A stretch of 64,000 nt of DNA from Desulfatiglandales bacterium (GTDB taxonomy: Bacteria > Desulfobacterota > DSM-4660 > Desulfatiglandales > Desulfatiglandaceae): positions 2,560,001 to 2,624,000 of the forward strand of contig OY759599.1 in the NCBI GenBank assembly GCA_963662465.1. Direction: 5' to 3'. Every line of letters begins with the position of its first letter. The stretch's first letter is position 1. The translations under genes and the position numbers were made by a program. Below are positions 1-64,000 of this stretch, in pieces. The notes beneath the pieces are model-generated. The model saw nothing but the letters and a program-made list of their open reading frames with translations, ran no database searches and was not told the DNA's origin.

Positions 1-530
1 GCATTGAAATTGATATCGTCAACGGCGCCCGCCACTTGAGCATCCAATGACGATGAATTGGATGACAGCGCATTGTGTACTTGTTGGAATTGATAGGTCA
101 GGTCCTCGCTCTTCCCCAAAAGCATCACTCTCTGGACCTGTCCTGATGGATCATTGGCCAAATCCTGCCATGCATTCCAGAATTCCCCCATGACCTCATT
201 CAACCCTTTGCCCGCCGCCTCATTAAATACGATTTCCGTCATATCGAGGGCATTCTTCCGAGCCTCCCACCTTCCCAGATCCTGCTCTTCCTGGTTAATC
301 TGGGCACCCAGAAAGCTGTCATAGACTCTCTCAATTCCTTTTGCTTCAACCCCCGTGCCCATGGAACCGGCGGAAGACGGGATCGGAATTGCCGTAGTCA
401 GGTTAAGTCTCTGGCGGGTATAGCCCGGGGTATTGACGTTTGTGATATTCTGCCCAGTGACCTCTATACCCTTTTGCTGAGCCAAAATGGCGCTTTTTCC
501 AGCATGTAATATCCCGAAAACAGACGACAT
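1..530 (-). CDS. flgK: Flagellar hook-associated protein FlgK, 5' part (runs off window start)
   Basis: Not in the ORF track. Manual translation from ATG 530 (SD GAGGGGG) gives MSSVFGILHAGKSAILAQQKGIEVTGQNITNVNTPGYTRQR...GTGV...R.YDSFL...FWNAWQDLANDP, the FlgK N-terminal signature. Confidence 0.92.
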   Translation of the reverse strand, partial: MSSVFGILHAGKSAILAQQKGIEVTGQNITNVNTPGYTRQRLNLTTAIPIPSSAGSMGTGVEAKGIERVYDSFLGAQINQEEQDLGRWEARKNALDMTEIVFNEAAGKGLNEVMGEFWNAWQDLANDPSGQVQRVMLLGKSEDLTYQFQQVHNALSSNSSSLDAQVAGAVDDINFN

Positions 531-555
531 GATGTATCCCCCTCACTATCGTGTC

Positions 556-1608
<1,053 letters not shown>

Positions 1609-1621
1609 TCAACGATCCGGA

Positions 1622-2110
1622 TCACAACAGATTAAGCGTTTCGGAAATATCCCCATCTAAAAACAGAAATAGATGACAAGGTTCGTCTTCAATGGACAAT
1701 TTCGCCGCCGCCGTCGGTTCTCCGCTTAAATCCTTTTCCGCGATCTCGTCATCCGTAACAGCCTCCGGCGCGTCAATGTCAAAAACAGCTTCCTTTCCGC
1801 CGATCGCAGGCAACAAATTTCCGCAAATAACATTAATCGTTTCTCTGAGCGCGTCGACCTGGTCATCAGACGTAATCTCCTCCCCATCGTCAATCCCCAG
1901 CATGTTTTCCGTCAGCTCCTGAGCCACTTGCCCGGAAACCGCCATGGCCAGTCGCCCTGAAAATGGTCCTCGAAAGCATACTTGGGTAACAACCATTGGA
2001 TCACCGGACCCGCCGATCTCTTCATCATCCGGGAAACCGAACATAAAAGCCAGACCTTCAAAGGTCTCCACTGCTACACGAGTCAGGATTTCATTAATTT
2101 TGTCATTCAT
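1622..2110 (-). CDS. cheX: CheX-family chemotaxis phosphatase
   Basis: Likely start MNDKINEIL at 2110, overlapping the cheY stop (ATGAATGA). DALRETINVICGN ExxN motif and F.G.FSG.L strand. Confidence 0.8.
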   Translation of the reverse strand: MNDKINEILTRVAVETFEGLAFMFGFPDDEEIGGSGDPMVVTQVCFRGPFSGRLAMAVSGQVAQELTENMLGIDDGEEITSDDQVDALRETINVICGNLLPAIGGKEAVFDIDAPEAVTDDEIAEKDLSGEPTAAAKLSIEDEPCHLFLFLDGDISETLNLL

Positions 2111-2492
2111 CAGCGGCCCCCAGTTTGAGTAAGTTTCTGATGGTATCGCGAATGGTTTCAGCTTCAAAAGGCTTGTGAATAAAAACAGCGCCTTTTTCCG
2201 CCAACCGATTGATGCGTGTTTGACTTCCTTCCGTAGAGACGACAACCACCGGAAGATCCTGCATCTCAGGATTTTTCCGCAACCGATCAATCATTTCTTC
2301 ACCGTTCATCACCGGCATATTAATATCCACAATTGCCAGATCTATCCAGTTTTGTTCGAGCGCTTCCAGGCCTTCCCGGCCATTTCCGGCCTGGAATACT
2401 TCTCCCATGGAAATCCCGGTCATCTGCAACGTTTTGAGTATCATGGTCCGCATGATTTTGCTGTCGTCGACAATAAGAATATTGATTGCCAC
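2103..2492 (-). CDS. cheY: Single-domain response regulator, CheY-like
   Basis: 129 aa; ILIVDDS, DINMPVMNG, STE and KPF motifs; lies within the che operon. Confidence 0.85.
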   Translation of the reverse strand: MAINILIVDDSKIMRTMILKTLQMTGISMGEVFQAGNGREGLEALEQNWIDLAIVDINMPVMNGEEMIDRLRKNPEMQDLPVVVVSTEGSQTRINRLAEKGAVFIHKPFEAETIRDTIRNLLKLGAADE

Positions 2493-2543
2493 TTTAAATA
2501 CCCCTTACTTGTAATAAATTTGGAATCACGACTATAACAGGCC

Positions 2544-3389
2544 CTATTCAAAAATATCGGAAAGTTCATCGGCCCACTGCAGCGTCCGGCTGGCCACAAG
2601 TTCAAGTTGTTTTGGCTTGAGTCCCAGCCGCCGGGTGGCCAAGGCGGAAGGTTCATAATGCAAACCTTCCACGCCTGTACCAATCCCCAGCATCAGACAA
2701 AGGACATTGGCCACATGGACAATATCAATTAATGAACTCGTTTCATCCGCCGAATCCGGTTCGTGATGCCACCGAACCGCCCCCACAAGCCTTGGGGGGA
2801 AAGACCATGCTTCCAGCAACCGCGCTCCGATTTCAGCGTGGTCGGTTCCAAGAACCTCCCTTTCGGCCATCTGAAAGGGAATTCCTTTTGCGGCAATAGA
2901 GCGAATGGTTTCCAGATCCTCCGCCACAAATTCACCCAGAACCAGCTTTCCCAGATCATGCAGGAGAGCAGCGGTAAATATTTCATCATCCACTTTTAGG
3001 CCCAATTCCTGCATCAAGCCTTCCGAGGTAACCGACACGGCAACCGAGTGCCGCCACAGTTCCCCGGGCGGCAAATCGTAGCCTGGAACGGTTTTATCGA
3101 TGACGGCATTCACGCACGTGGTCAAAACAATCTTGGTGAGTCTCTTCCAGCCCAGCAAAAGGACAGCCTGCTTAACGGAACCGACCTTGGAAGGCAAACC
3201 AAAATAAGCTGAATTTGTCAACTTCAGGATATTGGCCGTAAGGCCGGGATCAAGGCGCAATGTCTTTTGAACCTCATCCGCACTGGAATCCGGGTCATCA
3301 AGAAGTTTGAGAACCTTGGCCGCGACGCCCGATATACTGGGAAATGATTCAATCTTCGAGATAATTCTGGATTTTTGCTCCTGGCTCAT
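2544..3389 (-). CDS. HDOD domain protein
   Basis: DPGLTANILKLTNSAYFG, LWRHS, ALLHDLGK, DHAEIG, WHHEP motifs. Start MSQEQ at 3389 overlaps the cheD stop. Confidence 0.9.
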   Translation of the reverse strand: MSQEQKSRIISKIESFPSISGVAAKVLKLLDDPDSSADEVQKTLRLDPGLTANILKLTNSAYFGLPSKVGSVKQAVLLLGWKRLTKIVLTTCVNAVIDKTVPGYDLPPGELWRHSVAVSVTSEGLMQELGLKVDDEIFTAALLHDLGKLVLGEFVAEDLETIRSIAAKGIPFQMAEREVLGTDHAEIGARLLEAWSFPPRLVGAVRWHHEPDSADETSSLIDIVHVANVLCLMLGIGTGVEGLHYEPSALATRRLGLKPKQLELVASRTLQWADELSDIFE

Positions 3390-3859
3390 AGCTCCCACTC
3401 CCGCTGCCCGTTTTTGATGGTTGTCCGACCTGTCTTCATAACAAAATGAACCGTCCGGCTATGGGTTCCCCCCACATCATCGGCTTCCAGAAGTACTTTG
3501 TTTTTCCACAGGATTTTTTTTAATACCGTATAGTTTCGCTGCCCGATCTTGAAGATCTCATTGTCTCCCATGGGAGAACCGCAACCGGCCGCTTTGACCA
3601 GCAATCTCTTCTTTTCGCCGCCCAATTTGTACACTTCCTTAAACAAGCTTGGAACCCCCGTATCCACAAACATGAACGGATTGGCCCTGGCTTTCTCCGG
3701 ATTAATCTTGGATAGGGGCAACATGGCATGGAGCAGTCCACCCACTTGCGCCACCGGATCATAGATCATAAGACCGAGACAACTGCCCAGGGCATGTGTC
3801 ACAAGCACGTCTGCTCTTACACCAACCTTCATATCGCCTACTTGAATAATGTGTTTCAT
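3386..3859 (-). CDS. cheD: Chemoreceptor glutamine deamidase CheD
   Basis: LGSC, H.MLP, FVDTG, IGQRN and DVGG...R motifs. Confidence 0.95.
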   Translation of the reverse strand: MKHIIQVGDMKVGVRADVLVTHALGSCLGLMIYDPVAQVGGLLHAMLPLSKINPEKARANPFMFVDTGVPSLFKEVYKLGGEKKRLLVKAAGCGSPMGDNEIFKIGQRNYTVLKKILWKNKVLLEADDVGGTHSRTVHFVMKTGRTTIKNGQREWEL

Positions 3860-3887
3860 CTAATTTATCCCGGAAAATGATGGATAT

Positions 3888-4724
3888 TCATCTTTTATAG
3901 ACCGCCGGCCGCTGATATCGGAACTTGTGTTTGATGGCCGACAACCCCTCGGAATGACCCACAAAAAGGTGACCTCCCGGTTCGAGAAGATCCCAAAAAC
4001 GGTTAACCAGCTTGTGCTGGGTCTGCGTATCAAAATAGATCATGACATTGCGGCAAAAAATAGCATCAAAAGGACCTTTCATGGGCCAGGGTTCCATCAG
4101 GTTCAATAAAGCAGGCCGGACCATTTTTTTGGCCGCGGGACCAACTTGATAAGTTCGGGCGCCCGGTGTCGATATCTTGACAAAATATTTGTTTAAAAAA
4201 GATCTTGGAAGCGCGGCGAGCTTTTCCTCCGAATAGGTGGCGGCCTGGGTCTGCTTGAGCATACTGGTGGATATGTCAGTCGCCAGAATCAACGCATCCC
4301 TTGATCCAACATCAGGGATGGAATCCAGCAGCAGCATCGCCAGAGAGAAAGGTTCCTCCCCGGAAGAACAACCTGCACTCCAGAATCTTATTCTGCGGTT
4401 CTTCAAATCCGGCAAAACCTTTTCACGTAGAAAATGGAAATGATCAATTTCTCGAAAAAAGCTGGTCTTGTTGGTGGTAATGACATCGATCATACAGCTC
4501 AATTCCATTCCTTTGCCATCATTTTCGAGGTACGCAATATACTCCCCAAAGCTCTTCATTCCCAACGCCCGCAAGCGTTTGGTGAGACGGGCCCTCACCA
4601 GGGCTTCTTTGCCGCTTTTCAAAGATATCCCGCATTCCCGGTAAACCAGGTTTTTCACCTTTTTGAACTGTGCATCCGTCAGGTCGCTTGTCGCGGAAAA
4701 CATGTGCTGATGATTCTCCTTCAT
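3888..4724 (-). CDS. cheR: Chemotaxis methyltransferase CheR
   Basis: TTNKTSFFRE, WSAGCSSGEEPFS, ATDIS, FCRNVMIYFD, GHSE motifs. Confidence 0.97.
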   Translation of the reverse strand: MKENHQHMFSATSDLTDAQFKKVKNLVYRECGISLKSGKEALVRARLTKRLRALGMKSFGEYIAYLENDGKGMELSCMIDVITTNKTSFFREIDHFHFLREKVLPDLKNRRIRFWSAGCSSGEEPFSLAMLLLDSIPDVGSRDALILATDISTSMLKQTQAATYSEEKLAALPRSFLNKYFVKISTPGARTYQVGPAAKKMVRPALLNLMEPWPMKGPFDAIFCRNVMIYFDTQTQHKLVNRFWDLLEPGGHLFVGHSEGLSAIKHKFRYQRPAVYKR

Positions 4725-7264
4725 TTTTCTCCATTATCTGAATTGGCAAGTTGCATAATCCCCCCCACATCCAGAATCAAGCCCACTTGACCGTTGGGCA
4801 TGATGGCGCCTCCGGAAATGCCCGGGATATCCCGCATGGCATTGGCATCTCCCAGGGTCTTAATGACGATTTGTTGCCTGCCGATCAATTCATCGATCAC
4901 CAAACCCGCCTGCCGCTTGTTGTCGTCTTCCACCACCACAACCAGCTGTTTATCCAGGTTTTCATCATCATGTTCAAGGGAAAAGAGCTTGTGCAACCGA
5001 AAAATGGGAATGAGCTGCCCCCGCAGGGAAAGCATTTCGCCCTTATTGAGGACGGTGGTAATCGATTTGGGTTCGGGTTTTATGGATTTGACGATTGAAC
5101 CCGTCGGAATAATATAGGCCTCCCTGTTGACGCGAAGCGCCATCCCGTCGATAATGGCAAGGGTTAGGGGAAGGCGCATTTTAAATACACTCCCCTTGCC
5201 CAATTCCGATTGAATCTCCACCTGCCCTCGAATGGATTCAATGTTCTTCTTCACCACGTCCATACCGACGCCCCGGCCGGACACATCGGTTACAGCATCC
5301 GCCGTTGAAAACCCCGGTTCAAAAATCAGATTGAACACCTCGCGGTCATTAAGGGCTGACCCATCGGAGACAAGACCTCTTTCCCTGGCCTTGGCAAGGA
5401 TCACATCCCGTGAAATTCCCTTCCCATCATCCTCGATCTCCACCACCACAGAGCCTGCCGCATGGTAAGCGGACAGCTTAACCGTTCCGGGTCCCGGCTT
5501 GCCCGCCGCCTCTCTGACGTCGGAAGTCTCAATGCCATGATCCACGGCATTGCGAACCATATGCATCAGGGGGTCATTGATAACATCCACCATGTTCCGG
5601 TCTATTTCCGTGTCTTCCCCATGGGTCTCCAGGGTTACGGTTTTACCCACTTTACGAGACACATCGCGTACGAGCCGGGTCATCTTCTTGAAGGTTCCTT
5701 TTAAAGGGATCATCCGCATGGACATGCCCAGGTCCTGCAGCTCTCGCACAATTTTTCCCGTTTGATTGACCTTCTTAAGGAGCTGATGCCGGCTGCCGCT
5801 GACCACAACCTCGTCCTGGGCCACCATGGATTGAGCGATCACCAATTCGCCGACCATGTCGACGAGTCGATCCAACCTGCCGGTACTCACCCTGACCGAC
5901 GACTCGAATACCTGTTTTCCCTTCATCCGTTCCTGGGTTCGAAGCCCCTGAGCAACCGCCTCTACCGTAGCGGTCTTGGTCTTGACCATCTCAACGCCGA
6001 TGGGCTTGCCGGATTTCCCCCCAGCCAGCGCCTCCACCTTTTCCCGGTCCGCTTTACCCCCAGCCACCAGGATATCGCCCAACCGGGGTGTGACGGCTTC
6101 TTCCATGCCACTTTCATCGGATATGCCGGCGCCTTCCGGGTCACGCAACAGATCCATCAGGTCTTCGTAGCCTTCCGGTCTCAAAAACGGAGCGCCGCCC
6201 AAAGCGTCCTGAACATTGGTAATCATCTGTTTGATCATGTCCAGCGCACGAAGCGCCAGGTCCGCGTACCCCCCGGCATAACGGATTTCCTTGTCTCGAA
6301 CCCGGCTCAGGAGGGATTCCGCATGGTGCGCCATTTCCGATATGGAGGTCAATTCAAGAAAGGCGGATACGCCCTTAACGGTGTGAAAAGCCCTGAAAAC
6401 GGTCCCTACGGCCTCCCCATCTTCCGGATCGGTCTCAAGGGTCAGAAGCGCCTCTTCGGCGTCGGAAATCAAATCCCCACTTTCGGACACAAACTCCGAG
6501 ATTAAATCAAGATCCGCATCCTCAGGCAGACATTCCGAATAAATGACTTCCTCACGGATTTCTTCCGTCTGTCCCAAATCCGATATTCCTGAAACTTCGG
6601 CGATTTCCTTTTCAGAATTGACATCTTCCTCATCCATCGCATGGATAGCTTCCTCCAATAGTTCACCAATTTCCTTAGTGGCATGGTCCGGATCTGAGAC
6701 TGTGGACAAAAGCATCTCATCTATCTTCCTTAAAGCCTCACCGAGTTTTTCTTTGGAAATATGGGAACAGCCGCCATCGGAAACAATGGCCTCCAAAATG
6801 CCTTTCAGGCGAAACAGCTCATCGGCGTCGTCGGGTTCCAGAAGAACCAAGAGGGCCGCGGCATCATTGAGGGTCACAGCCACCTGAACACCGGCCTCTA
6901 ATTCGCCCCCATTGTGAAAATCGTCGGAAAGGCTGTTTAAAACCTTTGCCAGTTCCCGACCCGGCTTCGCCATAAGGTCCTCCACATCCGAATCCCCGGT
7001 AAGGCATTCCTGAAAGCCGTAAAGGCACTCGGAAATAGCATCAACCAACAACAAAGGACTCGTTACGGATTTTTCCGAAAGGCGTCTTATGCCTTCCAGG
7101 CAAAGGGTTAACGGTTCCACCACCAAGGGGATCTCAACACCCATCCGAGAGACCAAGTCCTCCAAATCGGCCTGAATTCCATTCCAGGCATCGCCATCGT
7201 TTAAGTTGACCGTTTCTATGCCGTCAATAATCTTTTCCAAAGTCTCCATGTTTTTCTCTTCCAT
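4721..7264 (-). CDS. cheA: Chemotaxis histidine kinase CheA with extended N-terminus
   Basis: HPt FRAFHTVKG, dimerisation RLDRLVDMVGELV, HATPase HMVRNAVDHGIE...GRGVGMDVV, C-terminal CheW-like domain. Confidence 0.97.
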   Translation of the reverse strand: MEEKNMETLEKIIDGIETVNLNDGDAWNGIQADLEDLVSRMGVEIPLVVEPLTLCLEGIRRLSEKSVTSPLLLVDAISECLYGFQECLTGDSDVEDLMAKPGRELAKVLNSLSDDFHNGGELEAGVQVAVTLNDAAALLVLLEPDDADELFRLKGILEAIVSDGGCSHISKEKLGEALRKIDEMLLSTVSDPDHATKEIGELLEEAIHAMDEEDVNSEKEIAEVSGISDLGQTEEIREEVIYSECLPEDADLDLISEFVSESGDLISDAEEALLTLETDPEDGEAVGTVFRAFHTVKGVSAFLELTSISEMAHHAESLLSRVRDKEIRYAGGYADLALRALDMIKQMITNVQDALGGAPFLRPEGYEDLMDLLRDPEGAGISDESGMEEAVTPRLGDILVAGGKADREKVEALAGGKSGKPIGVEMVKTKTATVEAVAQGLRTQERMKGKQVFESSVRVSTGRLDRLVDMVGELVIAQSMVAQDEVVVSGSRHQLLKKVNQTGKIVRELQDLGMSMRMIPLKGTFKKMTRLVRDVSRKVGKTVTLETHGEDTEIDRNMVDVINDPLMHMVRNAVDHGIETSDVREAAGKPGPGTVKLSAYHAAGSVVVEIEDDGKGISRDVILAKARERGLVSDGSALNDREVFNLIFEPGFSTADAVTDVSGRGVGMDVVKKNIESIRGQVEIQSELGKGSVFKMRLPLTLAIIDGMALRVNREAYIIPTGSIVKSIKPEPKSITTVLNKGEMLSLRGQLIPIFRLHKLFSLEHDDENLDKQLVVVVEDDNKRQAGLVIDELIGRQQIVIKTLGDANAMRDIPGISGGAIMPNGQVGLILDVGGIMQLANSDNGEK

Positions 7265-7342
7265 TAAGTCCGTTCAGCGCCTTTTCTATGGTTTATTTGC
7301 TGAGTAGTTGCGATCAAAAAGCCCGCCCCGTGCTGTAGATAG

Positions 7343-7358
7343 TGCAACATATGTGCCG
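7343..7358 (-). promoter_or_regulatory. Sigma54 -24/-12 promoter upstream of cheA
   Basis: Minus strand CGGCAC-ATATG-TTGCA (GG-N10-GC). Confidence 0.75.
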
Positions 7359-7430
7359 TCTTTTGCAACCGTTTTCAAGGACAAACAAACAGAATTATCC
7401 GATTTTTATCAGTGAGGGGAGAAGAAAGGC

Positions 7431-7444
7431 GTCAATTTGATGAC
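7431..7444. promoter_or_regulatory. Candidate FleQ/FlrA-type enhancer box
   Basis: GTCA-ATTTGA-TGAC palindrome about 75 bp upstream of the sigma54 site. Same motif at 29572 and 51392. Confidence 0.55.
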
Positions 7445-7505
7445 GCCAAGAAAAGGTCGGGTTGCTTTTCAGTGGGTGGGCGGGTCGATACAAAAATGGA
7501 ATCCC

Positions 7506-7604
7506 TATATTGCTTGAAATGATTCTGCCACCCTGACTTTTTAACTTAAAACTTAAAACCTAAAACTGCCTATATATTGCTTGAAATGATTCTGCCGCCC
7601 TGAC
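7506..7604. repeat. 32-bp direct duplication of the flgN 3' end flanking an (ACTTAAA)n heptamer tract
   Basis: 7506-7537 vs 7573-7604 are 31/32 identical; the spacer contains TTAACTTAAAACTTAAAACCTAAAAC. Confidence 0.9.
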
Positions 7605-8076
7605 CCCTCATCTGCATTCTGCCCGAGCTGTGATAAACCGCGGCGGGCGCCGCCAGGTGACTCAAAAAAGCATAAGAGCCGGCAATCAGTTCAAGCGCAT
7701 GCCTGAGCAACGACTGGTTGAAACGATTCATCTTGCGAATTCGTCCGGTCAGAGCCAAAAGCGCATCACAGGCCGCCTTCAACCTGGCAGCATAGGGATC
7801 CTGTACGTATTGCGCTAACCCGGATAGGGTCAGACCCCGGCAGGGAACTTCCAATATCCCCGCCAGATCTTTGATTACGATGATGCGTTGTTCTTCCAAC
7901 CGTCGGATCTTCAGCATCAATGCCTCTTTGAGTTGACCTGTTTCGCTGAGACCCTTCATATCAGCCGCAATAATTCCACCCCTCTCCTCGTTTAGAACCC
8001 CCTGAAAGGATTCGTATAAAAACGCTTCCTCCTTGATAAAGCTCAGAAGATTCTCAAGCAAAACTTCTTTTTTCAT
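7570..8076 (-). CDS. flgN: Flagellar export chaperone FlgN
   Basis: Helical ~168 aa protein ending N..N..LL...Y...G, directly after flgM. Likely start MKKEVLL at 8076. Confidence 0.8.
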   Translation of the reverse strand: MKKEVLLENLLSFIKEEAFLYESFQGVLNEERGGIIAADMKGLSETGQLKEALMLKIRRLEEQRIIVIKDLAGILEVPCRGLTLSGLAQYVQDPYAARLKAACDALLALTGRIRKMNRFNQSLLRHALELIAGSYAFLSHLAAPAAVYHSSGRMQMRGQGGRIISSNI

Positions 8077-8107
8077 AGCCGGCACCCATGCCATACAGCT
8101 TAAAATT

Positions 8108-8419
8108 CTACACAAACTGGTTTATAAGAGATTCCGTTACCATCTTTTCCGCTATTTTTTCGCTGTCTATTTGATAGGTCCCGTCCTCAATCTGTTTCCT
8201 GATTTTAGCCACCTTTTCTTCCCGTATGTCCGGAATGGTCCCCAAAATTCTTTTTGCCTCTTGCATTTCTTTAGCCTTGGGGGACAACTCAACCCTGTCC
8301 CCTGAAAAGACTTCACCGGAAGACGAATTGGATGCGGCATCGGCTCCAGACTTGTCCCCGCGGACCTGCCTGACATAGCTATTGATTTTGGCAAATGGAT
8401 TGCCGCCGGTAATTTCCAT
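8108..8419 (-). CDS. flgM: Anti-sigma28 factor FlgM
   Basis: DRVELS...PDIREEKVAKIRKQIEDGTYQIDSEKIAEKM. Confidence 0.95.
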   Translation of the reverse strand: MEITGGNPFAKINSYVRQVRGDKSGADAASNSSSGEVFSGDRVELSPKAKEMQEAKRILGTIPDIREEKVAKIRKQIEDGTYQIDSEKIAEKMVTESLINQFV

Positions 8420-8486
8420 TTTTCAACCTCCTTTTCACCTGGATAACAGACAGTTCCCAGGTAAAATTAAAATACCCTTGCATTTC

Positions 8487-8513
8487 TTATCGGCATCCAC
8501 GAAAAAAACTTAA
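8487..8513 (-). promoter_or_regulatory. Sigma28 (FliA) promoter upstream of flgM
   Basis: Minus strand TTAA-N15-GCCGATAA. Confidence 0.85.
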
Positions 8514-8523
8514 ATCTTTTTAT

Positions 8524-8898
8524 TTATTTTTTTTCATCCGGTCCATGGGCAAAGGATTCTTTTTTTCCCATACTTTCGAGAAGGAGGGGCGAAAGCCCGA
8601 TTCCGCGTTCAGCAGCCAGCTCTTTTGCCAGTTGAGAATCCAGCATGGAGGTATAAATTTCTTCCCCCTGTCCTCCGCTGATAAGGCCGTCCTTGGGTAT
8701 CGTGGCGCGCATCTCTTTTAAAAGGTAGAAAATAAAAAGAGACTCCATTTCAGCGCAAGCCTTCTTAATACCGGAATCATCATTGTTGTCCCCGGACTGC
8801 TTTCCGGCATCAACCTGACGAGAAATATTTTCCATTCTGTTGGCCAAATCAATGGATTGATACGGCATTGCCGGTAAATTCATGGCACCCATCATCAC
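8524..8898 (-). CDS. flgJ: Short FlgJ (rod-binding domain only, no muramidase)
   Basis: ACAEMESLF...LLKEMRAT...YTSMLD.QLA...GIGL; follows flgI. Confidence 0.85.
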   Translation of the reverse strand: MMMGAMNLPAMPYQSIDLANRMENISRQVDAGKQSGDNNDDSGIKKACAEMESLFIFYLLKEMRATIPKDGLISGGQGEEIYTSMLDSQLAKELAAERGIGLSPLLLESMGKKESFAHGPDEKK

Positions 8899-10094
8899 AT
8901 CACCTCCAGTTTTGCCTGCAATGCCCCCGCCGCCTTAAGGGCTTGAAATATGGTCATCAGATCCCTGGGCGTTACACCAAGGGCATTCAACGCCCTGACC
9001 ACCTGGGAGATGGTCACCCCGGACTTCAACAGCATCAGTCTGGCATTCTCTTCTTTGACGTTAATGTTCGTATCATTGGTCACCACCGTATTGCCCCCCG
9101 GAGCCACGATCGTGCCGTTATTTCCCATTTGCCGGGGGGGCGGCTGTCCACCCCCGTCACCACCGCCGGGCCATCCCACACTCTGATTATTGGAGAAGGG
9201 CATGGGCTGACTCACGTTGGCGGTTTCCTTGATTTCGATACTCAGGTTGCCATGGGCAATGGCCACGGTGGAAATCCTCACATTTTCACCGATCACAACC
9301 GTTCCGGTCCGTTCATTGATTACTACTTTCGACGATTGGTCAGGGGTAATTTCCAATTGCTCAATCATGGCCACCAAACCCACCGTGTTGCCGCGATACG
9401 CCTTTGGAACTACCACCTCGATGGCGCCGGCATCCATGGTTCTCGCCATGGAACCATTGAGAGCGGTATTAATCGCTTCCGCCACACGAGAAGCGTTGGT
9501 AAAATCAGGATTTGGAAGAATCAGAGATAAGGTCCCTTTCCGGGTGAAATCATTCCGGATCTCCTTTTCAATGGTGGCCCCTCCCACCACCCGACCCACC
9601 GTAGGGAAATTCTTGGTCACCTTGGCCGCACTGCCCGAGATGGAATACCCACCGGTGGTCACAGGTCCCTGAGCCGCGGCGTAAACCTTTCCATCAGCCG
9701 CCCTGAGGGGCGTCACCAGGAGCGTGCCGCCGGTCAGGCTTTCCGCGTCTCCAATCGAACTGACGGTAACATCCATCTGGGTCCCCACCTTTGCGAAGGC
9801 GGGCAGATCGGCCGTCACCATGACAGCAGCCACATTCTGCACCTTTTGAATCTTTTTGGGATCGACCGTTACTCCCATCCTTTCAAGCAAACTTGCCAGA
9901 GACTGAAATGTAAACTTTGAATCCTTACCATCGCCTGTTCCATCAAGACCCACAATCAACCCATATCCCACCAGCTGATTCTTCCGCACCCCCTTAATTT
10001 CAGCCAGATCCTTGAGGCGGATGGCGCCGGCATAATCGGTCATAAGACACAGCACACATACGAACATCAAGCCCATCACCGCAACTTTTCTCAT
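8895..10094 (-). CDS. flgI: Flagellar P-ring protein FlgI
   Basis: RLKDL..I.GVR.NQLVGYGL, NVAAVMVTA, VVINERTGTVVIG, LK.AGALQA motifs. Confidence 0.97.
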   Translation of the reverse strand: MRKVAVMGLMFVCVLCLMTDYAGAIRLKDLAEIKGVRKNQLVGYGLIVGLDGTGDGKDSKFTFQSLASLLERMGVTVDPKKIQKVQNVAAVMVTADLPAFAKVGTQMDVTVSSIGDAESLTGGTLLVTPLRAADGKVYAAAQGPVTTGGYSISGSAAKVTKNFPTVGRVVGGATIEKEIRNDFTRKGTLSLILPNPDFTNASRVAEAINTALNGSMARTMDAGAIEVVVPKAYRGNTVGLVAMIEQLEITPDQSSKVVINERTGTVVIGENVRISTVAIAHGNLSIEIKETANVSQPMPFSNNQSVGWPGGGDGGGQPPPRQMGNNGTIVAPGGNTVVTNDTNINVKEENARLMLLKSGVTISQVVRALNALGVTPRDLMTIFQALKAAGALQAKLEVM

Positions 10095-10157
10095 TTTTTT
10101 CTCCTGAGCGTCCGCACCGTAACCCGATAACGGTAGACCGTAAACAATTCCCTTTAT

Positions 10158-10904
10158 CTAAAACGGCCACGCCACGTTTAGGAAGTTGGAAAGCCAACCC
10201 GGACTTTGACGTTGGGCGATAACGCCTTCACCACTGTAAACAAATTTCGCATCGGAAATTCGCGATGATTTCACTTCATACCCCTGGGTAGCCATATTAT
10301 ACCGAATGTCCCGCGGCTGGATAAGCCCCGCCAGGGTCAGGCATTGGGTCTCGTTGTTCACCGTAATCTCCCGAGACCCCGCAATCACAAGATTGCCGTC
10401 GGGCAGCACTCTGAAAACCCTGGCGGTTACGCCGTCCAGGTTTTTCAAGCGGCTCTCTCGATTGGTATAACCGCTTCCCTTGAAAGAAGGTTCAAAGGAA
10501 CCGCTAACCGAGCCTGAATAGGATGGCTGCAGGTTTCCGATATTCGAGAAGGCGCCCCCTACGCCGGCACTGACCGCAGACTTCCTCGATGTGTTGGTGT
10601 CGGCCTTGTTGTTTGCCGTGGTATATTCGTCCAGAATAACGGTCACCACATCTCCCACTTTACTGGCCTTATAGTCTTTAAACAGACTGCCCAGAGACCC
10701 ACTGTCATCCCAGAGACTTCCCTCGTACTTCTCGGGCTTTACCCTGTGATTAGTGCCGACCCCCAGGGACATGATCGCGTCAGGAGCAACAGCCGCCTTT
10801 GTCGCCGCCCGGTCGGAGACGCAACCGGAAAGGATTATCACCAGAAACAAAGACAGCGCGCCGACAACCCCAAATCTTTCAAACCGGGCATTCTGATTCA
10901 ACAT
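10158..10904 (-). CDS. flgH: Flagellar L-ring lipoprotein FlgH
   Basis: Lipobox LSGC, GSLW, VGDVVTV, VLPDGNLVI.G, C-terminal WPF. Confidence 0.95.
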   Translation of the reverse strand: MLNQNARFERFGVVGALSLFLVIILSGCVSDRAATKAAVAPDAIMSLGVGTNHRVKPEKYEGSLWDDSGSLGSLFKDYKASKVGDVVTVILDEYTTANNKADTNTSRKSAVSAGVGGAFSNIGNLQPSYSGSVSGSFEPSFKGSGYTNRESRLKNLDGVTARVFRVLPDGNLVIAGSREITVNNETQCLTLAGLIQPRDIRYNMATQGYEVKSSRISDAKFVYSGEGVIAQRQSPGWLSNFLNVAWPF

Positions 10905-10923
10905 CTTTCAAGCCCTCCTCGTC

Positions 10924-11904
10924 TCAAAAATCAACCTCCACCGTCTTGGAATCCAGAACGCGGGCATAAATGCTCTTTTTTGAATCCAGGTTTTCAACCT
11001 TGATTCTCTCCCCGCGGCGACCCTCCCGTTCACTGACCACACCCAGCGCCGTAACCCTCAGGCCCGCGGATTCAGCCACCACCATAACTACATCCCCACG
11101 TTTGACCAACGGCGGATATTCAATAAGATCAGGTCTCAGGACCGTATCGGCGCCGATGGCCCGCTTGGCCCTTTTTCCCAGGACTTCATCGGGATCCGTT
11201 ATAATATTGGAGGGCATCCTGGCCAAATCCTTTTCTCGAAGCTCGATATCCTCTTCCGTAATTCGCCCATACCGCCGCACCCGCCTTTTAGCGACCACCA
11301 CGTTTGTCAAGACGCTGATATGGGCGGTAGCCAGAATCCGCTTTTGAAACAGGCCGTTCACGTTGAAATGGATGGGAAAAGCAACTTTCCCTTTAAAATC
11401 GGAATTTTTAAGAGGCTCAACCCGGTAAGCAATCTTCCCTTTGGGCAGGGTTACATCTTGGCTGACCTGGATATTGTTAATCCTGACCCGGTCCCTGTCC
11501 CAGGGGATATTGGCATAGATAAAATCCGAAACAGCCCCTTTGATCTCTTCACGAGAAATAACGACCGATTCCCGAACAACGATAATGCTTTGAGGAATCA
11601 AGAGGCGAATTTGGCTCAAATCCACCTGCGCCTGTTTCAAACGGAGTCTGATATAATCCTCATCAATACGGCGTGTACTCCCCGGCAAGGGCGACCTTCC
11701 CAGGACGATTTTCTCTATTCTGGCCACCAGTGGACCGTTCATGCCGTTAACCGTGCATATTTCCCCCAAAACGATATTGTCATCAGAAATTTCAGCCTTT
11801 TCAAAGCCCTTTATAACAACCCGATCGGAGGCCCACGCAAAGGAAAGCAATCCTGTAAGCATAAGGAAAAAGACCCCACATGAAAAGAACTTTGAACGTC
11901 CCAC
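10924..11904 (-). CDS. flgA: P-ring assembly chaperone FlgA
   Basis: Signal peptide; SAF-like C-terminus LVKRGD.V...I.V.N..S.K.I.A.V; located between flgG and flgH. Confidence 0.9.
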   Translation of the reverse strand: MGRSKFFSCGVFFLMLTGLLSFAWASDRVVIKGFEKAEISDDNIVLGEICTVNGMNGPLVARIEKIVLGRSPLPGSTRRIDEDYIRLRLKQAQVDLSQIRLLIPQSIIVVRESVVISREEIKGAVSDFIYANIPWDRDRVRINNIQVSQDVTLPKGKIAYRVEPLKNSDFKGKVAFPIHFNVNGLFQKRILATAHISVLTNVVVAKRRVRRYGRITEEDIELREKDLARMPSNIITDPDEVLGKRAKRAIGADTVLRPDLIEYPPLVKRGDVVMVVAESAGLRVTALGVVSEREGRRGERIKVENLDSKKSIYARVLDSKTVEVDF

Positions 11905-11913
11905 AATTCACCC

Positions 11914-12702
11914 CTAACGCTGTAGATTATTGGCCATCTGCAGCATATCATCCGTGGCCTTGACAGCCTTGCTGCTCAACTCGTAAGCGCGTTGAGCCGC
12001 AATCATACTCACCATTTCTTCCACCACGCTGACATTGCTCATCTCCAGATAGCCCTGTGCAATGGTGCCGAAACCATCTTCGCCGGCCGTGCCCGTGACG
12101 GCTTCCCCCGATGACTTGGTGGGCATATAGAGATTTCTGCCGATACTTTCCAATCCGGCAGGGTTAATAAACCTGACCAGTTCAATCGTACCCACTTCGG
12201 TGGGTTCAGCCTCTCCCGCCTGCAAAACAGAGATGGTGCCGTCGGTTCCGATGCTTATGGAAAGGGCGTCAGTGGGAATGGCAAGTTCCGGCTCCATCAT
12301 AAACCCATCGGAGGTCACGATTCGGCCCTCACTGTCCAGCTTGAATGATCCGGCACGGGTATAGGCGACATCCCCATTGGGCTGAAGGATCTGGAAAAAA
12401 CCACCCCCCTCGATGGCCATGTCCAGGTCATTCTGGGTTTGCTGGTAATCTCCCTGACTAAAAATCTTCTGGGTTCCCGCCGGTCTGGTTCCGTGACCGA
12501 TCTGGATGCCCGTCGGCACCTCCGTCCCTTGCGCCGAAGCGGTCCCTGCCGCACGCAGCGTATGATACAGGAGATCCTGAAAATCGGCCCGGCTTCGTTT
12601 AAAACCGGTGGTATTCACATTGGCCAGATTGTTTGCGATAACATCGATATTTAACGTCTGAGCCTGCATCCCCGTGGATGCGATCCACAATGATCGTTGC
12701 AT
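11914..12702 (-). CDS. flgG: Distal rod protein FlgG
   Basis: [13 protein letters not shown]...FQDLLY, YTRAGSF, LEMSNV motifs. Confidence 0.97.
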
Positions 12703-12740
12703 TTGGCGCCCCCTGATTTCATTACGTTCATCACGCTGAC

Positions 12741-13484
12741 TTAGGCCAGCTTCCCGACCTCATTGATGCTTTTTTTGGCGGCATCACTCAAAAATTGAAT
12801 GACTTTTTGATAGGACTCATAGCCCCTCATCACATCTATCATTTCAGTCATGGTTCTCACCCCGTTTACATTGGAGGTTTCCACAAACCCCTGCGCAACC
12901 TTTACATTTTCAGCTTTTTGTTCATCGACGGGGTCACTCTGGGGCGCAAACAGGGTACTGCTTATCTTTTTCAGCATGTGAGGGTTCCCGATGCTGACAA
13001 CCTGCAGGGTATCCACGGGATTTCCATCCGCCGTGATTTCTCCGGCCTCGTCCACCGCAATGTTTTTTCCCTTTATAATGATTTCGCCGGACTTTCCCAA
13101 AACCGGAAATCCCTCCTGGGTAATCAACTTGCCCTCCTGGGTCAGTGAAAAATTTCCCCTTCGGGTATATTGCTTTCCTTCCGGAGTATTGACGCAGAAA
13201 AAGCCTTCTCCATCCAGGGCCACATCCAGAGGATTGCTCGTGTAGCGCAAGGGAGAAGGGGAAAAATCGGTTCGGGTTTCATAAGGCTCCGCAGGGGGAG
13301 AAATCCTGAAAACCTTTGACGCTTGCGTCGTCCGGGAATCATCTTTTTCCCCAGGAATGTGAAAATAGAGGTTGTCCTTTTTAAACCCTACGGTATTGAC
13401 GTTGGCCAGATTATTGGTCAGGATGTTCAGCCTCAACTGATTATTGGACGCTCCTGATACGGCCGCATACATTGCCTGGCTCAT
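12741..13484 (-). CDS. flgF: Rod protein FlgF
   Basis: [40 protein letters not shown]; directly upstream of flgG. Confidence 0.92.
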
Positions 13485-13540
13485 TTATTAACCTCCATTA
13501 TGAATCAAAGGCGCCCTGAAGGCCCCATGCTACATATTTA

Positions 13541-13556
13541 AGCAAGATGTATGCCG
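13541..13556 (-). promoter_or_regulatory. Sigma54 promoter upstream of flgF
   Basis: Minus strand CGGCAT-ACATC-TTGCT. Confidence 0.75.
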
Positions 13557-13563
13557 GAATGCA

Positions 13564-13591
13564 GTAGAGACAAGGCATGCCTTGTCTCTAC
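13564..13591. repeat. GTAG-type REP-like palindrome
   Basis: Perfect 28-bp palindrome GTAGAGACAAGGCATGCCTTGTCTCTAC. Confidence 0.75.
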
Positions 13592-13665
13592 CACTCCCAC
13601 AGCATTTCGGGATAAACACCATCTCCCCCATAGGCATTTTTTTCCGGCCTTACCCGGCAAAGACG

Positions 13666-14124
13666 TCAAGATGTCGGATGATAAGATGATGATAAGGCCC
13701 CCCTCCCTATTCGATCCCGAGTTCGGGAAACCCCATCGGTTCTTCCAAGCTTGACCACCAGTTCGATTTCATTTCTTGGGACATTCACCTTTTCAAAGAT
13801 CGCTTGAACATTCAACCCGAGGCCCGCAAGACGCCTTACCTCGGCGTACTCATCCCCGGGCTGTTTTCCCCAAGGTTTTCTTTTTTTGTCCTGATTGCCT
13901 CTTTTATTCCCGGAAAAACCGCCAATCTGATGATCCTCCCCGCTCAAAACCAGAGATAACGCATTGTTAAACGTTGTCCCATTTCTCTTGATCCATTCTC
14001 CGGCCAGCCTTCGGCCATATCGAGCCGTCCTCATCATAACAAGGATCGCAAGGGTGATCCCAAAGAAACAGAGGCACAAGACATCTGAAAGCATCTCCAA
14101 TTGTTCAGGGGTTAAATATGGCAT
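13666..14124 (-). CDS. Flagellar-cluster membrane-anchored protein (DUF2802-like C-terminus)
   Basis: N-terminal TM segment; C-terminal Y..V..LA..G.....I......PRNEIELV resembles the DUF2802-type genes found after fliA. Confidence 0.5.
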   Translation of the reverse strand: MPYLTPEQLEMLSDVLCLCFFGITLAILVMMRTARYGRRLAGEWIKRNGTTFNNALSLVLSGEDHQIGGFSGNKRGNQDKKRKPWGKQPGDEYAEVRRLAGLGLNVQAIFEKVNVPRNEIELVVKLGRTDGVSRTRDRIGRGALSSSYHPTS

Positions 14125-14140
14125 AAAAATAATCCTCTAT

Positions 14141-14404
14141 TTAGATGCGGATATCCACCCGGTTTCCCAGGTCATTTTGAATACCGGAAGGCATCTTTCC
14201 GCCTGTGGAAGAAGCCTTTTCCGCGTCCTGCCGACTCATATTATCGGAAGCCGGGCCATCATCTTTTGGGTTGTCTTTTCCGTCCTCAAGGTGTCCCTTA
14301 AACGACTGCTTTCCCGATCCGGAGTCCTCCCGCCTTGCTTTCTTTACCTTTGGCGCAGCGAAAATGGGAGCCAATATCCGTTGAATATGTAGTCCGTCCG
14401 ACAT
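14141..14404 (-). CDS. Small hypothetical protein
   Basis: 87 aa ORF co-oriented downstream of fliA, ending LGNRVDIRI. Confidence 0.55.
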   Translation of the reverse strand: MSDGLHIQRILAPIFAAPKVKKARREDSGSGKQSFKGHLEDGKDNPKDDGPASDNMSRQDAEKASSTGGKMPSGIQNDLGNRVDIRI

Positions 14405-14415
14405 AACAACACCAG

Positions 14416-14455
14416 AAAAACTTAAAACTTAAAACTTAAAACCGCGGCTTGCCGC
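14416..14455. repeat. (CTTAAAA)x3 heptamer tract with adjacent GC hairpin
   Basis: CTTAAAA at 14421, 14428 and 14435; GCGGCTTGCCGC hairpin at 14444-14455. Confidence 0.85.
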
Positions 14456-14456
14456 T

Positions 14457-15215
14457 TCAGGCCTCTGCCAACCCCTTTTTTCTCATGGCGTTGTGCAAAT
14501 GCAAAATCGCCTGAGAATGAATCTGAGAGACCCTGGATTCCGTCAGATCCAGCACTTTCCCGATCTCTTTCATGGTCAATTCATCCCAGTAATACAGTGA
14601 AACCACCATCTTTTCCTTTTTGGGAAGCTGCTCTATGGCATCCGCGGCAGCATTCCTTAATTCTTTCATGCCGGCCATTTCAAAGGGGTCTCCACTTTCA
14701 CCGCCGGCCAGAAGACCCATGAGATCACCTTTTTCATCCTGGGAAAAACAACCGACTTCCTCAAAGCTGACAAAGGACATGCCGGCCATCCCCCGAATCT
14801 CATAAAACGCATCAAGATCGATTCCCATTTTATCCGCGACTTCAGCATCCCTGGCCTCTCGACCCAATTTAAGTTCCAGACTCGCATACGTCTGTTGCAG
14901 CTCGCGGATCTTGCTTCTATTGGATCTGGAAACCACATCTCGGCTTCGCAACTCCCCCATGACGGCCCCCCTAATGCGGAAGGCGCCGTAGGTAATAAAT
15001 TTGGTCCCCCTTGTGGGATCATAGCGATCAATGGCGTCCATCAAACCGATGACGCCGGCATTGATCAAATCATCTTCCTCCACCTCCGCCGGCAGGTGGA
15101 CGGAAATCCGTTGGACAATATTTTTGACATAGGGGAGATATTGAAGCACCAGCTGATCCTTCATGGATTGCTCACCCTGCCATTCTTTTCCATCGTACAA
15201 TTCCGCCAGTTCCAT
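14457..15215 (-). CDS. fliA: Flagellar sigma factor FliA (sigma28)
   Basis: DDLINAGVIGL, F.TY..FRIRGA, ELTMKEIG.VL.LTESRVSQIH; follows flhG. Likely start MELAEL at 15215. Confidence 0.96.
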   Translation of the reverse strand: MELAELYDGKEWQGEQSMKDQLVLQYLPYVKNIVQRISVHLPAEVEEDDLINAGVIGLMDAIDRYDPTRGTKFITYGAFRIRGAVMGELRSRDVVSRSNRSKIRELQQTYASLELKLGREARDAEVADKMGIDLDAFYEIRGMAGMSFVSFEEVGCFSQDEKGDLMGLLAGGESGDPFEMAGMKELRNAAADAIEQLPKKEKMVVSLYYWDELTMKEIGKVLDLTESRVSQIHSQAILHLHNAMRKKGLAEA

Positions 15216-15257
15216 GATCAGCAACCGTTTCTTTTTTTTTGAAAATTAAGGCTCATC

Positions 15258-16163
15258 CTAAGTCGCTTTGTCAAAGAGGTCCCGCCAATAAAGACGGGGT
15301 TCCTTTTCAGGAAAATCCCAGGGAGGGACATCCAGCAACTTTTTTGCCAGTAAAACAAAACACTTGCTGGCCGCGGCCTCCGGCCTCATTTCGCTGACAA
15401 TTTTTTGACGCCTTACGCCCTCCCTGACCCTTTCGTCCATCAACACAAATCCCACATATTCGATGGTGATATCCAGAAATCGGTCAGCCACCAGCTTGAT
15501 CTGTTGATAGACCCCTTCCGCCTCCCTGGCATTTTTGGCGAAATTGACCACCAACCTGAATCGCTTTTGCGAATAGTTCATGGAAAGAACCTTCATCAAG
15601 GCGTATGCATCGGTAATGGAAGTGGGCTCGGGCGTTACCACCACCAATATTTCCCGTGCGCTGCTGTTGAAATACATGACATTGGAAGAAATACCCGCGC
15701 CGGTATCGATGAGCAAAAAATCCACATCATTCATAACCGCATCAAGAGAATCCAAGAACCTGGTTTTCTGGTCATCCGTCAAATGAGCAAGCTCTTGAAC
15801 GCCTGAAGATGCGGGGATAATCCTCATCTTTCCCGGTCCTTCCAGTGCAATTTCAGATATGGTTTTGGAGCCCAGAACCGCATGGGACAGGTTGTACCTG
15901 GGCGTAAGCCCCAGCAAAACATCGAGATTGCCGAGACCCAGATCCGCATCGATAATCAAAACCCTTTTTCCCAGCCGGCTGAGGACAAAGCCCACATTCG
16001 CGACGATATTGCTCTTGCCCACCCCTCCTTTCCCGCTGGTGATTGAAATAACGCGTGTCTGGGACTTGCGGGATCCGATTTTCAGTCTTCCCCTCTCCCC
16101 TTTTCTGGCCGCGATTCTATCGGACAACCGGATGAGGTTGCTGGGTGGCAGTCCTTGATTCAT
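15258..16163 (-). CDS. flhG: MinD-like flagellar number regulator FlhG/FleN
   Basis: ITSGKGGVGKS, DADLGLGN, DTGAGIS, PEPTSITDAYA. Likely start MNQGL at 16163 with GGAG SD. Confidence 0.95.
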   Translation of the reverse strand: MNQGLPPSNLIRLSDRIAARKGERGRLKIGSRKSQTRVISITSGKGGVGKSNIVANVGFVLSRLGKRVLIIDADLGLGNLDVLLGLTPRYNLSHAVLGSKTISEIALEGPGKMRIIPASSGVQELAHLTDDQKTRFLDSLDAVMNDVDFLLIDTGAGISSNVMYFNSSAREILVVVTPEPTSITDAYALMKVLSMNYSQKRFRLVVNFAKNAREAEGVYQQIKLVADRFLDITIEYVGFVLMDERVREGVRRQKIVSEMRPEAAASKCFVLLAKKLLDVPPWDFPEKEPRLYWRDLFDKAT

Positions 16164-16185
16164 TGACGATATCTCCAAATTAAAA

Positions 16186-16247
16186 GGGCTATGGGCTATG
16201 GGCTATAAGCGCTTACCTATCGCCTATCGCCTATCGCCTATTGCCCA
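16186..16247. repeat. Two facing heptamer arrays, (GGGCTAT)x3 and (CGCCTAT)x~4, around palindrome TAAGCGCTTA
   Basis: Read directly in the flhF-flhG intergenic region. Confidence 0.85.
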
Positions 16248-17516
16248 TCAAGAATATGCGTAGGTCTTCCCCAAATAGGGGCCGTATTGAAATCGTTCTC
16301 GTCCATCGCTCTGCGGCGCTTCTTTAAGAGCGGAAAGCCGCCTGGGATGCACCTTCTTAACCAGAATCAGGTCCACCAGTTTGTCCAGGGTCGCCACTTC
16401 AATATTCTCGGGGACCTGTGGACCGTTTGCAAAATAGGAAGCCGGCATTCGTGTATTGATCAGCTGATTGAGAAGATCACCGTATTCCGTACTGTCATCG
16501 AGCCTGGTGAATATCAGTCTGGCAATATTCATGACCTTGAATCGATCAAAAATGGCCCCAAAATCTTTTTCTCGCGTGGCGGCACTCATCAACAGGTGAA
16601 TCTCAGCGGATTTTACACACGCCAGAAGACCCTGAAGACGGCGAAGCAGCGCATCTTCCTTCCGGCTTATCCCGGGCGTATCAATCAGAATGATATCTTT
16701 TTTCCTCAGGTTATATAGCGATTGCTCAAGTTCTCTTCTGCTGGATGCCGCTTCCATGGGAACGCCAAAGATTCTTGAATAAACGTCCAATTGCGCAATG
16801 GCGCCAATTCTTTTATCGTCCAATGTTATCATTCCCAGTTTACGCCTGCTTTTGAGACCTCCGACAGCTGCCAGTTTTGCAATGGTCGTTGTTTTCCCGA
16901 CGCCGGCTGGCCCCACCATGGCCACGATTTTTTGTTCGCCGCGAACGATCTCAATGGGTTTTGTAACCGCACCCATTTTTCCTAGGATTTCGATGACGCA
17001 CTGCTTAATGCCGTCCGCTCCAAAGCCTTCCCTTGAAGGCGAAATCCGCCCCAGTTCCTTAACCAGATCCATGGCAATACTTTCTTTAACGCCCTGGTCT
17101 TGGAGCTCCTTATACAGGCTTAAAAACTGCATGTGATGGTCTTTTTTCCGCGAAAACCCTCCCCTTATCTTCGCGGGTTTAAACCTTTTTGCGGGAGTGA
17201 TGGTCCTTTCTCCCACCGGGGTGGCGGGGGTCTTTCTTCGACCCAACCGAGCAGGGGCAACCGACTCCCTGATGCTACTCGTAAGGGACCACTTTTTGGG
17301 GGGCATCGCCTCGACCACAGGCTCAGACTCAATTTTAAGGGGCTCTGCGTCAGTGGCCGCCGTCACCTCAACACAAGTTTTTTTTCTGAAACCGAACATG
17401 CCCGTTCCCATTTCCACGTCCTTGGAAGAAAGGATGACCGCCTGGGATCCGAACTCTTTTCTGATCAGCTTCAACGCCTCAGACGTGTTGTCTGCTCTGA
17501 ATTTTTTAATTTGCAT
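16248..17516 (-). CDS. flhF: SRP-family GTPase FlhF
   Basis: MQIKKF.A N-terminus; GPAGVGKTTTIAKLA, DTPG and G.QVPE.I motifs. Confidence 0.95.
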   Translation of the reverse strand: MQIKKFRADNTSEALKLIRKEFGSQAVILSSKDVEMGTGMFGFRKKTCVEVTAATDAEPLKIESEPVVEAMPPKKWSLTSSIRESVAPARLGRRKTPATPVGERTITPAKRFKPAKIRGGFSRKKDHHMQFLSLYKELQDQGVKESIAMDLVKELGRISPSREGFGADGIKQCVIEILGKMGAVTKPIEIVRGEQKIVAMVGPAGVGKTTTIAKLAAVGGLKSRRKLGMITLDDKRIGAIAQLDVYSRIFGVPMEAASSRRELEQSLYNLRKKDIILIDTPGISRKEDALLRRLQGLLACVKSAEIHLLMSAATREKDFGAIFDRFKVMNIARLIFTRLDDSTEYGDLLNQLINTRMPASYFANGPQVPENIEVATLDKLVDLILVKKVHPRRLSALKEAPQSDGRERFQYGPYLGKTYAYS

Positions 17517-19611
17517 GATCAAACCCCACCGTTCCAATCGATTCTACGCTAATATTGTTGACAATTTCATCATATGACAGCACAACCAAATCAGGAATAA
17601 AGCGATCCGCAAGCTTTTTGAAATGAGGTCGAATCTGCGCTGAACACAAAACAAGCGGTTGTTGGTTGCGTTCTGAAAAACCCGCCAGCTTTTGGGTAAG
17701 ACCTTTCACGAGTTTCTGGGCCATGTTTGGATCGATCGGCAGGAAACTGCCGCGGTCCGTGTACTGGACCGCTTCACCCAGGGTCTTTTCCACATTGTGG
17801 TCCAGGGTGAGTACGAAAATACGATCTTCAGGACCTTTATAGAGCTCTGTAATGGTCCTTGCGAGCGACTGTCGCACATATTCCGTCAAAGCATCCGTGT
17901 CCTTCACAATGTTGCTCCAGTCCGCCAGGGTTTCCAAAATGGTCAGTAGATCACGAATGGGAATCCCTTCCTGTAAAAGATTCTGAAGGACTTTCCCAAC
18001 GGCCCCAAGGGGCAACAACCCGGGGATCAACTCTTCCACCACCTTGGGATGGGAAAGCTTCAAATGATCCACCAACTGCTGAACCTCCTGCCTGCCCAGC
18101 AACTCATAGGCATGCCTTCTGATGACATCCGAAAGATGCGTTATCAAAACCGTCGGCAGATCCACAACCGTATACCCCTTGACCAGGGCATCTTCCCTTA
18201 AACCCGCTTTTATCCAGATGGCCGGCAAACCGTAGGTCGGTTCCGTTGTGGGCACTCCACTGACCTTGCCATCCGCCGTTCCGGGATCCATTGCTAGAAA
18301 ACAGTTCACCATGAGTTCCCCGTGGGCGACGGTGTTCCCCTTGAGCTTGATCACATATTCTCCGGGTTTTAACTTCATATTGTCTTGGATATGGATCGGA
18401 GACAAAAGGATGCCTAAATCCTGGGCAATCTGAGCCCTGAAAGACCGTATGCGATCCAGAAGATCTCCTCCCTGTTGGGCATCCACCAGAGGAAGAAGAC
18501 CGTACCCCACTTCCATGGCCAGGATATCCACGGGCGGAACGGATTCGACCTTCTCATGGGTCCCGGTTTCGGCCTCGATCAACTCATTTTCCTTGACTTT
18601 TTTGGATTCCACCGCCCTTGATTTGATGACCGAGTAAGCGATACCACCCGAAATAAAGGACAACACCATGAAGGGAACCGTCGGCATGCCCGGAACCAGG
18701 CCGAATCCGAACAACACCACGGCGGCAATGGCAATGGCGCGCGGCTGAAACAGGATTTCAGAGATAATCTGGTTCCCCAATGTGGATTCCGATCCGGCCC
18801 GGCTGACCACGATGCCCGCGGCCGTTGAAATCATCAATGCCGGAATCTGAGTGACCAGACCATCGCCCACGGTCAGCAGCGTGTAGTTCTGGGCTGCGTC
18901 CGATACGGTCATGCCGTTTTGCAAAACGCCGATGGCAAAGCCGCCCAGAATATTAATCAAGGTAATGATAACGCCGGCAATGGCATCCCCCTTGACAAAT
19001 TTACTCGCCCCATCCATGGCCCCGTAGAAGTCCGCCTCGCGTGAAATTTCACGCCGCCGCTCCTTGGCCTCCTCCTCGCCGATCAATCCCGCATTGAGAT
19101 CGGCATCGATGCTCATCTGTTTTCCGGGCATGGCGTCCAGGGTAAACCGGGCGGCCACTTCGCCGATGCGGCCTGATCCTTTCGTAATCACCATGAGATT
19201 GATGATCACTAAAACGATAAACACAATGGCGCCCACCACATAGTTGCCGCCCACCACAAAATTTCCGAAGGCCATGATGACATTTCCGGCAGCTGAAGCG
19301 CCCTCGCTGCCGTGGAGCAGAATAATTCGGGTTGAAGCAATATTAAGGGACAATCTGAACAGTGTGGCCAGCAGCAGAACAGAGGGAAAAGATGAAAAAT
19401 CCAAGGGCCGCAACAAATAAGTCCCCGTCAAAAGAATGGTTAAGGCGAAGGTAATGTTGAGGGACAGCAGCAGGTCCAACATAAAAGACGGCAGCGGCAT
19501 GACCATGAGAACCAGAATGCCGACCACCCCCACGGCCGCCATAATCTCGCTGTTTCGAGCCAGAAGGGGCATCCCCATTGAATTTTCGGTCTGGTTTGCG
19601 ATACTCATCAT
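17506..19611 (-). CDS. flhA: Flagellar export gate protein FlhA
   Basis: EVAARFTLDAMPGKQMSIDADL, FYGAMDGASKFVKGDA. Start moved to 19611 (SD GGGAG), downstream of the sigma54 site. Confidence 0.97.
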   Translation of the reverse strand: MMSIANQTENSMGMPLLARNSEIMAAVGVVGILVLMVMPLPSFMLDLLLSLNITFALTILLTGTYLLRPLDFSSFPSVLLLATLFRLSLNIASTRIILLHGSEGASAAGNVIMAFGNFVVGGNYVVGAIVFIVLVIINLMVITKGSGRIGEVAARFTLDAMPGKQMSIDADLNAGLIGEEEAKERRREISREADFYGAMDGASKFVKGDAIAGVIITLINILGGFAIGVLQNGMTVSDAAQNYTLLTVGDGLVTQIPALMISTAAGIVVSRAGSESTLGNQIISEILFQPRAIAIAAVVLFGFGLVPGMPTVPFMVLSFISGGIAYSVIKSRAVESKKVKENELIEAETGTHEKVESVPPVDILAMEVGYGLLPLVDAQQGGDLLDRIRSFRAQIAQDLGILLSPIHIQDNMKLKPGEYVIKLKGNTVAHGELMVNCFLAMDPGTADGKVSGVPTTEPTYGLPAIWIKAGLREDALVKGYTVVDLPTVLITHLSDVIRRHAYELLGRQEVQQLVDHLKLSHPKVVEELIPGLLPLGAVGKVLQNLLQEGIPIRDLLTILETLADWSNIVKDTDALTEYVRQSLARTITELYKGPEDRIFVLTLDHNVEKTLGEAVQYTDRGSFLPIDPNMAQKLVKGLTQKLAGFSERNQQPLVLCSAQIRPHFKKLADRFIPDLVVLSYDEIVNNISVESIGTVGFDHAN

Positions 19612-19650
19612 ACTCCCGCCTGGGTTATTTTTTCCATTTGGTGCTTGATA

Positions 19651-19666
19651 TGCACTTTTCATGCCT
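19651..19666 (-). promoter_or_regulatory. Sigma54 promoter upstream of flhA
   Basis: Minus strand AGGCAT-GAAAA-GTGCA (GG-N10-GC). Confidence 0.65.
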
Positions 19667-19831
19667 ATCATTCCGGGGGCCATAACGGAAATGGGAATAG
19701 GGGTCAGGATCGTTTTGAAGCGTTGAAACAGCGGTGTTGTCGGGCATACCGCAAATCATGGGCGGGTTTTTGTCTGAAGAAAGCCGGGAGGGGTCAGACA
19801 CAAAAGAAGCATGGTAATTTGACGATGGGCG

Positions 19832-20902
19832 TCAAGAATTTGCCTTTCCCTTGAGTCGATACACATATGCCAGAACTTCCGCCACGGCACGATAAAGGTC
19901 TGACGGTACAAAGTCGCCGACCTCCACGGCCTTAAAAAGCGTCTGGGCCAAAGGCTTGTTTTCCACAATGGGAATATGATGCTCCACAGCCGCGGCCCGT
20001 ATCTTTTCGGCAACCAATCCTGCCCCCTTGGCAACGATTTGCGGCGCAAACATCTCCTCTGAATTGTATTTGACGGCAATTGCCAGATGGGTAGGGTTGG
20101 TAATCACCACATCCGCATCGGGGATGGCCGTCATCATTCGGCGCCTGGCCATTTCCATTTGCAACTGGCGAATACGGCTTTTAACTTTGGGATCCCCTTC
20201 GCTTTGCTTATGCTCATCTTTCACTTCCTGTTTGCTCATCATCAAATCTTTGTTATGCTGCCATCGTTGGTAAGTAAAATCGATGGCGGCAAGGACCATC
20301 AGACCCAGGCTGACATAAAACATCACCTTTAACGCCACGACGCCGATAAAAGACAGGATCTGCCCCACACCCATGTCGATCAAGGATGGGATGGCATCCA
20401 GCTCGCCCTTCAGGACCAGCCACGATATACCCCCGATATAGCTGATTTTCAACAGGGACTTGATCAGCTCGGTCAAAGACCTCAAAGAAACGAATTTCTT
20501 CATGCCGGTTATGGGATTGAATTTGCTGAATTTTGGACTGAAAGGCTCAAGGGTAAACAGAAAACCCACCTGAATCAAATTGGCGCCGATCCCGACTACC
20601 ACAATCACCAGCATAAAAGGCATCATCACCAGAATAAACTGGGTAAAAATCTCCAGCAGAAAGGCTCTCACGGAAGCCCCCTGCATTTCCAGGGTTCCAA
20701 GATTTTGAAAAACACCCTGCATGAGTTCCGTAAGAGAGCTGAACATCCACGGTCCGACAAAAAGAAGTGCCCCCGAGGCAAACAAAAGGATCAGCGCGGA
20801 AGAGACTTCCTGGCTCTTCGGCACCTGCCCCTTCTCTCTGGCCTTATCCAGCTTCTTGCCGGTGGGTTGCTCAGTCTTTTCCTCGTCGCTCTTACCGGCC
20901 AT
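19832..20902 (-). CDS. flhB: Export substrate-switch protein FlhB
   Basis: EKTE.PT, EGDP.VK and NPTH autocleavage motif. Confidence 0.97.
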   Translation of the reverse strand: MAGKSDEEKTEQPTGKKLDKAREKGQVPKSQEVSSALILLFASGALLFVGPWMFSSLTELMQGVFQNLGTLEMQGASVRAFLLEIFTQFILVMMPFMLVIVVVGIGANLIQVGFLFTLEPFSPKFSKFNPITGMKKFVSLRSLTELIKSLLKISYIGGISWLVLKGELDAIPSLIDMGVGQILSFIGVVALKVMFYVSLGLMVLAAIDFTYQRWQHNKDLMMSKQEVKDEHKQSEGDPKVKSRIRQLQMEMARRRMMTAIPDADVVITNPTHLAIAVKYNSEEMFAPQIVAKGAGLVAEKIRAAAVEHHIPIVENKPLAQTLFKAVEVGDFVPSDLYRAVAEVLAYVYRLKGKANS

Positions 20903-20919
20903 CTAGTTCACCTGAAAAT

Positions 20920-20965
20920 GCAGCTGTTAGCTGTTAGCCGTTAGCTGTTAGGTGTTAGCTTAAAA
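20920..20965. repeat. (GCTGTTA)n heptamer tract
   Basis: GCAGCTGTTAGCTGTTAGCCGTTAGCTGTTAGGTGTTAGCTTAAAA; inverted sibling at 51218-51256. Confidence 0.85.
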
Positions 20966-21742
20966 TCACATGACGCTTAAAAGTCTCAAAATCCGATGCC
21001 CCAGCCCACCCATGACAGCAACCAAAAAAGAACTCATATAGGGGAGGGCAAACGCCATGAACAAAAAACCGACGATGATTTTTAACGGCGCCGCCACAAA
21101 GAAAATGTTCATTTGCGGAACGGTTCTGGCCGCCAACCCAAAAGCCACACTCATCAACAGCAAAACGGCGATGAGCGGCGCCCCCAACTTGATGGCGACG
21201 ACAAACAGGTCCCCCGCGAAGCCGATCGTCTGGTCCATCACGGAACTGCCGAAATGAAAGTCAAAGGGGGGAACAATTTGAAAGCTTTCCACCAGGGCTC
21301 TCAAAAATAAATGGTGGGCATTTGTCGCCAGAAATATCAGCATCGCAATCAGGTTATTCAAGTGTCCCAGGAGCGGCATCTGTTCACTTGTGGTGGGATC
21401 CATGACGTTTGCCATGGCCAAACCCATCTGATAACCGGCCAGTTCCCCCGCCAACACCACCCCGGCAAACAACGTCTTCACGCAGAGTCCGATGATCAAC
21501 CCAATCAGCACCTCACTGATGACGCCGATGGCAAAGGGCAGCAATCCCGGCTGAAAGGGGACGGCATCCAGATTCAGGATCGGAAAGAGAACCAGGCTGA
21601 TGGCAAATGCAAGCCCGGCCTTAAACAAAATGGGAATTGTTTCGCTATCAAAAACGGGCGCTGTCAGCAAAATGGCGCAGACCCGCAAAAAAATAAAAAA
21701 AACCATCTGCAGTTGGGGCAGGGAAAAAGTAAGGGATGTCAT
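20966..21742 (-). CDS. fliR: Export gate protein FliR
   Basis: Hydrophobic; AGEL.G.QMGL, PQMNIF...P.K motifs. Confidence 0.95.
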   Translation of the reverse strand: MTSLTFSLPQLQMVFFIFLRVCAILLTAPVFDSETIPILFKAGLAFAISLVLFPILNLDAVPFQPGLLPFAIGVISEVLIGLIIGLCVKTLFAGVVLAGELAGYQMGLAMANVMDPTTSEQMPLLGHLNNLIAMLIFLATNAHHLFLRALVESFQIVPPFDFHFGSSVMDQTIGFAGDLFVVAIKLGAPLIAVLLLMSVAFGLAARTVPQMNIFFVAAPLKIIVGFLFMAFALPYMSSFLVAVMGGLGHRILRLLSVM

Positions 21743-22008
21743 TTTGCGTAAAGGGGAATGTTGGTAAACACCCCTTGTGTAAAATCAACGATCATTTGAA
21801 GCATCCAGGGGAAAAAAATCAGCAATGCCAGACCCACCGCCAGCATTTTAGGGATAAACACCAACGTCATCTCGTTAATCTGAGTCGCAGCCTGAAACAT
21901 GCTTACGATTAATCCGACCAGCAATCCCGCCAGCAACATAGGCGCTGCCAGTAAAATGGCCATCTTGAGGGCCTCCATAAAAAAACTAGTCACAAAATCA
22001 GGCGTCAT
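21739..22008 (-). CDS. fliQ: Export gate protein FliQ
   Basis: FQAATQINEMTL.FIPK. Confidence 0.97.
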   Translation of the reverse strand: MTPDFVTSFFMEALKMAILLAAPMLLAGLLVGLIVSMFQAATQINEMTLVFIPKMLAVGLALLIFFPWMLQMIVDFTQGVFTNIPLYAK

Positions 22009-22023
22009 TTCGACATCTCCTCA

Positions 22024-22821
22024 TTATCCAAAGCTTTTAACCAGCGAACCAACAATTAAATACCAGCCATCGGCCAAAACGAACAACATCAATTTGAATG
22101 GGAGCGAAATCATAACGGGGGGCAGCATCATCATCCCCATGGAAAGAAGCACGCTCGCAACCACCATGTCGACAATCAAAAAGGGAACATAGAGCAGCAT
22201 GCCGATCTGAAATGCCGTCTTCAGCTCACTGATCACAAAAGAGGGGATAATGACCGTAATGGGAACATCATCGATGTTTTTCGGCCGTTTCAACTTGGCG
22301 ATACTGACGAACAGCGCCAGATCTTTTTCCCGGGTCTGCTTGATCATAAATGCTCTGATGGGTTTGGCGGCGATTTCAAAGGCCTGTTCATTGGTGATTT
22401 TTTTATCAAAATAGGGTTTTAGCGCATCCTCATAAACCGCCTGCCAGACAGGGGTCATGATAAAGATGGTCAAAAACAGGCTCAAACCGATGATGATCTG
22501 GTTCGGAGGGCTCTGCATGGTTCCCAGAGCCTTTCGAAGCAAGGAAAGTACAATGACGATCCGGGTAAAAGACGTGAGCATAATGAGGATGGCCGGCGCC
22601 AGGGAAAGGACCGTCATCAGGAGGAAAATCTGTAAAACGACGGCCACTTCTCCCGGGCTGTCCGCCTTATCCAGACCGATGCTGATAAAAGGCGGCGCTC
22701 CGGCGGGCTGCGCCGCCATACACGTCGCTTCGATGCAACCAACTAAAATCAACAGGGTCACAATTAGGACAAAAAAGCGCTTAAAACCTCTTATCACGGG
22801 TTTGCTCCCAGCAGGTTGCAC
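22024..22821 (-). CDS. fliP: Export gate protein FliP
   Basis: TSFTRIVIVLSLLR, PPNQ, MGMMMLPP.MISLPFK, DGW. Start codon uncertain. Confidence 0.97.
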   Translation of the reverse strand: MQPAGSKPVIRGFKRFFVLIVTLLILVGCIEATCMAAQPAGAPPFISIGLDKADSPGEVAVVLQIFLLMTVLSLAPAILIMLTSFTRIVIVLSLLRKALGTMQSPPNQIIIGLSLFLTIFIMTPVWQAVYEDALKPYFDKKITNEQAFEIAAKPIRAFMIKQTREKDLALFVSIAKLKRPKNIDDVPITVIIPSFVISELKTAFQIGMLLYVPFLIVDMVVASVLLSMGMMMLPPVMISLPFKLMLFVLADGWYLIVGSLVKSFG

Positions 22822-22830
22822 AAGGCAGGG

Positions 22831-23211
22831 TCACCGTTCATCAGCGCCCTTTTTGGTTTTTGTCGTCAGATGCCTCAACTGATCCAGAAACGACCCTGGC
22901 ATAAGCCGGTCATCCGGCGCCTTGAATTGATCCAAAATCTCTTGATCCTCTATTTTGGTCAAGAGACGAATATGATCGTTTGTAACCCCCAAAACCAAAA
23001 TAGCCCCCGGAACCCCAACCATCGTAATGGTTTTCTTAACGCCCACGTGGGCATGGCCCAACACCCTGATCATTCCTCCCGAAAATTGGCCGCCGGTCCT
23101 TCCCATCATCCGTTTTGAGATGTAGCGTACTGCCAGCAGAAAGACCAACAGAACGGCCAAAGCGGCAAACATTTTCATGGCGCTTGAAATGAGGTCGGGG
23201 GAATAGTTCAT
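22831..23211 (-). CDS. fliO: Flagellar biogenesis protein FliO
   Basis: N-terminal TM, LVLGVT...I.LL; located between fliN and fliP. Confidence 0.88.
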   Translation of the reverse strand: MNYSPDLISSAMKMFAALAVLLVFLLAVRYISKRMMGRTGGQFSGGMIRVLGHAHVGVKKTITMVGVPGAILVLGVTNDHIRLLTKIEDQEILDQFKAPDDRLMPGSFLDQLRHLTTKTKKGADER

Positions 23212-23531
23212 TTCAGTTTCTCGATTCGCTCTATGGGGCTCACGATTTCAGTGATCCGAATGGCATACCGATCCTTCACCACCACAACTTCTCCCCTGGC
23301 CACCAATTTTTGATTTGCTAACAGATCCATGGTCTGTCCGGCAAATTTGGTCAATTCCACAACCGATCCCTGGGCCAATTGCAGCAGGTCGTTGATCAGC
23401 ATTCGGGTTCGGCCCAGTTCAACGGTGACCTCCAGGGGAATATCCAGAATAAAATCCAGATCGCTTGCCGCATGGGCGGCCTGCCCTCTTCCAGCATCGG
23501 AACCGGGTGTTTTTTTTCCGTTTTGACTCAT
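23208..23531 (-). CDS. fliN: C-ring protein FliN
   Basis: LDFILDIPLEVTVELGRT...ARGEVVVV..Y.IRITEI. Likely start MSQNG at 23531 with GAGAGG SD. Confidence 0.95.
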   Translation of the reverse strand: MSQNGKKTPGSDAGRGQAAHAASDLDFILDIPLEVTVELGRTRMLINDLLQLAQGSVVELTKFAGQTMDLLANQKLVARGEVVVVKDRYAIRITEIVSPIERIEKLK

Positions 23532-23576
23532 AACCACGCCTCTCATTTTGAAATAAATCCGTTTTTTACTTAAAAA

Positions 23577-25503
23577 GTGGGTAGAATGACTCTGTCGCCA
23601 GAGCCAAGCCCCCGTTACCACCGGACAGGCAGTTTTCCCGCATCCGGCGGTCCCGTGAATTACCCCATCCGGGGAGCTTCAAACAGCAGCAATTGACCAT
23701 GCCACCTTGGCCGGATAATGCTTCGCATTGACACCAATCCCTTTTGGGCCAGTTCGTTGTTAGACGGATGCCCTTCAGTGGTACGCCAACGCTTGTGTAT
23801 ATAAGCACGCAAGCGCTTTCTTACCCATCTATCCAGCCTTGTGAGCAGTCCTACATTGCGGCCTCTTTTGTGATAGTTGCCCCACCCTCTCAAAATCGGA
23901 TTGAGCCTTTCTATCAGTAATTCCACAGGTAGATCACCTTGTTGCCGTCGGGTTACCTCCCGCACCTTACGGTACAGGCCTTTGAGCGATTTGGTCCCGA
24001 CCTTCATCCCACGCGTATTGAAATGGAATCCAAGAAAATCAAATCCTTCGGAAAATGACCGCACGCAGGTCTTTTCATCGTTAAGCTCCAGCTTGAGCTC
24101 GCTGAGTACCTGGCGTACATAGACAAGTATTTGGTCTGCTTGCTCGCGCCCGTGGCAGAAAATTACCACGTCATCGGCATATCGGACAAATGGATGTCCT
24201 TTTGCCGCCAACGCATTATCCAGCACTGTGAGGTAAATGTTACTCAGTAAAGGACTGATTACCCCACCCTGCGGTGTGCCGGAGACCTGAAAGCGTATAT
24301 TGCCCTCCTCCATTACTCCAGCCGTCAGCCAGCCGCGTATCAGGCCCAGGACCCGTCGATCCTTCACCACCTTGCCGACCAACTTCATCAGGATTTCATG
24401 ATCCACATGGTCAAAGAAACCTCTGATGTCAAGATCTACCACATAGCCATATCCTTTGCCTCTCAACTCCTGAACCTGGACGGCAGCAGTATGTGTACTG
24501 CGCCCCGGACGGAAACCATAGCTGTTTGGGTGGAAGTATTCTTCAAACACAGGGCTCAGCTGCGCATGCACAGCTTGCTGACACACGCGATCCACTACCA
24601 CCGGAATACCCAGTGGGCGCTTCTTCCGGCTGCCAGGCTTGTCAATGTAAGTCCGCTTGACCGCCTTGCTCCGATAGGTGTCGTTCATCAGTCTGTGCCG
24701 TAAAGTGCTCAGGTGTTCCTTAAGTTTGCCTCTCCATGCCTTCACATCCATGCCGTCAACACCGGCACTGCCTCGGTTGGCAATTACCTTGGCCGATGCC
24801 TTTTCCAGGTTGACCCAGTTGTAAACTTTGTCTATGACACTGTGTAAAATCTTAGCCAATTGATACCATCCTACACCAGATAGGTCTGTATACCACGGCG
24901 GTACTGTCTGCCAGTTCCGGGCCGTTTTCGCTTGGAACGTACCCCTGCCCGCGCAATATCCCTTTACCTACCTTTCACGGTGTCGTCCTTCGGCACAGGT
25001 TGACCCTATGTGCCTAATATGACGGCGCTGACTTCTCATGGTCGCATCAGGTTCCCAGTTCCCTACTCGCATTCTGCGAGACTTCCACAAGATCTCACCC
25101 GGTCACCCCAGTTCTCTATTCTGCTCCTCTCCAAACCTAATCACTTATAACCGTTTCCAGCAAGGCTATCCGCAATATGCCTCGACTTTGATCCCGTCTT
25201 TTCCCCCAACGGGCCGGACTACAGGCTTTAAGGTACCCTCGTCCCACGGCCACGCCACCTCGGTCTAATCAAATGCCGGCCGTCGCTTAGGCATCTGAAA
25301 TCGGATCTGAGCATCGGTCTCAAGCCCTTCTCCCACCCGCCTTACGGCGTAGTGAGTCACTTACCTCCGGCGTTCCCGTTCGATGGGCACGACGGAAACT
25401 TTGCCTCCGGAGAGATAATCCTAATGTTGACCTTATGCCATTTTGCGGTACAGCATAGACAGACTATCACTGTCACTTAGAAAACTGGGGCTGCAGGTCG
25501 CCC
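23577..25503 (-). mobile_element. Group II intron (~1.93 kb), sense orientation, between fliM and fliN
   Basis: 5' end GGGCGACC (GUGYG-like) at 25503; DIII-like GAGAAGTCAGCGCCGTCATATTAG...GAAGGA; DV at 23617-23651 with CGC triad; DVI ending CTACCCAC; putative EBS1 CTTAAA about 270 nt from the 5' end. Boundaries inferred to within 1-2 nt. Confidence 0.85.
23660..24859 (-). CDS. ltrA: Group II intron reverse transcriptase/maturase (no endonuclease domain)
   Basis: GSAGVDG, RPLGIP...DR, SYGFRPGRS, GTPQGGVISPLLSNIYL, YADD, FDFLGF and thumb LNPILRGWGNY; 399 aa, TTG start. Confidence 0.95.
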   Translation of the reverse strand: MAKILHSVIDKVYNWVNLEKASAKVIANRGSAGVDGMDVKAWRGKLKEHLSTLRHRLMNDTYRSKAVKRTYIDKPGSRKKRPLGIPVVVDRVCQQAVHAQLSPVFEEYFHPNSYGFRPGRSTHTAAVQVQELRGKGYGYVVDLDIRGFFDHVDHEILMKLVGKVVKDRRVLGLIRGWLTAGVMEEGNIRFQVSGTPQGGVISPLLSNIYLTVLDNALAAKGHPFVRYADDVVIFCHGREQADQILVYVRQVLSELKLELNDEKTCVRSFSEGFDFLGFHFNTRGMKVGTKSLKGLYRKVREVTRRQQGDLPVELLIERLNPILRGWGNYHKRGRNVGLLTRLDRWVRKRLRAYIHKRWRTTEGHPSNNELAQKGLVSMRSIIRPRWHGQLLLFEAPRMG

Positions 25504-25540
25504 CTTAAAACCGTTCCTGAACGAAATTTTTGTTCAGGCA

Positions 25541-26536
25541 CTAGTTATTTTGAGGGCTGAGAATGGGCGCTTCGATGCGGACAGCCCTGTTGCCCCCCAC
25601 AACACCCGCAAAACCGAAAAATTTCGGTACATTTTCCACCAATACCGGAATTGCATCGGGTGGACCCGTATCCAGAAGAATCAGATCTCCCTCCTGAATA
25701 TTGAGGATATCGCCCACACTCTGCGTGACGCTGCCGATCTTGGCGGTGACGGTAACGAGGGTATCATTCAATATTTCCTGTAATTTTGCGTTCCATACGT
25801 TTTCCAGCTCCGAATCCCTCAAATTTTTGTACGACAGTTTTTCCCTGATCGGCTCCAGCAACAGATAAGGAATGCATAACCACATTTTTGCGTTAAACCC
25901 CTCCATGGAAATGGTAAAGAGAACCACCACAACAGTATCGCCGGGCGCAACCAAACGAATGAATTGATGTTTGGTTTCGCTCTTTCCAATGGATATTTCC
26001 AAGGCTTCAACAAAAGCCCACGCCCTTTCCAACTCCTTGAGTATATCAATGGAAAATTTTCTCATGACGCGCTGTTCAATCATCGTAAAATCCCGCTCCT
26101 GCTTAATGGGCGATGTTCCGGTTCCACCGAACATGCAATCGATCAGGAAAAATACAAGTCGCGATTCCATGGCCAGAAGGCCTGAACCGATCAGCGGGTC
26201 CATGCGAAACGTATGAAAGCTTGTGGGATTTTGAAGCCCTTCCATGAATTCCCCGAATTTAACGGTTTCAGTGGCGGTCAATCCCGCGTCAATGGGAGTC
26301 CTCAGTGTTGTGGAAATGAGGTTCCGCAGAGAATTAGCGAACCGGTCATGAATTTCATCCAGAACATCAAAATGCTCCCGCATCATGATATTGGGACCTG
26401 TCAGATCATAGACCGGAAGATCATCCGTGGACGCAAGACTTTCCTCCACCTCGTCGCCTTCAAAATCAACATGACCATCGGCCATTGATGAGAGAAGCGC
26501 ATCCACCTCTTCCTGGGTTAATATCTGGTCAGCCAT
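25541..26536 (-). CDS. fliM: C-ring switch protein FliM
   Basis: ILTQEEVDALL CheY-binding N-terminus, MFGG, R.FT.IE, C-terminal SpoA domain. Confidence 0.96.
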   Translation of the reverse strand: MADQILTQEEVDALLSSMADGHVDFEGDEVEESLASTDDLPVYDLTGPNIMMREHFDVLDEIHDRFANSLRNLISTTLRTPIDAGLTATETVKFGEFMEGLQNPTSFHTFRMDPLIGSGLLAMESRLVFFLIDCMFGGTGTSPIKQERDFTMIEQRVMRKFSIDILKELERAWAFVEALEISIGKSETKHQFIRLVAPGDTVVVVLFTISMEGFNAKMWLCIPYLLLEPIREKLSYKNLRDSELENVWNAKLQEILNDTLVTVTAKIGSVTQSVGDILNIQEGDLILLDTGPPDAIPVLVENVPKFFGFAGVVGGNRAVRIEAPILSPQNN

Positions 26537-26551
26537 ACTTATAAGGGTTCC

Positions 26552-27028
26552 TTATTGAACGACAAATTCCTGAAAATAGAGATTGGTAATTCCGCCGTTT
26601 TGCAAAAGCGAATTCAATCCATCCATAATTTCATTTTTCAAAGCAGTTTTTCCCCCAAGATTTCTGACGTCATTAAAGGTTTTAGACGGCAAAATCATCA
26701 AAATCTTATCTCTCATCTGGGGAAGGTTTCCCTTAATCTCACCCTCGACCCGGCTTTCGCTCAATTCAAGCACCATGCCCACCCTTAAATAGCGTTTTCC
26801 GCCGGGATCGGCGAGGTTGACCACAAAAGTTTTTAAAGGATAGATAATTTTTTTCGCCACCGGTTGATCCGTCCGTTGACTTGAATGTTCCGTAGTCGTT
26901 TCAGTTGAAGCGACACTCCCGGAATTCGGATTCGAAATCTTCCCCCAAAGCACGAAAAAGGCCGTTCCCACCCCTATAACAATCGTGAGAAAAATAATCG
27001 CGATGATATACAGGCTCTTTTTTGACAT
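26552..27028 (-). CDS. fliL: Basal-body protein FliL
   Basis: N-terminal TM, FVVNLAD...RYL, C-terminal LYF.EFVVQ. Confidence 0.95.
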   Translation of the reverse strand: MSKKSLYIIAIIFLTIVIGVGTAFFVLWGKISNPNSGSVASTETTTEHSSQRTDQPVAKKIIYPLKTFVVNLADPGGKRYLRVGMVLELSESRVEGEIKGNLPQMRDKILMILPSKTFNDVRNLGGKTALKNEIMDGLNSLLQNGGITNLYFQEFVVQ

Positions 27029-27029
27029 A

Positions 27030-27743
27030 TTATTTCCCTTTTTCCTTCAGCAATACAATTTCCACTCGCCTGTTTTTAGCCCGATGCTCAGGGGTATCAT
27101 TGGGATTAATGGGCCTGGATTCCCCATATCCAACAGCCGACAACCTGCGCGGATACACGTCCATTCGGTTTGCCAGAAACTTCACAATGGTAACGGCACG
27201 CGCAGCAGACAACTCCCAGTTTGAAGGGAATGCCTGGGTTGTGATGGGCACATTATCCGTATGGCCTTCGATACAAACAGCGTTTGGAATCCGGCTGATC
27301 ACGCCGCCGATTTTTTGGAGCAAAGAAAAAGCGTCCGGATTAACCGTGGCGCTGCCTGAGTTAAAAAGAATGTTGCCTTCAATCCTGATGACAACGCCCC
27401 TTTCAGTGTTTTCCGAATCCACCCCCGGAAACGCATCAATTTCGGCAACCAATTCATGGACGGCTTCAGGAAAAGAGTCTGTCGGTTCCTCCTGAACGGA
27501 GATAATCGGAGGTCTAGTGGACTCAACCAGACCCACGCTCCCAACGCCTTTTTTTTCCAACGCGCCAAATCCCCGTATGATGGCAGACCGAAATTCCTTG
27601 ATCTTTACCATATCGCCACTGCTCATGGCAAAAATGAGGACAAAGAAAACCATCAACAATGTTATCAGGTCATTGAACGTCGTAAGCCATTGTGCGCCCG
27701 GCGGACGGCTGATGCTTCCCCGACGGCTGATCCTTTGCGCCAC
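27030..27743 (-). CDS. motB: Stator B subunit MotB/PomB (Asp intact)
   Basis: WLTTFNDLITLLMVFFV TM; OmpA-like GHTDN, NWELSAARA, NRRVEI. Confidence 0.95.
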   Translation of the reverse strand: MAQRISRRGSISRPPGAQWLTTFNDLITLLMVFFVLIFAMSSGDMVKIKEFRSAIIRGFGALEKKGVGSVGLVESTRPPIISVQEEPTDSFPEAVHELVAEIDAFPGVDSENTERGVVIRIEGNILFNSGSATVNPDAFSLLQKIGGVISRIPNAVCIEGHTDNVPITTQAFPSNWELSAARAVTIVKFLANRMDVYPRRLSAVGYGESRPINPNDTPEHRAKNRRVEIVLLKEKGK

Positions 27744-27758
27744 TGCGCCATCTCCTCA

Positions 27759-28499
27759 TCAGGTGTTTGGTCTTAATTTTGGAGAAAAAATAATCTCCAC
27801 CCGCCTGTTGTTGGCTCGATGTTCAGGGGTATCATTTGGAAATATGGGCTGAAACTCACCATATCCCGCAGCTGACAGCCTTTTTAAATCGCATTTTCCG
27901 GTTTCTATGAAATACCTCAAAACATTCACGGCCCGTGCCGTTGACAGTTCCCAGTTAGATGGGAATCCAGTGGTATGGATCGGCAGATTGTCCGCATGCC
28001 CTTCTATTCGAATATCATGGGGCGCCTTGGATAAAACACCGGCAATTTTGCTCAACAACGGCATGGCGCCCGGTGAAATTTCAGCAACCCCAAGGCCAAA
28101 CAGCGATGTATCCGACAATCGCATAATCAGGCCTTCATTCGAAAAGGAAAGGCGGATGTCTTTGTACAACCCAAGTTCATTTTTGATAGCCACCAGGCTT
28201 TCGAATATGGGACCCAGTCCTTCCCGGGTAGCCAAAATGTCCGATGAAGCGTCCGTCATATCTCCCTCGGATTGAAATCCGAATCCACCCTTGAGAATGT
28301 CAATGGAATCCGTAAATGATACCACGAACTTTTCAATTTTTGGCTTCTCAATAGTGGAAAAGGCACACAACATAATAAAAAAGCATAACATAATAAGAAT
28401 AAAACCCGAATAGACAATTTCCCATCCACCACCGGCGGCAGGCAATTCGCTTATCTGGGTATGGCGTTTTAAAACAGTCATGTTTCCCATGTTTCCCAT
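27759..28499 (-). CDS. motB: Second MotB-like stator subunit lacking the conserved TM Asp
   Basis: TM WEIVYSGFILIMLCFFIML; intact OmpA-like domain (GHADN, NWELSTARA, NRRVEI). Start is at one of three ATGs in MGNMGNM. Confidence 0.88.
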   Translation of the reverse strand: MGNMGNMTVLKRHTQISELPAAGGGWEIVYSGFILIMLCFFIMLCAFSTIEKPKIEKFVVSFTDSIDILKGGFGFQSEGDMTDASSDILATREGLGPIFESLVAIKNELGLYKDIRLSFSNEGLIMRLSDTSLFGLGVAEISPGAMPLLSKIAGVLSKAPHDIRIEGHADNLPIHTTGFPSNWELSTARAVNVLRYFIETGKCDLKRLSAAGYGEFQPIFPNDTPEHRANNRRVEIIFSPKLRPNT

Positions 28500-28567
28500 G
28501 TTTCAACCCCTTTTCCAGCAATTAGAATGGGTGCCCCATCTGCAATGATGATTGCATTTGGAAAGCC

Positions 28568-29332
28568 CTATGGTTCTTCAACCGCCCTTTTCTTTTGGGG
28601 CAGAAAGGCTTTGAGCTTCTGTTCGATGATTCGGTGGCTTTCCCCCGACTGAATGGCCATGAGACCTTCCACCACCAGCTCCTTGATCAGGATTTCCTGT
28701 TTGCTCCGTGTCTTGAGTTTTGCGGCAATGGGCATGAGCAGAAGGTTCGCAAGGACCGTTCCATAGAAAGTCGTCAGAAGCGCTACAGCCATGGGAGCGC
28801 CGATCTTACTGGGATCTTCCATCTGCATCAACATCTGAACCAATCCGATGATGGTCCCCATCATCCCCACAGCCGGCGCGTAAGCCGCCATGGTGGTAAA
28901 TATTTCGGCGCCCAGGGAATGCCGCTCTTCCACATAAAGGATCTCCGTGGTCAACACTTCTTTGATGGAAGTTGATTCCATGCCGTCAATGGCCAGGGAC
29001 AACCCTTTAAAAAAAAAGGGGTCGTCAATTTCCTTCATCCTGGACTCAAAGGCCAGTATCCCCTCCCGCCTGGCCAGTTGTCCAAACTCAACCATTTTTT
29101 CTATAATTTCCAAGGCCGGCCGGGTTCTGTGAAAAAATACATTTTTCACCACCTTGAACACACCAAGCACCTGTGTGAGGGGATAGCTGAGAAGCGTTGC
29201 GCCGAGAGTCCCCCCAACAACAATCATGATGGACGGCACACTAATAAACCATGCCGGCGATCCTCCCAAGACAATGGCGCCCATGACAAGCGCCCCGGCC
29301 ATGAGAATCCCAACAACTGTAGCAATATCCAT
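28568..29332 (-). CDS. motA: Stator A subunit MotA/PomA
   Basis: ARREGILA.E, APAVGMMGTIIGLVQML, AVALLTTFYG (PomA-like Thr residues). Confidence 0.96.
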   Translation of the reverse strand: MDIATVVGILMAGALVMGAIVLGGSPAWFISVPSIMIVVGGTLGATLLSYPLTQVLGVFKVVKNVFFHRTRPALEIIEKMVEFGQLARREGILAFESRMKEIDDPFFFKGLSLAIDGMESTSIKEVLTTEILYVEERHSLGAEIFTTMAAYAPAVGMMGTIIGLVQMLMQMEDPSKIGAPMAVALLTTFYGTVLANLLLMPIAAKLKTRSKQEILIKELVVEGLMAIQSGESHRIIEQKLKAFLPQKKRAVEEP

Positions 29333-29369
29333 TTTTAACCTCCATCAGTTCCAAACGGCACTTTAACAA

Positions 29370-29385
29370 AGCAAACATTGTGCCA
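29370..29385 (-). promoter_or_regulatory. Sigma54 promoter upstream of motA
   Basis: Minus strand TGGCAC-AATGT-TTGCT, near-consensus. Confidence 0.85.
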
Positions 29386-29571
29386 CACTTCCAACAACCA
29401 TTTCCTTTGATGGCCGAATCGTGGTGAAGGGCTTAATAATCAATATATTTCAAAAATTTAGATTCATGAACGAGGGGGGGGCCTGCGCAGCATCATTTGA
29501 AAATTTCAGGGAAATAACCGGGCAGAGAAAAAAATGGCGTCAGGTTGCCGCGTCAATTATCGGAGATAAGG

Positions 29572-29585
29572 GTCACAACTTTGAC
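29572..29585. promoter_or_regulatory. Candidate FleQ/FlrA-type enhancer box
   Basis: GTCA-CAACTT-TGAC about 190 bp upstream of the motA sigma54 site. Confidence 0.5.
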
Positions 29586-29735
29586 GTTTCAGGAGGGGTA
29601 TGCCGAAAATAGAGCGTAAATCCGTCAAGAAAAACAAAAAATTCTTGGCAAGCATCCAACAGATGGCTTAATCTTCTGATATTATCAAACAATAAAAATA
29701 TTTAAATTTTTACAAGCAATGAGAAAGGCAGGATC

Positions 29736-30881
29736 ATGTTTAAACGTATCTACATAAACAACTATAAATGCCTTGTGAATTTTGACTGTCAGGTTGATAA
29801 CATAAATCTTTTCCTGGGGAAAAACGACTCCGGTAAATCAACGGTGTTTGAGGTTTTAGCCGCTATACGGCAGTTCGTATGTCATGGAGAAAAAGCGGAG
29901 ACCGTCTTTAAAGCTGAAAGCAGAACAAGGTGGCAAAAGCTGAACTGTCAGGATTTCGAGCTGGAGATTGAAAACGAGGAAGGGGTTTTTTACAAATACC
30001 AGCTTTCCATAGAACATCATGAAAACGGACGGAAATCGGAGGTAAGATACGAACGATTATTTTTTGACGACAAACCTCTTTTAATATTAGAAGACGGGGG
30101 GCAGGTGTCTCTTTATCGAGACAACTTCTCCAAAGGCCCTGAATATCAGGTTGACTGCTCATTATCTGCAGTAGGGACAGTTCCGCCTCGCAATGACAAT
30201 ACCAGACTGACCTGGTTTAAAAGCAGGCTGACCCATCTTATCATTGTTCAGGTCATCCCCCCGATGATGTTCAGGGAAAGTCCCGATGAAACGCCCTATC
30301 CCTCAGAATATCTGGAAAATTTCACATCCTGGTACCGTCATGTTTCTCAGGATCAGGGAATGGCATTTCAGCTGATGAGTGAACTGAGAGAAGTGTTGCC
30401 CGGATTTGCTCATTTCAAATTTGAGGCGGTCGGTGAGAAACATCGCCTGCTGAAAGTTTATTTCAAAAATGAGCAGGACCGGATTCCGACAGCTTATAAA
30501 TTTCATGAACTCTCCGACGGTCAGCGTATGCTTATCGGACTATATACCTTGCTATTTGCCGTATGTGCGGACCGGAATCACAAATATACCCTGTGTTTGG
30601 ACGAACCCGAAAATTTTTTGGCATTGCAGGAAATTCAGCCTTGGCTAACAGAACTTTATGACAGGTGCAATGAGGGAGAAATGCAGGCGTTGCTGATTTC
30701 CCATCATCCCGAATTTATAAACTATCTGCTTGCTTCTCCCATAGGGTGCTGGTTTGAGCGTCAGATTAACCGCCCTACCCGGATTAACAACATAAAGGAT
30801 CGGCTCAGGAATGTAATGGACAAAGAAAGCAGGGGAATTTCCGTCTCGGAAATAATTACAAGGGGATGGCTGAATGACTGA
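29736..30881 (+). CDS. ABC/SMC-like AAA ATPase (AAA_21/AAA_15-like), putative defence or toxin-antitoxin component
   Basis: I.NYKCL, Walker A GKNDSGKST, signature LSDGQR, Walker B LDEPEN, H-loop ISHHP. Confidence 0.85.
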   Translation: MFKRIYINNYKCLVNFDCQVDNINLFLGKNDSGKSTVFEVLAAIRQFVCHGEKAETVFKAESRTRWQKLNCQDFELEIENEEGVFYKYQLSIEHHENGRKSEVRYERLFFDDKPLLILEDGGQVSLYRDNFSKGPEYQVDCSLSAVGTVPPRNDNTRLTWFKSRLTHLIIVQVIPPMMFRESPDETPYPSEYLENFTSWYRHVSQDQGMAFQLMSELREVLPGFAHFKFEAVGEKHRLLKVYFKNEQDRIPTAYKFHELSDGQRMLIGLYTLLFAVCADRNHKYTLCLDEPENFLALQEIQPWLTELYDRCNEGEMQALLISHHPEFINYLLASPIGCWFERQINRPTRINNIKDRLRNVMDKESRGISVSEIITRGWLND

Positions 30882-31416
30882 ATATACACAGGTTGTCATA
30901 TTATGTGAAGATCGGCAACAGGAGATTTTCGCCCGGCACTTTCTCGTAAATTGCGGAATCCGGAAACAGCGGATATATGCGAAAGTAGCTCCGAAAGGGG
31001 TAGGCGCCGGTGAACAGTATGTTCGTGAAAAATATCCCGAAGAAGTCGGAAGCTATCGTCGCTTTTGCAATCAAAAGAACATATCATTGGTCGTTCTGAT
31101 GGACGCAGACATGAATACAGTGACAGACTGCCTGAAAAAGTTGGATGATGAACTTGTGAATGCTTCCCTTGCCAAACGTCAGTCAGATGAAAAAATAGCC
31201 ATTTTTGTCCCCAAAAGAAATATTGAAACTTGGATTTCATACTTACAGGATCAAACTCAGACGGTAGATGAAAAAGAAAAATATCCAAAATATAAAAAAG
31301 AGTCGGAATGCAAGCCTTTTGTAAAAAAAATGGCTGTCAACCGCAATCGAGCCCTGCCTGCAAATGCTCCGAGTTCGCTAAAGGCTGCTTGTGATGAATT
31401 GCCTCGGATTCTATAA
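30874..31416 (+). CDS. TOPRIM-like partner protein (DUF4276/RloB/AriB-like)
   Basis: VILCED, LMDAD and RNIETW acidic motifs; start overlaps the ATPase stop. Confidence 0.6.
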   Translation: MTEYTQVVILCEDRQQEIFARHFLVNCGIRKQRIYAKVAPKGVGAGEQYVREKYPEEVGSYRRFCNQKNISLVVLMDADMNTVTDCLKKLDDELVNASLAKRQSDEKIAIFVPKRNIETWISYLQDQTQTVDEKEKYPKYKKESECKPFVKKMAVNRNRALPANAPSSLKAACDELPRIL

Positions 31417-31452
31417 GTCGACGAACTTTGACGTTTCAGGAGGCAAGCGTGG

Positions 31453-31500
31453 AAAAGGGGTTCTATCAGGGATTTTTCATAACCCCTGAACAGAACCCCC
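31453..31500 (-). terminator. Hairpin between flgE2 and the convergent islet; likely intrinsic terminator
   Basis: GGGGTTCT/AGAACCCC and TCAGGG/CCCTGA stems, followed by TTTT on the minus strand. Confidence 0.6.
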
Positions 31501-31510
31501 TACTGAAGGT

Positions 31511-34500
31511 TTATCGTTTCAGATTGATGAGTTCATTCAATATATCGGAACTGGTGGTGATCACCCGGGAGTTGGCCTGATAGGCTCTCTGGATGGTGAT
31601 CATGTTGACGAATTCCTCGGCCAGATCCACATTGGATAACTCCAGGGATCCGGAACTAATGGAACCGCGTCCGCCTGAACCCGCTTCACCAAACATGGCC
31701 GCGCCGGAATCCTCGGTTGCCGTAAATACGTTGGTGCCTTTCAAGGCCAGACCATCGTAGTTCTGAAATGAGGCTACCCCCACCTGGTACAAATCCCTGG
31801 TGGCGCCGTTTGAAAAGGTTCCTGAAATAACGCCATCCTCATCCACGGAAAGTTCAGTTAAACTTCCCGAAGCATACCCGTTCTGACTCTGTCCGGTCAC
31901 CTCCGAAAGGCCGGAAAAGCCTGTAACATTAGTAGTAATGGATAAATCCCAATCAATGGTCAGTTCAGCCGCTCCGCTGTTCAAATCCGTAACCACAATT
32001 TTTGGGTTGCCCCCATCCCTGAGATTCTCAGTACCCTTAGAATCCGTACAGGTGCTTCTGACCCGGTCCAACTGTCCGCTGGAATCAAACCGGAGTACGC
32101 CGCTGATATCTTCCACTTTGCCCTCCGAGGATCGGACGCTCCAGAACCACTGAGAAACCGTATTCAAATTTTCGTCTGCATCCATTTCCATCACCGGGTT
32201 AAAAATGTAATCCACAGTTAAATCAATCTGATTGCCAAGGGAATCGTATACCCCAATCGTGGTGGAATAATCTTCCGGCTCCGAACCACCGGAAAGGGTC
32301 ACCGGTGCAGAAACTGTGATAAATCCGCTCCCGTCCCCACTGGCAACGGCTGTGACCTGGGCCGGGGGAATGAGGTCGGAAGATTTGCCGCCCTCAAGAT
32401 TGGTATTAGAAACCGCTCCGAATGGAACCTCACCGTTACCCCCCGCATAGGCGGTAACGAGGGCGGATGCGGCGGCGTTGCCATTGATTTTATCGGCAAT
32501 ATCCGAAGCAGAACAGCCCTCCACCAGGGAAACCCTAATCTGTGTATCTACAACAGTAACCGTCACATCTGCAACAGCTGGACTCGGTATAACGTATTCA
32601 ACTTGGATCCCGTTCCCGTCTGAGCCAGTCGTATTTGCCACAAAAAGAACCGCAGCGTCACCTTCTCCCAGGGTCTTGCTGGCGGAGCCGTTAAGCAGGT
32701 AATTTTGGCCGATTTCAAGAGCGAAAGTACCACCCACAAGTTGCGTTGGGCCAGAGGCGCCTGGGTAACCACCGCTGTCCTCTCCCACAGAGGCAAAAAC
32801 CAACGTGCTCGCATCTCCATCCGCATTGATAGCAGCGGCAATGTTTGCGGCTGTAATAGACGACCCATCAATTCCAACCTTGATGGTTTTACTTCCGTCA
32901 GAAGCATCCTCTTCAACAACAACCTCACCTGAGTTGATACCACCTGTGAGATTGACTGCCGTATCCTCAAAGGAGACAACACCAGGACCTCCTGAAGCGA
33001 CAGTAACTAGAGCAAACGCATCAGTATCAGCCTCCACCCAACTTTTGATATTGTCCGCCGTAGTAGTTGCTCCAATACCTATCTTAATATTATTTGCATC
33101 AACAATAACGTCACCATCTGCAATACCGCCTTTGAGAGTTGTTTCTCCAGTCGAAACGTTTCCTGCACCGTTATTCGCAGCCCAGGCTAGCACCTGGAAA
33201 CCCGCAGTGGCATCAGCATTGATAGCAGCAGCGACTTCTGCGGCTGTGAAACTACCCCCCCCCAAATTGACCGTTATCGTATCCGGAGAAGTACCAGCAA
33301 CAGAAATAAGCAAACCGCCGGTTCCATTATCGACATATTCAACTTTCATGTTCCCATCCACCCCAGCGACTTTTGCCTCAAAATTAACAAGAGCATCACC
33401 TGCCCCGAGGGTTCCAACAGCTTTCACATCGTCAGTGACATATTCTATTTGGATGTCGTTTCCTACCTCACCATCAGCGTTTGCCGTAAAGGTAACAGCC
33501 GCATTGCCGGTCCCTATGGTCGCTGCAGCTTTCACAGGCGTACCGGCATCGACATATTCCACATAGATATCCTCCCCACCTACACCCGAAACCAGCGGCA
33601 TAAAGCTGACAGCCTCATCGCCTGTACCGATGGTGTTGGTGTTGGTGCCGGTCATAACACTGACCGCGCCGACACCTTTTGAAATCGCGGTGAGCAAAAC
33701 CGATGCCTCAGCATCAGCATTGACCGCTTCAGCTATTTCTTTGGCTGTTGTTGTGCCTTCTACAATTGTAACCGTAATGGTTGTGGTCCCGGAAGGAAAT
33801 TCTTGAACATTAACTCCCAAAGTGGATCCGGCGGATGCGGGAACGTATTGGACCTGGATATTATTGCCTTCCGTCCCGGCAGCATTTGCCACAAATTGAA
33901 CCGCCGCAGCGCCGGCGCCGATTTTTGTTTCCGCTGCCACGTTAAAGTACGCATTGACCATGGCCGCGGCCTGGGACGCCGTCAAATCCTGCCCCCCCAT
34001 ATCAATGGTAAGGGAACTGCCTTCAGACGACACCACGGGACCGCCGCTGCCGGAATCAATATACCTTACATTCGTATCGTTTCCGTCCCCACCCGGCGTC
34101 CTCGCCGTGTAGGTTATGGAAGAAAAATTGTCCGTACAATCAACCATCACGCTGGCAGCCCTGTACTGACCATCCAGGTTGAAGTCCAATCCCATTTTTT
34201 CGGTGGCCACCGGCGATGAATTGACGTTGGCAATCCGGATGTCACCGGCAGCACCGATTTCCCCTGCATTTCCGATTTTGAAACCCTGTACTTTCATCCC
34301 GGCAGTATTGGTCAAAAGACCGTTTTCATCCAGATTGAACGACCCATCCCGCGTATAATATGCACCACCGGTAGCATCTTTGAGCTGAAACAACCCATCC
34401 CCCACAATAGCAAAATCCGTTGTCACGGCCGTCTGCTCCAGAGAACCCTGGTTCCAGACTTCCTTCGATCCCAGCCGTCCACTGCCCATGGCCGTGCTGA

Positions 34501-34633
34501 GGACATTCTGGAAACTGGTGTTTGCTGTCTTGTAGCCAACCGTATTGACATTGGCGATATTGGCCCCCACAATACCCAGCGCCGTGGAATTCGCTTTGAT
34601 GCCCGCAGTTCCCGTATACAATGAATCAAGCAT
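31511..34633 (-). CDS. flgE: Giant flagellar hook protein FlgE2 (1040 aa) with ~625-aa nested insertion
   Basis: N-terminal NIANVNTVGYK and YYTRDGSF; VYDSLG; C-terminal LELSNVDLAEEFVNMITIQRAYQANSRVITT. Confidence 0.93.
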   Translation of the reverse strand: MLDSLYTGTAGIKANSTALGIVGANIANVNTVGYKTANTSFQNVLSTAMGSGRLGSKEVWNQGSLEQTAVTTDFAIVGDGLFQLKDATGGAYYTRDGSFNLDENGLLTNTAGMKVQGFKIGNAGEIGAAGDIRIANVNSSPVATEKMGLDFNLDGQYRAASVMVDCTDNFSSITYTARTPGGDGNDTNVRYIDSGSGGPVVSSEGSSLTIDMGGQDLTASQAAAMVNAYFNVAAETKIGAGAAAVQFVANAAGTEGNNIQVQYVPASAGSTLGVNVQEFPSGTTTITVTIVEGTTTAKEIAEAVNADAEASVLLTAISKGVGAVSVMTGTNTNTIGTGDEAVSFMPLVSGVGGEDIYVEYVDAGTPVKAAATIGTGNAAVTFTANADGEVGNDIQIEYVTDDVKAVGTLGAGDALVNFEAKVAGVDGNMKVEYVDNGTGGLLISVAGTSPDTITVNLGGGSFTAAEVAAAINADATAGFQVLAWAANNGAGNVSTGETTLKGGIADGDVIVDANNIKIGIGATTTADNIKSWVEADTDAFALVTVASGGPGVVSFEDTAVNLTGGINSGEVVVEEDASDGSKTIKVGIDGSSITAANIAAAINADGDASTLVFASVGEDSGGYPGASGPTQLVGGTFALEIGQNYLLNGSASKTLGEGDAAVLFVANTTGSDGNGIQVEYVIPSPAVADVTVTVVDTQIRVSLVEGCSASDIADKINGNAAASALVTAYAGGNGEVPFGAVSNTNLEGGKSSDLIPPAQVTAVASGDGSGFITVSAPVTLSGGSEPEDYSTTIGVYDSLGNQIDLTVDYIFNPVMEMDADENLNTVSQWFWSVRSSEGKVEDISGVLRFDSSGQLDRVRSTCTDSKGTENLRDGGNPKIVVTDLNSGAAELTIDWDLSITTNVTGFSGLSEVTGQSQNGYASGSLTELSVDEDGVISGTFSNGATRDLYQVGVASFQNYDGLALKGTNVFTATEDSGAAMFGEAGSGGRGSISSGSLELSNVDLAEEFVNMITIQRAYQANSRVITTSSDILNELINLKR

Positions 34634-34700
34634 TTTAGTCCTCCTTTGTGTATTAAATATTATACATTAGTTATTTTCAACCGGTTACCCGGCGTTTATG

Positions 34701-36233
34701 CTATCGTTTCAGGCTGTTGGCTTCCTGCATCATTTCATCGCTGGTGGTGATGACCTTGGAGTTGGCCTGATAGGCCCGTTGAATGGTAATCATTTTAACA
34801 AACTCCTGCGCCAGATCCACGTTGCTCATCTCCAGAGAACCGGAACTGATAGCGCCGCGACCCCCGGTATTGGGCGCCCCGAAAATCGCATCCCCCGAAC
34901 TCGCGGTCGACTCAAACATGCCGCCCCCGACAGCCTTCAACCCGGAGTAATTGGCGAAACCGGCCAACCCGATCTGATAAAGGGCTTTGGATTTCCCATT
35001 GGAAAAAACACCCGACACTACCCCGTTACCGTCTATACTGACATCCTCAATGGCCCCTGCGGTGCATCCGTTCTGGGTTTGGGACCCGACCGAAGAGGAA
35101 GACGCAAAGCCGGTGGCGATCAAATCCCAATCGATGGTCAAATCTCCCGCGCCACTGCTCAGCTCCTTGATGGTGATGACGGGATTGCCGTCCGTCAAAG
35201 CATTCCCCGGCGAAGGCGGATCAGCCATTTCGCCTTCATCCCATTTAGTGTTCTCCGCATCCATTTGGCCGCTTCCGTCAAATTGGATAACGCCGTAGGT
35301 TTCGCATGTGCCATCGGACGATCGCGCTGCCCAAACCCATTGGGGAGTACCTTCCTCGTTGGGCTGGTATACAAAGTCGACGGTCAAATCCACCGCATTC
35401 CCCATTGAATCATATACAGTCATGGTCGTGGAATAATTGCTCGGCACCGTGCCACCACTCAAATTTTGAGAGTCAGTGACCTCTACGGCGCCGCTGCCAT
35501 TGCCCACGGCCGTGGCCGTGACCAATTCGGCGGCATCGCTTCCGTTTACCGCATCGGCAACAGCCGCTGCTGTTATTTCTTCGGCGGCTGCCCCCCCTAA
35601 ATCCACTGTGATGGTCTTTCCGGCCACAGAAACGCTCAAACCATCCGCCCCTGAATTAACATAGCGAATGCTGATATCATTCCCATCTTCACCCGGCTCG
35701 ACCGCCGTGTAGGTGACCCCTGAAAAATTCTCACTGCACACAATGGTTGTCGATGCGGCAGCGACTTCATTGTTAAGATTCAATCGGGTCGCCATCTCCG
35801 TGGTAACAGTAGCGGGAGAGGTGGTATCGGAAAAATTAATGTCTCCCAAAGCGCCCAACGCCCCATTGGCGGTTAACTGATATCCCTGAACACTCAAACC
35901 ACTCGCATTCACCAGATTTCCGTCGGCATCCAGGTTGAAAGTTCCGGCCCTTGTATAAAAGGTTTCCCCCTCGCTGTCGGACACCATGAACAACCCTTTC
36001 CCGAGAATAGCAAGATCCGTTGCCTTGCCGGTATCCTGTAGGGTGCCCTGGTTCCACGATTCGGAAGCGCCCCAGGTCTGCCCACCCAGGGTTTCGGCAA
36101 AGACACTGGCAAATTTGTCGGTTCCTGTTTTAAATCCGATAGTATTCACATTGGAGATATTGGACCCGACCACCCCCAACGCCGTGGAATTGTTGAGCAT
36201 TCCCCTTGTTCCCGCAGACATTGCATATATCAT
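34701..36233 (-). CDS. flgE: Flagellar hook protein FlgE1 (510 aa) with one inserted module
   Basis: NISNVNTIGFK, FYTRAG.F, VYDSMG, LEMSNVDLAQEF...QRAYQANSK; follows flgD. Confidence 0.95.
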   Translation of the reverse strand: MIYAMSAGTRGMLNNSTALGVVGSNISNVNTIGFKTGTDKFASVFAETLGGQTWGASESWNQGTLQDTGKATDLAILGKGLFMVSDSEGETFYTRAGTFNLDADGNLVNASGLSVQGYQLTANGALGALGDINFSDTTSPATVTTEMATRLNLNNEVAAASTTIVCSENFSGVTYTAVEPGEDGNDISIRYVNSGADGLSVSVAGKTITVDLGGAAAEEITAAAVADAVNGSDAAELVTATAVGNGSGAVEVTDSQNLSGGTVPSNYSTTMTVYDSMGNAVDLTVDFVYQPNEEGTPQWVWAARSSDGTCETYGVIQFDGSGQMDAENTKWDEGEMADPPSPGNALTDGNPVITIKELSSGAGDLTIDWDLIATGFASSSSVGSQTQNGCTAGAIEDVSIDGNGVVSGVFSNGKSKALYQIGLAGFANYSGLKAVGGGMFESTASSGDAIFGAPNTGGRGAISSGSLEMSNVDLAQEFVKMITIQRAYQANSKVITTSDEMMQEANSLKR

Positions 36234-36277
36234 GATGTATTCTCCTTCCTTGTTCTCTGATTGCGCGTGGGTTTACC

Positions 36278-36952
36278 CTAGGACTGCAGAGTCTCCAGGA
36301 CTTCAACGATGTCGCCCAGGGGGATCCGCTTTTCCCCCGCCATCAGGTAAGTGGTTCCATTTTCAAAGGTTACACCGGTAATCCTTGCCGTGGAAAAGGT
36401 TGATACCTCAATCGTGTTTCCATCGGCATCCGTCGCCGCCACATTGAAGGTATAATCGCCATCCGACACCGAGTTACCCTCCAAATCGGTTCCATCCCAG
36501 GTGAGGGACTGCTCCCCGGAATTCAACGAACCGACATTAATGGTTGCCACAAGCTTATCCGCCTCGTCATAGATCGAAATGAGGGTTCCGCTTGCATCCT
36601 CCGGCAAATCAAAACTAATTTTTTCAGAAACCCCATCCGATACGTTAATAGAATCTCCCGATGCCTTGACGGTCTTGCCTATAAAATTGACGGACTGTGC
36701 ATTGTTGATGGACGCCTGATACAAATGCAGATATTCCAGGTTTTCATTGACGTTTGTGAGCTGTTCCAGGGAACTGAACTGGGCCAGCTGAGCCGTAAAC
36801 TCCGTACTTTCCGATGGGTTGAGCGGATCCTGATTTTGAAGTTGGGTCACCAGAAGTTTCAGGAAGTCCTCTTTTCCGACAATGGACGATTCTAAAGTAT
36901 TTGTTGCGCCGCTGCTTGCGGCGACTGAACCGATTAATTCTGTGCCTGCCAT
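36278..36952 (-). CDS. flgD: Hook cap protein FlgD
   Basis: DFLKLLVTQLQNQDPLNP...QLAQFSSLEQ, WDG.D..G....G.Y.F. Confidence 0.97.
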   Translation of the reverse strand: MAGTELIGSVAASSGATNTLESSIVGKEDFLKLLVTQLQNQDPLNPSESTEFTAQLAQFSSLEQLTNVNENLEYLHLYQASINNAQSVNFIGKTVKASGDSINVSDGVSEKISFDLPEDASGTLISIYDEADKLVATINVGSLNSGEQSLTWDGTDLEGNSVSDGDYTFNVAATDADGNTIEVSTFSTARITGVTFENGTTYLMAGEKRIPLGDIVEVLETLQS

Positions 36953-37006
36953 TTGTTCATCCCTCCCTTGACCGGGGCATCATTCATGATAATGTACTGC
37001 ATGGTC

Positions 37007-40000
37007 TCATGCAAAAAAATCCACGGCGTTTTCATGGCGCATCGCTTTCGGGGTGGCATCCGCTCGTTCGGATTTTTCATCCTGCCTGGTATTCCCTTCC
37101 CTTTTTTGCCCGGCTCTCCCCTTTGTTCGATTGGCCGGTGAAGGGTTATATCCCGCCCCGTTTTTGTCTGAATCCTGGGACAGGGAAACATCAAATTTTT
37201 CAATCTCCAGTCCCTGGTTCTGAAAGTCCGCTTTGAGCTGATGGAGATTATGCTCAATCATCTCCTTGGCGACCAAGGTGTCTACCATCACTTTTACGGT
37301 AACCTGATGACTCTCGGTTAAAATACGAATTCTTAAATGCCCCAATGATTCCGGATGGAGCGACATTTTAACTTCCGATCGGCCATTTTTCAGAAGGAAC
37401 GCCGCAGTCCTGAACAACTGACCGAAACCGTTGCTCCCCTCTGACCGTTTCGGCAGTTCTTTCTCGTTGTCCGGGGCAACGATGGTATTGCTGTTATCGG
37501 ATATGGTGTACGTTTTCGGCGTTGCCTGTGTGTCCTCACCACTGACAGATTCCAGCTTTTCTGAAAGGTTATGGGAGATCTTTCCTTGGAATTGATTCGA
37601 TTTTTCAGATTCAGCCTGACCTTCTCGTTGTTCGGTGTTGGATTTTGAGGATTGCGTTTCCAATTCCAAGGCGCCGGCGGCCGCCCCAATGTTTGCTTTA
37701 AATCCGTCAGACGGTTCTTTTTGCCTCTTCTCGCCCTTTTCAGTCACGCTTACTTCGCCGACGCCGCTTCGGATGGCACGAAGAGAATCTGAAAACAGCG
37801 GGTTCTCCTTCCCTGCCGATGAACTCTCCCCGGAACCGCTTAAGATATTGCCGGTGGTTTTTGTTGCGTTAGATGACAACTCAGGGGTTGCGGAGGCTTT
37901 TTTTTTATCAACCACCGGTCGGGGGGATAATTCCTGGACCTTGGCCGAAAGCTTGACTCCATTCTCGGAAACCCCAGTCTCTTTCAAACCTGAAGCTTGG
38001 AACGATCCGCTCTCAGTCTTCCCAACAACCACTTTCCCGTTTTCTTTCCTGACAACCTTATCAACAGGGGCCTTGACGCCGCCTTTCGCAGGGGTTTTCC
38101 CTTCCGGCAACGGCTCGGGGATTGCCGATGTTGCCTTTTTATCAACCGCCAGCCGGGAAGATGATTCCTGGGCCTTGGCCGGAAGCTTGCCTCCATTCTC
38201 GGAAGACTCAGTCTCTTTCAAACCTGAAGCTTGAAACGATCCGCTCTCAGTCTTCCCAGCAACCACTTTCCCCATTTCTTTCCTGACAGCCTGATCAATA
38301 GGGGCCTTTACGCCCGCTTTCACAGGGGTTTTCGCTTCAGGCATCGGCTCGGGGTTTGACGATGTTGCCTTTTTATCAACCGCCAGCCGGGAAGATGATT
38401 CCTGGGCCTTGGCCGGAAGCTTGCCTCCATTCTCGGAAACCCCAGTCTCTTTCAAACCTGAAACTTGAAACGATCCGCTCTCAGTCTTCCCAACAACCAC
38501 TTTCCCCATTTCTTTCCTGACAACTTGATCAACAGTCGCTTTCACGCCGCCTTTCACAGGGGTTTTCGTTTCAGGCATTGGCTCGGGATTTGACGATGTT
38601 GTCTTTTTTTCAACCGCTGGCCGGGGGGATGATGCCTGGGCCTTATCCGAAAGCTTGACTCCATTCTCGGAAGACTCAGTCTCTTTCAAACCTGAAGCTT
38701 GGAACGATCCGCTCTCAGTCTTCCCAACAACCACTTTCCCCATTTCTTTCCTGACAACTTGATCAACAGTCGCTTTCACGCCGCCTTTCACAGGGGTTTT
38801 CGTTTCAGGCATTGGCTCGGGATTTGACGATGTTGTCTTTTTTTCAACCGCTGGCCGGGGGGATGATGCCTGGGCCTTATCCGAAAGCTTGACTCCATTC
38901 TCGGAAGACTCAGTCTCTTTCAAACCTGAAACTTGAAACAATCCGCTCTCAGTCTTCCCAACAACCACTTTCCCCATTTCTTTCTTGACAACTTGATCAA
39001 CAGACGCTTTCACGCCGCCTTTCACAGGGATTTTCGTTTCAGGCATTGGCTCGGGATTTGACGATGTTGTCTTTTTTTCAACCGCCGGCCGGGGGGATGA
39101 TGCCTGGGCCTTATCCGAAAGCTTGACTCCATTCTCGGAAGACTCAGTCTCTTTCAAACCTGAAGCTTGGAACGATCCGCTCTCAGTCTTCCCAACAACC
39201 ACTTTCCCCATTTCTTTCTTGACAACTTGATCAACAGACGCTTTCACGCCGCCTTTCGCAGGGGTTTTCGCTTCACTCAATGGCTCGGGGTTTGACGAGG
39301 TTGTCTTTTTTTCAACCCTGAGCCGGGGGGATGATGCCTGGGCCTTATCCGAAAGATTGACTCCATTCTCGGAAGACTCAGTCTCTTTCAAACCTGAACC
39401 TTGAAACGATCCGCTCTCAGTCTTCCCAATAACCATTTTCCCGTTTTCTTTCCCGGCAAGCTCAAAAACAGGCGCTTTCACGCCGCCTTTCGCAGGGGTT
39501 TTCGTTTCAGGCATTGGCTCGGGGTTTGACAATGTTGTCTTTTTTTCAACCACCGGCCGGGGGGATGATGCCTCTGCCTTATCCGAAAGCTTGACTCCAT
39601 TCTCGGAAGACTCAGTCTCTTTCAAACCTGAAGCTTGAAACAATCCGCTCTCAGTCTTCCCAACAACCACTTTCCCCATTTCTTTCCTGACAGCCTGATC
39701 AACAGGGGCCTTTACGCCAGCTTTCACAGAGGTTTTCGCTTCAAGCATCGGCTCAGGGTTTGACAATGTTGTCTTTTTTTCAACCGCCGGCCGGGGAGAT
39801 GATGCCTGGGCCTTATCCGAAAGATTTGCTCCTCGCTCAGAAACCCCAGATTCTTTCAAACCTGAAACTTGAAACGATCCGCTCTCAGTCTTCCCAACAA
39901 CCACTTTCCCCATTTCTTTCCTGACAGCCTGATCAACAGGGGCCTTTACGCCAGCTTTCACAGAGGTTTTCGCTTCAAGCATCGGCTCGGGGTTTGATGA

Positions 40001-42910
40001 TGTTGACTTTTTATCAACCGCCGGTCGGGGGGATGATGCCTGGGCCTTATCCGAAAGATTTGCTCCTCGCTCAGAAACCCCAGATTCTTTCAAACCTGAA
40101 CCTTGAAACGATCCGCTCTCAGTCTTCCCAACAAACACTTTCCCCATTTCTTTCCTGACAACTTGATCAACAGTCGCTTTCACGCCGCCTTTCACAGGGG
40201 TTTTCGTTTCAGGCATTGGCTCGGGATTTGACGATGTTGTCTTTTTTTCAACCGCTGGCCGGGGGGATGATGCCTGGGCCTTATCCGAAAGCTTGACTCC
40301 ATTCTCGGAAGACTCAGTCTCTTTCAAACCTGAAACTTGAAACAATCCGCTCTCAGTCTTCCCAACAACCACTTTCCCCATTTCTTTCTTGACAACTTGA
40401 TCAACAGACGCTTTCACGCCGCCTTTCACAGGGATTTTCGTTTCAGGCATTGGCTCGGGATTTGACGATGTTGTCTTTTTTTCAACCGCCGGCCGGGGGG
40501 ATGATGCCTGGGCCTTATCCGAAAGCTTGACTCCATTCTCGGAAGACTCAGTCTCTTTCAAACCTGAAGCTTGGAACGATCCGCTCTCAGTCTTCCCAAC
40601 AACCACTTTCCCCATTTCTTTCTTGACAACTTGATCAACAGACGCTTTCACGCCGCCTTTCGCAGGGGTTTTCGCTTCACTCAATGGCTCGGGGTTTGAC
40701 GAGGTTGTCTTTTTTTCAACCCTGAGCCGGGGGGATGATGCCTGGGCCTTATCCGAAAGCTTGACTCCATTCTCGGAAGACTCAGTCTCTTTCAAACCTG
40801 AAGCTTGGAACGATCCGCTCTCAGTCTTCCCAACAACCACTTTCCCCATTTCTTTCTTGACAACTTGATCAACAGACGCTTTCACGCCGCCTTTCGCAGG
40901 GGTTTTCGCTTCACTCAATGGCTCGGGGTTTGACGAGGTTGTCTTTTTTTCAACCCTGAGCCGGGGGGATGATGCCTGGGCCTTATCCGAAAGCTTGACT
41001 CCATTCTCGGAAGACTCAGTCTCTTTCAAACCTGAAGCTTGAAACGATCCGCTCTCAGTCTTCCCAATAACCACTCTCCCGTTTTCTTTCCTGACAACCT
41101 TATCAACAGGGGCCTTGACGCCGCCTTTCGCAGGGGTTTTCCCTTCCGGCAACGGCTCGGGGATTGCCGATGTTGCCTTTTTATCAACCGCCAGCCGGGA
41201 AGATGATTCCTGGGCCTTGGCCGGAAGCTTGACTCCATTCTCGGAAGACTCAGTCTCTTTCAAACCTGAACCTTGAAACGATCCGCTCTCAGTCTTCCCA
41301 ACAACCACTTTCCCCATTTCTTTCCTGACAGCCTGATCAACAGGGGCCTTTACGCCAGCTTTCACAGAGGTTTTCGCTTCAAGCATCGGCTCAGGGTTTG
41401 ACAATGTTGTCTTTTTTTCAACCGCCGGCCGGGGAGATGATGCCTGGGCCTTATCCGAAAGATTTGCTCCTCGCTCAGAAACCCCAGATTCTTTCAAACC
41501 TGAAACTTGAAACGATCCGCTCTCAGTCTTCCCAACAACCACTTTCCCCATTTCTTTCCTGACAGCCTGATCAACAGGGGCCTTTACGCCAGCTTTCACA
41601 GAGGTTTTCGCTTCAAGCATCGGCTCGGGGTTTGATGATGTTGACTTTTTATCAACCGCCGGTCGGGGGGATGATGCCTGGGCCTTATCCGAAAGATTTG
41701 CTCCTCGCTCAGAAACCCCAGATTCTTTCAAACCTGAACCTTGAAACGATCCGCTCTCAGTCTTCCCAACAAACACTTTCCCCATTTCTTTCCTGTCAAC
41801 CTCATCAACAGGGGCCTTTACGCCGGCTTTCACAGAGGTTTTCGCTTCAGGCATCGGCTCGGAGTTTGACGATGTTGTCTTTTTTTCAACCGCCTGCCGG
41901 GAAGATGATGCCTCTGCCTTCTCCGAAAGATTTGCTCCTCGCCCAGAAACCCCAGATTCTTTCAAACCTGGAACTTTAAACGATCCGCTCTTAGTCTTCC
42001 CAACAAACACTTTCCCCATTTCTTTCCTGACAACCTGATCAACAGGGGCATTGACGCCGGCTTTCACAGGGGTTTTCACTTCACTCAATGGCTCGGGGTT
42101 TGACGAGGTTGTCTTTTTTTCAACCGACAGCCGGGGGGATAATGCCTGGGCCTTCTCCGAAAGATTTGCTCCATCCTCGGAAACCCCAATCTCTTTCAAC
42201 TCAGAACCCTGAAACGCCTGTACATCATTCTTTCCAACACCCGGTTTATCAACTTCAACGCCCACTATCGATTCCCCAGTGGATTTAAACTTCTCTTTTA
42301 TGGGCAATTCCGAACTGGGACTCTTTTCAACGTTCAAAGGCATCGTAATAGGCCTGCCGCCCTGCCCTTTCATGGTCAGGGTTATGCGGCCGGTTTCGAT
42401 CGATTTTTTGGGGGTATTCAGAACGTTGATTTCCGTTTCCGATCCTGCTGAAACTGAAATAGGTTCATCTGCATGTTGTCCACTCAAAAGCGGCGTCATC
42501 AATCCCGGCAAAATCGCCTGTTCCGACTCTTCTGCCATCGGATTCACCGTCAAATCTTTGGATTCTCCATCAAACTCCCGGGTTTCCTCATCCAATTTGC
42601 CGGATTCGGCTTTTACGGATTTGGATTCGAACCGATGCCGAGGATTGGCGCCGCTCACGGCTTTCCCTGAAACAACCGAACCTTTTTCATCCTTGGCGTT
42701 CTCACCCTTTTTCCAGCCCGAAACACCATGAGAGGAAAAACCGGCCTTATGCTCATCAGCCACGGCCGCAAAGGTGGAAAGAAAACCATTCCCACTCTGC
42801 TCCGATTCACAAACCCCTTTGGGAGTTCTTGAAAAAACCGCATCTTGATGTGGCATTATGAGGATGTTGTTCAGCATATTCTTGTTTCCGGATAGTCTTA
42901 AGAGAAACAT
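37007..42910 (-). CDS. fliK: Giant hook-length control protein FliK (~1967 aa)
   Basis: C-terminal T3S4 domain (SEVKMSLHPESLGHLRI...LKADFQNQGLEIEKFDV); directly upstream of flgD. Start is 42910 or 42877. Confidence 0.92.
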   Translation of the reverse strand: MFLLRLSGNKNMLNNILIMPHQDAVFSRTPKGVCESEQSGNGFLSTFAAVADEHKAGFSSHGVSGWKKGENAKDEKGSVVSGKAVSGANPRHRFESKSVKAESGKLDEETREFDGESKDLTVNPMAEESEQAILPGLMTPLLSGQHADEPISVSAGSETEINVLNTPKKSIETGRITLTMKGQGGRPITMPLNVEKSPSSELPIKEKFKSTGESIVGVEVDKPGVGKNDVQAFQGSELKEIGVSEDGANLSEKAQALSPRLSVEKKTTSSNPEPLSEVKTPVKAGVNAPVDQVVRKEMGKVFVGKTKSGSFKVPGLKESGVSGRGANLSEKAEASSSRQAVEKKTTSSNSEPMPEAKTSVKAGVKAPVDEVDRKEMGKVFVGKTESGSFQGSGLKESGVSERGANLSDKAQASSPRPAVDKKSTSSNPEPMLEAKTSVKAGVKAPVDQAVRKEMGKVVVGKTESGSFQVSGLKESGVSERGANLSDKAQASSPRPAVEKKTTLSNPEPMLEAKTSVKAGVKAPVDQAVRKEMGKVVVGKTESGSFQGSGLKETESSENGVKLPAKAQESSSRLAVDKKATSAIPEPLPEGKTPAKGGVKAPVDKVVRKENGRVVIGKTESGSFQASGLKETESSENGVKLSDKAQASSPRLRVEKKTTSSNPEPLSEAKTPAKGGVKASVDQVVKKEMGKVVVGKTESGSFQASGLKETESSENGVKLSDKAQASSPRLRVEKKTTSSNPEPLSEAKTPAKGGVKASVDQVVKKEMGKVVVGKTESGSFQASGLKETESSENGVKLSDKAQASSPRPAVEKKTTSSNPEPMPETKIPVKGGVKASVDQVVKKEMGKVVVGKTESGLFQVSGLKETESSENGVKLSDKAQASSPRPAVEKKTTSSNPEPMPETKTPVKGGVKATVDQVVRKEMGKVFVGKTESGSFQGSGLKESGVSERGANLSDKAQASSPRPAVDKKSTSSNPEPMLEAKTSVKAGVKAPVDQAVRKEMGKVVVGKTESGSFQVSGLKESGVSERGANLSDKAQASSPRPAVEKKTTLSNPEPMLEAKTSVKAGVKAPVDQAVRKEMGKVVVGKTESGLFQASGLKETESSENGVKLSDKAEASSPRPVVEKKTTLSNPEPMPETKTPAKGGVKAPVFELAGKENGKMVIGKTESGSFQGSGLKETESSENGVNLSDKAQASSPRLRVEKKTTSSNPEPLSEAKTPAKGGVKASVDQVVKKEMGKVVVGKTESGSFQASGLKETESSENGVKLSDKAQASSPRPAVEKKTTSSNPEPMPETKIPVKGGVKASVDQVVKKEMGKVVVGKTESGLFQVSGLKETESSENGVKLSDKAQASSPRPAVEKKTTSSNPEPMPETKTPVKGGVKATVDQVVRKEMGKVVVGKTESGSFQASGLKETESSENGVKLSDKAQASSPRPAVEKKTTSSNPEPMPETKTPVKGGVKATVDQVVRKEMGKVVVGKTESGSFQVSGLKETGVSENGGKLPAKAQESSSRLAVDKKATSSNPEPMPEAKTPVKAGVKAPIDQAVRKEMGKVVAGKTESGSFQASGLKETESSENGGKLPAKAQESSSRLAVDKKATSAIPEPLPEGKTPAKGGVKAPVDKVVRKENGKVVVGKTESGSFQASGLKETGVSENGVKLSAKVQELSPRPVVDKKKASATPELSSNATKTTGNILSGSGESSSAGKENPLFSDSLRAIRSGVGEVSVTEKGEKRQKEPSDGFKANIGAAAGALELETQSSKSNTEQREGQAESEKSNQFQGKISHNLSEKLESVSGEDTQATPKTYTISDNSNTIVAPDNEKELPKRSEGSNGFGQLFRTAAFLLKNGRSEVKMSLHPESLGHLRIRILTESHQVTVKVMVDTLVAKEMIEHNLHQLKADFQNQGLEIEKFDVSLSQDSDKNGAGYNPSPANRTKGRAGQKREGNTRQDEKSERADATPKAMRHENAVDFFA
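37890..42217 (-). repeat. In-frame tandem array of ~18.5 x 234 bp (78 aa) inside fliK
   Basis: Anchor C(G/A)ATCCGCTC recurs every 234 bp at 38003, 38237, 38471 ... 41747, 41981 (18 hits) with no indels. Confidence 0.97.
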
Positions 42911-42932
42911 TTCATTTTCACGGAAGACTTAA

Positions 42933-42948
42933 TGCAACAGATATGCCG
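42933..42948 (-). promoter_or_regulatory. Sigma54 promoter upstream of fliK-flgD-flgE1-flgE2
   Basis: Minus strand CGGCAT-ATCTG-TTGCA. Confidence 0.75.
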
Positions 42949-43213
42949 AAAATAGGGCGTCAAAATGATCCAGATGCTCGAATGATCATTGCCACACAAA
43001 GACATTCTGACATAACATACCAGTATCATTATACCTATTATCCAACACCGCAATGAAGCCACAACCCAACAAGCGACCATTCCGCAGGTTGAATCCACCT
43101 CATAAGGGGAAAATCACTCGTAAAACATGGGCAACTTTTTCCCCTCATCGCCTGTTTCTTCCTAGCGAGATGACGAAGGAACTCGTTTTTTAGAAATCGA
43201 CCCCAAACAAAAA

Positions 43214-43237
43214 GGTGGGCACAAGACCCGCCCCTAC
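43214..43237 (-). repeat. GTAG-type REP-like element
   Basis: Minus strand GTAGGGGCGGGTCTTGTGCCCACC, an imperfect hairpin. Confidence 0.6.
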
Positions 43238-43349
43238 GTGCGTTTGTGGGGCAAAAAATTGGTAGGGTTAAAATAATGGATATTGGTGTGGAAAGTTGGA
43301 TGGGGGTGAAAAAAATTGCTTGCTTAAATCCTGAAATGAGGCATTATCT

Positions 43350-43796
43350 TCATGTCGGACTCTTAAGGTTCTTAAATCCATTGATGGCGATTTCGTCCAT
43401 CTCTTTTTGTTCTTTTCGTTGCAGTTCCAGTTTGTGGGCCTTCAATCGGTTCTGCTTCAATTGATCAACGGTCTTGCGCTTCTTAACGGCTTCGATCAGC
43501 TTATTGCGCTTCTTTTGGATATTGTTTTCAAGCCGTACAATCGTCTTATGCTGCACCTTTATCTGTGTGGAGACCCGCCCGATAAAATCGCTGTAAAGCG
43601 ATATATCCACAGCCCTGATGCCCTTCATCTGTCTTTCCTGTAACTCACGGAGACATGTGTTTTTGGTATCTTCAAGCTTCTTCAGTTTTTCTTTTTCAGC
43701 CAGCAGCAATCGTTTCAAGGCTGCCATTTCCTTTTGTAGCTCCTCCTCAATGAGCTTTCGATGCTTCAAAACCGGTTCCAGGCTGAAATGATACAT
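43350..43796 (-). CDS. fliJ: Export protein FliJ
   Basis: MY.FSLEPVL..R N-terminus, coiled coil, EQKEMDE; follows fliI. Confidence 0.92.
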   Translation of the reverse strand: MYHFSLEPVLKHRKLIEEELQKEMAALKRLLLAEKEKLKKLEDTKNTCLRELQERQMKGIRAVDISLYSDFIGRVSTQIKVQHKTIVRLENNIQKKRNKLIEAVKKRKTVDQLKQNRLKAHKLELQRKEQKEMDEIAINGFKNLKSPT

Positions 43797-43841
43797 ATTG
43801 AATCACCATTGTCGGGTTACAGATTTTTCACTGAACCATGT

Positions 43842-45155
43842 CTAACGAACATTGAACATCCCCTTAAGCGACTTGATACAGTTTTTAAGGTCTTCTTTTT
43901 CTTCAATCCCCTGCTTCAGATACCCATTCACTTTTTCGATCATTTTGACGGCATAATCGATTTTCGGGTTGCTCCCCGCCACATAGGCGCCGATGTTGAT
44001 CAAATCCTCGGCTTTTCGATAGGTGGCCAGAATCTCTTTGAGGCGATTGGCGCAATCCTTATGCTTCGGGGCCGTAATATCAATCATCACCCGGCTGATG
44101 CTCTCCAGGATATCAATGGCCGGATAGTGATTCTGCGTTGCCAAATCCCTGGAAAGGACGATATGGCCGTCCAAAATCGATCTGACCGCATCGGCAATGG
44201 GCTCGTTCATATCATCCCCCTCAACCAGAACGGTATACAGACCGGTAATCGTGCCGCTCCCTGAAGAGGCGCCGGCTCTTTCCAGCAGTTTCGGCAACAG
44301 CGTAAAGACCGATGGCGTATACCCCTTGGTGGTGGGCGGCTCACCCGCGGCAAGTCCAACCTCCCTTTGGGCCATGGCAAATCTTGTCAGGGAATCCATC
44401 ATGAGCATCACATGCTTTCCCCGGTCCCGAAAGTATTCGGCAATGGCCGTGGCGACAAAAGCGCCCCTCATCCGAATCAAAGGGAGATGATCGGATGTGG
44501 CCACCACCACAACGGACCGTTTGAGGCCCTCCTGTCCGAGATCCCGCTGAATGAAATCGTTCAGTTCCCGGCCTCTCTCTCCAATGAGTGCAATGACATT
44601 GACGTCCGCGCTGGTTTTTTGTGCGATCATCCCCAACAGCACGCTCTTGCCCACACCCGACCCCGCAAAGATGCCCATTCGCTGGCCACAACCCACGGTC
44701 AGGACCCCGTTGATGGCCCTGATGCCCAAATCGAGAGGTTGATCGATTCTTTTTCTCAACAGCGGATTAATGGGATCAGCATAAATGGGGTAGGTGCTTT
44801 CAAATGAGATGGGGCCTTTCCCATCGATGGGATTTCCAAGCCCATCAACCACCCGTCCCAGCAGGTCTTCACCAACGGGGGCCAGGGCATTCCGTTCCTT
44901 GGCCACAACCCGGTTCCCCGGAGAAATACCGCGAATCTCACCCAGGGGAACCAGCAGCATCCGATTGTCCCTGAAGCCGAATACTTCGGCTTTTACCCTT
45001 GGGAGGCCGCCTTTCGGATAGATACTGCAAACACTCCCCAGCCTGGATGCGGGCCCATCCGCCTCAACGATAAACCCCAGGACCTTTGTCACCCGTCCCA
45101 TTCTGGTAATGGGGGTTATACCCGCCAGCGTGGTATGATATCGGTTCAAATCCAT
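43842..45155 (-). CDS. fliI: Flagellar export ATPase FliI
   Basis: AGSGVGKS, IGERGRE, DSLTRFAMAQRE, GEPPTTKGY. Confidence 0.98.
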   Translation of the reverse strand: MDLNRYHTTLAGITPITRMGRVTKVLGFIVEADGPASRLGSVCSIYPKGGLPRVKAEVFGFRDNRMLLVPLGEIRGISPGNRVVAKERNALAPVGEDLLGRVVDGLGNPIDGKGPISFESTYPIYADPINPLLRKRIDQPLDLGIRAINGVLTVGCGQRMGIFAGSGVGKSVLLGMIAQKTSADVNVIALIGERGRELNDFIQRDLGQEGLKRSVVVVATSDHLPLIRMRGAFVATAIAEYFRDRGKHVMLMMDSLTRFAMAQREVGLAAGEPPTTKGYTPSVFTLLPKLLERAGASSGSGTITGLYTVLVEGDDMNEPIADAVRSILDGHIVLSRDLATQNHYPAIDILESISRVMIDITAPKHKDCANRLKEILATYRKAEDLINIGAYVAGSNPKIDYAVKMIEKVNGYLKQGIEEKEDLKNCIKSLKGMFNVR

Positions 45156-45913
45156 CAGCGGTTTTCCCTGAGCGCTTCCGCTACAGCCTCAAGCTGATGC
45201 TCAATTCTTGCGTCCACACAACCAAAATCCGTTTCAATAACACAACCGCCACTGGAAACATGGCCGTCGCTTTCCAATACGCCGTCCCCCATATTGTCAA
45301 CCATCAGTTCAGGGAAGGAAAGGCCGGCATCCTTAACCGTCTGAAAATCCGAAGGGTTGATTCTTATTTTTATAATTTCACTGCCGCCTGTTTCCCTCAT
45401 CGTCCCCTTCAAAACATCCACAACGGTCCCCTTGTTCATGGAAACCTCATGACATACAATTTTCCCGGCAATGGCCAATGCCAGTTCCACGGATGCCTTT
45501 TCAAAATCGGAAACAAGCGCCTCCCGACATCTCCCCAACTCCAGAATCGCCCCCCGAAACGCTTCAAAAACCGGTTCGATTTTTTTCCGCTCCGAAAGGA
45601 TTCCCTCCTTTTCACCGTCAACGAATCCCCTGGAATAGGCCGCTTCAAGTTCAGCGGCATGCTTTTCCGCCAATTCCGCTTCAATATCGTGGCATGCCGG
45701 TGGCGCCGGCGGTGGTTCTTTCTCCTGGAAAAGGGCTTCAAACCCGCCCTCGACTAAACCCTGATGGGCGGAATTGCAAATGGGTTCAAAAACAGCCTTT
45801 CCGTCAGCCGCCGACAGACCGTCCGCCGATCCATCGCCGCCCAGATCCGGGAACATGTGAGGCTTGCATGTCCCTTCATTACCGAATTTATGACGCTTGA
45901 TAATTTTAGACAA
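45155..45913 (-). CDS. fliH: Export protein FliH
   Basis: AxxxGxxxG repeats, IRINP.D, GGC.IET.FG..DA. Confidence 0.93.
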   Translation of the reverse strand: MSKIIKRHKFGNEGTCKPHMFPDLGGDGSADGLSAADGKAVFEPICNSAHQGLVEGGFEALFQEKEPPPAPPACHDIEAELAEKHAAELEAAYSRGFVDGEKEGILSERKKIEPVFEAFRGAILELGRCREALVSDFEKASVELALAIAGKIVCHEVSMNKGTVVDVLKGTMRETGGSEIIKIRINPSDFQTVKDAGLSFPELMVDNMGDGVLESDGHVSSGGCVIETDFGCVDARIEHQLEAVAEALRENR

Positions 45914-46892
45914 TCAGTTCTTCCCCTCGACGACCGGCAATGACGAGTTCGCCCTGCTCTTCCATTTCCTGGATGGCCCTGGTGATGATATTTTGCGCGT
46001 CTTCCACATCTTTCATTCTGACAGCCCCCAGAACTTCAATTTCTTCCCTCAACATCTCCCCGGCCCTTTCAGACATATTGGAAAACACCTTCGCCTTGAC
46101 GTCGCTGGAGGCGGCCTTCAAGGCCTTGGCCAGTTCCTGAGACTCAACCCTTCGCAATACCTTCTGCAGCCCCTTATTATCAACAAAAACGATATCATCG
46201 AAAGTAAACATCTTCTGTTTAATAGCCGCCGCCAGTTCCGGATTGCTATCGTCTATCTTTTCCAGAATAACCTCCCCTGAAAAACCGTCCAATTCGTTCA
46301 GGATGCTGGCCATCAAATCAACACCGCCCTTAACGACATTCACGGATTCATCGCTTTCCTGGATGGCTTCGTCAAAAATTTTTGCCACTTCATCGACCAT
46401 GGATGATCCGATCTTATCCAATGTGGCGATCCTGAATCCAACCTCGCCCCGGATCTCATCAGAAAGCTCAGCCAAAATTTCACTGGCAACTTCTGGAGTC
46501 ACATGAACCAGAATCATGGCAATGGTCTGGGGATGTTCATCCCTGATCAGCTCATAAAGACGATCCGGCGCCAAAGCCCTCAGGGCGGATAAATCAGCCG
46601 GTTTTTTAGGAAGCCGTTTTTTCTTGGGAGGGGGCAGCGGCATATCGTCTTGGGGCAAGGTCGGGTTTTCGATCTGCAAGGGACCGCCCCCTCCTTCGCA
46701 CAACTCAACAAACTCCTTGGCCACATTTTCAAGCAACTCCGGGGATACTTCTTCCATCTGGGATAGGAGTTCCTGGAGCCGTCTTCTTTCGTCTTCTTCC
46801 AGCAAGGGAAAGATTTTCTGCTCAATCCTTTTTCCACCCGCATATACCAGGATCGCCGCCTTCAAGGAACCGGGTAACCGTTTAGGATCCAT
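45906..46892 (-). CDS. fliG: Rotor protein FliG
   Basis: EHPQTIA, KGG, MFTFDD, NMSERA, DVEDAQ. Confidence 0.96.
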   Translation of the reverse strand: MDPKRLPGSLKAAILVYAGGKRIEQKIFPLLEEDERRRLQELLSQMEEVSPELLENVAKEFVELCEGGGGPLQIENPTLPQDDMPLPPPKKKRLPKKPADLSALRALAPDRLYELIRDEHPQTIAMILVHVTPEVASEILAELSDEIRGEVGFRIATLDKIGSSMVDEVAKIFDEAIQESDESVNVVKGGVDLMASILNELDGFSGEVILEKIDDSNPELAAAIKQKMFTFDDIVFVDNKGLQKVLRRVESQELAKALKAASSDVKAKVFSNMSERAGEMLREEIEVLGAVRMKDVEDAQNIITRAIQEMEEQGELVIAGRRGEELIV

Positions 46893-46903
46893 ATTTTTGC
46901 TAT

Positions 46904-48520
46904 CTAAGCCTCTTTCTCATTCAGCCAGCCTCTTAACAACGCCAGGTTCTGTTCCTGGTTCTGATCTATTAACGCCAATGCCTTATCCCTGTAGGGCAAA
47001 CTTTTCCCAGACTCACTCTCTATCTCTTCAAGAGTTTTGGGCAATTGGTTGAGCATTTGCGTATTTTTGGCCGGGCCGGCAGTGAGCCATCTGACCAGCG
47101 GCCGCACCACAAAGAGGAAGGTCAAAATGAAAAAAAGCCCCAGGAATACAGGTTTCGTGGATGGCGCATACTTTTCCACGGTGGCCATCCAGCCCTTCTT
47201 ATCCTGATCTTCTTCAGACCCGATGGTTTCGGAAGGTTCAAAGGGGATGTTCACGACTTCCACTTCGTCCCCCCTTGCGGAATCGAAATTAGCCGCACGC
47301 TTCACGATTCTTTCAAGTTTCCCCATCTCCTCTTCGGTCCTGGGAACATATACCCATTGTTCCTTCTCTTCCCCTTTGCCAACCCGTTTCCGAACCCCAT
47401 CAATCATGACAGCCACGGATAACCTCTTGATGGCTGCAAACGGTTCTATGGTGTGGCTCGTCACCTTGCTGATCTCATAATTCACAGTGCGCTCTTGTTT
47501 CTGGAAGCTTTCCGCAACGCCCGATTGCCCGTTTTTTTTCCGGGCATTCTCATCCCCCGTCATATCAGCCGCCGAGGTATTGGAAAGGATGCCCGGCACG
47601 CCCGAAGGACCCGACCCCAACCCTTTGGAAGATTCGTTGAAAAGCTGTTCGCTTCGAATGGCATTCTTGTCGGGGAAAAATTTCTCCTCGGTTCGTTCCT
47701 GCCGTTTGAAATCCAACTCGCACGACACTCTCACAATCGCCTTGCCCGGCCCCAGGGGCTTTTCCAGCATGGATTGGATCCGGGTTTCCAGACCCTTTTC
47801 TATTTTTCCCTGCAACGCCAGTTGATCCGTGTTGGCCGTCCCGCTTTCGGAATCGGTTTTGTTGCCGGCCAGCATTTTTCCATAATTATCCACAATGGTA
47901 ACGTTTTCAGGATTAAGTCCCGACACACTGGATGAAACCAGATGAACCACGGCCTGAACCTGGGCTTCCCGCAGCCGCCGTCCGGGACGAAGCTTGAGGA
48001 TGATGGAGGTCGTCGCCGGGGTCTCATCCTCAAGGAACAAGGAATTGGAAGGCATTACAATGTGTACCCTTGAACTTTCCACCTCATCGAAACCGTTGAT
48101 GGTTCGGCTCAACTCCCCCTGCAAAGCCCTCTGGTAATTTACATTTTGTACGAATTCGGTCATGCCGAGTTTCGTATTATCAAAAATTTCAAACCCGACG
48201 CCGCTTCCACGAGGCAGTCCTCGGGATGCCAGATCCAATCTGGCCTCAGGGATCATCTCCTTCGGAATCAGTATGGAATTACCATTTGAGGATGTTTTGC
48301 AGGGTATTTTTTTTTCTTTCAGAGAATTGACAATAGTCCCCGCATCTTCAGGGGACAAATTCGAATAGAGTACCTGATAATCAGGGCTCCCCGTCCACAA
48401 CGCCAGGAAGATAAACCCCGCGAGGGTCGCCGTCGCAAACCCGATGAGCGTAAATCGTTTGGCTGGAGAAAGACTTTTGAACAATGCCTTTAGTTGGGAA
48501 GAAAAATCGCTTATTGCCAT
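46904..48520 (-). CDS. fliF: MS-ring protein FliF
   Basis: GFEIFD...G.TEF, YQRALQGELSRTI, RLSVAV; two TM segments. Confidence 0.97.
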   Translation of the reverse strand: MAISDFSSQLKALFKSLSPAKRFTLIGFATATLAGFIFLALWTGSPDYQVLYSNLSPEDAGTIVNSLKEKKIPCKTSSNGNSILIPKEMIPEARLDLASRGLPRGSGVGFEIFDNTKLGMTEFVQNVNYQRALQGELSRTINGFDEVESSRVHIVMPSNSLFLEDETPATTSIILKLRPGRRLREAQVQAVVHLVSSSVSGLNPENVTIVDNYGKMLAGNKTDSESGTANTDQLALQGKIEKGLETRIQSMLEKPLGPGKAIVRVSCELDFKRQERTEEKFFPDKNAIRSEQLFNESSKGLGSGPSGVPGILSNTSAADMTGDENARKKNGQSGVAESFQKQERTVNYEISKVTSHTIEPFAAIKRLSVAVMIDGVRKRVGKGEEKEQWVYVPRTEEEMGKLERIVKRAANFDSARGDEVEVVNIPFEPSETIGSEEDQDKKGWMATVEKYAPSTKPVFLGLFFILTFLFVVRPLVRWLTAGPAKNTQMLNQLPKTLEEIESESGKSLPYRDKALALIDQNQEQNLALLRGWLNEKEA

Positions 48521-48532
48521 AAGTGTTCTCCG

Positions 48533-48835
48533 CTAAACCGCCATCCGCATCATTTCCTTGTAAGCATCGATGACCTTGTTGCGCATTTGCATCAATAACT
48601 GGAAGGAGACGCTTGCCTTCTCCATAGCAATCATGGTCTGGTGAATATCCGCTTTCTTCCCTCCGGCCAATCCCTGAATGGCATCATCCGCCTCGTTTTT
48701 CAATCGGTTCACGTTGTCCATGGCCCCTGAGAGCGCTTGCGCAAAAGACCCCCCGCCATTTTCCCGGACCGGATTACCTTTGGGAGATGACAGACCGGGC
48801 ATTTCCAAATGGTTGTTGATGGTAATCTTTTCCAT
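48533..48835 (-). CDS. fliE: Hook-basal body protein FliE
   Basis: DIHQTMIAMEKA...RNK...AYKEMMRM. Confidence 0.95.
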   Translation of the reverse strand: MEKITINNHLEMPGLSSPKGNPVRENGGGSFAQALSGAMDNVNRLKNEADDAIQGLAGGKKADIHQTMIAMEKASVSFQLLMQMRNKVIDAYKEMMRMAV

Positions 48836-48840
48836 TGGCG

Positions 48841-49278
48841 CTACCTCCCGATTTCCAATGCTTTTAAGGCCATATCCTTGGTGGCCTTGATGGCCGTTAC
48901 ATTTGCCTCATAACTCCTGGAGGCGGATATCATATTGGCCATCTCCTCCATCAAGTTGATGTTGGGCGTCTTGATGTATCCATCTTTATCCGCATCCGGG
49001 TGTTGGGGATTGTATTTTAAGTGCGGCTCTCTGGGATCTTCGATAATCTCATCAACCCGAACTTCCGATATGGGGCCGGCCATATGGGATTTCAGAAGGT
49101 TTTGAAAGGCGGGATTCATCGGTTTCCCGGCGAAGATCACATCCTTTCTGCGATAAGGGCCGCCACCGGGCGTCCTCGTGGTATTGATGTTGGCCAGATT
49201 GCTGCTGGTCACATTCATCCTGAGCCTTTGGGCGGAAAGTCCTGAAGAACCGATGCGGAGCGCGTCAAGAAAATTCAT
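48841..49278 (-). CDS. flgC: Rod protein FlgC
   Basis: SGLSAQR.RMN..SSNLAN, PYRRK, HPDAD..GY, RSYEAN. Confidence 0.97.
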   Translation of the reverse strand: MNFLDALRIGSSGLSAQRLRMNVTSSNLANINTTRTPGGGPYRRKDVIFAGKPMNPAFQNLLKSHMAGPISEVRVDEIIEDPREPHLKYNPQHPDADKDGYIKTPNINLMEEMANMISASRSYEANVTAIKATKDMALKALEIGR

Positions 49279-49280
49279 TT

Positions 49281-49697
49281 TTACTGACCTCCTTTGATGG
49301 CATCTTTCAATCCCTGAAATTTCTTTGAAATAATTTGGGCCATGGCATTGTACATGAGGTTGTTTTCCGACAATTTCGCCATCTCTCTGTCCATGTCAAC
49401 GGTGTTGCCATCCCTTCTCAATAATACCTGCGACGTCTTATCCAAGATCGGCCTCACATCGCCTTCGATGGCGTGTTTACCGGAAAGATGCCGGTGGTGG
49501 GTCCTTTTAATCTCAGCCGTATGCCCGGATCCCTTTGCCTTTTCAAGTTCTTCTTCCACCATGACATCAAAGGCCTTGTAGTTCGGGGTATCCATATTGG
49601 CGATATTCGACATCACCACGGTGTGCTTCGTACTTCTGAGATCCATGGCCCTTTCAAGGAGTTGAAAGGATCCCTTGAATAATCCCTGCGATTCCAT
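49281..49697 (-). CDS. flgB: Rod protein FlgB
   Basis: SNIANMDTPNYK, DGNTVD.D.EM. Confidence 0.96.
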   Translation of the reverse strand: MESQGLFKGSFQLLERAMDLRSTKHTVVMSNIANMDTPNYKAFDVMVEEELEKAKGSGHTAEIKRTHHRHLSGKHAIEGDVRPILDKTSQVLLRRDGNTVDMDREMAKLSENNLMYNAMAQIISKKFQGLKDAIKGGQ

Positions 49698-49703
49698 TTT
49701 CTT

Positions 49704-51056
49704 TCACCCCGTCTGCTCTTCTTTGTATTCTCTGAGTTTGTTTCGCAAAGTTCTGATGCTGATGCCTAACATTTCCGCTGCATGGGTACGGTTGTCGTTC
49801 ATTTGATCCAATGTTGCAAAAATAAGTTTTCGCTCCATCTCCCTCATGGATAGACCGACGCCCATGGGTATGCCGCCGGATTTCACCTCTTCATTTTCTC
49901 CCAGAACAAGATGCTCCGGCGAGATCACATTTCCCTCCGACAGCAGGACGGTCCGATGAATGGTGTTTTCCAGTTCTCTGACGTTCCCCTTCCAGTCAAG
50001 GCCCATCAGGATGGAAATCGCCTTGTCGGATATCGTCATCCCCCGTTTGCCGTTCTCTGAACCATATTTCTTCAAAAAATGATTCGCCAACACGGCAATA
50101 TCCTCTCTTCTTTCCCGCAAAGGCGGAATCTTAATGGGAATAACATTAATCCTGAAAAAAAGGTCTTCCCTGAATTTTCCCTCACTGACCGCCTTTTTCA
50201 GGTCCGCATTAGTGATGGCGATGATTCTCACATGGATCGGGACCGGTTTGCAGCCGCCAACACGGTCGAGAACCCTTTCCTGAATGATTCTCAGAAGCTT
50301 TGCCTGTGTCTGCAGGGGCATCTCGCTGATTTCATCCAGGACAATCGTGCCATGATTGGCCAGCTCAAACTTACCCAGTTTTCGGTTGGCAGCACCGGTA
50401 AAAGCGCCTTTTTCATGTCCAAAAAGTTCACTTTCAGCCAGGGCTTCGGGCAGGGAAGCACAGTTTACCGCAACGTAAGGCTTGTGATTCAAAAGGCTGT
50501 GTTGATGAATATAAGATGCCAGGACTTCCTTTCCCGTACCGCTTTCGCCCTGAATGAGAACGGTGGCATTGCTGGGCGCTACCTTCTTGGCGATTCCCAG
50601 GACATGATGCATTTTGGAACTCCGGGTAATCATTTCCCTGGTTTTTGAAGCGTTCCTCACATCATGGGTTCTACCTTGCGCTTGACCCTTTGAATTTCCG
50701 ACAGCCCTTTTAACCGCCAATTCCAGCGCTTCAAAGGAAAATGGTTTGAGAATATAATCCGAAGCGCCGCATTGCATGGTTTTAACGGCATTGTCAATGG
50801 TGCCGTTTGCTTCGGTCATGATAACCGGAATCCGGGGAGAAATGCTTCTCAATTGCACCAAAACCTCAATGCCGGCCATTTCAAGCAAGTTGACTTCGGA
50901 AATAACCAGTCCGAAGTCATTTTCCCTGAATTTGTTCAACCCCTCTGGTCCGCTGGAAGCCGTGGCAACCGTATGCCCTCCGAGGCTCAAGAGATGAGAG
51001 AGTTCTTTCCTCATCTCCGGTTGATCATCAATAACCAATATGGATTGTCCCGTCAT
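49704..51056 (-). CDS. Sigma54-dependent response regulator, FlrC/FleR-like (REC-AAA-HTH), atypical REC
   Basis: [34 protein letters not shown]; sits directly before flgB. Confidence 0.88.
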   Translation of the reverse strand: MTGQSILVIDDQPEMRKELSHLLSLGGHTVATASSGPEGLNKFRENDFGLVISEVNLLEMAGIEVLVQLRSISPRIPVIMTEANGTIDNAVKTMQCGASDYILKPFSFEALELAVKRAVGNSKGQAQGRTHDVRNASKTREMITRSSKMHHVLGIAKKVAPSNATVLIQGESGTGKEVLASYIHQHSLLNHKPYVAVNCASLPEALAESELFGHEKGAFTGAANRKLGKFELANHGTIVLDEISEMPLQTQAKLLRIIQERVLDRVGGCKPVPIHVRIIAITNADLKKAVSEGKFREDLFFRINVIPIKIPPLRERREDIAVLANHFLKKYGSENGKRGMTISDKAISILMGLDWKGNVRELENTIHRTVLLSEGNVISPEHLVLGENEEVKSGGIPMGVGLSMREMERKLIFATLDQMNDNRTHAAEMLGISIRTLRNKLREYKEEQTG

Positions 51057-51217
51057 CAGGTCGTTCTCTGTCCCAGGTTTTCATTGCCTTAAAAGTTTCT
51101 TAGAATCCACATATTTACAAACCACACCCGACTAACGCTTTTGAATGATGTCATATTGATAAACGCTCATGAATCACACGGGCATTCACCCCCAAACATA
51201 AAAATGACATCTACCGC

Positions 51218-51256
51218 TTTTAAGCTAACGGCTAACAGCTAATCGCTAACAGCTGC
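51218..51256. repeat. (GCTAACA)n heptamer tract, inverted sibling of 20920-20965
   Basis: TTTTAAGCTAACGGCTAACAGCTAATCGCTAACAGCTGC. Confidence 0.85.
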
Positions 51257-51268
51257 GTTTTTATGATA

Positions 51269-51284
51269 AGCAAAAAATATGCCG
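51269..51284 (-). promoter_or_regulatory. Sigma54 promoter for the flrC-like/flgBC/fliE-J operon
   Basis: Minus strand CGGCAT-ATTTT-TTGCT. Confidence 0.8.
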
Positions 51285-51391
51285 TAAATTTTACTAAGGA
51301 CCGACAGAGGGAAAAGCCATTGAAATTATGGGATTGACGTCAACATGTTGGTAAAATCGAAAAGACGCCGCGATAAAACACCTTCACATGC

Positions 51392-51405
51392 GTCACTTTT
51401 TTGAC
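51392..51405. promoter_or_regulatory. Candidate FleQ/FlrA-type enhancer box
   Basis: GTCA-CTTTTT-TGAC about 110 bp upstream of the sigma54 site. Confidence 0.55.
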
Positions 51406-51476
51406 GTGGTGGACGGCAATTCTCATTTTGGAATGATAAATTGTTCTACAGAATGGATTAATTCCTAAACAGGTTC

Positions 51477-52577
51477 TTAGGCGGGAACTTGTTGTAACTT
51501 GTGCCTTTTAATCTTTTCCACGAGGGTTGTTCTGTTGAGATGAAGGAGTTTGGCAGCCTTGTTTTTTATCCAGTTGGTCCTTTGCAAAGATTCAAGAATC
51601 AAAGTCTTTTCGAACTCCGTCACGGCGGTATTCAGGTTGATGCCGTCCTCTGAAATTTCTACGGATGGCGATTTGATATTGCCGCCGGCTCGCTTTATGT
51701 TTTCGGGTAAGTCTTCGGGCTCGATGATTCCTTCTCCCTTCAAAACCACAAACCTTTCAACCATGTTCTTCAACTCTCTCACATTCCCCGGCCAAGGGTG
51801 CTGAGTAAGCAACCCCATGGCATCCTTTGACAGTTCTTGAACATCAGCGTCATTTTTCCGATTGAATTCCATCAAGAAGTGTGACACGAGCAGGGAGATA
51901 TCTGATTTCCGCTCTCTGAGGGGAGGCACCTTAACCGGAATCACATTGAGTCGGTAGTAGAGATCTTCTCGAAAGGTTTTCTCCCGCACCAAAGCCTCCA
52001 GATCACGGTGGGTTGCCGCAAGTATTCTGACTTCCGCAATCATGGTTTTGACGCCGCCAACCTGTTCGAATTCCTTCTCTTCCAATACCCTCAGGATTTT
52101 GACTTGGAGACTGGGCGACATGTCGCCGATTTCATCCAGAAAAATGGTCCCCCCTTTGGCCAATTCAAATTTCCCCGCCTTTGAGGCCGTAGCGCCCGTA
52201 AAAGCGCCCCTTACATGCCCGAATAGCTCACTTTCCAAAAGGTTTTCGGGAATAGCACCGCAGTTTATGGTGATAAAGGGCTTATCTTTTCGTTTCGAAT
52301 TTCCATGAATCGCACGGGCGATCAAGCCTTTACCGGAACCGCTTTCCCCATTGATAATAACCGTGCTGTCGCTTCGAGCCACCCTTCCGACCAGCTTGAA
52401 GATTTCCCGCATTCCGGCGCTTTGCCCAATAATGCCATCGGATCTCTCAAAATCCAATGCCAATCTTTCTCGACCGGACAAACCGTCCGTCAATTTCAGA
52501 CCGTTGCTTTCAGAAACGACTTCCCTGGTGGCTACCTTCAACACTTTCTCTCCTCCTCGACTCTTCTTGCCCCGCAA
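51477..52577 (-). CDS. Sigma54 activator lacking a receiver domain (FleQ/FlrA-like candidate master regulator)
   Basis: Short N-terminus, [25 protein letters not shown] (a FleQ-type ending). Start uncertain. Confidence 0.8.
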
Positions 52578-52679
52578 AACACCACAAAAGCCAGGTTCTA
52601 AATGGCTGAAGCCACATTCTCAATCAATACTATCCCCAAAAACAATAAGTCCTGTCAGGGAATTGCAACCTTAACTAAC

Positions 52680-52695
52680 AGCAAGGCTTATGCCA
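52680..52695 (-). promoter_or_regulatory. Sigma54 promoter upstream of the FleQ/FlrA-like gene
   Basis: Minus strand TGGCAT-AAGCC-TTGCT. Confidence 0.8.
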
Positions 52696-52808
52696 CAATC
52701 TCCCCGCAAACCCTCTCAATAATATTTTATACAATGATATTAATGGTTTAACAGAAAAAAACAATACAAACCGCAGATCCATTATCAAATCCCATCCCGC
52801 ACAATTCA

Positions 52809-52934
52809 TTGCAAAATGCAAAAACCGTGACCGATTAGAACGTCAACGCTCCCCGGCATGGTTAAATTTCAGTACGGAATTCAGAGTAATCAAGCGAAAT
52901 ATGCAAAATGCAATGTTGTTTTTGCATATTGCAA
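52809..52934. promoter_or_regulatory. Three TGCA-N3-TGCA palindromes, candidate activator binding sites
   Basis: TTGCAAAATGCAA 52809, ATGCAAAATGCAA 52901, TTGCATATTGCAA 52922; 115-240 bp upstream of the sigma54 site. Confidence 0.55.
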
Positions 52935-52937
52935 AAT

Positions 52938-54341
52938 TTATTCACGGATTTTGTATTTCGCAATCTTTCGGTAGAGGGTACTCGCATCAATTTCCAAGAG
53001 TTTTGCCGCCTGAACTTTTTTTCCGTCGGTTTTAAGGAGTGCCTTCCTGATAAGTGTCCTTTCATTTTCACGCAGCGAAAATGTGGGAATGTCCTTTTCA
53101 CAGCGCACTCCCGGCGCATCACGGATCTCAGCGGGAAGATCGATCAATTCAATTGATTCGCCCTGCCCCAATGCAAAAGCCCTTTCGACGACATTTTCCA
53201 ATTCCCTGACATTGCCGGGCCAATCATAGTCCAGCAAAGTATACATGGCTTCCGGGGAAATTCGTTTCACATCCCTCTTATTTCCGGTTCGCCCGAATTT
53301 GTTGATAAAATAGTTCGTCAGCAACGGGATGTCTTCGTTCCGTTCCCTCAAAGGCGGCATCTTGATGGAAATGACGTTAAGCCGGTAGAAAAGATCCTTT
53401 CGCAAGCGCCCGGCGGTCAGAAGCTCCCGTGCGTGCCTGTTCGTAGCGGCAATAATCCTCACATCCACCTTTAATTCGCTTGAAGCGCCTACGGGTCTGA
53501 TTTTTTTTTCTTGAATTGCCCTGAGGAGCTTGACCTGCAATTGTTGAGGCATCTCGGAAATCTCGTCCAGAAAAATCGTCCCCCCTTCGGCGGCCTCAAA
53601 AAGACCGACCCTGTCCCTTATGGCCCCCGTAAACGCTCCTTTCACATGTCCGAAAAGCTCACTTTCCAGTATCCCCTCAACGATGGCGCTGCAATTCAAC
53701 GAAACAAACGGTTTGTCCCGACGGTCGCTGCTTTTCTGAATCACCTTGGCAACCACCTCTTTCCCCGTGCCACTCTCCCCCTGGATCAAAACAGTGGGAC
53801 CCTTTTGGCTGATCCTGGCAATAATCTCATAGATCTGCTGCATCTTGGGACTTGCGCCAATCAGTTCATCATATCGGTATCTTTCCTGCAATCTGCCTTT
53901 AAGAAGAATATTTTCCTTCTGTAGATTCCTCTTTTCGCAAATCCGATCGATAAGATGCTTGACGCGATCCAGCTTGATCGGTTTTTGAAGATAGTCGTAT
54001 CCTCCCAGTTTCAGCGCTTCCACAGCGGATGTTACAGTCCCGTAACCCGTAAGAATAATCACTTCGATTTCGGGTCGGTATTCCTTTATGGCTTTCAAAA
54101 GTTCAAGACCGCTGAACTTCGGCATCTTCAGATCGGTAAAAACAATATCAAAATCCCTTGTTTTTACCAGCTCAAGCGCCTTTAGGCCGCTATCAACAAC
54201 CGTTATGTCGTATCCTTTCCGGGAAAGATACTCTTCCACCGTAAAACGAATTTCCGACTCATCATCAACGAAGAGTATTTCAGCCCTCTCAAGAGTTTTT
54301 CCGGCGCTCTCCCGATCATCAGCAGATGCTTCAAAATCCAT
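52938..54341 (-). CDS. NtrC/AtoC-family sigma54 response regulator
   Basis: REC with intact Asp (FTDLKMP), [23 protein letters not shown]. Confidence 0.92.
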
Positions 54342-54356
54342 CCGACATCAATCCCA

Positions 54357-55802
54357 TTATTTGAAGCTCCTGATCCGTTCCATACGGCTAATCACTTCAG
54401 TGACGCGTATCCCGTATTTACCCTTCTCTACAACAACCTCCCCCCTGGCAATCAACTGGTTATTGGCAAAGATATCCAGCTTTTCATCTTCGATATTGTC
54501 AAATACCACCGAGGACCCGGGGCGCAGTTCACGCAATTCATGGATCTTCATCCTGGTGCGGCCCAATTCAACGGTGACTTCGATGGGAATATCAAGGATG
54601 AAATCGATATTTCTGGAAAGCTCTACGGCATCCGTTTCCACCGTTTCTTCAGGGATACCCCAATCCGCCCCGCCGGTCCCATCGCCGAATAGAGCATCCG
54701 CTTCAGGCGATGGTTCAATAACAGGATTCAACGCAACCAGTGATTCCTCATTTCCGGTTTCATCTTCCACAGCGTCGGGAATAACAACATTTTCATCAAT
54801 TTTGACGCAAACTTCCACAAAAATATCATGATCGTAAAATCGAAAGGAAAAACGCTCGTATCTCGCCATATTGAGGACTTCGATCTTGAAATCATTTCCG
54901 GTGGTAATGGAAGGGTGGGAAATCTCGCACAAAAGCCCGGAATCAGAAAAACCACCCTTCAGATTACCCCCAACAATATTGCACATCTCCCCAACAACGT
55001 CTTTGATCTCCTCATCATCCTGGACCTCTTCCAGCGGCCGATCAATCATTTTCCCCGTTATGATGCGGGCAAAAGGTCTACCCACGATAATGCTGACAAC
55101 CCCCATCACATCGCCCGCAAAATTAACGGAAGCAACAAACCGATCCCCCTGAGACATCAAATCATTGGCGGCATCACAGGCTTCAAGCTTCATGGAGAGC
55201 ATCAATTCAAACATCTCGATCAATGTATCCCCGGCAGTGGAAATAATATCCAGCCGTTTGAATTTCGTGACATCGATGTTCGTGAGTTTCTTTATGGCCT
55301 CGGGGAACGCGTCTTCTCCTAATTTTACACACACTTCAACCAATATGTGGTGTTCACCCATTGCGCTGCAATGGAAGATGAAGCGTTCGTATCTCGCCAT
55401 ATTGAGGGTTACGATATCAAAATCGCTGCCCATTGTAATGGCAGGCGTGGAAATAACGCAGGGGAGTCCGTGGTCATTCAGCGCGGATTTCAAGTTTCCC
55501 GCCAGGATATTGCATGTTTCCAGGATGACATCCTTGACTTCGTCCTCACCTTCCAGGTCCTCCAAATCCATACCGAGCATTTCCGTGGTCATGATGCGGG
55601 CAAAAGCATCGCTCACCTCTATTCGGTACGTTCCAACCACATCACCCGCGAAACTGATGGATCCGGAAATTTTGGTTCCCTGATCGTCCGGCGACGGATT
55701 TTCGTCGATTAACGACGCCTCCAGGGAGAGCATTGTTTCAAAAAACCCCGTCACGGCCTCGACAACATTGCCTTTTATATCAAAAACCTGAATTTCATCC
55801 AT
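54357..55802 (-). CDS. Tandem CheX-CheX-FliN(SpoA) fusion, FliY-like
   Basis: Two homologous CheX domains (DVILETCNILAGN; DVVGEMCNIVGGN), an acidic linker and a FliN-like C-terminus DFILDIPIEVTVELGRT...ARGEVVV. Confidence 0.85.
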   Translation of the reverse strand: MDEIQVFDIKGNVVEAVTGFFETMLSLEASLIDENPSPDDQGTKISGSISFAGDVVGTYRIEVSDAFARIMTTEMLGMDLEDLEGEDEVKDVILETCNILAGNLKSALNDHGLPCVISTPAITMGSDFDIVTLNMARYERFIFHCSAMGEHHILVEVCVKLGEDAFPEAIKKLTNIDVTKFKRLDIISTAGDTLIEMFELMLSMKLEACDAANDLMSQGDRFVASVNFAGDVMGVVSIIVGRPFARIITGKMIDRPLEEVQDDEEIKDVVGEMCNIVGGNLKGGFSDSGLLCEISHPSITTGNDFKIEVLNMARYERFSFRFYDHDIFVEVCVKIDENVVIPDAVEDETGNEESLVALNPVIEPSPEADALFGDGTGGADWGIPEETVETDAVELSRNIDFILDIPIEVTVELGRTRMKIHELRELRPGSSVVFDNIEDEKLDIFANNQLIARGEVVVEKGKYGIRVTEVISRMERIRSFK

Positions 55803-55837
55803 ACTTTTATCAACTTCCAGCTGGATCCAACAACGGA

Positions 55838-56494
55838 TCAGGCGCCCAAATACTCCTTTACGAGAGCCAACATCACACTTATCTTGGTCGGTTTCGGAAG
55901 AACCGGATAACCGTATTTAGAAACCTCCTTATCCAATTCCTTCTTCAAGGACCTTACGCCGAAAAAACCGCTGATATAAATTACTTTTATGCCACGATCC
56001 GCTTTTCTGATTTTCCTCACAAGCTCAAGTCCGTTCATCCGAGGCATAACAATATCGGTAAAGACCAGGTCCGGTTTAAATTTACGATAAATCTCATACC
56101 CCACATCTCCATCCACGGCGACCCTGACATCGTAGCCTTCCAATTGAAAGACCTCTTTCAGCGTCGCCTGCAAACCAAATTCATCCTCCACAACCAGGAT
56201 CTTTTTCTTTTTTGAAGTTTTTCGCTCTCCCTCCTTTTGAAAAATCCCCACAAGCGTTTTATCCTTTGCCCTATTCAGCAATCCTTGCACCTGATTGAGT
56301 CTTTGCTGAAGCGCCTTTGCTTTTTCAGGGTTTTGTGGATTCAAATCCGGATGGTAAACCTTGTTCAAAAGGCGATAGCCGGATCTGATATAGGACACGG
56401 CAGCGTCTTCGCCCAACTCGGTGTAAATCTCTCTCGCTTTCTCCAGCAGTCCTAAAGCGTCAAGCTCCTTTTCCAGATCCACTTCGTTATTCAT
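55838..56494 (-). CDS. J-domain-like plus receiver domain protein
   Basis: Likely start MNNEVDL at 56494; YRLLNKVYHPDLNP followed by REC (VVEDE, TDIVMP, ISG, PKP). Confidence 0.75.
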   Translation of the reverse strand: MNNEVDLEKELDALGLLEKAREIYTELGEDAAVSYIRSGYRLLNKVYHPDLNPQNPEKAKALQQRLNQVQGLLNRAKDKTLVGIFQKEGERKTSKKKKILVVEDEFGLQATLKEVFQLEGYDVRVAVDGDVGYEIYRKFKPDLVFTDIVMPRMNGLELVRKIRKADRGIKVIYISGFFGVRSLKKELDKEVSKYGYPVLPKPTKISVMLALVKEYLGA

Positions 56495-56499
56495 TTCTT

Positions 56500-57495
56500 T
56501 CAGCTCTCCGTGTTCTTCTCGCTGACCTTCAAGCCCAGCCCGTTCAGCATTTCCAAATCCTTTTGAAGGGTACGCCCATCGGTGGTGAGGTAATTGCCGG
56601 TCATCATACCATTGGCGCCCGCCTCGAAAATCCGGGAATGATGATCCCCCAGGCTGGCTTCTCTTCCACCGCAAACCAGAATGGCGGCATTCGGCAAAAC
56701 ATACCGGAAAAGCGAGATTATTTTGAGGCACCGCATGGGAGAGACCCTTGAATAATGCGCCATGGGCGTTCCTTCGATGGGCGACAGGAAATTAATGGGA
56801 ACGGCATCCACATTCAAATCCTTCAGGGCCAAGGCCAGTTCAAGGACCTGCTCATCCGTCTCCCCAATCCCGAAGATACCGCCGGAACATACGGAAAGAC
56901 CCGCCCTTTTCGCGTCCAGGACACAGTTCACCCGTTCCTCATAGGTGTGGGTGGTACACATGTTGGTAAAATGGCTCTTGGCGGTTTCCAGGTTGTGGTG
57001 ATAACGACTCACTCCCGCTTTCCTTAACACTTGAAAATCCTCGGGACCTAGAATGCCAAGGGAAACGCAGGTTTTGATCCTGGAAGGATCCAATGCACCG
57101 AGGGCTTTTGCAACAGCCGCCACCTCATGGGCAGGCAAACCTCTCCCGCTGGTCACGACGGCATATCGGTTAATGGGCGTTTCCGACGCATATTCACCAC
57201 CCGCCATGAGTTCTTCCCGGTTCATAAGGGGATAAACGCTCGCCTTTGTTTTTGAAAATGCGGACTGAGAACAAAAAGCGCAATCCTCGCTGCACTTTCC
57301 CGATTTGCCGTTGCAGATGGTGCATAAGTGAATCTCGGAACCGAAATGGGCCTTGCGAATCCGGTCCGCTCCCGCCATGAGCATGGGCGCATCTTGGGTC
57401 GGCGTATCCACGATAATCCTGTAGGCTTCGATACCGAGGGGTTTCCCCGCCAGGATATTTTCAGTTAAAATATTCAGTTCTTTTTTTCTATCCAT
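56500..57495 (-). CDS. bioB: Biotin synthase
   Basis: CSEDCAFC radical SAM motif, YHHNLET, CSGGIFG.GE, VPINFL, MTGNYLTT. Confidence 0.96.
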   Translation of the reverse strand: MDRKKELNILTENILAGKPLGIEAYRIIVDTPTQDAPMLMAGADRIRKAHFGSEIHLCTICNGKSGKCSEDCAFCSQSAFSKTKASVYPLMNREELMAGGEYASETPINRYAVVTSGRGLPAHEVAAVAKALGALDPSRIKTCVSLGILGPEDFQVLRKAGVSRYHHNLETAKSHFTNMCTTHTYEERVNCVLDAKRAGLSVCSGGIFGIGETDEQVLELALALKDLNVDAVPINFLSPIEGTPMAHYSRVSPMRCLKIISLFRYVLPNAAILVCGGREASLGDHHSRIFEAGANGMMTGNYLTTDGRTLQKDLEMLNGLGLKVSEKNTES

Positions 57496-58133
57496 TATAA
57501 TGATGTCCCAAAACATCGGCGAAAGGCATCCTTTAACGTTGCCCCGTCGATGCGCTCCAAAGGTTCAATTTCAGCGCAAACCGCTGTGTTTCCGTAATGT
57601 TCAATGGCCTTTCGGTTATCTGAATTCCGAGGACCGTTCATCACCACGCCCAACACCGGCAAACCATGGTTTTTCAGCATCGCCAATGACAGCAGGGTAT
57701 GGTTGATGGTGCCGAGGCCACTTTTTGCCACCAGCAGAATCGGAAGCTGAAGTTTTTTCATAAGATCCAGCATCAGGTGATGTTCGTTCAGGGGAACCAT
57801 TATCCCCCCCGCCCCTTCCACGATAAGATGCCCCCCGGGGATTTGGGGGAGGACCATTGATTCGAGATCAATGCAAATCCCATCTTTTGCCGCCGCAACA
57901 TGGGGCGACAGGGGAAACCGAAATCGGTAGGTTTCAGGGAAAAAATGAGTTGACGGCAAGCCGGTCATCTCCCGCACCCATGCCGTATCCGTTTTCTCCA
58001 AAAGACCGCTTTGAACGGGCTTCCAGTATCGGGCTGAAAGGCCCGCCGCCAGAATGGCGCTCACCATGGTTTTACCCACGCCGGTGCCCGTTCCGGCAAC
58101 AAATATCCGGGGAGGCAGATCAAGGGTTCCCAT
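57495..58133 (-). CDS. bioD: Dethiobiotin synthetase
   Basis: GT.TGVGKT, WKPVQSG, VEGAGG, LGTINHTLL. Confidence 0.96.
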   Translation of the reverse strand: MGTLDLPPRIFVAGTGTGVGKTMVSAILAAGLSARYWKPVQSGLLEKTDTAWVREMTGLPSTHFFPETYRFRFPLSPHVAAAKDGICIDLESMVLPQIPGGHLIVEGAGGIMVPLNEHHLMLDLMKKLQLPILLVAKSGLGTINHTLLSLAMLKNHGLPVLGVVMNGPRNSDNRKAIEHYGNTAVCAEIEPLERIDGATLKDAFRRCFGTSL

Positions 58134-59304
58134 AAGAGTTCCCTTCTTTAAACAGTTGAGTGAGATATTCCAGATGCGCCATCGTATGATTGGCGGAAAG
58201 GGCCAGACGAATTCTTGACTGACCTTCGGGCACGGTGGGCGGACGAATTGCCGTGGCCAACACCCCCTTGCTTTTCAGATGGCTTGAAAGGGCCAAAACC
58301 GCCATCTCATCACCCACCATCACCGGAATAATCTGCGTATTGGAGGCCCCGGTTCGCCATCCCAGATGTTGCAGCTGCAACCTCAAAAAATCCGCTTTCG
58401 CATGGAGTTCTTTTCGTTCTTCATCCATGCCGGGAATAAGCTCGAGGGCGGCATCGATGGAACCGATCACCGACGGCGGCATGGCCGTTGAGTAGATAAA
58501 CCCCGCACAGCAGTTCACCAGGTAATCCCTAAGCTTCCGAGAACATGCCGCATAGGCCCCAAAGGAACCGCATGCCTTTCCGAAGGTGCCAATGATTAAA
58601 TCCACGCCCTTGCCGCAGCAAAGCCCCATGCCCCGTGGCCCCAGAACGCCGGTGGCATGGGCCTCATCCACCACCAGCAACGCATCATAGGCGCGGGAAA
58701 GTTCAACCAGGGCCGCGATATCGCTCTGATCGCCATCCATGCTGAAGACGGACTCGGTGACAATCAGACGTCGTGCCCTCGTGGAATTAAAACAGGGGCC
58801 CTTGTCCATATTTTCCTTGAGGAGTTCTTCCAGGTGCGCCGGATCATTGTGCCTGAAGCGAAGCACATGGCAGCGGGAGAGCAATGTTCCTTGAATAATG
58901 CTGCTGTGATTCAATTCATCCGAAAAAATCAAAGTCTGCCGATCCGCCAAAGCCGGCAGGATGGACACATTTGCCTGAAATCCCGAATTAAGAATCAACG
59001 CGGTTTCGGTCCCTTTCAGGGCCGCCAGTTTTTCCTCCACCACCTGAAAGCAGTCATAGGTGCCGCAAATCAAGCGCGATGCCGTAGCGCCCGCCCCATA
59101 ACGTTCTGTAAATTCAACGGCTCTTTTGATGACCAGGGGATGTTTTGAAAGACCCAGGTAATCATTGGAACAGAAGTTCACAATCTTTCGACCCTCGATG
59201 CGAACATCCACCCCCTCAAGGGGCATCACGGACTGCAACTGCCTGAGGTGTGATTGCCGCTGGCGCCGGTACAGCTCCTCCTCTATGAATTGATATTTAG
59301 TCAT
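58120..59304 (-). CDS. bioF: 8-amino-7-oxononanoate synthase
   Basis: SNDYLGL, SVFSMDGD, DEAHATG, GTFGKA, AIRPPTVP. Confidence 0.95.
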   Translation of the reverse strand: MTKYQFIEEELYRRQRQSHLRQLQSVMPLEGVDVRIEGRKIVNFCSNDYLGLSKHPLVIKRAVEFTERYGAGATASRLICGTYDCFQVVEEKLAALKGTETALILNSGFQANVSILPALADRQTLIFSDELNHSSIIQGTLLSRCHVLRFRHNDPAHLEELLKENMDKGPCFNSTRARRLIVTESVFSMDGDQSDIAALVELSRAYDALLVVDEAHATGVLGPRGMGLCCGKGVDLIIGTFGKACGSFGAYAACSRKLRDYLVNCCAGFIYSTAMPPSVIGSIDAALELIPGMDEERKELHAKADFLRLQLQHLGWRTGASNTQIIPVMVGDEMAVLALSSHLKSKGVLATAIRPPTVPEGQSRIRLALSANHTMAHLEYLTQLFKEGNSYGNP

Positions 59305-59312
59305 GTGAACAC

Positions 59313-60611
59313 TCACTCCGGATCTTCCAATTGAATCACTTCCACCATGGCCCGGATAATCCGTGCCAGCCGATTTTTATCAATGATATAGGGCGGCATG
59401 GTATATACCAGTTTTCCAAAGGGCCTGATCCAGACCCCTTTTTCGACGAATCGACTTTGAATTTCCGCCATATCCACAACATGATTCAATTCAACCACGC
59501 CGATGGCGCCCAAAACACGCACATCGGCAACCCACGGCAACGCTTTAAGGGGCATCAGACCCGCTTTAAGCTGGGCCTCGATCCGACTCACCCGCTCTTT
59601 CCAGGGGAAGGTCAGAAGTAATTTAATGCTCGCCGCAGCCACGGCGCAGGCAAGGGGATTGGCCATAAAGGTGGGACCATGCATGAACACGCCGGGCTCG
59701 CCTGAAGAGATGCCGTCGCTGATATCCCGGGTGGTCAGAGTGGCCGCCAAGGTCATATATCCCCCGGTCAGCGCTTTTCCCACACACATGATATCCGGCG
59801 AAATACCCGCTTTTTCACAGGCAAACATGGAACCGGTGCGTCCGAAACCGGTTGCGATTTCATCCAGGATAAGGCGCACGTCAAACTCACGGGAAAGCGC
59901 CCAAACCCGACGCAGATAATGGGGGGAGTAAAATCGCATGCCCCCGGCCCCTTGAACGACGGGCTCCATAATAATGGCCGCGATTTCGCCATGGTGGCGT
60001 TCAAGAAGGGTTTTGAGGCTGATAATATCCCTTTCATCCCATGGGTCGTCATACCCGCACATGGGTGCATCCGCAAAATAATGTTTCACGAGAATGCCGC
60101 TGAAAATTTCGTGCATGCCGGTCACCGGATCGCACACGGCCATGGCGCCGAAGGTATCGCCGTGGTATCCCGATCGCACGGTCAAAAGCCGGTTTTTCTC
60201 GGGGCAACCCCGGGCCTGCCAGTATTGAAGCGCCATTTTGATCGCCACTTCAACGGAAACGGAACCGGAATCGCTGAAGAATACCTGCTGAAGCGGTTCA
60301 GGGGTCAGGTCCACCAAGAGGCGGGCCAGCTCAACGGCGGGCCCGTGGGTCACCCCCCCAAACATGACATGGGCCATTTTTTCCAATTGAACACGCGCCG
60401 CCTCGTTGAGTGCCGGATGACAATACCCATGGATGGCGGCCCACCACGAACTCATGCCGTCAATGAGACGCCTGCCGTCTTCCAGAACAAGATGCACGCC
60501 TTGGGCTTCGGCAACCGGATACACGGGAAGCGGGTCCCTCATGGAGGTGTAGGGGTGCCAGATATGCGCCCGATCAAATGCGGACAAGTCGTTATTTTCG
60601 GAGTTTTCCAT
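59313..60611 (-). CDS. bioA: DAPA aminotransferase
   Basis: [48 protein letters not shown]. Likely start MENSEN at 60611. Confidence 0.96.
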
Positions 60612-60832
60612 AAAATTTATATTACTTAAAGATTCCAGAATGAAAAATATTCCTTGATGGAAAAAGCACTCGTAACATGTCAAAGGGCCATTGTCAAACT
60701 TGAGAAAAAATATTGCGGATCGAAGCTGAAAGCCATTATAATGCGACACAGGCGCCGGCGGAACAGACCGCTTGGTCGTTCAATAAGGTTTTCTATCGGC
60801 GTAAAAGAGAACCAACAGAAAGGTTTTAACCT

Positions 60833-61918
60833 ATGGAACTACTGAACGCTTGCCATAATTCTCAACTTTTTCTACAAAATCTCATGTGCTGTTTTCAGGG
60901 AGTCATCCTCGTCACGGATGCGGGTGGAAACATCCTTATGACCAATGAAGCCGTTGAATCAGTCCTTGGCTATGCACCCCACGAACTCAACAACAAAAAC
61001 CTTTCGTTGATCTTTGCCCCTGAAGATCTGACCTATTTGTATCCCAATTTACTGCAACTGGGTCGAAAAAACCAACCATTTCAGGGCGAAATCCTTCTGG
61101 TGAAAAAAAACGGGGTCAGTTTTTTCACTTTCATCGTTTTTCGATCTTTTAATGACCACAGCCTGAATAAATCCTTTAATTTTATTTGCATCAGGGACAT
61201 TGATGCTCAAAAACAGCTTGAAAAAGCCTCCGCCGAAGCCAATCACGAAGATCTGGTAAAAGTGGCCAACGGGGTAGCCCATGAACTCAGGAATCCGCTG
61301 ATGGCCATCGGCGGATTTGTTAACAGACTGTATAATAAATGCAACGCCATCCATGAACACGGCGACTATTATGATCATATCATCACCAATCTTAAAAAAA
61401 TTGAAAACATCGTCAGAAAAGTTGAATTTCTGGCAAAATTGCCCAAGCCCTCTTTCACAATGGAAAACACGCAAAGCTTGATCCAAAAAGCCATTCAACC
61501 GTATCTTCCAATTCTTGAAAAGCGAAAAATTAATCTGAAGACTCCCGTGGACCCGACTCTTTTGAAAATGGACGGGAAACTCGTCATCAGGGTCCTCTCT
61601 ATTTTCATGGATAACGCTCTGGATGCGCTGCCTGATGACGGCAATATTGTCATTCATGGCGCAACAAATAACAACCATTGTGAAATTGAATTCTCAGACA
61701 CCGGTCGAGGCATCTCAGCCGAAGATCTTCCCTTTATTTTCAACCCATTTTTCAGCACCAAAGCAGACGGCGCGGGAATAGACCTTGCGATTGTCAAACG
61801 GATTATGGAAAGTCACGGAGGCAGTGTTAAAGTCCGTTCGGAAGAGGGTCATGGGGCCAGCTTCATCTTGCGGTTTCCCCTGGAACGACGCCGGGCCATA
61901 CGAATTTCCCGAATTTAA
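60833..61918 (+). CDS. Cytoplasmic PAS-domain sensor histidine kinase
   Basis: PAS domain, AHELRNPL H-box, DNALDA, DTGRGI, FNPFFSTK. Confidence 0.9.
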   Translation: MELLNACHNSQLFLQNLMCCFQGVILVTDAGGNILMTNEAVESVLGYAPHELNNKNLSLIFAPEDLTYLYPNLLQLGRKNQPFQGEILLVKKNGVSFFTFIVFRSFNDHSLNKSFNFICIRDIDAQKQLEKASAEANHEDLVKVANGVAHELRNPLMAIGGFVNRLYNKCNAIHEHGDYYDHIITNLKKIENIVRKVEFLAKLPKPSFTMENTQSLIQKAIQPYLPILEKRKINLKTPVDPTLLKMDGKLVIRVLSIFMDNALDALPDDGNIVIHGATNNNHCEIEFSDTGRGISAEDLPFIFNPFFSTKADGAGIDLAIVKRIMESHGGSVKVRSEEGHGASFILRFPLERRRAIRISRI

Positions 61919-62871
61919 AAATAAAGCGTCTCACCGTGGACAATATCAAGCAGCCTGTTTTCCATGCTTTCTTTTTTCAATTCACGCTTCAGATCTCCGA
62001 GCGGCGCATGAACCGGTTCGTCCCCCAAACGGAAGGTTCCCCAATGAACGATAAATATCTTTTCCGCGTGCAAATCTTTCATGGCCCGCACCGCTTCAGC
62101 CGGGTTCATATGGCTTTGTTTCATGAACCAGCGCGGTTCATAGGCCCCCAGACTTAAAATGGTTAGGTCGATTCCGTATTCCTCGCCGATCTCCTTGAAC
62201 CCTTCAAAATAGGCGGTATCCCCGCTGATGAAGATAGTTGGACCTGCCGCCGTGCGAATGAGATAGCTTCCCCAAAGATTTCGGTTGGGCCCGATGACGG
62301 GATTGCGCATGGTCCAGTGGTTGCAGGGCAGCAGGGTGATCAGGCGTTCTCCATCGTCAAAGGCATCAAACCAGTCCAGTTGGGTGCGGTTTTTCATCCC
62401 CATGGATGCAAACACCGCATCATAGCCCAGAGGGGTAATCACATGGGTATTCGGATGGAAAACAGCCATCGAGTCCTTGTCCAGATGGTCATAATGTCCA
62501 TGGGTGATCAACACATGGTCCGGTTTCGGCATGGTGTCGATATCAAAACCGATGGGCGTGAAATTCCGAAAGATTGGAAAGAGGCCGAAAAAGACGGGAT
62601 CAATAATTAAGGAGACGCCCTGATCCCGTATCAATACGCAGGCATGGTTGATAAAGGTTACGGAAAGCCCCTCATGACCAAGAATGGGCGCCCAATCGAT
62701 GTTGACAGGCGTAACGGATTCTTCATGGTACTGCTCCTTGAAAGGGTTTTCCGAAAGGAGTTTCCATCTCAGAAAATCAGAGAATCCTTTTTTCCCGGAA
62801 GCGGCAAAGGGATTTATAAATCGATCGTGCCCGTGATGGCGTTTTTGCCGGGCGATCTCTTTGAGATTCAT
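61915..62871 (-). CDS. Metallo-beta-lactamase-fold hydrolase (NAPE-PLD/RomA-like)
   Basis: THGHYDHLD, GDTAY, GAYEPRWFM...HMNP, HWGTF. Confidence 0.9.
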   Translation of the reverse strand: MNLKEIARQKRHHGHDRFINPFAASGKKGFSDFLRWKLLSENPFKEQYHEESVTPVNIDWAPILGHEGLSVTFINHACVLIRDQGVSLIIDPVFFGLFPIFRNFTPIGFDIDTMPKPDHVLITHGHYDHLDKDSMAVFHPNTHVITPLGYDAVFASMGMKNRTQLDWFDAFDDGERLITLLPCNHWTMRNPVIGPNRNLWGSYLIRTAAGPTIFISGDTAYFEGFKEIGEEYGIDLTILSLGAYEPRWFMKQSHMNPAEAVRAMKDLHAEKIFIVHWGTFRLGDEPVHAPLGDLKRELKKESMENRLLDIVHGETLYF

Positions 62872-62899
62872 CTTTTCAAATACCGGAATCCATGAACCC

Positions 62900-64000
62900 T
62901 CATTCCAAATGGGTCAGCACCGCATCGCCATCGCCGGTCACCAGGGGGTTCTGCTTTCGGTTGACTTCCCTGCCTGCCCAGTAGGGCACTTCGTCCTGCA
63001 GGTAGGCCTTCATCTCCCCCGTTGTGATCTTCTTATCCCCGTTCTTGTCGGCCTTGCCGCCCAACCCTTTCAAAAAAAAGTAGGTAAAGAGGCTGTGGCG
63101 CTTGGCCGGATACCAGGCGCAGACCTGATCCTTGTCCGCTCCGCAAAAGACCGCGCCGTTGGCCATTTTCCGTACGGGCTGTTTACTTTTGAGCATGCCC
63201 GGACTGATTTTTTTAAACAGCGGCCCCGCAGCCGAATACCCTGAAAAACAAGCATCCAGCACCACGGTCACCTCTTTTGCGGGCAGTTTGGTAAGGATAT
63301 CGTAGAACAGGGCCAGGGAGTAGCCGTTGTTAATGATGTAATCCACCGCCGCATCCACCGGCACCAGGTAGTTGGCGCCCCCACCGGGTCCCGGGGCGCC
63401 ATGTCCCACATAATAGATAAAAACCTCGGATCGACCGCTTCGAATAAAACGATGCAGTATCCCCTCGGGATTCTCCTTGCTGCCGAAGATGTTGCGCATA
63501 TCCCCGCTTGAAACATCGGTGCGATAGATAATGTTTGCGGGATCATACCCCATGACCTGCACCAGGTATCGGCGTACCGCCACAGCATCCCGCTCAGCAT
63601 ATTTCACATCCGAAAGCCCTTTCTTTTCCGCTTCATACCGCTGGTTGCCGATGACCACGGCCACCCCGTAAGGTCTTTTAATGGCGCCGCGGGGAATATC
63701 CGTATCCACATCCACATCCACAGTCCCGGAGACCTCATTTTCCTTCAGGTAATCGTTTAAGAGCCTCTTGTAGCAGGTCGTCACCCGCCCGTCATCCGGC
63801 CATCGTTTGGCCGCTTTTTGCGCCACCTCGATGGCATTGGGAAAATCCCCGTTGGCGGCATGGGCATTGGCCAGGGTTTCAAGTATCTCCGGGGAACCGG
63901 GGTCCAGGTCCGCCGCCTTTTGGGCATGGGCAAGGGCGCCCTTTATATTGTCGCCCCGCTTGATCATCACCGATGCCAGGTTGTTGTGCCGGAGGGCTTG
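62900..64000 (-). CDS. TPR plus caspase-like (peptidase C14) protein, 5' end outside window
   Basis: Frame is open to 64000 (…ALRHNNLASV, TPR-like). YYVGHG and LDACFSG catalytic dyad. Confidence 0.85.
   Translation of the reverse strand, partial: QALRHNNLASVMIKRGDNIKGALAHAQKAADLDPGSPEILETLANAHAANGDFPNAIEVAQKAAKRWPDDGRVTTCYKRLLNDYLKENEVSGTVDVDVDTDIPRGAIKRPYGVAVVIGNQRYEAEKKGLSDVKYAERDAVAVRRYLVQVMGYDPANIIYRTDVSSGDMRNIFGSKENPEGILHRFIRSGRSEVFIYYVGHGAPGPGGGANYLVPVDAAVDYIINNGYSLALFYDILTKLPAKEVTVVLDACFSGYSAAGPLFKKISPGMLKSKQPVRKMANGAVFCGADKDQVCAWYPAKRHSLFTYFFLKGLGGKADKNGDKKITTGEMKAYLQDEVPYWAGREVNRKQNPLVTGDGDAVLTHLE

Follow-up and report, generated by a model that had tools for sequence, protein, structure and literature searches.

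On balance, the single FliK of this Desulfatiglandales bacterium (genome G000) is probably a working ruler whose spacer has been lengthened by duplication and recombination of a 78-aa unit, and it would likely set an unusually long hook. The window, by which we mean the whole analysed stretch of 64,000 nucleotides, comes from a genome that consists of one contig of 8.16 Mb. The fliK gene occupies 37007..42910 on the minus strand, an open reading frame of 1967 aa when counted from the first ATG. Translation probably starts at Met12 (42877), since the matching residue is the first one in both congeners (G010 and G004), which would give a protein of 1,956 aa and ~205 kDa. A profile search of G000, which is rated 100% complete, returned fliK as the sole PF02120 gene, and no second ruler gene was found with this profile.

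Organization of fliK

The protein begins with a non-repeated region (aa 1-231; 42218..42910, minus strand, as are all parts of the gene) that has 82% DNA identity to G010 and within which the export signal is expected to lie. It is followed by a tandem array of 18.5 units of 234 bp, or 78 aa (37883..42217), a mosaic of several unit types that contains neither indels nor stop codons. The array is in register over aa 232-1676 (window 42217-37883), that is 1,445 aa or 73% of the protein. TRF placed it at 37902-42199 with a period of 234, 18.4 copies, 91% matches, 0% indels and a score of 6294; of the six TRF arrays in the window, none of the other five scores above 64. The SG[SL]F motif occurs 18 times at a spacing of exactly 78 aa. 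The first-pass annotation had described a strict in-frame 234-bp period without indels, with ~18.5 units supplying ~1440 of 1967 aa, ahead of an intact T3S4 domain, and this anatomy is borne out by TRF, by the register and by the domain match given below.

The array is composed mainly of K (14%), S (13%), V (12%), E (10%), G (10%), A (8%) and P (7%), and W, Y, C and H are absent. The first-pass annotation had called the S/K/E/G/P-rich unit probably disordered, a reading based on its composition. Disorder-promoting residues make up 68% and aromatic residues 1.6%, and FoldIndex is borderline at -0.02. A single-sequence structure prediction of three units gave a pLDDT of 47, which is uninformative because FlgE2, from a folded family, scored only 38 by the identical method.

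A non-repeated linker (aa 1677-1838; 37397..37882) connects the array to the T3S4/Flg_hook switch domain (aa 1839-1915; 37166..37396). This domain matches PF02120 with an E value of 2e-17 and 63 bits (cut-off 29.8) and carries the motif PESLG; PxxLG is kept in all 14 aligned sequences. A family profile also matches Salmonella FliK 2rrl at an E value of 2e-12. The C-terminal tail (37007..37165) ends in AVDFFA, and its last five residues, VDFFA, form a hydrophobic end that is conserved in close relatives. A short hydrophobic C-terminal end is found in Salmonella FliK as well. In FliK the last five residues are required for switching (PMC13344023, PMC8545394). Judged by its domain, cluster position and C-terminus, the protein is FliK. 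A scan for promoters and terminators gave no usable result, and an Rfam search of the window returned 0 matches.

Origin of the array and selection on its units

The units had been called near-identical, which does not hold for all of them: pairs of G000 units differ at 0-46 of 234 nt, with a mean of 27 (mean 12% apart; 88% identity), and only 12 of the 153 pairs differ at four or fewer positions. Some stretches of the array are exact copies of one another. A 624-bp block (40136..40759) is repeated exactly at 38732-39355, 6 units downstream, and is a recent multi-unit duplication or conversion; a 515-bp block (41281..41795) recurs exactly 7 units downstream at 39643-40157, and the two copies of a 316-bp block are adjacent. 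Several unit types of old date thus stand next to multi-unit copies that arose recently. Four-gamete incompatibility among the units grows with distance, from 0.15 at close sites to 0.39 at distant ones (0 of 2000 permutations as low), and the units are therefore mosaic and recombining.

G010 belongs to the same genus, and its FliI is 97% identical to that of G000. Its FliK of 1,261 aa contains the same 78-aa unit in the same register in 9.5 copies, and its array is exactly 702 aa (9 units) shorter. This difference, together with the four-gamete signal and the exact multi-unit blocks, agrees with the earlier proposal that recombination changes the length in 78-aa steps. The G010 units are on average 7 nt apart among themselves and 75 nt from the G000 units, and a tree of the 18 and 9 full units falls into two genome-specific clades (support 100/100). 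This grouping is concerted evolution, with the units homogenised within each genome. The FliK of G004 has 698 aa, and neither a repeat period nor the 78-aa unit was detected in it. The spacer has probably grown as one 78-aa unit was duplicated and recombined over and over, its copy number changing on a between-species time scale.

DNA identity between G000 and G010 is ~68% in the repeat and 82-88% in the rest of fliK. The corresponding dN/dS values are 0.65-0.84 for the repeat (three unit pairs), 0.29 for the linker, 0.17 for T3S4, 0.11 for flgD and flgE1 and 0.06 for fliI. Within the G000 array, variable sites are spread over the three codon positions as 27/28/27, and pN/pS among units is 0.77-0.93. 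No stop codon is present among 99 derived unit alleles (P ~0.007 under random change), nor is there any indel. Near-neutral units with a frame kept free of stops fit a spacer whose sequence matters little. Frame kept, sequence free and switch domain conserved is the evolutionary pattern that would be predicted for a length-only spacer, and its near-neutral part suits tolerated filler equally well as selected length.

The unit was considered as a mobile or dispersed repeat and this was rejected. In G000 it is confined to the fliK array and was not found elsewhere in the genome, and among 105 family genomes it occurs only in G000 and G010. None of 596 candidates in JGI metagenomes was confirmed, and the unit was not found among the 150 best T3S4 representatives. 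Four ENA contigs encode frameshifted protein fragments with the 78-aa unit and represent the nearest relatives; one 8,149-bp ENA contig has ~2.5 units among the protein matches listed.

FliK length across the class

A PF02120 match is present in 79 of 123 genomes of the class. For the 70 strongest matches, each from a different genome, the median open frame is 591 aa (quartiles 546-670), and no frame but those of G000 and G010 exceeds 1,000 aa; the frames of the remaining 9 genomes are 668 aa or less. The G000 FliK is thus ~3 times the usual size. Giant FliKs are probably undercounted, as such arrays break short-read assemblies.

FliKs from related lineages also carry repeats, unrelated to the one in G000. 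A 69-aa unit accounts for ~300 of the 645 aa of P0048 and ~990 of the 1405 aa of P0072, and P0003 (1117 aa) is filled with it too; periods of 39, 34 and 80 aa were seen in G028, G005 (whose FliK has 514 aa) and G132, respectively. As the 69-aa unit is unrelated to the 78-aa unit, only the expansion is common to these lineages and not the sequence. Repeat expansion recurs among FliKs, and one unit sequence can stand in for another.

A different route to a long FliK-like protein was seen in P0016, P0018-P0021, P0024, P0037, P0047, P0058 and P0102, which contain 3-11 T3S4-like domains each (11 in tandem in P0016). Many genomes of the class also encode a second PF02120 protein of ~365 aa, whose gene lies in the interval from fliA to flgF and adjoins a short FlhB-like gene (L045:6086-7456 and equivalents). 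At this site G000, G004 and G010 have a DUF2802 gene and no second PF02120 gene; the short flhB-like gene of G000 lies elsewhere (C1:2430529).

Predicted hook length

In Salmonella, FliK is secreted and gauges the length of the hook, and the switching of FlhB is the work of its C-terminal domain (PMC13344023, PMC6972891). In the ruler test reported in PMC6126814, Salmonella hook length was linear in FliK length at 0.2 nm/aa, over FliKs of 363-785 aa and hooks of 42-135 nm. By analogy with Salmonella, the N-terminus of the G000 FliK would enter the growing hook, the array would span the channel as inert filler, and T3S4 would reach FlhB and flip export only after the hook has reached a sufficient length. 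On this model each unit would add ~16 nm to the hook (15.6 nm at 0.2 nm/aa), so that the 12-15 nm per unit suggested earlier was about right, given the PMC6126814 slope. The extrapolated hooks measure ~370 nm in G000, ~230 nm in G010 and ~115 nm in G004.

The value of ~370 nm is an extrapolation far beyond the 135 nm covered in PMC6126814. The inserts described there are alpha-helical YscP segments, whereas the 78-aa unit is Pro/Gly-rich, and the protein is 2.5 times longer than the range covered. Salmonella hooks above 75 nm impaired swimming and caused pseudo-tumbles in the same report; long hooks are therefore costly in Salmonella, and a hook of 370 nm would call for an explanation. Switching became poorer when the linker of FliK was made 40 aa longer (PMC6972891).

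In the main alternative, FliK acts as an export switch, but a longer array does not mean a proportionately longer hook. The added residues would be tolerated filler, compacted, threaded past the tip or trimmed, and the hook would be only modestly long. Amino-acid constraint on the unit is absent, unrelated units expand independently in relatives and FliK length ranges widely in the class, all of which, like the cost of long hooks in Salmonella (PMC6126814), would suit filler that is merely tolerated. However, in that work the hook grew linearly with all functional insertions, up to a FliK of 785 aa, and no escape mechanism was found in the literature. We regard this alternative as unlikely, though it deserves to be kept in view.

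Downstream of flgD lie two flgE genes, both on the minus strand: flgE1 (34701..36233), whose product of 510 aa has one inserted domain of ~95 aa with a weak PF17481 match, and flgE2 (31511..34633), whose product of 1040 aa contains four long and four partial matches to that domain. FlgE2 has five such matches in G010 and three in G004. FlgE2 measures 1040, 943 and 753 aa in G000, G010 and G004, where FliK has 1956, 1261 and 698 aa. FlgE2 is among the largest hook proteins seen in this analysis. The length of FliK correlates with that of the longest FlgE (Spearman 0.70, n=17; 0.56, n=14 without G000, G010 and G004), a trend that serves only as a lead because related genomes are not independent. 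It omits G013 (654/279 aa) and G069 (692/258 aa), where the gene after flgD is short and which would weaken the trend, as well as G028 and G055, in which flgE is cut off or absent.

More speculatively, and rather doubtfully, the natural hooks of this lineage might be ~0.35-0.4 micrometre long and braced by the domain-armoured FlgE2, with their length evolving by gain and loss of ruler repeats; such hooks would possibly favour frequent reorientation in pore spaces (pseudotaxis). They would be several times longer than any controlled hook found in the literature. Two published findings are no more than leads here: the C. jejuni hook is stiffened by the additional domains of its FlgE (PMC5097172), and non-chemotactic Agrobacterium migrates better through porous agar when it carries hook or fliK mutations, the fliK alleles concerned having given polyhooks (PMC4358000).

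Proposed copy-number variation within the population

The first-pass annotation had also proposed copy number as a contingency trait. Frequent unequal recombination would then produce mixed hook lengths within a population, with selection acting on the mix. Tandem units able to recombine, a feature of contingency loci, are indeed present, with a recombination signal among them, and the exact repeats (624, 515 and 316 bp) have the length that homologous recombination needs. Loss of a block of 6-7 units would be a large step, predicted at ~95-110 nm, and YscP repeat number differs among Yersinia strains (PMC3469391). Against this, old diverged unit types persist at a mean of 12% apart, the copy difference is seen only between species, and the short-read depth described below fits one copy number and one allele. 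No joint that skips units was listed in the contigs of four short-read runs, which is a weak test as contigs drop rare variants. A single unit would amount to ~4% of the predicted hook, less than the spread of wild-type Salmonella hooks (52.7 +/- 4.5 nm, PMC6972891). The contingency proposal thus appears improbable, and the copy number is better viewed as changing between species.

The flagellar gene cluster

The genes around fliK are arranged as fliI-fliJ-fliK-flgD-flgE, an order identical in G010 and G004. The upstream neighbour fliJ (43350..43796) and the hook cap gene flgD (36278..36952), both on the minus strand, were assigned by profile match. Export, rod, ring, hook, stator and chemotaxis genes are all present in the window as full open frames, and FlhB retains NPTH. 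The injectisome cluster expected of SctP/YscP is not what surrounds the gene, which lies among rod, hook, stator and chemotaxis genes of a flagellum. FlgK, FlgL, flagellin, FlbT and FlaF are encoded just outside the window. The flagellin (C1:2536547-2537704) is PRK12688-like with an E value of 1e-58, below the cut-off of that model. FliD was searched for in G000 and not found; flagellar systems of the FlbT/FlaF type commonly lack FliD.

A hook-only appendage, prompted by weak Pfam flagellin matches and by the missing FliD, is ruled out by the flagellin with FlbT/FlaF and by intact FlgK and FlgL. It is also very improbable that the system is rarely or never built, with the array drifting without cost. 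Besides FliD not being found, the cluster has received two insertions, a group II intron and a cassette of two genes, which might point that way. But both insertions are intergenic, the array is free of stops, purifying selection on the core genes is strong (dN/dS 0.06-0.11) and an FlbT/FlaF-type flagellin module is present.

The flagellin-flbT-flaF module (G000:C1:2535717-2537704, L056) is of alphaproteobacterial type in a Desulfobacterota-type genome, and FlaF was present in 10 of 121 genomes sampled from the phylum. Large TPR-like genes, probably glycosylation-related as judged by eye, flank the module. A second flagellin-like gene at G000:C1:1530699-1532396 (L061) is in three ORF pieces and adjoins transposase-like genes; a beta-rich insert of ~370 aa separates its N- and C-terminal flagellin parts.

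The group II intron (~23570-25510, minus strand; RT/maturase 23660-24859) lies between fliM and fliN directly after a hairpin, and disruption of either gene was rejected, as the insertion is intergenic. G000 contains three further near-identical copies (one shorter) and many other RT genes; the fliM-fliN site of G010 and G004 is free of the intron. The cassette comprises an AAA_21 ATPase and a 180-aa partner (window 29736-31416, plus strand), placed between flgE2 and motA on the opposite strand. It has a low GC content (43-45%), is absent in G010 and G004, and is presumably akin to a defence or toxin-antitoxin cassette.

The main cluster has two motB-like genes, and two more motA/motB-like pairs with a second fliL lie outside it (G000:C1:2425495-2428471 and 2452227-2453779). 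A frameshift splits motA in G010 (L031:6102-6871) and in G080 (L050/L051); the split in G010 looks like a one-base sequencing error.

Copy number in the assembly

Short-read contigs from runs X1 and X2, probably the genome's own source sample, matched both flanks without differences and broke inside the array. For the 15 X1/X2 pieces listed, we compared contig depth relative to the flanks, a rough measure, with mean 31-mer multiplicity in the assembled array. Depth and multiplicity were 7.24 and 6.95, 3.03 and 3.11, 2.09 and 2.28, and 1.67 and 1.75; unique array pieces had a depth of ~1, and the largest gap was 2.50 against 3.12. Short-read depth tracks the assembled copy number, so the array is not an assembly expansion, and the assembled copy number is real. 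That the assembler blew up a few units into 18.5 is hardly credible, even though no short-read contig spans the array and certain blocks are exact copies, because far lower depth would then be expected than was seen, units differ by up to 46 nt, and a second array, of 9.5 units, is present in the independent genome G010.

Relation to known rulers and implications

The nearest well-studied counterpart is FliK of Salmonella enterica (405 aa; PF02120; C-terminal domain PDB 2rrl), which shares the near-C-terminal T3S4, the low-complexity spacer and the single copy in the flagellar cluster. Unlike it, the G000 FliK is 4.8 times longer with 73% in one tandem array, its gene precedes flgD and two flgE genes, and it accompanies an FlbT/FlaF-type flagellin in a genome where FliD was not found. 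A repeat-variable type III ruler is already known as a phenomenon from YscP/SctP, the Yersinia needle ruler, which in the part of PMC3469391 that cites Wagner 2009 has internal repeats of 14, 25 and 46 aa and 452-538 aa across strains, with needle length following. Both rulers vary naturally in length with internal repeat number. The FliK described here differs in being flagellar, in its 78-aa unit, in a length difference of 702 aa against 86, and in varying between species and not strains. Engineered FliK-YscP chimeras (Sporing et al. 2018, PMC6126814) likewise place extra spacer ahead of an intact switch domain; their helical inserts take FliK up to 785 aa and the hook to 135 nm and impair motility, whereas the G000 protein is natural and has 1,956 aa. 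Campylobacter jejuni FlgE resembles FlgE2 in being enlarged by inserted domains: its extra domains D3/D4 make the hook more robust, and it is described as among the longest (PMC5097172). FlgE2 differs in its tandem ~95-aa domains and in coexisting with the smaller FlgE1.

In the literature covered, mainly papers outside subscription journals and judged from their listings, we found no report on a giant repeat-built FliK, be it on tandem repeats and copy number or on a natural FliK-hook calibration. The present case contributes a copy number checked against read depth, a difference of exactly nine units between two congeners, measurements by which the unit sequence lacks constraint, and an enlarged second FlgE that occurs together with the giant FliK.

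Congeners with 0, 9.5 and 18.5 units (698, 1261 and 1956 aa) and closely related export genes form a natural series, and chimera tests could use the 78-aa unit as a spacer of natural origin. Should the ruler rule hold at this scale, hooks in this lineage would be ~7 times as long as those of Salmonella, contrary to a hook length tuned near a short optimum. If it fails, the physical-ruler model would have a limit that natural proteins exceed.
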